Assembly: GCA_041659405.1 (NCBI GenBank)
Contig: JBAZYK010000008.1
Span: forward strand, 30,001-62,000
Length of the DNA stretch: 32,000 nucleotides
Direction: 5' to 3'
Origin: Candidatus Altimarinota bacterium
GTDB taxonomy: Bacteria > Patescibacteriota > Gracilibacteria > UBA1369
Below are positions 1 to 32,000 of this stretch, one piece after another; position 1 is the stretch's first letter; the number at the start of each line of letters is the position of its first letter. The position numbers and the translations under genes are program-made. The notes beneath the pieces were generated by a model, which had not been told where the DNA came from, ran no database searches, and was given only the letters and a program-made list of their open reading frames with translations.

Positions 1-14
1 CTCCATAAAATTGA

Positions 15-2303
15 TTATAGCGTCCTAATTCGTTTTTCAATCTTATAAGCCTCAAGTTCATCTCCCTCCATCAACGGCATAAACCCTTCATAACGCATCC
101 CGCATTCATTGCCGTCCGCGATTTCATGTACTGGCTTTTCCCCATGTCTAAGCGAAATAATCTGCCCTTCGCCAACCAGTAGATCCTTTCTGAATACACG
201 TAATTTAACCTTATTTTCTATATAACCCTTAAGAACCTTACAACCAACAACCATATCTTTTTTGCCGGTCATAAACACCATTTTAACCTGAGCTCTTCCC
301 AAAATATTTTCGATCATTTCAGGTTCCAAAAGACCCGTTAAAATCTTCTTAACATCATCGAGCAGTTTATAAATAATCGTATAGTTTAAAACTTCAACTC
401 TTTCACGATCTGCCAATCTTTTAACATTCAGATTTGCCTCAACATGAAAACCCATCACGATTCCATTTGCAGCCGCAGCCATCAATACGTCCGATTCATT
501 GATTGCCCCAACTCCGGAAAGAATAATTTTAACACCAACATCTTCATTTTTAATTTGAGCGAGCGACTGCTTTAAAGCTTCCAAAGAACCTTTTGTATCA
601 GCCTTTAAAACCAGTTTCAATTGTTTGAGTTGTTTTGAACTGATCTGGGAAATAATTTCACCCACACCACGTTTTTCCAGCAAGGCCGCGTCCTTTAGAG
701 TCTTAACGTTCAGAGCCTGAGATCGCGCCGCATGTTCATCTGCAGTAACCCGTAAAATATCGCCGGAAAAAGGCGTTTCTGCAAGGCCGGCAATTAAAAC
801 AGGAGTTGAAGGAGGCGCAAACTTCATGCTTTTTCCAGCCGCATCTTTCATAACTTTAACGCGCCCATAAGTTGAACCGATAACCACATTGTCCATAACT
901 TTCAAAGTTCCCGTATTGATAATTACGGTCGCAATCGGGCCCAAACTTTGGTCCAAATGCGCTTCAATTACAGTTCCAATAGCACCACGATTTGGATTTG
1001 CGCGGAGGTTTTCCATATCCGCCAAAAGCAAAACCATATCCAAAAGTTGTTGAATTCCTTCGCCTTTTAAAGCCGAAACCGGCACCATAATCGTTTTTCC
1101 ACCCCATTCTTCCGGAACCAGACCAAACTGACCAAGTTCACCTTTTACACGTTCAGGAGCCGCGCCCGGTTTATCAATTTTGTTTATTGCCACAATAATT
1201 GGCACTTCCGCGTCTTGAGCATGATGAATAGCTTCTTCGGTTTGTGGCTTAATGCCTTCATCCGCAGCTACAACCAAAATCGCAATATCTGTAACTTTAG
1301 CTCCACGCGCACGCATAGCCGTAAACGCCTCGTGACCGGGAGTGTCAAGAAATGTGATCTTGCGGCTATTTTTTACCACCTGATAAGCACCAATATGCTG
1401 CGTAATTCCACCGGATTCACCGGCAACCACATTGGTTTCACGAATTGCATCCAATAAAGTTGTCTTACCATGATCAACGTGCCCCATCACCACCACAATT
1501 GGCGGACGTTGCTGCAAATCAGCCGGATCATCTTCTTTTAACATGCCTTTAATATTTCCGGAAAACACATCTTCAGCGCTTGCTTCAGTGCGCTTCTTTT
1601 TAATTTTGATGCCAAGATCGTCTGAAATAATTTGAGCGGTATCGTAGTCAATTTGTTGGTTGATGTTAGCCAAAATTCCATTTTTCATCAATTCACCAAT
1701 AATTTTTGCCGCACCAAATCCGGTTTTTTCGGCAAATTCTTTTACGGAAATAACCTCGGCAATTTCAATTGTTCTATCCGACAAAGGTCGTAAAACTTGT
1801 GGTTCAAACTTTTTAGCAGGTTTTTTACCACCGGCGTCTTTTCCGGCCATCTGTTTTCTTTGGCTGCGGATAAGCTCACGATCAAGTTCCTGGGCAATTA
1901 ATTCATCATAAAGTTCAGCCTCTTCCAAAGGTTTTTCCGTTCCACCCAAAATCTCCTCGGTAATATCAACATGAGGGCCTTCTTCCTGCACAGACTTAGC
2001 TTGTTCAACCGGTTTTACCGCCTGAGAAGCAGGTTTAACAGCTTGTGGTTTAGGAGCAAGTTTGATTTCTTTAACAACCGGCTTAGCTTTTATTTCCGCC
2101 ACTTTTGCCTTTGGTTCCGACTTTTGCTTTAAAGTTTTTGGAGCCGCCGCGACTTTTTTAGATTTCGGTTCTTTGCCTTCTGTTTTTTTTGCTGAAGTCT
2201 TAGCAACTTTAACAGGCTTCTTTTCTGCCTTTTTAGTTACTTTGGAAGCTGCAGCTTTTTTAGCGGGAGTTTTCTTCTTAATTTCGTCGCTTTTTTTTGG
2301 CAT
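15..2303 (-). CDS. infB: translation initiation factor IF-2
   Basis: GTPase motifs [12 protein letters not shown] (G1), DTPGH (G3) and NKID (G4), a Lys/Ala/Pro-rich N-terminal region and IF-2 C-terminal domains. The ORF track opens at a TTG at 2369. The first ATG ([11 protein letters not shown]) is at 2303 and is used here; the start is uncertain by 66 nt. Confidence 0.95.
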
Positions 2304-2377
2304 AAGTCTGATTAAAAATGGCCCTTTCAAAGGCGATAGCAGTTTATGGAAAAATGCGCGAAAAGTCAACTCGCTTT

Positions 2378-3478
2378 TTACTCGGACAATGGCTTATCTA
2401 AAAGCACAACTTCCGCATGGCCACCGGCAGTACCGTCGGTAATTTTATAAACATCCTTATCAACTTTTTTGAATTCTTTGGAAGCCTGATTGTACATGCT
2501 TACCGTGGTGCCCAAATGATCGCCGAGTTTAGCCAAGTAAGTTTCGTAACTACCCAAATGACGGCCAAGTTCGCCAACTTTCTTAATAATTTCCTGAACG
2601 GACGCCTCCATTTTTAAAGCCTTAAGTCCATGCAAAACGGTTTCCAGATAAGCAAAAAACGAGGTAGGGGAAACAATAATTACATGTTTCTTAAAAGCAT
2701 ATTCGATCAAATCCTGGGTATTAACTTCAACGGTTCCAACGTTATAAACCAGCAGGCTGTAATAAATTCCTTCCGCCGGCATAAACATAAAGGCAAAATC
2801 GGTCGTATCTTCCTGCGGACGAATATATTTGGAGGTCTCGTCAATGCGGTTTTTTAGGTCTGATTTGAAATCTTTTTCCAGCTGTGTTCGTTTTTCTTTA
2901 TCATTTTCCTGCATGATTCGATTGTACTTTTCCAAAGAAAATTTTGCGTCGATTGGAATGATTTTTCCGTTAAAAAAGATGACCGAGTCAACAATTTCTC
3001 CATTCTTAAAACTGTACTGCATTTGAAACTGCGCCGGAGTAAGCACATTGGAAAGTAATGTTTCCAGCAAATATTCACCCAAAATACCACGCTGCTTGGG
3101 ATTCTTTAAAATATTTTCAAGACTCTTCATCTGCTCGGCAAAGCCAACAACCTGCTTATTGGTTTCGTCCAGTTTTGTTAATTTTTTTGTTACTTCCTCA
3201 ATGATTTTCGCGCTCTGCCCAAACTGTTTTTGCATGGTTTCCAGTGACCTATGTTGATGTTCGGTAAGTTGCTGCGTAATTTTATCCAATCTTGTCTGCA
3301 ATTCTTCACGATTTTTAGAAGCGCCATCCTGCACCGATTTTCGCAGATTTTCCACAACGTCCAGCAATAATTTCTGAGCAGACTCGTCAGCCGGCTTTTG
3401 CATGGCTTTTAGTTGCAAAAATAAGTAGTACAAGATGCCTAAAATGGCTAAACCAACAATAACAGCGAGTATTTCCAT
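2378..3478 (-). CDS. rmuC: DNA recombination protein RmuC
   Basis: N-terminal TM helix (ILAVIVGLAILGILYYLFLQL), a long coiled-coil segment, and a C-terminal RmuC-type nuclease-like region (FAFMFMPAEGIYY, IIVSPTSFFAYL). ATG start. Confidence 0.85.
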   Translation of the reverse strand: MEILAVIVGLAILGILYYLFLQLKAMQKPADESAQKLLLDVVENLRKSVQDGASKNREELQTRLDKITQQLTEHQHRSLETMQKQFGQSAKIIEEVTKKLTKLDETNKQVVGFAEQMKSLENILKNPKQRGILGEYLLETLLSNVLTPAQFQMQYSFKNGEIVDSVIFFNGKIIPIDAKFSLEKYNRIMQENDKEKRTQLEKDFKSDLKNRIDETSKYIRPQEDTTDFAFMFMPAEGIYYSLLVYNVGTVEVNTQDLIEYAFKKHVIIVSPTSFFAYLETVLHGLKALKMEASVQEIIKKVGELGRHLGSYETYLAKLGDHLGTTVSMYNQASKEFKKVDKDVYKITDGTAGGHAEVVLLDKPLSE

Positions 3479-3504
3479 AATTTAAAATAAAAAATCTTGT
3501 TCAG

Positions 3505-3534
3505 AGTATAGGTGAGTAGACACTCACCCGTCAA
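3505..3534 (-). promoter_or_regulatory. candidate rmuC promoter TTGACG-N18-TATACT with a dyad-symmetric spacer
   Basis: The minus strand reads ttgacg ggtgagtgtctactcacc tatact. The -10 lies 26 nt upstream of the ATG at 3478. The 18-nt spacer is exactly a 7-bp inverted repeat, GGTGAGT-N4-ACTCACC (3511-3528). Confidence 0.5.
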
Positions 3535-3583
3535 GTCTATCGTTCCGCCTTTGCCATTTCTACTACAAAAAACGGCTATTTTG

Positions 3584-3592
3584 TGCTAAAAT
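3584..3592 (+). promoter_or_regulatory. candidate extended -10 promoter (TGcTAAAAT) for the 885-aa gene
   Basis: tgctaaaat lies 43 nt upstream of the ATG at 3636. The -35 is weak. Confidence 0.4.
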
Positions 3593-3635
3593 ATATAGAT
3601 TTAACTAAAAGCATTCTACAAGTACTCAAAAAACA

Positions 3636-6293
3636 ATGCCAAACAAATTTAAAAGAACAAATTGCCGTCCACAGTTTTTATTTGGTTTTAGCGAACCAAG
3701 GCTGATTTTTGATGCCCCAAAAGCACCGGAAAAAGCTGCAGAAGGAGCTAAAACTGAAGCCGGAAAGGTCTTAACTGTCAATGATTTGGAAGACGCTCTT
3801 CCAGCGGCCGAAGTTGGCAAAGCTAAGGACAAAATTGAAGCAGGAAAAGATTCAGTTAATGATGCAGCTAGAGCCAAAACAGCAGAATTGGCTGCGAAAA
3901 TTGGTATCGGCGTAACTCCAAAAAATACCCCACCGCCAAAACCACCAGGCGCCCCGGACATTGGACAAAGAAGCCCGGAAGTAAAACAAGAAAAACTCAC
4001 CGGATCACAGTTTTTGGCCAAATTAAAGGAACAAGACGCAAAGGATAAAGCAGCGGGCATTCCTCTAAATAAAAGACTTCAAAAAATGAAGGATTTAGCC
4101 GTAGAACAAGCCAAGATTGGCAACATTTATCACGATGGCTGGAGTGACGTAAATCTTGGTGAAGTGGAAGTCAACGGGCAAAAACTTCAAGTCCGCACAA
4201 AGGTTACCAATCGATATATTTCTATCGGAAACAAGGAAGATCATTTTATGGTTCCCGTAGATGGCCCCGCCGCAAAATTAATGGCGGAAGCAGCTGGAGG
4301 AGTTATGCCAACCCTAAAAGTACTTGATGCGATTGAGGATCCGAAAAATAAAGGGCAAATGGTCAATTTTATTGCCGGACCAAAAATTGCAGCAGATTTA
4401 CTAAAAACAGATCCAACGTTACCCCAAGACGTTCGCGAAAAACTGAACCAATGGAAGACTGACCCCAATCATCCACCAGGTGAAATGATGCAGTGGCTGG
4501 GTATGTTTGCCGCGCACAATGACGACCTTGAAAAGCGTATTGCCGGAATAAAAAGTGGCACTTTAACCTATGGTGGCAGCAAGACTCCAATTATCAATCC
4601 GAATTTTCAGGATGAAGGCACTACAAAAGCTAAAGTTCGCTTAAGTGAAAGTTTGAGTATTGCCGGAGGAGTTGATGTAAACGGAAAAAGAGTTCAGCAG
4701 GGGACTGGCAATCCACACGGGTTAGATCACCTCGATTATTCACAAAGAGCAATTGCCATGGGGCCCGAAACCGAGCTGGTAGATCCAAATACGGGTAAAA
4801 TACTTTTCAAAGTAAAAACTGCAGACATGATGAAAGGTCCGGATGCGGATGGAAATATTAAAACAGTTGATGGCTTAAAAATAAAAGTGCCAGATTCCTA
4901 TAAGCCATTTTCCAATCGCACTATTGATTTGGCGAAAATTTATCCGGGACATTCCCTTGGAAAAGAATTTAAACCTAAAGTGGAAGCTCCAACCGATTGG
5001 AGCGCTGTTCAGCCGTTAATGGGAGCGGGGGAGCAAAGGGTGGTCCCAGCAACACAAGAACCTTTTGCCGCAAGAGTAGTTCCTTCTTTAGGATCTGCCC
5101 CTTCATCCAAGCCGGAAGTTAGAGAAGCAAGCAGTGCCGTAGCCGTCGGGTATTTTCCAGAAAGGACTTCAGCTCCATCATCAACGTCAACCGGCACATC
5201 CAAAGCCAAATCAGGCGCAGTTGAAGCCTTTACAAAGCCGGAAATTCCATCGGAAGACCACCCATCTACTCGACGTGAAAGTTTTGATCTTACGGGATCA
5301 GCAGAAGCACCAAAAGCCCGTGAATTATTTATCCCCGAAGGTAAAAAATTATTTATTTTTGGCGATTCCCATAGTGATGGATTCGGAAACGTTCTAAGCT
5401 CAAAATTTGCAGATAAAATTGTTCATCTTCATTCTTCACGCAATAAATATTCAAAGTCAGAGTCACAGACAATGGGGAATATTAGACAGGCATTTGATGA
5501 ATTATTAAGCGGCAAATATCCTGCAGATAAATTCCCGGGAGCTAAATATCCCAAAGGCGCGGAATTGGATAATTTGCTCAACGGTTCCACAGTAGTCCTT
5601 GAAATCGGCACAAATGACCTTTTTGCCGGCAAAACTTTTGAAGCCATGAAAACCGAATTCGAAAGTTTGGTATCACTACTAAAAAGCAAAGGAATGAAAG
5701 TTGTTGTCGGAACAATTCCTGCAATTAAAGATAATGATCAAAAACCTTCTGCAAAGATGATCCAAACTAAGGATGCTTTCAACGAATATTTACGCGGGAA
5801 ATATCAACAGCATCAAATTGATGAACTGATTGATCTGCAAAAATTGGGTTTTGAAACCGCCGATGGGCATACCAACCCTGACTTTAAAGGTTCAACCTTA
5901 CATTTAAATCCTAAAGGTTATGCCGAATTGGCAAATCGATTTGCGCTTCAGGTTAACAAGGTAAATGGCAAAATTGAGTCTGAAGCTCCATCAACCGCAC
6001 CATCCAAAGCCGATCCGGAAATTTTAGCAGCAAAGAGAGCCGAAAATAAAGAAATTTATGCAAACCTGCCCAAAGGTTCCAAGTCCGCTTTCGACGCCCC
6101 CGTCTTTGATAATGTGCGTGAAGAATTAACGGCTCTAGCCAGAGCAAATAGGGATAGCATGAATGTGGGAGAAACCAGGGTTGTACAATTATCAAATGGC
6201 CAAAGCGTTCTGCTTGTTGCTACAAATCACTTTAATCATCCAGAAAAGTATCCAAATGGTCTAAAGGGGATTGAAGTTCGCACGATGGCATAA
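3636..6293 (+). CDS. large multidomain protein with an SGNH/GDSL hydrolase domain; the rest is unassigned
   Basis: SGNH blocks at aa ~570-775: LFIFGDSHSDG (block I, GDS), EIGTNDL (block III, GxND), and DGHTNPDFKGSTLHLNPKG (a possible block V region; the D-x-x-H is not clearly present). The first ~150 aa are a K/A/E/P-rich low-complexity region. aa ~160-460 and the last ~100 aa match nothing I recognise. Confidence 0.85.
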   Translation: MPNKFKRTNCRPQFLFGFSEPRLIFDAPKAPEKAAEGAKTEAGKVLTVNDLEDALPAAEVGKAKDKIEAGKDSVNDAARAKTAELAAKIGIGVTPKNTPPPKPPGAPDIGQRSPEVKQEKLTGSQFLAKLKEQDAKDKAAGIPLNKRLQKMKDLAVEQAKIGNIYHDGWSDVNLGEVEVNGQKLQVRTKVTNRYISIGNKEDHFMVPVDGPAAKLMAEAAGGVMPTLKVLDAIEDPKNKGQMVNFIAGPKIAADLLKTDPTLPQDVREKLNQWKTDPNHPPGEMMQWLGMFAAHNDDLEKRIAGIKSGTLTYGGSKTPIINPNFQDEGTTKAKVRLSESLSIAGGVDVNGKRVQQGTGNPHGLDHLDYSQRAIAMGPETELVDPNTGKILFKVKTADMMKGPDADGNIKTVDGLKIKVPDSYKPFSNRTIDLAKIYPGHSLGKEFKPKVEAPTDWSAVQPLMGAGEQRVVPATQEPFAARVVPSLGSAPSSKPEVREASSAVAVGYFPERTSAPSSTSTGTSKAKSGAVEAFTKPEIPSEDHPSTRRESFDLTGSAEAPKARELFIPEGKKLFIFGDSHSDGFGNVLSSKFADKIVHLHSSRNKYSKSESQTMGNIRQAFDELLSGKYPADKFPGAKYPKGAELDNLLNGSTVVLEIGTNDLFAGKTFEAMKTEFESLVSLLKSKGMKVVVGTIPAIKDNDQKPSAKMIQTKDAFNEYLRGKYQQHQIDELIDLQKLGFETADGHTNPDFKGSTLHLNPKGYAELANRFALQVNKVNGKIESEAPSTAPSKADPEILAAKRAENKEIYANLPKGSKSAFDAPVFDNVREELTALARANRDSMNVGETRVVQLSNGQSVLLVATNHFNHPEKYPNGLKGIEVRTMA

Positions 6294-6317
6294 TTGGTCA
6301 AAGCATAAAATTCTCTC

Positions 6318-6350
6318 AAAAAAAGAGCCCCGGTTATAGGGCTCTTTTAA
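6318..6350. terminator. bidirectional rho-independent terminator between convergent genes
   Basis: aaaaaa AGAGCCC cggttata GGGCTCT ttt: a 7-bp GC-rich stem with an A-run upstream and a short T-run downstream. It lies between the stops at 6293 (+) and 6375 (-). Confidence 0.7.
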
Positions 6351-6374
6351 ATTTCGAATCAATCTGACCACTAA

Positions 6375-7610
6375 CTATTTTTTCTTCGCAACCTTCTTAG
6401 CTGCTTTCTTTTCTTCATCACCATCTAAGTCCATTGCTGTTTGAGGTTCTTCTTTTGATTCACCTTCCGTAGCTTCCTCATCTTTGTCCTTTTTCTTGCT
6501 GATCTTCTTTTTGCCTGTATCCTCGGACAAAGCCTTGATTGAAAGACCTACGCGATGTTCTCCGGCCTCAATCGCAATGATTTTAGCTTTAACTTTATCA
6601 CCGATCTTCAAAATTTCACTTGGATCCTTAATCATTTCACCGGTAATTTCAGAAACGTGAATCAAACCGTTAATATCGTCGCTAAGCTTAAGGAATGCGC
6701 CAAATGGTGTCAGTCTGTTGATTTCTCCTTCAACTATATCACCGATCTTGTACTGTTTTGCAGCTTCCAACCATGGATCTTCAATCAGACGTTTCATGGA
6801 GAGAGAGATCTTTTCAACATCAATTCCAATAACCATAACTTCAACCTGATCACCAAGTTTGCCATAATCAGCAGCATTTTTTACGTGGCCCCAAGCGATT
6901 TCTGAAATATGAACCAAACCTTCAAGTCCATCAAATGCCACGAAAATACCGAATTTAACGATACCGCTAATGCGACCCTTAACCTTTTCGCCAATCTTAA
7001 GTTTAGTAAGAGAAATCTTACGTTGTTCTTCCATCGCAGCCTTTTCAGACAAAATCAATTTACCATTTTCCTTGTCGATATTAATGATTTTAACCAGGAA
7101 TTTGGTACCAACCAATTCTTGTAAACGAGTAAGAATCTGATTGGAGTCAGCTCCGTTAACACGTGGATAATGCAAAGGTGCCAATTGTGAAACCGGAATA
7201 AACGCCTTAATACCATCAATTTCAAGTAGAAGACCACCTTTATTGGCTTCAGAAGCCACAACATCGATAACATCTTTCTTGGCATAAGCTTCCTCGAATT
7301 TCTTCCAGGTCTTTTCCTGGCTTGCCTTACGCAAAGAAAGCAGAACATAACCTTCGTCGTTTTCCGCATCAATAACATAAGCCGAAACCGTATCGCCCTT
7401 TTTAAGTCTTTTCATTGTATCGGTACTATCACGAGCCTCGCGACCTGTAATAAGACCTGTACTAACACCGTTAATATCCACCAAAATTTTGTTCTTGTAG
7501 ATATCAACAACAACTCCATCTACCAAGGTTCCAGGCTTAGGAACAACAAAGAGAGGGGAGTTTTGTAAAAGCTCATCCATGAGCGCTATAGGGGTTTTAG
7601 TTGCCACCAT
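6375..7610 (-). CDS. rpsA: 30S ribosomal protein S1, four S1 domains plus a Lys/Glu-rich tail
   Basis: Four tandem S1 OB-fold repeats (GTLVDGVVVDI..., KDVIDVVASEANKGG..., GEKVKGRISGIVKFG..., GDIVEGEINRLTPFG...). The C-terminal tail is DKDEEATEGESKEE...KKAAKKVAKKK. The ORF track starts at a GTG at 7619; the first ATG (MVATKT) is at 7610. Confidence 0.9.
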   Translation of the reverse strand: MVATKTPIALMDELLQNSPLFVVPKPGTLVDGVVVDIYKNKILVDINGVSTGLITGREARDSTDTMKRLKKGDTVSAYVIDAENDEGYVLLSLRKASQEKTWKKFEEAYAKKDVIDVVASEANKGGLLLEIDGIKAFIPVSQLAPLHYPRVNGADSNQILTRLQELVGTKFLVKIINIDKENGKLILSEKAAMEEQRKISLTKLKIGEKVKGRISGIVKFGIFVAFDGLEGLVHISEIAWGHVKNAADYGKLGDQVEVMVIGIDVEKISLSMKRLIEDPWLEAAKQYKIGDIVEGEINRLTPFGAFLKLSDDINGLIHVSEITGEMIKDPSEILKIGDKVKAKIIAIEAGEHRVGLSIKALSEDTGKKKISKKKDKDEEATEGESKEEPQTAMDLDGDEEKKAAKKVAKKK

Positions 7611-7702
7611 AAAATACACACCGCAGCAAAGTTCTAAAGAATAAAAGCTTTTTAAGGAGGAACATTGCTGGGATTTTGGGAACCCCTTTCAAAAGCAGAG
7701 GA

Positions 7703-7731
7703 ATTTTAAGGGAATTAGACCGCAAGGTCAA
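7703..7731 (-). promoter_or_regulatory. candidate rpsA promoter TTGACC-N17-TAAAAT
   Basis: The minus strand reads ttgacc ttgcggtctaattccct taaaat. This predicts a leader of roughly 85 nt to the rpsA start. Confidence 0.55.
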
Positions 7732-7739
7732 GGGAAAAC

Positions 7740-8183
7740 CTACCCAATTGATAATGATGCCTCCTCACTAGCAAAACAAAAATCCGCTGCGTGCATACCA
7801 TATTCATTAACCAAAGCAAGGATTTCCGGACTGGTTACGCCTAATTCTATTGCCTTACCAACCGCCTTATTTCCACATTCCGTAAGTTCAATACTATCCA
7901 ATACTTCCCATTCAGCAGCTTCATCAAGTACTCCTTCTCCGGCCAATAACCTTTGGTGTTCAGTCGAAAAATGATCACTTGCAGCTCCACAAACTGCATT
8001 AGCTACCTCATCAGAAATGCCCGCTGCCATCAATTTCTGCCTAGCCTCATCGAGTAATCTCACTTTATTGTCGACGCTACTGGTTTGCATCACGTCCCCA
8101 TGTTCACCATCATCTGGTCGCATATTGAATGTAATTATGAAATTAGGAGGTTGACTATAACATACATGAAAATTATTTTTCAA
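7740..8183 (-). CDS. hypothetical acidic protein with no recognisable domain
   Basis: 147-codon ORF between clpC and rpsA on the same strand. The ORF-track start is a TTG; alternative ATGs are at 8123 and 8090. The product is Asp/Glu-rich with four Cys. I recognise no motif. Confidence 0.5.
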   Translation of the reverse strand: MKNNFHVCYSQPPNFIITFNMRPDDGEHGDVMQTSSVDNKVRLLDEARQKLMAAGISDEVANAVCGAASDHFSTEHQRLLAGEGVLDEAAEWEVLDSIELTECGNKAVGKAIELGVTSPEILALVNEYGMHAADFCFASEEASLSIG

Positions 8184-8384
8184 TACCTCTATTCAACCAT
8201 TGCTTTTACGAAATAAAAAAATGGCTATAGATAAATGAAAAACCAAGTATTGCATAATATACTTTTGTCTCGGTGGCTTTCTTGTACGTAAAAACGCCTG
8301 CAAATTCCTTCCCGGGAAGGCAGAGTCTATGATTTCCTCTTCTTCAAGCCATTTTGATGTCAAGTGGCGTTTGGCAGTTTCCAC

Positions 8385-11036
8385 CTACGCCGTCTTCGCA
8401 GTTTTTCTTGCTCTTGGCACCTTTACAGGCTTAACCATCGCCGCTTCAGAAACTTCCGCGCCAGCCTTTTCCAGCTCAATCTTGTCATCCTTCTTAACGA
8501 TTTTAATGGTATCTCCTTCGGCAAACTCGTTATCCAGGAATTTTTGAGTGAGTTGATCTTCAATCAATTCCTGAACCTTACGGCGCACCGGACGAGCCCC
8601 ATATTGAGGATCGTAGCTTAGTTTAGCCATAAGTTCCAAAGCATCCGGAGTAAGTTCCAAAGTTAAGCGCTTGCTCTTCAAGCGTTCCTGCAACGTATTG
8701 ATATGCAATTTTACAATTTCTTTAATGTTTTCATGAGTCAAAGCCCTAAATACCACTGTTTTATCCAAACGATTCAAGAATTCCGGGCGGAAATGATCTT
8801 TTAATTCTGCCAGAACGTCGCTCTTTAAAGCCTCGTAATCCTGTTCCGCAGCTAGCAGCTCTTCTTTTTGCAAATGGAACCCAATAGCGCCGGCCTTGTC
8901 GGTTAGTTTTTTAGCACCAATATTGGAAGTAAGAACGATAATTGTATTTTTAAAATCGATGGCACGGCCCTTGCTGTCGGTCAATTTTCCATCTTCCAAA
9001 ATTTGGAGAAGTAGGTTGAAGACATCCGGATGTGCCTTTTCAATTTCATCAAAAAGCACAACGGCATAAGGTTTTCTACGAACAGCTTCGGTCAATTGGC
9101 CGCCATCTTCGTAACCAACATATCCTGCAGTCGTTCCAACCAAACGGGAAGTATTGTGACGTTCCATGAATTCACTCATATCAATCTTAATGAGCGCTTC
9201 TTTGTCGTTATAAACTTCCTGCGCAATGGCTTTTACCAATTCGGTTTTACCAACACCGGTTGGCCCCATAAACAGGAAAGATCCAATTGGACGATTCTGA
9301 TCGGCAAAGCCGGCACGTGATCTGCGGATAGCTTTTGCCACAAAAGAAACGGCTTCATCCTGACCAATAATCCTTTTCTTAAAAGCAGCCTCCAGGTTGA
9401 CCAGATTTTCCACATCTTCTTTAACCAAACGGGTTATTGGCACGCCGGTCATATTGGAAACAACTCTGGCAATATCATCTTCATACACTCGTTCACGTTT
9501 GTCGCGTGGAAGTTTAACGGTTTTGCTGTTTTCAATTTCCTTCAAAAGTTCCAACTCGCGGTTCCTAAGTTCCGCAGCATATTCATAGTTTTGAGTCGCC
9601 ACAGACTCTTCTTTTTCTTTAATGATTTTACTTAATTCCTTTTGTAATTTGCGGATTTTATCCATATTTCCCTTGGTTTTGATTCGTTTGATCGCCGAAG
9701 CTTCATCAACCAAATCGATGGCTTTATCAGGCAAGAAACGGTCATTGATATAACGCTTGGCAAGATCAACCGCCGCCTTTAAAGCCTCGTCGGTGATCAC
9801 CAAATTGTGATGCTCTTCCAGGCCTTCACGCAGCCCTTTTAAGATTTCCAAACTGTCTTCAAGATTAGGTTCACCAACAATAATTGGCTGAAATCTGCGC
9901 TCTAAAGCCGCATCAGCTTCAATATGTTTGCGATATTCATTGGTCGTGGTAGCACCAATTACCTGAACTCGTCCACGTGAAAGAGCCGGTTTTAAAATGT
10001 TTGCGGCATCCAGACTTCCTTCGGCTGAACCTGCGCCAACCACAGTGTGAAGTTCATCAATAAACAAAATTACATTATTTTGAGAAGCCGCTTCATCGAT
10101 GATTTGTTTAATGCGTTCTTCAAATTCACCACGATATTTGGTTCCGGCCACAACCGAAGTCATGGAAAGAGCCAAAATTCGCTTATCTAACATATTATCC
10201 GGAACTTGTTCGTTTACAATGGCCTGGGCAAGTCCTTCGGCAATGGCTGTCTTACCAACGCCCGGTTCACCAATCAAAACCGGATTATTCTTGGTTTTTC
10301 GGCAAAGAATACTAACCGCACGTTCAATTTCCTTATGGCGTCCAATCACCGGGCCTAATTTACCTTTTCTCGCATCTGCAACAAGATCGGTCGTAAAATA
10401 ATCGAGCGCCGGTGTCTTGGAAGGACGTTCCTGGTGCTCATCTTTTTTGTCTTTCTTATAAGGAGACTGGTCTTTTTCCATATTGCCAACCAAAACCCCA
10501 TGAAGTCCGCTCAAAAAGAATTCAATTGGGTTCATGCCGGGGCCGGGTTGACCTGCCGGTCCATGTTGATGGGAATCCTTGGCCTTTTCAAAGGTCTGAA
10601 TAATTTGTTCTTTAATATCCTGAGGATTGATCTTCATGTTTTCCAAAATAACCGTAGCAGCCGTGTTTTCCTGAGAAACAAGCGCATACAAAAGGTGCTC
10701 TGTTCCCACATAACCATGGTTAAATTCATGCGCGGAACGAACGGCATCTTCAATCACTTTCTTGGCAAAACCACTTAAACCGCCCCAACCTCTTTGTGAA
10801 GTACTTGGAGTTGGATTCATGCGTCCCACAGTCTTTAAAACCAGGTTCACATTTTCCAAAGATACGCCAAAATTCAAAAGAATTGAGCAGCCAAGTGAAT
10901 TTTCTTGGGCTAGAATTCCAATCAGAACATGTTCCGTTCCAACATAATTCAATTTTGCATCGCGGGCCTTTTCCTGTGCAACAATCAAAGCCTGCTTTGC
11001 CTCCTTCGTGAATTTTTCGAATCGATTATCGCTCAT
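8385..11036 (-). CDS. clpC: ATP-dependent Clp protease ATP-binding subunit ClpC
   Basis: Two Clp_N repeats ([24 protein letters not shown]). Walker A motifs [13 protein letters not shown] (D1) and [13 protein letters not shown] (D2). UVR-like motif [16 protein letters not shown]. ClpP-docking tripeptide IGF (GAIGFHLQ). Confidence 0.92.
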
Positions 11037-11074
11037 AAAATTTATAGGATTAATTATTTATTTTTCGTTTACTC

Positions 11075-11083
11075 ATTATAGCA
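11075..11083 (-). promoter_or_regulatory. candidate extended -10 promoter (TGcTATAAT) for clpC
   Basis: The minus strand reads tgctataat, 38 nt upstream of the ATG at 11036. No CtsR-type direct repeat is visible. Confidence 0.45.
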
Positions 11084-11131
11084 CAACTCATTGCCGGAAT
11101 TAAGCTCTATCAAGGGCGAAATTCATTATTC

Positions 11132-11157
11132 GGCTTTACGGAAAAGCCTTTTATTTT
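11132..11157. terminator. stem-loop with a T-run downstream of the lipoprotein gene
   Basis: GGCTTT-acgga-AAAGCC followed by ttttatttt on the + strand. The T-run is on the + strand although the flanking genes are on the minus strand, so the orientation is ambiguous. Confidence 0.3.
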
Positions 11158-11192
11158 GTGGCCAAAAATTGTTCAAAACTAATTAGCAGTCA

Positions 11193-12128
11193 TTATTGTT
11201 GAGTAACGCCGGGTTGAGCAGGCGGTACAGGTTGAATCGGGGGAGCTCCAACCTGAAAAGAAGCAATCATTTCATAAAAAAGCTTCTGGGCATCCGTGAA
11301 CTGATCATCGGGGATTGCCTGGGTGTTAAAAGTAATATGGAAAAATTTTGGTGCGTCATTCACATAAAAATCAACAATTTTGCCTGTAGCATCAGTCTTT
11401 TTATAAGCGACCAAACTATTGGTTCCAATTTTGCTTTGAACAAGGCCTGCTGTTAAAAGCTCGGTTGGACTCGGATTTTCATTCTTCAAACTGAGTGAAG
11501 CTATAAAATCTTTTTGGGTCTTAACCGGCAGAAGAGTTATCTTAACGCTATATCCACTTTGTCCCTGTTGAGTCTTGACCTGAGTTTGTTGCGTTGTGGC
11601 CTGAGTACCGGAAACAACCTCTACCGGATTCCAAAGCAAAACCCCATTTTCACCATTTGGCGCATCTTTAACCTCAAAATCATTTCTATATTTTATTCCA
11701 AAGCCAAGTCCGGGATTATTATAATCTTTCCAGTTTAAAGCTTCTAAAGGTTGGGTTGTTATAGCACCCGCCAAAACATCAATATTTGCAACTTCCATCA
11801 ATTGCTTTCCGTCACTGGCATAATCGGAAAATCCACTTACTTCCACTCGCTTATTTTTATACTTGGGATCATCAAGATTGATTTTTGTACTATTAAGCAA
11901 AATCGTACTGCCGTCATCCAAAGTAAGAATATTTGTGCCTTTAACATGCGGAACATTGCCAATTGAGCTTACCGATCCAATTCGTCTGTCCAAAGGGTGC
12001 GAACTTAAAGCCTTGTCGGTACCGGAAGACTTTTGGCAGGCCGTCATCATCAAAAAAATACTGCTTAAAAATAAAACCCCGATAGCATTTATATAGCCGG
12101 CTGCACGTGTGTTTACTTTAAATTTCAT
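11193..12128 (-). CDS. hypothetical lipoprotein
   Basis: Signal peptide with a lipobox-like LMMTAC at the end of the hydrophobic core, then a Ser/Thr/Gln-rich mature protein with a Pro-rich C-terminus. The start is 8 nt after the ruvB stop. Confidence 0.8.
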   Translation of the reverse strand: MKFKVNTRAAGYINAIGVLFLSSIFLMMTACQKSSGTDKALSSHPLDRRIGSVSSIGNVPHVKGTNILTLDDGSTILLNSTKINLDDPKYKNKRVEVSGFSDYASDGKQLMEVANIDVLAGAITTQPLEALNWKDYNNPGLGFGIKYRNDFEVKDAPNGENGVLLWNPVEVVSGTQATTQQTQVKTQQGQSGYSVKITLLPVKTQKDFIASLSLKNENPSPTELLTAGLVQSKIGTNSLVAYKKTDATGKIVDFYVNDAPKFFHITFNTQAIPDDQFTDAQKLFYEMIASFQVGAPPIQPVPPAQPGVTQQ

Positions 12129-12136
12129 ATTGGTTT

Positions 12137-13147
12137 TTAAGAATTTAGATGCTGTTTACCTTTAAGAGTAATGATTCGACCCTTTGGAGTGCGCTCCAGA
12201 AAGCCAAGTTTTATTAAGTATGGTTCGTAAATATTCTCCACGGTTTCTTCTTCTTCCGATGTGGCAGCGGCAATCGTATTCAAACCAACCGGGCCACCAT
12301 GGAATTTGTCCACAATGGTTCTCATAATCTCGCGATCGGTTTTATCTAAGCCTAAAGAGTCAATCGCCAGCGATTCCAGAGTTTCATCAACAATCCCATT
12401 ATCGATTTTAGCTTTATCACTAATTTGAGCCATATCCCGGACTCGTTTTAAAAGACGATTGGCAATACGTGGGGTTTGACGTGAAGAAAAGGCCAATTTT
12501 TCCGCAGCACTTTCTTCGATTTCACATTCCAGAATTTTTGATGATCTCTGAATAATTTGTTGAATGTGGCCATGGTTATAAAAATCCAGCCTGAAAAGAG
12601 CTCCAAAACGATCTCTTAACGGTGAAGAAATCATATTCATCTTGGTGGTTGCGCCAATCAAAGTAAATTTTGGCAATTTCAAGCGCATTGAACGCGCGGA
12701 TGGACCTTTTCCAATAATCAAATCCAGCCCAAAATCTTCCATGGCCGTATATAAAACCTCTTCCACAACCGGTCTTAAACGATGAATTTCATCTATAAAC
12801 AAAATATCCCGATCCCGTAAATTTGTGATGATTGAGGCCAAATCACCCTGTTTTTCCAGAGCCGGACCGGAAGTGATTTTAATATTAACTCCCATTTCAT
12901 GCGCAATGATATTCGCTAAAGTTGTCTTGCCCAGACCCGGAGGTCCATGCAACAACACGTGCTCAAGCGCTTCGTCACGTTTTTGGGCAGCCTTTATAAA
13001 AACCCCCAGATTCTTTTTGATTTCATCCTGTCCAATGTAATCCTTTAAAGACTGTGGACGTAGGGTGATTTCCTGAACATCTGCTTCATCTTTGGTCTTA
13101 TTTGCCGATAACATTTCTGTGGTTTTCGGTTTGTCGCGTTCGATCAT
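12137..13147 (-). CDS. ruvB: Holliday junction branch migration DNA helicase RuvB
   Basis: [12 protein letters not shown], Walker [12 protein letters not shown], Walker [11 protein letters not shown], and a C-terminal winged-helix region. An alternative ATG lies at 13114. Confidence 0.95.
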
Positions 13148-13667
13148 AAGAAACAGAAGATTCTAAATTTCCCTTTTCTATTTTAGACGGTTTTATCTGA
13201 AGGTGGTAGATGAAATTTTTAATACCGTCAGGATCATTTGCATCATCAAATATAATCGACACACTTGCCGAAGCCGTTTCCACTTTGAATAATCCATAAT
13301 TAAACATCCCAAATCTGGAAAGGATACCTTTCTCCTTAGTTTCAATATCTTGGATAAATTCAAATTCCGCCTCTGATTCCTCACGCAAAAAGAGGGTGAT
13401 CCAATTAACATAAACTATGCGCCTGCTGGTTACAATCAACTTATCCAAATAATAAATAAGCGCGTCATGTGCAATTATCAGAGCAAAAATAGCCGCGATA
13501 GCCGCAAAAACCGCAAACATTGCAAACGGGGACAAGACACTTTGAAAAAAACTGGCTACAAAAAAGAAAGGCAAACTCACGATTGCAATTTTAAATCCTC
13601 TAATTACGGCAGGTAAAGGATGATGATAAAAAACCTTGATCATACATTCGCCATCTCCAAGACGCAT
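13098..13667 (-). CDS. membrane protein with a bacterial PH (bPH_2-like) domain
   Basis: Two predicted TM helices ([35 protein letters not shown]) followed by [12 protein letters not shown]...[10 protein letters not shown]...GLFKVETA, a bPH-like pattern. The 3' end overlaps ruvB by 50 nt, or 17 nt if ruvB starts at 13114. Confidence 0.65.
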
Positions 13668-13689
13668 AAACTTGAATTATTAATTATAA

Positions 13690-13766
13690 TGGTGCGCCCG
13701 GGCCGATTCGAACGGCCGACCCACAGCTTAGAAGGCTGTTGCTCTATCCATCTGAGCTACGGGCGC
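13690..13766 (-). tRNA. tRNA-Arg (anticodon TCT), CCA encoded
   Basis: The reverse complement gcgcccgtagctcagatggatagagcaacagccttctaagctgtgggtcggccgttcgaatcggcccgggcgcacca folds as a 77-nt cloverleaf: 7-bp acceptor stem, anticodon loop cTTCTAa, T-loop TTCGAAT. Confidence 0.93.
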
Positions 13767-13866
13767 AAAGTTTACAGAATACTGCAAACAGGAGGCATTT
13801 TAATATAAATAACGCTTATCAGCAATATGAGCTTTAATTAAACTCGCGGCATCGACTATAGACTTA

Positions 13867-15939
13867 CTAGCCATTTGCCTCTGCAAAGTAGGACTTGGCC
13901 TGGGTGTCTGTAACAAAAAGAGTCGGACTATACTTGCTTTGACCGTTCAATTTCATCACAACAAAGCGATAAATCAAGTCAGCCACCTCGCCACGGGTCA
14001 TGCCCTCTTCAGGGTGAAAGTAATTTGAAGTGTTATCAATCAGATTAGCCTCTTTGGCAGCCAAAACCAGGGGAGCATACCAGGCATCTTTTTTAACATC
14101 GGTATATACATCCTGGGCAACTTCAGTTGGAGGAGTTACATCCATAGTGGAAAAGAGCATCTTTAAAAATTCAGCTCTGTTTACCGTCTGTGAAGGCTTA
14201 AAGGTTTTGTTGTTGTAACCTGCAACAATGTTTTGGTCGTAAGCGGTTGAGACATAATCGGCATACCAGGCCGAATTGCTTGTATCTTTAAACGGCAGTT
14301 TTGTTGTAGCCAGTAATTTTTGATTGGCCCCTTTTAAAATAAACTTTAAAGCTTCAACTCTGCTAACAATGCCATTTGGTTTGAAACTTTTATCAGGATA
14401 ACCATCAATTACGCTGTAGTTTTTCAAAAAACCAATTGCTTTAAATGATTTGTCATTCGCGGAAACATCGGTAAAAATTGAAGATTGCATAACCGGAGTT
14501 AAGGCCGTAATTTGGCCATCCGTAGCCTTAAATCGTAAACCATAATCGCCCGTTGGAGTAACTGCGAATTTAACAGTTCCACCTAAAATTTCCGATGTTG
14601 AAAAATAGCTTTTTTCTATTGTGGCACTGCCCAAATCAATAGAAAGAGCCACACCTTTTGGTGGTTGATAATTGCTTACCAAATTTCCATTTTGATCAAC
14701 GGCCTGTAATAGAATAACTTTTGGAGTTCCAATAACAAAAGAATCATCAGTTATGAATTTAAAGCTGGAAGCAACGGTTGCCGGCGAAGTGCTTGCCGCA
14801 GAAGTTGTAGCTGTTTCAGTGACGGAGGATTGCTGATTTGACGACGTTGTGGCTGCCCCGGAATCTGTACCGCTTGGGGTTGAAGAATTAGTTTGCGTGC
14901 TTGTAGTTGTAGTTGTGGTAGTTGCGGAAGTTGTTGCCGGAGTCGTGGGAGCCGTTGTTGTAGTATTTGTTGGATTCGCCGTTGTGGTAGAAGTTGTGGT
15001 TGTGGTGCTATTCTCTGAAGTAGCCGCCGAGCTGGTAGTCGTCGTAGTTATTGAACTACTCGCGGTTGCAGGCAAATTTGTCATGTTTAAATATTTCTGT
15101 ACGTAAAGCATTGGGTTAACGGTTGTTGCCAAAGCTTTGTCTTTCCCCAAACCGGAATTAATAGCTCCGTTAAAATCAAGACCAACGGCAGCAGCCTCCT
15201 GGTAAGTAAATGGCCAATATGGGTGCCATGGAGCCTGATCGTTATCGATCTGAAAATGAAGATGTGGAGTGGATGCAAGTCCCGTATGGCCAACATAACC
15301 TATCAATTGCCCCTTGGTAACAACATCGCCTTCACTTATTACAACGTTGCTCATATGAGCATAATTTGAATAGTAAGTTGTGCGAACATTGGCATCATTA
15401 AAAGATGGGAAATTGTCATGTTTAATAACTACATGGTTTCCAAAACCACTGGCCTGAAAAGCAACTTTTACCACAACGCCATTTCCAATTGCATAAACCG
15501 GTGTTAATTCCGGAACTTTAATGTCGACAGCCAAATGACTACCGGCATTTTCAAGTCCATCCAGTTTATAATCGCCCATGTAAGGCGTACTGAAAGTTAT
15601 TTTCGCATTACGAATAGCTTTGTCTGCGGCATTAGACCAAGATAATTGTGCAGTTGAAGTACTTAAAACACTTGCATCATAAACAGGCAAACTAATTATT
15701 TTAGTAGTCGGAATCTGCGGATAGGCCACTCTGTATTGATCCGAAGTTAAAGCAACCCAATCCGGAGCATTTAAAATCGGCAATGCCAATCCATCATAAG
15801 GCGGAGCTTGTCTTGTTGGGATAACGCTTGTCTGAAACTCGAAGGCATTTTTGCCAACCATAAAGACGGCACTTGCCAGGAAAAGCAGCACGAATACCCA
15901 ATCTTTAACTGTAATTTTTTTGTGTGGAGTATTTTTCAT
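13867..15939 (-). CDS. secreted M23 (LytM-type) peptidase with a Thr/Ser-rich linker and three C-terminal SLH domains
   Basis: N-terminal TM/signal anchor. M23 motifs HLAVDI (HxxxD) and HTGLASTPHLHFQI (HxH). Low-complexity T/S tract at aa ~291-392. Three SLH-like repeats: FTDVSANDKSFKAIGFLKNYSVIDGYPDKSFKP, FKDTSNSAWYADYVSTAYDQNIVAGYNNKTFKP, YTDVKKDAWYAPLVLAAKEANLID. Confidence 0.9.
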   Translation of the reverse strand: MKNTPHKKITVKDWVFVLLFLASAVFMVGKNAFEFQTSVIPTRQAPPYDGLALPILNAPDWVALTSDQYRVAYPQIPTTKIISLPVYDASVLSTSTAQLSWSNAADKAIRNAKITFSTPYMGDYKLDGLENAGSHLAVDIKVPELTPVYAIGNGVVVKVAFQASGFGNHVVIKHDNFPSFNDANVRTTYYSNYAHMSNVVISEGDVVTKGQLIGYVGHTGLASTPHLHFQIDNDQAPWHPYWPFTYQEAAAVGLDFNGAINSGLGKDKALATTVNPMLYVQKYLNMTNLPATASSSITTTTTSSAATSENSTTTTTSTTTANPTNTTTTAPTTPATTSATTTTTTTSTQTNSSTPSGTDSGAATTSSNQQSSVTETATTSAASTSPATVASSFKFITDDSFVIGTPKVILLQAVDQNGNLVSNYQPPKGVALSIDLGSATIEKSYFSTSEILGGTVKFAVTPTGDYGLRFKATDGQITALTPVMQSSIFTDVSANDKSFKAIGFLKNYSVIDGYPDKSFKPNGIVSRVEALKFILKGANQKLLATTKLPFKDTSNSAWYADYVSTAYDQNIVAGYNNKTFKPSQTVNRAEFLKMLFSTMDVTPPTEVAQDVYTDVKKDAWYAPLVLAAKEANLIDNTSNYFHPEEGMTRGEVADLIYRFVVMKLNGQSKYSPTLFVTDTQAKSYFAEANG
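14764..15069 (-). repeat. Thr/Ser-rich low-complexity coding tract inside the M23-SLH gene
   Basis: About 100 codons dominated by ACN/TCN (TTTTTSSAATSENSTTTTTSTTTANPTNTTTT...). On the + strand it appears as runs of ggt/tgt/agt triplets. Confidence 0.9.
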
Positions 15940-15966
15940 ATTTGTTTTAGTTTTAGATATCCCTTT

Positions 15967-15975
15967 ATTTTATCA
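15967..15975 (-). promoter_or_regulatory. candidate extended -10 promoter (TGaTAAAAT) for the M23-SLH gene
   Basis: The minus strand reads tgataaaat, 27 nt upstream of the ATG at 15939. Confidence 0.4.
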
Positions 15976-16031
15976 AAAAAAAGCCATAAAATCAACGTAT
16001 CAGGTGCATTTTCTTTTCAAATCGAACTTTA

Positions 16032-16487
16032 ATGGATCAATTTACCTCACATTCGGCGCAAAAAACCAAGGAATTTGCAGCTAAAATAGCAAAAGAAAGC
16101 CAAAAGCCATTAGTTATTTGTCTATATGGCGATCTGGGGAGTGGGAAAACAGTTTTCAGCAAAGGTTTTGCGCTTGGTCTGGGGATTCCGGAAAAACAAA
16201 TTAAAAGTCCAACATATACCTTTGTCCGTTCGTACAAGATTGATGGAAGTGCACGCAAAGCGCCTAAAACCCTCTTTCACTTCGATTTTTATCGCATCAG
16301 TGAGGCGGATGACTTAATGGCCCAGGACTTGGAAGAAATCTTTGAAAAGAAAAATACTCATATCATTATTGAATGGCCGGAAAGAGTTCAAAAATTATTA
16401 CCGCAAGAACGTTTGGATATTTATTTTGAGTATAAAGATGAAAATACGCGCTTACTTAAGCTGAAAAATCATTATAAAAAAACATGA
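16032..16487 (+). CDS. tsaE: tRNA threonylcarbamoyladenosine (t6A) biosynthesis ATPase TsaE
   Basis: LYGDLGSGKTVFSKG P-loop, SPTYTFV and HFDFYR motifs, all characteristic of the TsaE/YjeE family. Confidence 0.9.
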   Translation: MDQFTSHSAQKTKEFAAKIAKESQKPLVICLYGDLGSGKTVFSKGFALGLGIPEKQIKSPTYTFVRSYKIDGSARKAPKTLFHFDFYRISEADDLMAQDLEEIFEKKNTHIIIEWPERVQKLLPQERLDIYFEYKDENTRLLKLKNHYKKT

Positions 16488-17125
16488 CCGAAGCCAAACT
16501 TGCCGAAATTATTAAGGAATATCGGGTTCCTTTCCACATCCTAAAACACATGAAGAAAGTGGCTGCCGTAGCCTTGTTTTTAGGGAAAAAACTCAAGGAC
16601 GAAGGTGCGGAAATCGATTTAATCTTTTTGCGTCAAGCCGCCTTGCTGCATGATTTTGTTAAAATTGCCGATTTCCCCAAAATAAATCTTGATTATTTTG
16701 AAGAGAAACCCTCTGCGGAGGATTTAAAGGTTTGGCAAAATATTATCGATCAGTGGCATTCGATTAAACATTGCTATGCCGCTTTCGAGATCCTTAAGGC
16801 TAAAAATGAAATCGCGCTCGGCACAATCATCAAAAAACACCGTTTTATTAGCTTGATTGACCCGGTGGCGGATGAAAGACCAAACACTTTAGAAGAAAAA
16901 ATCCTTTATTACGCCGATAAACGTGTTCGCCACGACCAAATCGTCACAATCACCGAAAGGCTCGAAGACGGCCAAAAACGCTACTTTACAGACGGCAACA
17001 TCCCCAAAACAGACGCCCTAGTAGAAAAATCCCTCTTCCTCCTAGAAAAAGACCTCCTAGAAAAAGCCAAACTAAAAACATCCGACATCAACGAAAAAAC
17101 CATAAACATCTATCTAGAAAAATAA
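16484..17125 (+). CDS. HD-domain phosphohydrolase (YqeK-like pattern)
   Basis: The pattern H...AALLHDFVK...H...KHR...EEKILYYADKR resembles HD superfamily and YqeK-type hydrolases. The start overlaps the tsaE stop (ATGA). Confidence 0.7.
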   Translation: MTEAKLAEIIKEYRVPFHILKHMKKVAAVALFLGKKLKDEGAEIDLIFLRQAALLHDFVKIADFPKINLDYFEEKPSAEDLKVWQNIIDQWHSIKHCYAAFEILKAKNEIALGTIIKKHRFISLIDPVADERPNTLEEKILYYADKRVRHDQIVTITERLEDGQKRYFTDGNIPKTDALVEKSLFLLEKDLLEKAKLKTSDINEKTINIYLEK

Positions 17126-17138
17126 AATCATATTAAAG

Positions 17139-17163
17139 CCCCCTGCGCCAAGAGCCCAGGGGG
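17139..17163 (+). terminator. GC-rich stem-loop after the HD-domain gene, no U-tract
   Basis: CCCCCTG-N11-CAGGGGG, 14 nt after the stop at 17125. It may terminate or stabilise the tsaE-HD transcript. Confidence 0.3.
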
Positions 17164-17189
17164 TGGATACTAAAACTAAACCAGTTAAT

Positions 17190-17379
17190 ATTGCCCACAG
17201 TTTTATCAAGGTTTCCTGGAGGGGATGGCTTTTTGGCGACATATGCGAGCGCAGCCGTTCATGGCATCATGATGCCATGAACTTCGTGAGGGCGTACATG
17301 CTAGCCCGAACGAACGGGCGAAGCGTTCGCCAAAAAGCCATCCTCTCCAGGAAACTCAACTTAAGAAACTGTATGCAAT
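17190..17379. repeat. structured hairpin repeat element, copy 1 (function unknown)
   Basis: The 81-nt core 17226-17306 is identical to 19183-19263. The flanks are mutually complementary: 17210-17239 pairs with 17327-17356 at 28/30 positions plus two G-T. A 26-bp perfect palindrome lies at 17257-17282. The element ends 5 nt from the stop of the 17384-18895 gene. Confidence 0.9.
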
Positions 17380-17383
17380 ACGC

Positions 17384-18895
17384 CTATTTTTTCAGCGCAG
17401 AAACCTGATTCATCGCAATGGTATCATTCAGATTTTCCCTGCGCTTATCCGCGATCAATCTTGCGGTGCGTTCACGCTGCCCAACCAAAGAATTAAGTCG
17501 TGCTCTGGTTAATTTTCCAAAAACCCCGGCTCCCATAGAAGAAGGTGTTCCGGCTAAACCTTGAATTTGCTGGAATTTAAAGACAGCATGGGCCGTCACA
17601 TCGCCATAAAATCCGGATGGTTCAATTGCTAAAAGATTCAGTCTTTTTAGTTCCTGCTGTAATTTTGTAACATTAGCTCCTTTGGAGCCAAGCTGCAAAT
17701 CACCATCAAAGGCATTGGCTACAACAATGGTATCACTGTTAATCTGTGTTAAAGCCGTATTCAACTTATCTGCCAAAATCTGCATGGTTTTAGGCCCAAA
17801 AAAGCCTGCGCCCTGATCTTCACGATTATCTATAATCTGGTTATCTTTCTGAAATTTAAAGATTGCTTCGACCGTTTTATTGTCAAAAACACCATTCACA
17901 TCAACATTATAGTTAAGACGTTTTAAGGCTGTTTGAAGCTTTTTAACTTCCGCGCCCTGATCGTCTTTACCTAAGCTGGTTTGAGGAAGATGATTTTTTA
18001 ATTTGGTTTGATGATCGGTTAGCGCGCTTTCAAGCTCTCGTCTGGATTGAGGGCCAAAGTATCCGGCACCAAAATCCAAAGGAGTATCAATAACTCCTGA
18101 GTCTATTTGGAACTGCATTAAGGCTTTTTGAGTAGAATCATCAAATTTTCCGGTAGGTTCGCTCTTATAATATCCTAGAGTTTTCATAGTAGATTGCATG
18201 CTTTTTACCGCATCACTCTGATCCCCAAACTCAAGGTCGTTTGAAAACAGGGCCGGTTTAGACTGGAATGCAGCCTGTACGAATTTTTCAGCCGCTGAGT
18301 AACCTTCCAAGTAAACCTCTTCTTTTAGATCCGGACGTTGACCATAGACTGTAACATCAACTGTTCTGCGGCCCCAATTTAAAGCTCTTTGAAGGCCGAC
18401 GTCTCCATAGCCCATCCAAACATCAAGGCGATCATAAGCCTGGTTTCGCACACCGGCATGAACAATGGCACCTCCGCGATCATGAACGGCCACTACTCCA
18501 ATTCCGGGAATTTTCATTTTTATACCAAAAGCATAACCAGATGGAGCGGCAATCATACCCGGATAAACAGGAGATCCATCCGCACCATGAACACCTCCAC
18601 CATTCAAGCGCACATCCCCGGCAAAAGAACCCGTTACATATTTGTTTTGATTAGCCAGAGGGGAATAGTAAGCGGAAATAATAAAAGTCTTATCATAAGG
18701 ATAAGCCGGCTTTGCAGGTTGGCTCAAATCTGCCGCCGCAGGTAATTGATCCTGCGTAGTAGCCTGCGTAGAAGCTTCAGCTTGCGTGCTTTGATCTCCG
18801 GCAAAGCTGATGCCCGGCTCCAGCGCGATTAAAGAAGCACAAAGCATAATGAACCACGTCGAAATCTTAATTTTGTTTGTTTGTTTATTTTTCAT
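17384..18895 (-). CDS. secreted cell-wall protein: 3D (MltA/Rpf-associated) domain plus three PG_binding_1 repeats
   Basis: Signal peptide (WFIMLCASLIALEPGISFA). 3D-domain-like region (ISAYYSPL...GDVRLNGGGVHGADGS...VAVHDRGGAI...DRLDVWMG). Three peptidoglycan-binding repeats with the pattern G..V..LQ..L..L.Y......G.F...T..A...FQ. Confidence 0.85.
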   Translation of the reverse strand: MKNKQTNKIKISTWFIMLCASLIALEPGISFAGDQSTQAEASTQATTQDQLPAAADLSQPAKPAYPYDKTFIISAYYSPLANQNKYVTGSFAGDVRLNGGGVHGADGSPVYPGMIAAPSGYAFGIKMKIPGIGVVAVHDRGGAIVHAGVRNQAYDRLDVWMGYGDVGLQRALNWGRRTVDVTVYGQRPDLKEEVYLEGYSAAEKFVQAAFQSKPALFSNDLEFGDQSDAVKSMQSTMKTLGYYKSEPTGKFDDSTQKALMQFQIDSGVIDTPLDFGAGYFGPQSRRELESALTDHQTKLKNHLPQTSLGKDDQGAEVKKLQTALKRLNYNVDVNGVFDNKTVEAIFKFQKDNQIIDNREDQGAGFFGPKTMQILADKLNTALTQINSDTIVVANAFDGDLQLGSKGANVTKLQQELKRLNLLAIEPSGFYGDVTAHAVFKFQQIQGLAGTPSSMGAGVFGKLTRARLNSLVGQRERTARLIADKRRENLNDTIAMNQVSALKK

Positions 18896-18967
18896 ATTAA
18901 TTTTTGTTTGAGTTTATTTTTCTTTTTGGTCCTTTTTTGCCGCCCTTATTTTTAAGGCGATCAGACC

Positions 18968-18976
18968 ATTATATCA
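18968..18976 (-). promoter_or_regulatory. candidate extended -10 promoter (TGaTATAAT) for the 3D/PG-binding gene
   Basis: The minus strand reads tgatataat, about 72 nt upstream of the ATG at 18895. A-tract-rich DNA lies just upstream of it. Confidence 0.45.
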
Positions 18977-19006
18977 TCTAAAAAACCCATAAACAGCAAA
19001 ATATAT

Positions 19007-19043
19007 TGCCAAAAAGCCCCATTATTGTTTGCCTCCAGGGAAC
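19007..19043. repeat. solo fragment resembling the 3' arm of the hairpin repeat
   Basis: ttgccaaaaagcccc attattgtttg cctccagggaac resembles the copy 1 3' arm ttcgccaaaaagccatcctctccaggaaac. The gccaaaaagcc and ctccagg(g)aac blocks are shared. Confidence 0.5.
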
Positions 19044-19139
19044 GAAAAACCCCAAAAAAGCAAAAACTCACCAAAAAATCAGAAAATTCCTTTAGCAGCC
19101 GGGCTCAATACCCAAGCAAAAACCCAAAAAAATCCGCAA

Positions 19140-19338
19140 TTGCATACTTGTTCATTGGCTTATCAAAGTTTTTCTGAGGGGGTGGCTTTTTGGCGACATA
19201 TGCGAGCGCAGCCGTTCATGGCATCATGATGCCATGAACTTCGTGAGGGCGTACATGCTAGCCTCCGCGAATAGGCGAAGCGTTCACAAAAAACATTTCC
19301 CCTGAAAACTTTGATAAAGCCAGTGAACAAGTACGCAA
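19140..19338. repeat. structured hairpin repeat element, copy 2 (function unknown)
   Basis: The 81-nt core 19183-19263 is identical to copy 1. The outer arms 19140-19168 and 19309-19338 are complementary except for 2 mismatches and 1 bulge. The palindrome lies at 19214-19239. The element abuts the stop codon of the ATPase gene at 19339. Confidence 0.9.
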
Positions 19339-21810
19339 CTAAATCGTCACGCCGATTCTACGCATAATCTCATGATCGATAAACTCACGATCACGCCCAT
19401 ATTTAAGCCTTGAAAGCTGTTTAAATGCTTCTGCCGCTTCCATATCTCCTTTTTGAGTGTATGGATTTAATGGGACAATACTAAATGGTCGGCTTGGCTG
19501 TGTATCAATCGAAAGTTTCATTACCGCCTTGAATTTATCCAAATTAACCAGGTCCTGTTCAGAGAAAACCGGAGACATTTCTTTAGCCATATATTCAGCA
19601 TCCTGAGCGCCAATCTTATAAGCCATCATCGTTCCAACGTTACCAAACACCGCATCTTTAACCTTGGATTTTCCATCCGCGCCTTCCAACTGTTTAATGT
19701 ACTGATGCGCCATATTCAGGCCAAGACGGTACTTTCTGGCTTCAGACAAAATCGATTCAATACTATCGGTAATGTAGTTTTGGAATTCATCAATATAAAG
19801 GAAGAAATCCTTGCGCTGATCCTTGGGGATTTTTTGGCGTCTAAGCGCAGCCATTTGCAGTTTGGAAACGATAATCAAACCGATCAACTTGGAGTTAATT
19901 TCACCAACCTCACCTTTGGAAAGATTCATTAACAAGATCTTACCTTCCTGCATTACTTTCATAAAATCAAAGGCCGATTTGGTCTGTCCAATGATGTTAC
20001 GCATCATGGTGTTAGTCACGAATTGACCGAATTTAGCGGCAAAGTAGGGGATCATTTCCTGTTTTTCACGGGCACCGGTCTTGGCCATCTGGTTTTCCCA
20101 GAATGATCTAACCACCGGATTTGTCACATGTTCAACCTGTAATTTCTGAAAGTCATCATCTGTGAAAAGACGGACGATATCCGTTAAAGCGCCGCCTTCC
20201 GGATTAGCCATTAAAGTTAAGCAACCGTTACGGAAATAATCCTGAATACGTGGACCAAAGATCTCTTCATTAAAGAGTTTAATCATAATATTCATGGCAT
20301 CCGAAGCCACAAGTTCCTTTTCTTCCGGAGAATCACCTTCCAACAAATTTAAACCCATCGGACGGTCCAAATCACCTGGATTGAAGTAAATAACGTCATC
20401 CGCACGACTTCTTGGAATAAATGGCAAAATATCATCAATAAGCGATCCATGGGGATCGATCACGGCTATACCATGTCCCATTTCCAAATCCTGACGAATC
20501 ATGGTCTGGAAAATGGAAGATTTACCGGTACCGGTTTGTCCAATAACGTAAAAATGCCTAAAACGATCTTCATTCTTCAGGCGAATTTCGGTAGTAACTC
20601 CGCGGTAATAGTTGTGTCCAAGCAAAATGCCTTCCTTGGGAACATTGGCGGGAGCAGGCGCGATTTTATAGTTCTGCCAGGCAATACTTGGCGTTCTGTT
20701 ATAACGAATATTTGGAAGATGAAATAAAGATGCCACTTCGTCGGAAGCCAAAAGCATCTTTTTATGACTGAGCACCTGTGTCCAGGGTTTGCTAAAATGG
20801 CGGAAAATATAATCCTTGATGATTTTTTTCTCGGAAGCATATTTGCTATGCTCAAAAGAATTCGCCGCCGGTGAGTTATATTGGGCAAAGGCACTGCGAA
20901 TACTGGTTAACTGGGCGCGAGCCTCACGTTCGGTCTCCGAAGCTGTTATAAGGCGAATAATAGTTTCAAAACCGACTTTGGAATTTTTTTCTTCCATGGC
21001 TTTGACCTCTTCATCGGTCATTGGAGTCGTTCGGCTGCTTTCGGCCGGTTTGCTCTCTTCCACCTTGCCATGCACAAAAAAGTCGAATAATGCGGAAATC
21101 CAGCTCAAAGGATTTAAGCCGGAAAACCCATGTTTTTTTTGATTCAAAATATCTTTAGCCTCTTCACGGCCTTTGTGTTGCCAATGATTATCTTTCGGCT
21201 TAACCATAATCTGAATGGCCGCACCTTCGTTCGGGCCCAATTTGGAAAGAGCATTGGTCAAATTGTTCACCGGATCGGAATTAAGCCGGCTATAGCTCCT
21301 AAAAGGGAACATATAGTGCTTTTTCAGCTGCATGTAGCAGGCCGCAAACTTGGAATCCGGTTTAAAAATATTGTAATCGGGTACTTTTTCAACGTAACAT
21401 TCCGGATAAAAACTCGTAATTTGCTTTTCAATCAGGCTCACCAAGTCTCTTGGGACCACCAGATAAAAATAAATCAGATTATCAATAACCGCATATTCAA
21501 AAGACAAAAAGTCCTGGCCGGTAAAATAATGTGTAAAGCCTTTTATGTAGATACTGTGCAAAGATTCAAACATATGGGTCGCAATGCCCAAAACCTCTTT
21601 AAAATCCTTTGAAGCCGAAAAAGAAGCCTGTTCCTGCTCCAGATCTTCTTTGGATTCACGCTTTGGAATTTGGATCTTTAAAAACACCATATTCAGCGAT
21701 CTATGCTGATCTTGGTGATGATGGATTTCGTATTTAACAAAGACAAAAAACAAATAAAACGCAACCGCCGTGGAAATCCCCAGTAATAAATTTAAAAAGA
21801 AATCTTGCAT
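19339..21810 (-). CDS. VirD4/TraD/TraG-like coupling-protein-type P-loop ATPase (FtsK/HerA superfamily) with an unassigned N-terminal half
   Basis: N-terminal TM helix. Walker A VIGQTGTGKSS, then IAVIDPHG and FNPGD..PMGLNLL. Walker B FFLYIDEFQNY. ARKYRLGLNMAHQYIKQL is typical of the TraG/TraD C-terminal region. The first ~400 aa match nothing I recognise. Confidence 0.75.
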   Translation of the reverse strand: MQDFFLNLLLGISTAVAFYLFFVFVKYEIHHHQDQHRSLNMVFLKIQIPKRESKEDLEQEQASFSASKDFKEVLGIATHMFESLHSIYIKGFTHYFTGQDFLSFEYAVIDNLIYFYLVVPRDLVSLIEKQITSFYPECYVEKVPDYNIFKPDSKFAACYMQLKKHYMFPFRSYSRLNSDPVNNLTNALSKLGPNEGAAIQIMVKPKDNHWQHKGREEAKDILNQKKHGFSGLNPLSWISALFDFFVHGKVEESKPAESSRTTPMTDEEVKAMEEKNSKVGFETIIRLITASETEREARAQLTSIRSAFAQYNSPAANSFEHSKYASEKKIIKDYIFRHFSKPWTQVLSHKKMLLASDEVASLFHLPNIRYNRTPSIAWQNYKIAPAPANVPKEGILLGHNYYRGVTTEIRLKNEDRFRHFYVIGQTGTGKSSIFQTMIRQDLEMGHGIAVIDPHGSLIDDILPFIPRSRADDVIYFNPGDLDRPMGLNLLEGDSPEEKELVASDAMNIMIKLFNEEIFGPRIQDYFRNGCLTLMANPEGGALTDIVRLFTDDDFQKLQVEHVTNPVVRSFWENQMAKTGAREKQEMIPYFAAKFGQFVTNTMMRNIIGQTKSAFDFMKVMQEGKILLMNLSKGEVGEINSKLIGLIIVSKLQMAALRRQKIPKDQRKDFFLYIDEFQNYITDSIESILSEARKYRLGLNMAHQYIKQLEGADGKSKVKDAVFGNVGTMMAYKIGAQDAEYMAKEMSPVFSEQDLVNLDKFKAVMKLSIDTQPSRPFSIVPLNPYTQKGDMEAAEAFKQLSRLKYGRDREFIDHEIMRRIGVTI

Positions 21811-21900
21811 AATTAGTTATTTATTCCATCTATTATACTGGAAAAAGCCAAAAAATCATAGTCCCAAAGCCCCAAACGAGCAAATTCCAAACAGTCGCAT

Positions 21901-23673
21901 CTACTTTTTCGGTAAATCAATGCGAATATGCAGCTCTGCAATTTGTTCATCCGGCATTTCCGAAGGTGCATTCAGCATTAGATCTTTTGCCTTTTGATCC
22001 TTAGGAAAAGCCATAACCTCGCGAATATTGGCCTCATCCTGGAATAGCATAATCAGGCGGTCAATTCCCCAGGCAATACCACCATGTGGAGGAGCTCCAA
22101 ATTCAAACGCGTGTAAAAGATGACCAAATCTTCTTTGCGCGTCGTCTTTGCTAATTCCTAAAGTATCAAAAATCTTGCTTTGAAGTTCCGGTGTATGAAT
22201 TCTGATACTGCCGCCACCAATTTCATTGCCGTTCAAAGCCAAATCATAAGCCTTAGCCCTAACTTTTTCCGGCGCGGTATCCAACATGGCCACATCTTCG
22301 TCTTTTGGACTCGTAAACGGATGATGAGCCGAATTTAGGCGCTGTTCCGTTGCGCTCCACTCAAAAAGAGGGAAGTCGTAAACCCAACAAAACGCAAAAA
22401 CATTATTATCACGTAAATTCATTTTATCGCCGCAAGCCAAACGGATTTTGCCCAAGACCTCACAAACCTTCAAAAACTCACCGGCCCCAAAGAAAATAAT
22501 ATCACCGCTTTGAGCCTTAGTTTTTTCAACAAGTGCCTTAACCTCTTCATCTTTAAAGAATTTGAGTAATGACGATTTTGGTCCTTCCGGCGCGATTTGA
22601 ATATAAGCCAAACCTTTTGCCCCAAAGGATTGGGCCAGTTCGGTTAATTCATCAATTTCTTTACGTGTGAATTTATTGCCGCCTTCAACTTTCAAAGCAC
22701 GAACCACGCCACCTGCTTTTACGGCATCGGCAAAAACTTTAAATCCGGATTCTTTTACCAAATCACTTACATCAACAATTTCCATCCCAAAACGAATATC
22801 AGGCTTGTCTGAGCCATATTTATCCATGGATTCCTGCCAGGTCATACGTGGAAAAGGTTTTTTCTGGATTTTTTTATGAGGAACCAAAGTTTCAACCAGG
22901 TTAATCATTAACTCTTCATTGAGTTGAATAATGTCTTCCTGTTCAATAAAAGACATCTCCACATCCAATTGCGTAAACTCAGGCTGGCGATCTCCGCGTT
23001 GATCTTCATCACGGAAACAGCGCGCAATTTGGAAATAACGATCCATGGAAGCCACCATTAAAAGCTGTTTCAATTGCTGTGGTGATTGAGGCAGCACAAA
23101 AAACTTTCCCGGATACAGGCGTGAAGGAACCAGATATTCACGGCTTCCTTCCGGCGTTCCCTTAATCAAAATCGGAGTTTCTATTTCCAAAAAACCTTTG
23201 CTGTCCATATAATCACGAATTTTTTTGATCACGTTGTGGCGCATAATCAGGTTATTCTTCATGCGCTCACGACGAATATCCAAATAACGATACTTCAAAC
23301 GCAACTCTTCATTGACCTCTTTATCCTGATCAATTTCAAATGGTGGAGTCTTGGAACGATTCAAAATTTCGGCACTATTAACAACCACTTCAATTCCTCC
23401 AGTCGTCATCTTGGAATTCTTCATTCCCTCAGGCCTCTTGCGGACACTTCCTTCAATTTTCAAAACAAACTCACTGCGGGCCTCATCCAGAATTTTATAT
23501 CCTTCCGGAGAAACCGTTGGATCAGCGGCAACTTGAGTCAACCCATAACGATCACGCAAATCAATAAAAATCATTCCACCATGATCACGTCGACGATGGA
23601 CCCATCCACAAAGCGTCACTTTTTGATCAACATTAGTTTCAGTTAGTTCATTACAGGTATGAGTTCGGAGCAT
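21901..23673 (-). CDS. aspS: aspartate--tRNA ligase (bacterial type)
   Basis: N-terminal OB domain (VTLCGWVHRRRDHGGMIFIDLRD). Class II motifs FRDEDQRGDRQPEFTQLD and GGGSIRIH. An insertion (GAD-like) domain is present; 590 aa. Confidence 0.95.
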   Translation of the reverse strand: MLRTHTCNELTETNVDQKVTLCGWVHRRRDHGGMIFIDLRDRYGLTQVAADPTVSPEGYKILDEARSEFVLKIEGSVRKRPEGMKNSKMTTGGIEVVVNSAEILNRSKTPPFEIDQDKEVNEELRLKYRYLDIRRERMKNNLIMRHNVIKKIRDYMDSKGFLEIETPILIKGTPEGSREYLVPSRLYPGKFFVLPQSPQQLKQLLMVASMDRYFQIARCFRDEDQRGDRQPEFTQLDVEMSFIEQEDIIQLNEELMINLVETLVPHKKIQKKPFPRMTWQESMDKYGSDKPDIRFGMEIVDVSDLVKESGFKVFADAVKAGGVVRALKVEGGNKFTRKEIDELTELAQSFGAKGLAYIQIAPEGPKSSLLKFFKDEEVKALVEKTKAQSGDIIFFGAGEFLKVCEVLGKIRLACGDKMNLRDNNVFAFCWVYDFPLFEWSATEQRLNSAHHPFTSPKDEDVAMLDTAPEKVRAKAYDLALNGNEIGGGSIRIHTPELQSKIFDTLGISKDDAQRRFGHLLHAFEFGAPPHGGIAWGIDRLIMLFQDEANIREVMAFPKDQKAKDLMLNAPSEMPDEQIAELHIRIDLPKK

Positions 23674-23701
23674 AAAAATTCATTAGCAAACGCCCTACAT
23701 C

Positions 23702-26700
23702 TTAACTCAACATAACGTTAAGTTCTAGCTTAAGTTCATCACTCAAATTAATGCCAAAAGGAAGCTTTAATCGTTTTTGCCCCAAAAGAATTTCCACCTT
23801 TCTTTCACCGGGATAGCGCAAAAGCAGCTGTTTTAAATCTTCCATTTTTTTCAATTGAAAATGCGGCGGAATCGTCACGCAAAATGGATCTTCCTGCCAT
23901 GGCTCCAAATTTTGAGCGGCAGAACTTTCATCTGGTGCGTGGGTCACCGGCTCTTCCATTAAAGGATCTTCCACGGCTACAGGATCAGGAGTTAAGGTCT
24001 TTTGTTTGCGGCTCATTTTTTCTTTAGGATCGTACATGTTGAGTTCCTGAGCATTTCTGATCATGCTATCCAAAGAAACCGCCTTGGCTGTGTTGACCGA
24101 AAATTGCAGACTATCGCGTCGCAAATCCAAACGGCCTTCCATAATCAAAAGCTGGTCCTCTTTAATAAGCTCGCCATATAGTTGATAAACTTTTGGAAAA
24201 ACCACAAACTCGATTCTGCCTGTTGGATCCTCAACTTCGCCATAAACCATATAAGCGCCACTTTTGGTAAAAACCTTTTTTGCTTTTGTTATAATTCCGC
24301 CAATTTTAACCAATTTACCAACGTGTTTTTTGGCTAAAGAGTCAATAATATTAACTTTTTTGGACAGATATTTTTTTAAACCTCTCAGTGGATGACCGGA
24401 AACAAAAAGTCCCATATATTTTTTCTCCCATGACAATCTTTCCATCAAACTGGTTGGAGCGGCTTTCTTTAGAGTAAAAGTCTGAGTAGAAGACTCCTGC
24501 ACTTCCTCCATCATTCCAAAAATATCAGTTTGGCCTTGCGCGCTAACCTCATGGGCAAATTTTGAAAACTTCGACATTGCTTCAAAACCTTCGGCCAATG
24601 ATTTACGGTCCCCAAGTTCATCCAAAGCCCCGGAATAAGCCAAAGCTTCAATCGTTTTTTTATTGATAAGTTTGGCCGGAGCGCGCTTTAAAAATTCTTC
24701 AATCGTTGTGAATTTACCACCTTTTCTCACTTCGATTAGGTCCAAAATAACGCCTTCACCAAGCCCTTTTATGGCTGTTAAACCAAAGCGAATCGTTTTT
24801 TCATCAACAACCGTAAAATTCGCGAAAGAATCATTTATCGAAGGAGGAAGTACCGCAATTCCCATTTCATTACATTCATTCATTTCCAAAACGACCCGTT
24901 CGGTATTGTCATAATCCGATGAAAGCAGCGCCGCCATAAACTCAATCGGATAATGCGATTTTAAATAGGCGGTTTGATAAGAAATCATGGCATAACAAGC
25001 CGCATGAGCTTTGTTGAAACCATAACCCGCAAACGGCTCAATAACCTTCTCGAAAACCTCTTTTGCAAACTTTTCTCCATGTCCCTGCCCGATTGCTCCT
25101 TTCACAAATTTCTCTTTTTGCTCATTTAAAAGTGCCAGAATCTTTTTACCCACCGCTTTACGCAAAAGATCAGCTTCCCCCAATGAAAATCCGGCAAAAT
25201 CGCGGGCAATTTGTAAAATTTGTTCCTGATAAATCGCCACGCCATTGGTTTCATTCAAAATTTTCTCGAACGAAGGATGAAAATATCTTATACTGCTTGG
25301 ATCGTGTTTTCCTTTAATATACTGCGGAATCCACTCCATTGGACCGGGACGATAAAGCGAAATCATCGCAATAATATCTTCAAAACGGGTCGGTTTTAAC
25401 TCGCGAATATATCTTCTCATGCCGGGGGATTCCAATTGAAAAACGCCGGTAGTATCGCCTTTTTGCAAAAGATCAAAACTGGCGGCATCATCCATCGGAA
25501 TAGTTTCAAGCACAAAATCAATGTCATGCCTGAATTTTATCAATTGCAGTGTTCTTTGGATGATACTCAGGTTTTTTAAGCCCAAAAAGTCCATTTTCAA
25601 AAGACCAATCTCCTCAATCGGCTTCATTGAATATTGAGTGATCACTTCTTCGCCGCCACCGGTTGACCTTTGTACGGGACAATAATTGATCAATGGCAAT
25701 TCAGACATCACCACCGCCGAAGCATGAGTTCCGGCATGACGCACAGTTCCTTCCAATTGAATCGCATTGTCTAAAAGTGCCTTTGTTCTTGGCTCGCTTC
25801 TATAAACCGCGCTCAATTCCGAGCTTTCTTCAACGGAAACCTTTAAAGGTGAATGTTTCCCCAAAATTGGCATCGGAATAAGTTTGGAAATACGGTCAAC
25901 TTCAGCATAAGGATAACCCATCGCACGACCAACATCTCTTACCGCCGCTTTAGCCGCCATGGTTCCAAAAGTGATAATCTGCGCCACACAATCTTTGCCA
26001 TATTTTTCCGTAACATAAGCCAAAACCTCGTCTCTTCTGGTATCCGCAAAATCAATATCAATATCCGGCATACTCACACGTTCCGGATTCAAGAAGCGTT
26101 CAAAAATCAGCCCATATTTTAAAGGATCAAGCTGCGTAATATTTAAAGTATAAGTAATGAGCGATCCCGCCGCCGAACCACGACCCGGCCCCACTGTAAT
26201 TCCCTGATCCTTGGCAAATCTCACAAAATCCCAAACAATCAAAAAGTAATCGTCAAAGCCCATCTTATGGACAATTCCAAGCTCATAATTTAGCTGAGCG
26301 ATGGCTTTTTCCGGTGTTGGATCCCCAAATTTCTTTTTAAGCCCCTCTTCACACAATTTTCTAAGATATGATTCCGAAGTTTCATTACCCGGTTTCTTAA
26401 AAATAGGAATAAGACTCGCCCCAAGTTCAATCGTAAGATCGCATCGTTCCGCTATTTTCGCCGTATTATCAATCGCTTCGGGAACATGCGCAAAAACCCG
26501 GCGCATTTCTTCTTCACTTTGCATCGAAAAATCGCCATCAAATTTCATTCTATTTTCCACTTCCAGGGTCGTTTGAGTCTGAATACAAAGCAAAATATCC
26601 TGTGCCAGCGCATCTCCTTTTTTTACATAATGAGAATCCTGAGTAGCCACCAAAGGCGCCCCGGTTATTTTAGAAAGCTCAATCAAGCGGTCATTTAAGA

Positions 26701-27253
26701 CCTTTTGTTCGTCCAGTTGAGGATGATCCTGCAATTCCAAATAAAAATTCTCTACGCCAAAAATATCCTGATAACTGCGAATAACTTCAATTTGCTTTGC
26801 CTCGTTATCGTTCAAAACAGCCTGGGCAACCTCACCGGCCAGACACGAACTTAAGGCAATCAGACCTTTACTATGGGCTTTCATTAAGCCATGATCCATT
26901 CTTGGCTTGTAATAAAAACCTTCCAAATGTGCCTTGGAAACAAGCTCCATTAAGTTTTTATAACCCTCAAAATTTTGCGCTAACAAAATAAGATGGAACG
27001 GTTTGCTTTCGGTTCTTGGAGCCCGATCAAAACGTGACCCCGGCGCAACATAAACCTCACAACCAATAATTGGCTTAATGCCTTCAGCTTTTGCCGCTTT
27101 ATAAAACTCAATTGCGCCATATAAAACCCCATGATCAGTCATGGCCACAGCCGGAAAGCCCAGCTCCTTAGCCCTTTGGACGATTTTTTTAGGAGTCCCC
27201 AGTCCATCAAGCAGACTGTAATGAGAATGAACGTGAAGAGGTACGTAAGCCAT
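23702..27253 (-). CDS. dnaE: DNA polymerase III alpha subunit
   Basis: PHP domain (VPLHVHSHYSLLDG), then palm/fingers (GPGRGSAAGS, PDIDIDF), HhH and OB regions. The ORF track starts at a TTG at 27283; the first ATG (MAYVPLHVH) is at 27253. Confidence 0.95.
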   Translation of the reverse strand: MAYVPLHVHSHYSLLDGLGTPKKIVQRAKELGFPAVAMTDHGVLYGAIEFYKAAKAEGIKPIIGCEVYVAPGSRFDRAPRTESKPFHLILLAQNFEGYKNLMELVSKAHLEGFYYKPRMDHGLMKAHSKGLIALSSCLAGEVAQAVLNDNEAKQIEVIRSYQDIFGVENFYLELQDHPQLDEQKVLNDRLIELSKITGAPLVATQDSHYVKKGDALAQDILLCIQTQTTLEVENRMKFDGDFSMQSEEEMRRVFAHVPEAIDNTAKIAERCDLTIELGASLIPIFKKPGNETSESYLRKLCEEGLKKKFGDPTPEKAIAQLNYELGIVHKMGFDDYFLIVWDFVRFAKDQGITVGPGRGSAAGSLITYTLNITQLDPLKYGLIFERFLNPERVSMPDIDIDFADTRRDEVLAYVTEKYGKDCVAQIITFGTMAAKAAVRDVGRAMGYPYAEVDRISKLIPMPILGKHSPLKVSVEESSELSAVYRSEPRTKALLDNAIQLEGTVRHAGTHASAVVMSELPLINYCPVQRSTGGGEEVITQYSMKPIEEIGLLKMDFLGLKNLSIIQRTLQLIKFRHDIDFVLETIPMDDAASFDLLQKGDTTGVFQLESPGMRRYIRELKPTRFEDIIAMISLYRPGPMEWIPQYIKGKHDPSSIRYFHPSFEKILNETNGVAIYQEQILQIARDFAGFSLGEADLLRKAVGKKILALLNEQKEKFVKGAIGQGHGEKFAKEVFEKVIEPFAGYGFNKAHAACYAMISYQTAYLKSHYPIEFMAALLSSDYDNTERVVLEMNECNEMGIAVLPPSINDSFANFTVVDEKTIRFGLTAIKGLGEGVILDLIEVRKGGKFTTIEEFLKRAPAKLINKKTIEALAYSGALDELGDRKSLAEGFEAMSKFSKFAHEVSAQGQTDIFGMMEEVQESSTQTFTLKKAAPTSLMERLSWEKKYMGLFVSGHPLRGLKKYLSKKVNIIDSLAKKHVGKLVKIGGIITKAKKVFTKSGAYMVYGEVEDPTGRIEFVVFPKVYQLYGELIKEDQLLIMEGRLDLRRDSLQFSVNTAKAVSLDSMIRNAQELNMYDPKEKMSRKQKTLTPDPVAVEDPLMEEPVTHAPDESSAAQNLEPWQEDPFCVTIPPHFQLKKMEDLKQLLLRYPGERKVEILLGQKRLKLPFGINLSDELKLELNVMLS

Positions 27254-27301
27254 GAAAAGTTCAAAATAAAAATTTTTCCACAAATTTTAAATTCCCTGCG
27301 C

Positions 27302-27310
27302 ATTTTAACA
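27302..27310 (-). promoter_or_regulatory. candidate extended -10 promoter (TGtTAAAAT) for dnaE-aspS
   Basis: The minus strand reads tgttaaaat, 48 nt upstream of the ATG at 27253. Confidence 0.4.
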
Positions 27311-27331
27311 CAAAAAATTAAAAAAGCATGA

Positions 27332-27425
27332 GCGGAGGGAAGTTTGAGCAAATTGAGGATTTTTGAACTTACGGGTCTCGCGGGCCCCGAAGTGAAAAAA
27401 TCCGAATAGTGCGAAAACTTTCCGC
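27332..27425. other. orphan 94-nt imperfect hairpin between the tRNA-Leu terminator and the dnaE promoter
   Basis: The arm gcggagggaagtttgagcaaattgaggatttttgaacttacggg is roughly three-quarters complementary (by eye) to ccccgaagtgaaaaaatccgaatagtgcgaaaactttccgc. The GC-rich apex is gggtctcgcgggccc. Confidence 0.6.
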
Positions 27426-27455
27426 AGCGAATACATTGCCCTTTTCGAAAATATT

Positions 27456-27481
27456 AAAAACCTTTTAGGGAAAAGGTTTTT
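27456..27481 (-). terminator. rho-independent terminator after tRNA-Leu
   Basis: AAAACCTTTT-aggg-AAAAGGTTTT: a 10-bp stem with A/T runs on both sides, 6 nt downstream of the tRNA 3' end. Confidence 0.65.
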
Positions 27482-27486
27482 AAATT

Positions 27487-27571
27487 TGGTGCCGGGGAGA
27501 GGACTCGAACCTCCACGCCTTGTGGGCGTCAGCTCCTAAGGCTGATGCGTCTGCCATTTCGCCACCCCGGC
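27487..27571 (-). tRNA. tRNA-Leu (anticodon TAG), long variable arm, CCA encoded
   Basis: The reverse complement gccggggtggcgaaatggcagacgcatcagccttaggagctgacgcccacaaggcgtggaggttcgagtcctctccccggcacca has anticodon loop cTTAGGa, a class II variable arm (cgcc-caca-aggcg) and T-loop TTCGAGT. Confidence 0.92.
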
Positions 27572-27644
27572 CTTTTCACACTGGCCCATATTAGCAAACT
27601 TTCCCCCAAGGTAAAAAGGGATAATTTCAATCCAAAGCTAATAG

Positions 27645-27673
27645 CTTGACAAACCAAAAGTTAAGTTGTAATA
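27645..27673 (+). promoter_or_regulatory. candidate promoter TTGACA-N17-TAATAT upstream of the sigma-r4/HARE-HTH gene
   Basis: ttgaca aaccaaaagttaagttg taatat. This predicts a leader of ~150 nt to the ATG at 27828. Confidence 0.55.
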
Positions 27674-27827
27674 TAAATACCTTTTCTTGCGAGAGAAGTG
27701 TAAAGCTACAAGCTTGCGTGAAGATCAAATTTCTTTCTTGACACTATCATTCTTTACGCCTAAGCTCATACTATCTGCACAGGAAATCTTAAACCAAAAT
27801 TCTTCTAAAATCTTTAACTGCGAACCC

Positions 27828-28955
27828 ATGGATAACCAATTTTCTCAAAACTCTTTCACTTCTGGCACTGGTTCTACCGCTGCCACTCCCCAAAAACCGA
27901 TTGGAAAGCTTGATTTAAGTGAAATTATTGAGGATATGTTCCTGGTTCTAACGAACAAGGAAAAAGACGTTATCGTTAAAAGATTCAGTCTGGACAGCAA
28001 ACCTAAGCAAACTCTAGAGAAAATCGGCCAATCTTTCTCTGTTACACGTGAAAGAATCCGCCAGATCGAGAAAATCGCGTTAAATAAATTACGCCGCACC
28101 GTTGATAACACTAAACTCAGCATTATCAATAAACTTGCCAAGGAAACTCTTACAACCCATGGTGGTATTTTGCTTGAGAACAAGTTGGTAGCGGAAATTT
28201 TAAACAATATTATCAGCACACAGGAAGTTGATGCAAATATCATTAAATTGGCACTCAACATCAATCCTGAAATCACCAAGATGGAAAAAACTAATACCTA
28301 CAAGCCATTTTGGCACATGTTGAGTATCAGCATGGACGACATTAAATTGATTATCGAAACAGGTATCACTATTTTGAATAAAAAAGGTGATGTTATTATC
28401 GATGAAAAACTTGCAGTGGAAGTAGTGGTTGCCATAGAAGAAAAAGGCAAAAAGTTTGTAAATCCAATGATTCTTTCCGGTCTTGAAGTGGATAAGCGCG
28501 TTAAACGTATTAAAGAAGGCTTTGGCTTGATTATGTGGAGACACATCAACCCACGCAGTATTCGTGATAAAGCTTACATCGTTCTTAAAAAAGGCGGCAA
28601 TCCATTGCATTTCGTTGAAATTGCCAATAAGATCGCCGAATCCGGCTTCGATAAAAAAGTAGTAACCACACAAGCCGTTCACAATGAATTGATTCGTTAC
28701 GAACAATTCGTTTTGGTTGGAAGAGGCCTTTACGCTCTTAAAGAATGGGGCTACAAAAAGGGAACAGTTGCTGATGTAATTGAAAACCTTCTTCACAAAA
28801 AGAGCCCAATGACCAAACAGGAAATCATTCAGGGAGTTCTTAAACAACGTCAGGTTAAGAAGGGGACTATCTCACTCAACCTTCAAAAGAACGCTCAATT
28901 TGTTCGTGTTGGTCGTGCGGTTTATAAGCTTGATGAATCAAAGAAGGTTGCTTAA
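27828..28955 (+). CDS. DNA-binding protein: sigma-70 region 4-like HTH plus two C-terminal HARE-HTH domains
   Basis: LTNKEKDVIVKRFSL...QTLEKIGQSFSVTRERIRQIEKIALNKLRR is a region 4.2-type HTH. AYIVLKKGGNPLHFVEIANKIA...QFVLVGRGLYALKEW and VADVIENLLHKKSPMTKQEII...QFVRVGRAVYKL fit the HARE-HTH pattern of the RpoE delta N-domain. No region 2 (-10 recognition) is seen. The ORF track starts at a TTG at 27687; the first ATG is at 27828. Confidence 0.75.
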   Translation: MDNQFSQNSFTSGTGSTAATPQKPIGKLDLSEIIEDMFLVLTNKEKDVIVKRFSLDSKPKQTLEKIGQSFSVTRERIRQIEKIALNKLRRTVDNTKLSIINKLAKETLTTHGGILLENKLVAEILNNIISTQEVDANIIKLALNINPEITKMEKTNTYKPFWHMLSISMDDIKLIIETGITILNKKGDVIIDEKLAVEVVVAIEEKGKKFVNPMILSGLEVDKRVKRIKEGFGLIMWRHINPRSIRDKAYIVLKKGGNPLHFVEIANKIAESGFDKKVVTTQAVHNELIRYEQFVLVGRGLYALKEWGYKKGTVADVIENLLHKKSPMTKQEIIQGVLKQRQVKKGTISLNLQKNAQFVRVGRAVYKLDESKKVA

Positions 28956-28998
28956 TTCCCAAGTTTAAATTCAACATTAAAAATTAAAACACTAGATC

Positions 28999-29319
28999 AT
29001 GGCTGATCAATGCATTTTTTGCAAAATAATTTCCAAAGAAATACCTTCAAAGATGGAACATGAAGATGATCTTTGTGTTGCCTTTCATGATATTCATCCC
29101 CGGTCGCGGGTTCACCTTTTGGTTTTGCCAAAAAGGCACATGGAAACTCTTAAAGATATGGAAATAGCGGACGAGAAAACCCTGGGACGCATGATGAAAG
29201 TGGCAAGTGACCTGGCCAAAAAGTTCAAGCTGGAAGATTACAAACTTTTAATGAGTGTAGGCAAAAAAGCCGGACAGGAAATTTTTCATGCCCACCTTCA
29301 CGTAATGAGTGTTGATTAA
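28999..29319 (+). CDS. HIT-family (histidine triad) nucleotide hydrolase
   Basis: CIFCKII N-terminus, HPRSRVHLLVLPKRH, and the histidine triad HAHLHVM. Confidence 0.9.
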   Translation: MADQCIFCKIISKEIPSKMEHEDDLCVAFHDIHPRSRVHLLVLPKRHMETLKDMEIADEKTLGRMMKVASDLAKKFKLEDYKLLMSVGKKAGQEIFHAHLHVMSVD

Positions 29320-29342
29320 TTTAGCGGGCGAATGCGCTAAAT
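29319..29342. terminator. stem-loop spanning both stop codons of the convergent HIT and nadC genes
   Basis: ATTTAGCG-ggcgaatg-CGCTAAAT: an 8-bp stem that fills the 22-nt gap. No U-tract. Confidence 0.35.
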
Positions 29343-30301
29343 CAAGCCTGGAATTCCAAAGAAATATCCAGCGCTTTTGCCGAATGTGTAAGCATCCCGA
29401 GCGAAATTATGTCCACTCCACTCGCCGCATACGTCTTTAAATTTTCGAAATTAATTCCACCCGAAGCCTCAAAAAAGATGTTCTTTTGCCAGCCCATTTT
29501 TTTACATTGATTGATAATCATTTTAATTTCGGTAACTTTCATATTATCAAGCATGATATAAAGCGGCTGAAAGCCTTTTGGCGCCTGCTCAAAATAATAT
29601 TGCGCAACTTTTAACGCATCGTTTTTGGAAGTCACTTCAATCTCCACAAAATTTCCTAACTGCTCTTTTGAACTTTCAAAAATTTTATCCAAAATTGCCG
29701 CAAAATTATTTTCAAAAAGTGCCACGTGATTATCCTTAATTAAAACCGCATCACTTAGAGAAAGTCTATGTGTCCCGCCTCCACCAACCATGCAAGCCTT
29801 TTTATCAAACAGTGGCCATAAAGTTTTTCGCGTTGGGGTAATCAAAACCTTGCTCGCGCTTAAACTGCAGGCCTTGGCAGTAGCAGTTGCGACCCCGGAC
29901 ATCCTTTGCAGAAAATTTAAAATTGTTCTTTCCAGTAACAAAATATCCTGCGCGGAACCTTTCAAACTTCCAAATTCCTGGCCTTTGGTAAGTCTTTCGG
30001 CATCGCGCACTTTAAAATTAACAGAAACCTCACCTAATTTAATACTTGCAAGCTTCTCAACATGATTCAAAAAAAACTCTATCTCTTCAATGCCGGCAAC
30101 AACGCCATCACTTTTTGCCAAGAAAAAAGCCTCAATTTTCCTTTCAGGATCAGGTAAAAGCCGGCTGGTTATATCGCCTTTATTTCTAACATCCAGACGC
30201 AAATTATTTTCAAAAAAATCCAGGACATGTTGCCTGTATTCTTGATTATTAATGCGCAAATATTTTTCCAAACAATGCGTTTTTCTAATGATGTTTATCA
30301 T
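29342..30301 (-). CDS. nadC: nicotinate-nucleotide pyrophosphorylase [carboxylating] (QPRTase family)
   Basis: QPRTase signature TRKTLWPLFDKKACMVGGGGTHRLSLSDAVLIKDNH and C-terminal EASGGINFENLKTYAASGVDIISLGMLTHSAKALDISLE. A ModD-like paralog cannot be excluded by eye. Confidence 0.8.
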   Translation of the reverse strand: MINIIRKTHCLEKYLRINNQEYRQHVLDFFENNLRLDVRNKGDITSRLLPDPERKIEAFFLAKSDGVVAGIEEIEFFLNHVEKLASIKLGEVSVNFKVRDAERLTKGQEFGSLKGSAQDILLLERTILNFLQRMSGVATATAKACSLSASKVLITPTRKTLWPLFDKKACMVGGGGTHRLSLSDAVLIKDNHVALFENNFAAILDKIFESSKEQLGNFVEIEVTSKNDALKVAQYYFEQAPKGFQPLYIMLDNMKVTEIKMIINQCKKMGWQKNIFFEASGGINFENLKTYAASGVDIISLGMLTHSAKALDISLEFQA

Positions 30302-30822
30302 TAAATGGAAATATTTTTAACAAATTTCAACCACCAACCTTTGAGTGTTTCTACGGTTGCATAAGCCAAATGTTCCAAAATTTCTTTTAATTCCCTGATT
30401 TTAGTTACGACTCCGTTAAGTGAATAAGGTGAAAATCCTTTTGGATCTCTCATGATTTTTTTTGCCTCTTTTTCTAAAACCTTGATCTGCTTTTCAATTT
30501 CATGCGCGATTTGTCCGCGCATCGCCTCAATTGTTGGGATCTTGATCGGCTTAATTGCTGTTTGAGTAGTCTGAGCCGCTCCTCCGGAAAACTTGGTAGC
30601 AGGTCCGACACTTTTCTTTTCCGAAACCTGTTCACTTACTTTTTCGTTTGAAGCTTCCACATTTTCGACAACTTCGCCCACGCCTTCCATAAATCTGGTG
30701 GAAGTTTGTTGAACCTCTTTGGATAACTGCTGTTTTTCAGCCTTTTGCTCCTGGGGCTTTTCCCGTTGAGCTTCAGGTGCGTGAACGATTTGTTCCTTGT
30801 TGTTTCCTGGATTATTCGCCAT
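30301..30822 (-). CDS. hypothetical protein with a disordered N-terminal half and a helical C-terminal half
   Basis: ATG start; 173 aa. The Q/E/K-rich N-terminal half is followed by amphipathic helices (IAHEIEKQIKVLEKEAKKI, IRELKEILEHLAYATVETLKGWW). Its stop overlaps the nadC start (TAATG). Confidence 0.65.
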   Translation of the reverse strand: MANNPGNNKEQIVHAPEAQREKPQEQKAEKQQLSKEVQQTSTRFMEGVGEVVENVEASNEKVSEQVSEKKSVGPATKFSGGAAQTTQTAIKPIKIPTIEAMRGQIAHEIEKQIKVLEKEAKKIMRDPKGFSPYSLNGVVTKIRELKEILEHLAYATVETLKGWWLKFVKNISI

Positions 30823-30844
30823 AAAATTAGTTTTATACTTTACC

Positions 30845-30853
30845 TATATAACA
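30845..30853 (-). promoter_or_regulatory. candidate extended -10 promoter (TGtTATATA) for the hypothetical-nadC pair
   Basis: The minus strand reads tgttatata, 22 nt upstream of the ATG at 30822. Confidence 0.3.
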
Positions 30854-31018
30854 CAGAATTCGTGAATAAATTACATAATTATACATGATATTTGCCCGTT
30901 TTGTCAATTGCGCTAAGCGCTATTTCATTCGCTTCTCCGCTCAAAATAACATAAAATGTCAGGGGCATTTATCCTGCACGTATCTACATAATATAAACTT
31001 TACGTCACAAATTCAACT

Positions 31019-32000
31019 ATGAAACAAATCGAAAAAACATACGAGGCCAAAAATTTTGAAGATAACATCTATCAACAATGGGAAAAATCCGGGCTTTTTA
31101 CTCCAAAAATCGTTACAGGGAAGAAGCCTTTTACGATTTCGATGCCACCTCCAAATGCCACCGGCACACTCCATTTGGGACATGCAATTATGCTTGCGGT
31201 TGAAGATATTCTGGTTCGTTATAAAAGAATGCAGGGGTTTCCAACTTTGTGGGTTCCGGGCACCGACCATGCCGGTATTGCAACTCAGAACAAAGTTGAA
31301 AAAATCATTGCCGAAGAAGGACTGACCCGCCACAGTCTTGGGCGCGAGGCGTTTCTTAAACGCGTTCATGAATTTGTGGCAGGTTCACAATCAACCATCC
31401 GCAAACAAATGCGAAAAATGGGCACAAGCTGCGATTGGACCAGAGAAAGATATACGCTTGATGATGGGCTTTCCAAAGCTGTTAGAGAAATTTTTACCCG
31501 CATGTATAATGATGGTTTGATTTACCGCGGAAAGCGCATTGTAAACTGGTGCGTACGTTGCAGTTCCACGCTTGCGGACGATGAAGTTAATTTCAAAGAG
31601 GAAAAGAGCAAATTTTATTATTTCAAATACGGTCCGGTTGTTATTGGTACGGCCCGTCCGGAAACCAAATTTTTGGATAAGGTCATAGTTGCGCATCCAG
31701 ATGACAAAAGATACAAAAAATATTTCGATAAAGAAATGACAGTTCCTTGGATTAAAGGTGATATTAAAGCCCAATTTATTGCTGATAAAAGCGCAGACCA
31801 GGAATTCGGAACAGGAGCCATGACCATCACACCAGCCCACGATTTTATTGATTTTGAGATTGCCCAAAAACACAAACTGGAAATCGTTCAGATCATTGAT
31901 CAAAACGGCAATTTTACCGACGTGGTGGGTCCTGAATTTGCCGGAAAAAATGCCCGGGATTCAAGAGAAGCAATTGTTAAAATACTTGCGGAAAAAGGCC
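31019..32000 (+). CDS. valS: valine--tRNA ligase, 5' part (continues beyond the window)
   Basis: Absent from the ORF track because no stop is reached. My translation from the ATG at 31019 reads MKQIEKTYEAKNFEDNIYQQWEKSGLF...ISMPPPNATGTLHLGHA (HIGH motif)...LWVPGTDHAGIATQ...CDWTRERYTLD...IYRGKRIVNWC...TITPAHDFIDFEI. The minus-strand track ORFs here are antisense shadows. Confidence 0.93.
   Translation, partial: MKQIEKTYEAKNFEDNIYQQWEKSGLFTPKIVTGKKPFTISMPPPNATGTLHLGHAIMLAVEDILVRYKRMQGFPTLWVPGTDHAGIATQNKVEKIIAEEGLTRHSLGREAFLKRVHEFVAGSQSTIRKQMRKMGTSCDWTRERYTLDDGLSKAVREIFTRMYNDGLIYRGKRIVNWCVRCSSTLADDEVNFKEEKSKFYYFKYGPVVIGTARPETKFLDKVIVAHPDDKRYKKYFDKEMTVPWIKGDIKAQFIADKSADQEFGTGAMTITPAHDFIDFEIAQKHKLEIVQIIDQNGNFTDVVGPEFAGKNARDSREAIVKILAEKG

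Follow-up and report, generated by a model that had tools for sequence, protein, structure and literature searches.

Two hairpin copies around a peptidoglycan-binding gene

An uncultivated Peregrinibacteria (CPR) bacterium carries two copies of a non-coding hairpin element, ~190-200 nt each, on either side of a single gene, which raises the question of what kind of element this is and what maintains its sequence and its pairing. The window analyzed here is a 32,000-nt stretch of the genome; all coordinates are positions within it, and the element and its parts are given without a strand. Copy 1 (ATTGC...GCAAT, 17190..17380, 191 nt) lies between a plus-strand HD-domain gene (stop 17125) and a minus-strand peptidoglycan-binding gene (stop 17384-17386). 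The latter, the bracketed gene (17384..18895, minus strand), encodes a secreted protein of 503 aa with three peptidoglycan-binding domains (Pfam PG_binding_1 x3 and PG_binding_2) and occupies this locus in 67 Peregrinibacteria/Gracilibacteria genomes. Copy 2 (19139..19338, 200 nt) adjoins the TAG stop (19339-19341) of the upstream minus-strand gene, which encodes a VirD4/TraG-like coupling ATPase of 823 aa (19339..21810; Pfam TrwB_AAD_bind, T4SS-DNA_transf, TraG-D_C), and it is positioned upstream of the peptidoglycan-binding gene's own promoter region. A conserved extended -10 box, TGATATAAT, was read from the sequence upstream of the bracketed gene (18968..18976, minus strand), and the same motif occurs in the related strains R57 and R55 and in a lineage free of the element. 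The bracketed gene would thus have its own promoter, downstream of copy 2.

Almost every sequence-level feature named in the original prediction was recovered. The copies are direct repeats with cores 1957 nt apart (17203-17336 versus 19160-19293, 134 nt, 90% identity), and an 81-nt tract is letter-identical as an exact run (17226..17306 in copy 1, 19183..19263 in copy 2). Each copy also abuts the stop codon of a minus-strand gene, the gap to the TAG being 4 nt for copy 1 (stop 17384) and 0 nt for copy 2 (stop 19339); across the observed copies the distance past the stop codon is 0, 4 or 6 nt, and the element has the same sense as the gene upstream of it. The repeat pair is not an assembly artefact, since both copies recur unchanged in an independent assembly from ENA (L071) with 99.995% identity over 20.6 kb.

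As had been proposed, each copy folds into one long imperfect hairpin, with folding energies of -107.5 (copy 1) and -100.3 kcal/mol (copy 2) compared to about -54.5 kcal/mol for shuffled sequences (z = -11.9 and -10.3). Both strands fold about equally well, the plus strand slightly better, and neither wobble pairs nor fold energy discriminates between them. The stem arms are near-exclusively Watson-Crick with almost no wobble pairs. In copy 1, the 5' arm of the inner stem (17211..17239, 29 nt) is 97% complementary to its partner 3' arm (17327..17355), and the two enclose a core of 87 nt (17240..17326), ~70 nt of which are the same in all copies observed (GCGACATATGCGAGCGCAGCCGTTCATGGC ... GTGAGGGCGTACATGCTAGCC). 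At the apex stands the 26-nt perfect palindrome GTTCATGGCATCATGATGCCATGAAC (17257..17282), which had also been predicted; the window has two exact copies of it, at 17257 and 19214, where 0 would be expected by chance even with up to 3 mismatches allowed. The core of copy 2 is likewise 87 nt (19197..19283; palindrome 19214-19239) and has the site-specific segment TCCGCGAATA where copy 1 has CGAACGAACG. The outer 5' arm of copy 2 (19140..19168) pairs with 19309..19338 (duplex -38.2 kcal/mol) in a stem of ~29 bp, far longer than the short terminal stem of copy 1, and the outer arms as a whole (19140-19190 and 19288-19338) make the long hairpin. Every end observed reads (A)TTGCNYAC or the complement of this motif, and the two halves of the element form an inverted repeat centred on the core. 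It holds no conserved open reading frame: the sole frame open through copy 1 lacks a start codon in copy 2 and contains a TGA in a relative's site-2 copy. A small-peptide reading was ruled out since the frame is not conserved.

Searches for further copies and distribution among relatives

The original prediction described an unrecognised hairpin-structured element and proposed a comparison with Rfam, a count of copies and an analysis of covariation. No described family matched. Rfam 15 at gathering thresholds returned two tRNAs alone from the whole window, and at E <= 10 the 2.7-kb region and the element alone gave hairpin noise, the best match being a miRNA-precursor model that scored 21.4 bits, where the gathering score is 70. 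Exact-pattern scans (the palindrome plus two core blocks) of GTDB genomes, JGI metagenomes and IMG/VR found nothing, the single exact-pattern match (L069) being a chance match within high-GC coding sequence, and blastn against phages and plasmids produced no match. In the ~47 kb of this genome that were examined, both known copies flank one gene, the other ~45 kb contain no further copy, and there is no transposase or recombinase gene. Over ~1.15 Mb from 78 related loci, blastn, nhmmer (--max) and a covariance model recovered the known copies alone, which include the orthologues described below; weaker matches were rejected as coupling ATPase or AspRS coding sequence, or as a GC-rich hairpin inside an ORF (L053). 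A full-text search of the literature found nothing relevant on small mobile or repeat elements or structured non-coding RNAs in CPR/Patescibacteria, and in these tiny, gene-dense genomes such elements and RNAs appear almost undescribed.

Two related strains with 83-85% nucleotide identity to the window strain (W), R57 (L079 and L068) and R55 (L070 and L078), carry the element at both sites; at site 2 the comparison covers the 5' half of the R57 and R55 copy, and in its 3' half the outer arm is predicted to mirror CCTACCCGTTCACTGC. The layout and the orientation of the core are constant in six assemblies from the three strains, none of which shows a deleted or inverted variant. The element is thus polymorphic for presence at orthologous sites, being present in W, R57 and R55 and absent from a more distant lineage (L001, L076 and L077; P0293 and P0292 are also members), whose two intergenic regions are shorter, at 235 and 66 nt against 443 and 258 nt. 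Since this lineage manages without it, the element is dispensable. The insertion sites were compared by anchored and colinear alignments with shuffle controls; MAFFT global alignments are misleading across these sites. In the element-free lineage, site 2 is clean and empty, and site 1 is probably a remnant decayed by deletion (z = 4.1). A distant relative (L019) has a different MITE-like element in a comparable position.

At site 1 the flanks read TA|TTGC...GCAA|TA in the window and TA|TTGC...ACAA|TA in R55, and the left flank in R57 is AT. At site 2 the window has AA|...|CT and the relatives have CA or TA as left flank, and there is no TA duplication; the insertions are old, so a target-site duplication may have decayed. 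Two paralogous copies, each after the stop of one of two consecutive minus-strand genes, were already there when the window species split from its sister strains. The claim that the pair is not a plain recent duplication stands, given that R57 and R55 carry the element at these sites too and that the copies differ in site-specific ways shared across species. The 81-nt identity that was offered in its support is best explained by gene conversion, as set out below.

An invariant core between mirrored arms

Between species, the core is identical at 97 of 98 positions, compared to identities of 0.70 (139/199) and 0.66 (41/62) at four-fold sites (P ~3e-14) and of 0.78-0.86 in the arms. Judged from these substitutions, a core of ~70-87 nt is shown to be kept almost invariant by purifying selection, and it is this cross-species identity, rather than the 81-nt match between the window copies, that is the real evidence of constraint. 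Such an invariant stretch of 70 nt exceeds the needs of a simple barrier hairpin, which hints at a specific partner. The core helices are invariant in all observed copies, and because they never vary there is no covariation evidence for any fold within the core. The side hairpin for which a compensatory swap had been reported (gcccg..cgggc versus gcct..aggc) did not hold up: a pair is lost in both related strains (CGGGC to CCGGC), and another helix (TTCGT..ACGAA plus GGGC..GCCC) agrees just as well with every copy.

The inner stem of 26-30 bp behaves differently. It differs between strains, and each substitution or indel in one arm has its mirrored counterpart in the other, in line with the earlier claim that arm pairing is kept. 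At site 1 the inner arms are complementary at 28/29 positions in the window and at 29/29 and 26/26 in the orthologues, whose arm sequences differ. Nine of the 29 inner-stem pairs are changed on both sides, a count reached by 0 of 500 shuffles, while slid controls gave at most 3. In every case the 5' arm pairs more strongly with the 3' arm of its own copy (-67.3, -62.3 and -61.8 kcal/mol) than with the others (-32 to -53 kcal/mol). These comparisons show an inner stem that drifts freely in sequence yet stays perfectly complementary. R57 and R55 diverge by 7%, and the mirrored arm changes are too many for this divergence to represent classic stepwise RNA compensation. The mirroring may instead come from hairpin-templated copying by replication template-switching, and not only from selection; template-switch mutations are known to turn imperfect inverted repeats into perfect ones (PMC7202029). 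Most likely the arms stay complementary in this way, changes in one being copied onto the other by template-switching within the hairpin, possibly reinforced by selection.

These data bear on whether the copies are paralogous genes that encode a free-standing structured sRNA, with a three-way-junction core that binds protein or RNA in trans and a position after the stop codon that is incidental. The extreme conservation of the core, the kept stem pairing, the lack of coding potential and the stable fold, with a three-way junction predicted consistently on the plus strand in all copies, would agree with an sRNA. We nevertheless consider this unlikely. The implausibility of stepwise compensation weakens the inference of a structured sRNA from the arm changes, which are not RNA-specific, and the core helices offer zero covariation. 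In addition, promoter-like or canonical terminator signals do not accompany the copies, no Rfam relative was found even at E <= 10, and the distribution is extremely narrow, the nearest sister lineage having lost the element with nothing in its place.

The 81 identical nt of the window copies are best explained as a tract of gene conversion. The inner 5' arm of copy 2 fits the 3' arm of copy 1 (-43.1 kcal/mol) and not its own (-17.1 kcal/mol); the tract begins within this arm and leaves the inner stem of copy 2 mismatched. The two copies would therefore swap sequence by gene conversion. With conversion evident, with template switching able to keep arms complementary in the absence of selection (PMC7202029), and with the element lost from one lineage, it could be asked if the element is a functionless selfish or relic palindrome, conserved by concerted evolution and hairpin-templated self-correction alone. 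This is very improbable, as conversion within a genome cannot yield a core identity of 97/98 between species whose neutral sites are ~30% diverged. Nor are the copies fully homogenised, since the core segment is CGAACGAAC at site 1 and TCCGCGAAT at site 2, each conserved across species.

Past exchange between two direct copies with 81 identical nt around one gene could also point to a site that acts as DNA, either a palindrome and core bound by a dimeric recombinase, partition or nucleoid protein, or a cruciform, in which case the direct copies could delete or amplify the bracketed gene. The perfect palindrome has arms of 9-11 bp around a short spacer, as such a site might, and perfect Watson-Crick arms with almost no wobble are more DNA-like than RNA-like. 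However, the uniform arrangement in the six assemblies, the lack of a recombinase gene in the ~47 kb examined and the presence of the bracketed gene at the locus in all relatives, with the element or without, make this distinctly unlikely, and the free variation in arm sequence means that the arms do not serve as a recognition site for a protein. The palindrome does not appear to match the parS or the dif consensus. An inverton was rejected on the constant core orientation in the six assemblies and the freely varying arm sequence between strains.

A possible 3'-UTR hairpin and its likeness to known systems

We tentatively regard the element, at a little under even confidence, as a new lineage-restricted family of non-coding palindromes with an architecture like that of Correia and ERIC elements, probably acting as a co-transcribed 3'-UTR hairpin, a function suggested by its position and fold. 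The architecture matches in its short terminal inverted motifs (ATTGCNYAC), long stem and conserved core. Of the three candidates put forward originally, namely an sRNA family, an ERIC/MITE-like element and a recombination scaffold, the ERIC/MITE-like element fits best. On the minus strand, the element would be transcribed together with the upstream gene and form the 3' untranslated end of that transcript, where the stable, near-perfect stem and conserved apical domain may serve as a cis-acting barrier, insulator or processing site. Possible effects, by analogy with Correia and ERIC elements, are a block to read-through, protection from 3' exonucleases, or presentation of a target for a double-strand-specific RNase. 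Neither copy was called by an intrinsic-terminator scan. In the window, GGATTTTTTTGGGTTTTTG lies 5 nt beyond copy 2 on the minus strand, a position that is T-rich in R55 and weakly so in R57, and copy 1 has no adjacent U-tract. A canonical intrinsic terminator has a GC-rich stem with a U-tract directly behind it on the transcribed strand; with a poor U-tract at site 1 and one that varies at site 2, the element does not look like one.

Three evolutionary regimes are found within 200 nt: an invariant core, arms free in sequence but perfectly complementary, indels included, and gene conversion between copies. A more specific proposal, quite improbable in our estimate, is that the core on its self-correcting stem constitutes a new module of this CPR lineage, either an RNA domain with a partner controlling the hydrolase/coupling-ATPase pair or a self-propagating hairpin that repairs itself by fold-back. 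Bacterial repeats are not known to propagate and repair themselves by fold-back templating. Should the core have a specific partner, the element would be a lineage-specific regulatory device beside putative cell-envelope and DNA/protein transfer genes of an episymbiont. If it has none, the locus is a caution that mirrored "compensatory" changes in long palindromes need not mean selection at the RNA level.

Among known element classes, integron attC sites share with the element an imperfect hairpin right after a stop codon, a fixed orientation to the gene, and a structure more conserved than the arm sequence. In attC, however, the stem base is conserved (R and L boxes with the GTTRRRY core site; RYYYAAC ... 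GTTRRRY) and the centre is variable, the opposite of what is found here, and attC sites flank cassettes while the neighbours of this element are syntenic genes of housekeeping context present in all relatives. With ends of TTGC...GCAA, a conserved centre, flanking genes syntenic in 67 relatives and no integrase nearby, attC was rejected. A gene cassette, an integrated island (attL/attR), a conjugative oriT and a retron msd were set aside as well, on the synteny of the flanked genes in all relatives with or without the element, the lack of an integrase, relaxase or reverse transcriptase nearby, and the misfit of ends and core. A non-coding length below ~300 bp, terminal inverted repeats and the presence/absence polymorphism are all as in MITE-like elements of the Correia, ERIC or RUP type. 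Such elements are further defined by many dispersed copies, dispersal being typical of mobile repeats, by a clear target-site duplication and by a cognate transposase or parent insertion sequence with matching ends; here the ~47 kb examined contain two copies around one gene, the TA flanks are ambiguous, and no transposase was found.

The correction of quasi-palindromes by template switching (the Ripley model), in which one arm is copied from the other during replication (PMC7202029), would yield mirrored changes sooner than two independent mutations could. What the model describes is a process of mutation, not a family of elements; it has been studied in E. coli thyA and lacZ reporters, and was demonstrated on these short sequences rather than on natural 30-bp arms 87 nt apart or in CPR bacteria, and we apply it here by analogy.

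Correia elements of Neisseria (CREE/NEMIS) are alike in being small and non-coding, with inverted-repeat arms around a conserved core, a long hairpin and a location beside genes. They interact with RNase III (PMC2649163); Correia elements are co-transcribed, their stem is a substrate for this double-strand-specific enzyme, and they can alter the expression of adjacent genes (PMC2649163, PMC2229807). A TA at the termini or target is possible at site 1, as in Correia, but the TA duplication is absent at site 2, and there is no sequence similarity. Correia elements also occur in hundreds of copies per genome, and the sequence of their 24-26-bp arms is conserved, whereas the element described here has two adjacent copies, free arms and an invariant core. 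The ERIC (IRU) elements of enterobacteria are imperfect palindromes of ~127 nt that lie in transcribed intergenic regions and occupy orthologous sites in related species; they are co-transcribed and affect the stability of the upstream transcript in an orientation-dependent manner (PMC2229807). The element shares with ERIC its palindromic form, intergenic position and orthologous sites in relatives, and differs in its unrelated sequence, its greater length (190-200 nt), its occurrence in three strains and its perfectly paired stem with mirrored indels.

The two copies and their genomic setting

Two copies of a hairpin element of ~190-200 nt, at 17190-17380 (site 1) and 19139-19338 (site 2), bracket a minus-strand gene (17384-18895) encoding a 503-aa protein with three peptidoglycan-binding (PG) domains. 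The original prediction of a direct repeat spaced by 1957 bp was borne out: 17203-17336 and 19160-19293 match over 134 nt at 90% identity with a spacing of 1957, and the claimed letter-identical 81-nt core was recovered as 17226-17306 and 19183-19263. The predicted 26-nt perfect palindrome GTTCATGGCATCATGATGCCATGAAC occurs in the window only at 17257 and 19214, with zero matches in shuffled windows even at ≤3 mismatches. Each copy does form a long hairpin, with fold energies of -107.5 (copy 1) and -100.3 kcal/mol (copy 2) compared to about -54.5 for dinucleotide shuffles (z = -11.9 and -10.3). The arms of copy 1 (17211-17239 and 17327-17355, 29 nt) are 97% complementary, and in copy 2 a long outer stem pairs 19140-19168 with 19309-19338; both strands of the element fold about equally well. 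The claimed adjacency to minus-strand stop codons was also found, at 4 nt (copy 1) and 0 nt (copy 2) from a TAG. A side hairpin described in the same prediction loses one pair in both related strains.

In the element, terminal inverted motifs (ATTGCNYAC at all observed ends) and a long stem enclose a conserved core of 87 nt (17240-17326 and 19197-19283). It is non-coding, the sole frame open across copy 1 having no start codon in copy 2 and a TGA in the site-2 copy of the relatives. A second assembly of this organism, made independently (ENA ERZ27249449, locus L071), matches the window at 99.995% identity across 20.6 kb and carries both copies unaltered, which rules out an assembly artefact.

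Upstream of the PG gene lies a VirD4/TraG-like coupling ATPase gene (19339-21810, minus strand), and the housekeeping neighbours are TsaE, an HD-domain protein, an M23 peptidase with SLH domains, AspRS, DnaE and RuvB. The same gene order is found in 67 related genomes, indicating that the PG gene was not brought in by the two elements. By sequence reading, an extended -10 box (TGATATAAT, 18968-18976, minus strand) is kept upstream of this gene in element-bearing and element-free lineages, and copy 2 thus sits between the stop codon of the coupling gene and the putative promoter region of the PG gene.

Other features were observed in the vicinity. A GC-rich hairpin, CCCCCTG...CAGGGGG (17139-17163), lies between the HD-domain gene stop codon and copy 1, within a ~37-nt stretch that both related strains lack. 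On the minus strand T-rich sequence comes after the hairpin, which may be what actually terminates the PG gene in the window species. An A-rich low-complexity tract (19040-19135; CAAAAA and CCAAAAAA repeats) separating copy 2 from the promoter region varies strongly in length among strains, the non-element upstream spacer being 243 nt in the window, 297 nt in the related strain R57 and much shorter in the related strain R55. Just upstream of the -10 box, ATATATTGCCAAAAAGCC (19001-19018) matches the complement of the core edge GGCTTTTTGGCGACATAT at 16 of 18 positions; a GGCTTTTT extension at this site is present in element-bearing lineages and missing in the element-free one (TATATTGCCAAATATTT). 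With E ~0.2 within the window, this complementarity may be a chance match. On the same contig, ~8 kb past the right end of the window (L073 1-245), is a second VirD4/TraG-like coupling ATPase of 854 aa with the domain set of the 19339-21810 gene. Left of the window (L075 15326-15765), a RelB-like/ParE toxin-antitoxin pair amid sugar-nucleotide epimerase genes is among the few accessory-looking loci of an otherwise housekeeping region.

Occurrence in related genomes

Both sites are occupied in the window species (W; the window, L071 and L072, one genome). Both halves of the site-1 copy and the 5' half of the site-2 copy were seen in R57 (L068 and L079; 83% nucleotide identity to the window) and in R55 (L078 and L070; 85% to the window and 93% to R57). 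The Logan contigs of R57 and R55 end within the shared core, as breaks are expected at a repeat. Same-organism Logan contigs also break exactly at two tRNA genes (L072 start and L074 end; window 13693-13766 and 27490-27571), and the breaks at tRNA genes and core suggest that assemblies are fragmented at points where sequence is common to other genomes or strains of those samples.

The element is absent from the E lineage, relatives from three independent samples (L001, L076 and L077) with 70% amino acid identity in the PG gene, where the two intergenic regions measure 235 and 66 nt compared to 443 and 258 nt. At site 2, E-lineage sequence aligns colinearly with the window from 18896 to about 19141, the whole element being an insertion between there and the stop codon, and no remnant was detectable by alignment. 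At site 1, the 66-nt spacer (L001 2273-2338; L076 10472-10537) specifically resembles the 3' half of copy 1, in colinear order (z = 4.1, 0 of 500 shuffles), through the blocks TATCAAGG, CGAACCAAAGGGCCTAAGCG and GCAAT. The controls gave z values of 0.65 against copy 2, -0.7 on the reverse strand and ≤2.3 for seven control spacers. E-lineage site 1 probably held the element once and retains what a deletion left of it; if so, the element may predate the W/E split and be dispensable.

Core constraint, arm evolution and possible function

Between the window and its relatives, identity is 0.70 (139/199) at four-fold degenerate sites of the PG gene, 0.66 (41/62) at those of the HD gene and 0.78-0.86 in the element arms. 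The observed core segments are identical at 97 of 98 positions, for which P is about 3e-14 at the neutral rate, and the core is under strong sequence constraint. Within-genome gene conversion cannot explain this identity between species, and the copies are not simply homogenised, since a site-specific core segment reads CGAACGAAC at site 1 and TCCGCGAAT at site 2. Helices predicted within the core never vary among the observed copies and, being invariant, lack covariation support.

Given that both copies come after stop codons, in the sense orientation, the function that needs the fewest assumptions would be that of a 3'-UTR hairpin, transcribed together with the upstream gene and working in cis as a barrier, insulator, stabiliser or target of a double-strand RNase. 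U-tracts downstream of the copies are not canonical. The invariant core suggests a specific partner. That the copies act as a free-standing sRNA pair instead of a 3'-UTR hairpin we regard as unlikely. A DNA-level role as a protein-binding or recombination site is, in our estimate, quite improbable. A functionless selfish relic is the weakest of these three rivals and very unlikely, because the core is conserved across species.

The arms evolve differently. The inner stem is GTTTCCTGGAGGGGATGGCTTTTTGGCGA in W, GTTTCCGAAAGGGAATGTTTTTTGCGCGA in R57 and GTTTCCGGTGGGAATGTTTTTTGCGA in R55, with 3' arms complementary at 28/29, 29/29 and 26/26 positions, and indels between strains are mirrored on the opposite arm. 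The best partner of each 5' arm is its own 3' arm (-67.3, -62.3 and -61.8, versus -32 to -53 kcal/mol for cross-combinations). In a structure-aware alignment, with gaps placed mirror-fashion by hand and the W-R57 comparison gap-free, 9 of 29 stem pairs are altered at both partners and pairing holds in 95.5% of cells; 0 of 500 shuffles reached these values, and slid partners gave ≤3 double-changed pairs. Even between R57 and R55, 93% identical overall, two double substitutions and a pair of mirrored indel events separate the stems. Independent two-sided mutation and selection would be far too slow for so many mirrored changes at this divergence, and a process copying one arm from the other would fit better. 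Template-switching in replication at quasi-palindromes copies arm from arm and underlies mutational hotspots in E. coli (PMC7202029); here it could copy one arm of the quasi-palindrome onto the other. Alternatively, the entire stem-core-stem unit may have been replaced from another copy. By either route, mirrored changes alone would be poor evidence of RNA-level function.

Copy 2 combines an inner 5' arm of copy-1 type with an inner 3' arm of the type found in the relatives' site-1 copies. Because its arms are of two types, they form a weak inner stem of -17.1 kcal/mol, against -43.1 for its 5' arm with the copy 1 3' arm; copy 2 is still held together by the 29-bp outer stem. The 81-nt identical tract begins exactly inside this inner 5' arm, and most simply it would reflect gene conversion between copy 1 and copy 2 within the window lineage.

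Database searches and relation to known repeats

The description of the element as unrecognised was upheld by Rfam, which returned two tRNAs only and no more than hairpin noise for the element alone even at E ≤ 10. A proposed search for further copies, by blastn, by nhmmer and with a covariance model derived from the structure-aware alignment, recovered the known copies and no others in ~1.15 Mb of related loci, with no third copy in ~47 kb of the source genome (L071, L073, L075). Scans for exact occurrences of the palindrome and of two core blocks gave no true match in GTDB species representatives, JGI metagenomes and IMG/VR, the single match being a chance one in unrelated high-GC coding sequence, and blastn found none in phage and plasmid collections. 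A GC-rich hairpin within a 456-aa ORF of a related locus (L053 2276-2363, minus strand) scored 20.7 bits (E ~0.06) with the covariance model; its core is unrelated and it was judged a chance match. Its stem base, GTTTTCGGATGG, is common to the site-2 arm of the relatives. Full-text literature searches turned up no description of elements like this from Peregrinibacteria or Patescibacteria.

In a distant Peregrinibacterium, a 274-nt element (L019 9606-9879) has perfect 26-bp terminal inverted repeats (CTAGGAGCTGTTCATATAACCAACTT) with CTAG at both tips and does not resemble the one in the window. On the left it overlaps the TAG that ends the upstream ORF, and on the right it stops ~10 nt short of the PG-gene homologue's ATG. 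It appears to be an independent insertion of MITE-like type into an equivalent position, where such insertions evidently recur. A Gracilibacteria MAG (L054 16865-17042) carries a long hairpin with 26-bp perfect inverted repeats (CGGACTCCCGCGTCTTCCGGACGGAC) 126 nt apart and a partly palindromic spacer.

No described family matches. We file the element as a new family among small palindromic intergenic repeats, unusual in its invariant core and in perfect arms that mirror each other. It is a candidate rather than an established MITE, a class marked by dispersal, target-site duplication and a transposase. Seen so far in only three strains, it makes a neat and informative example, not an unexpected one. 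It resembles small palindromic repeats in its terminal inverted motifs, long stem, conserved core, post-gene position and presence or absence among relatives, and the closest of these bacterial repeats are the Correia and ERIC elements (PMC2649163, PMC2229807).
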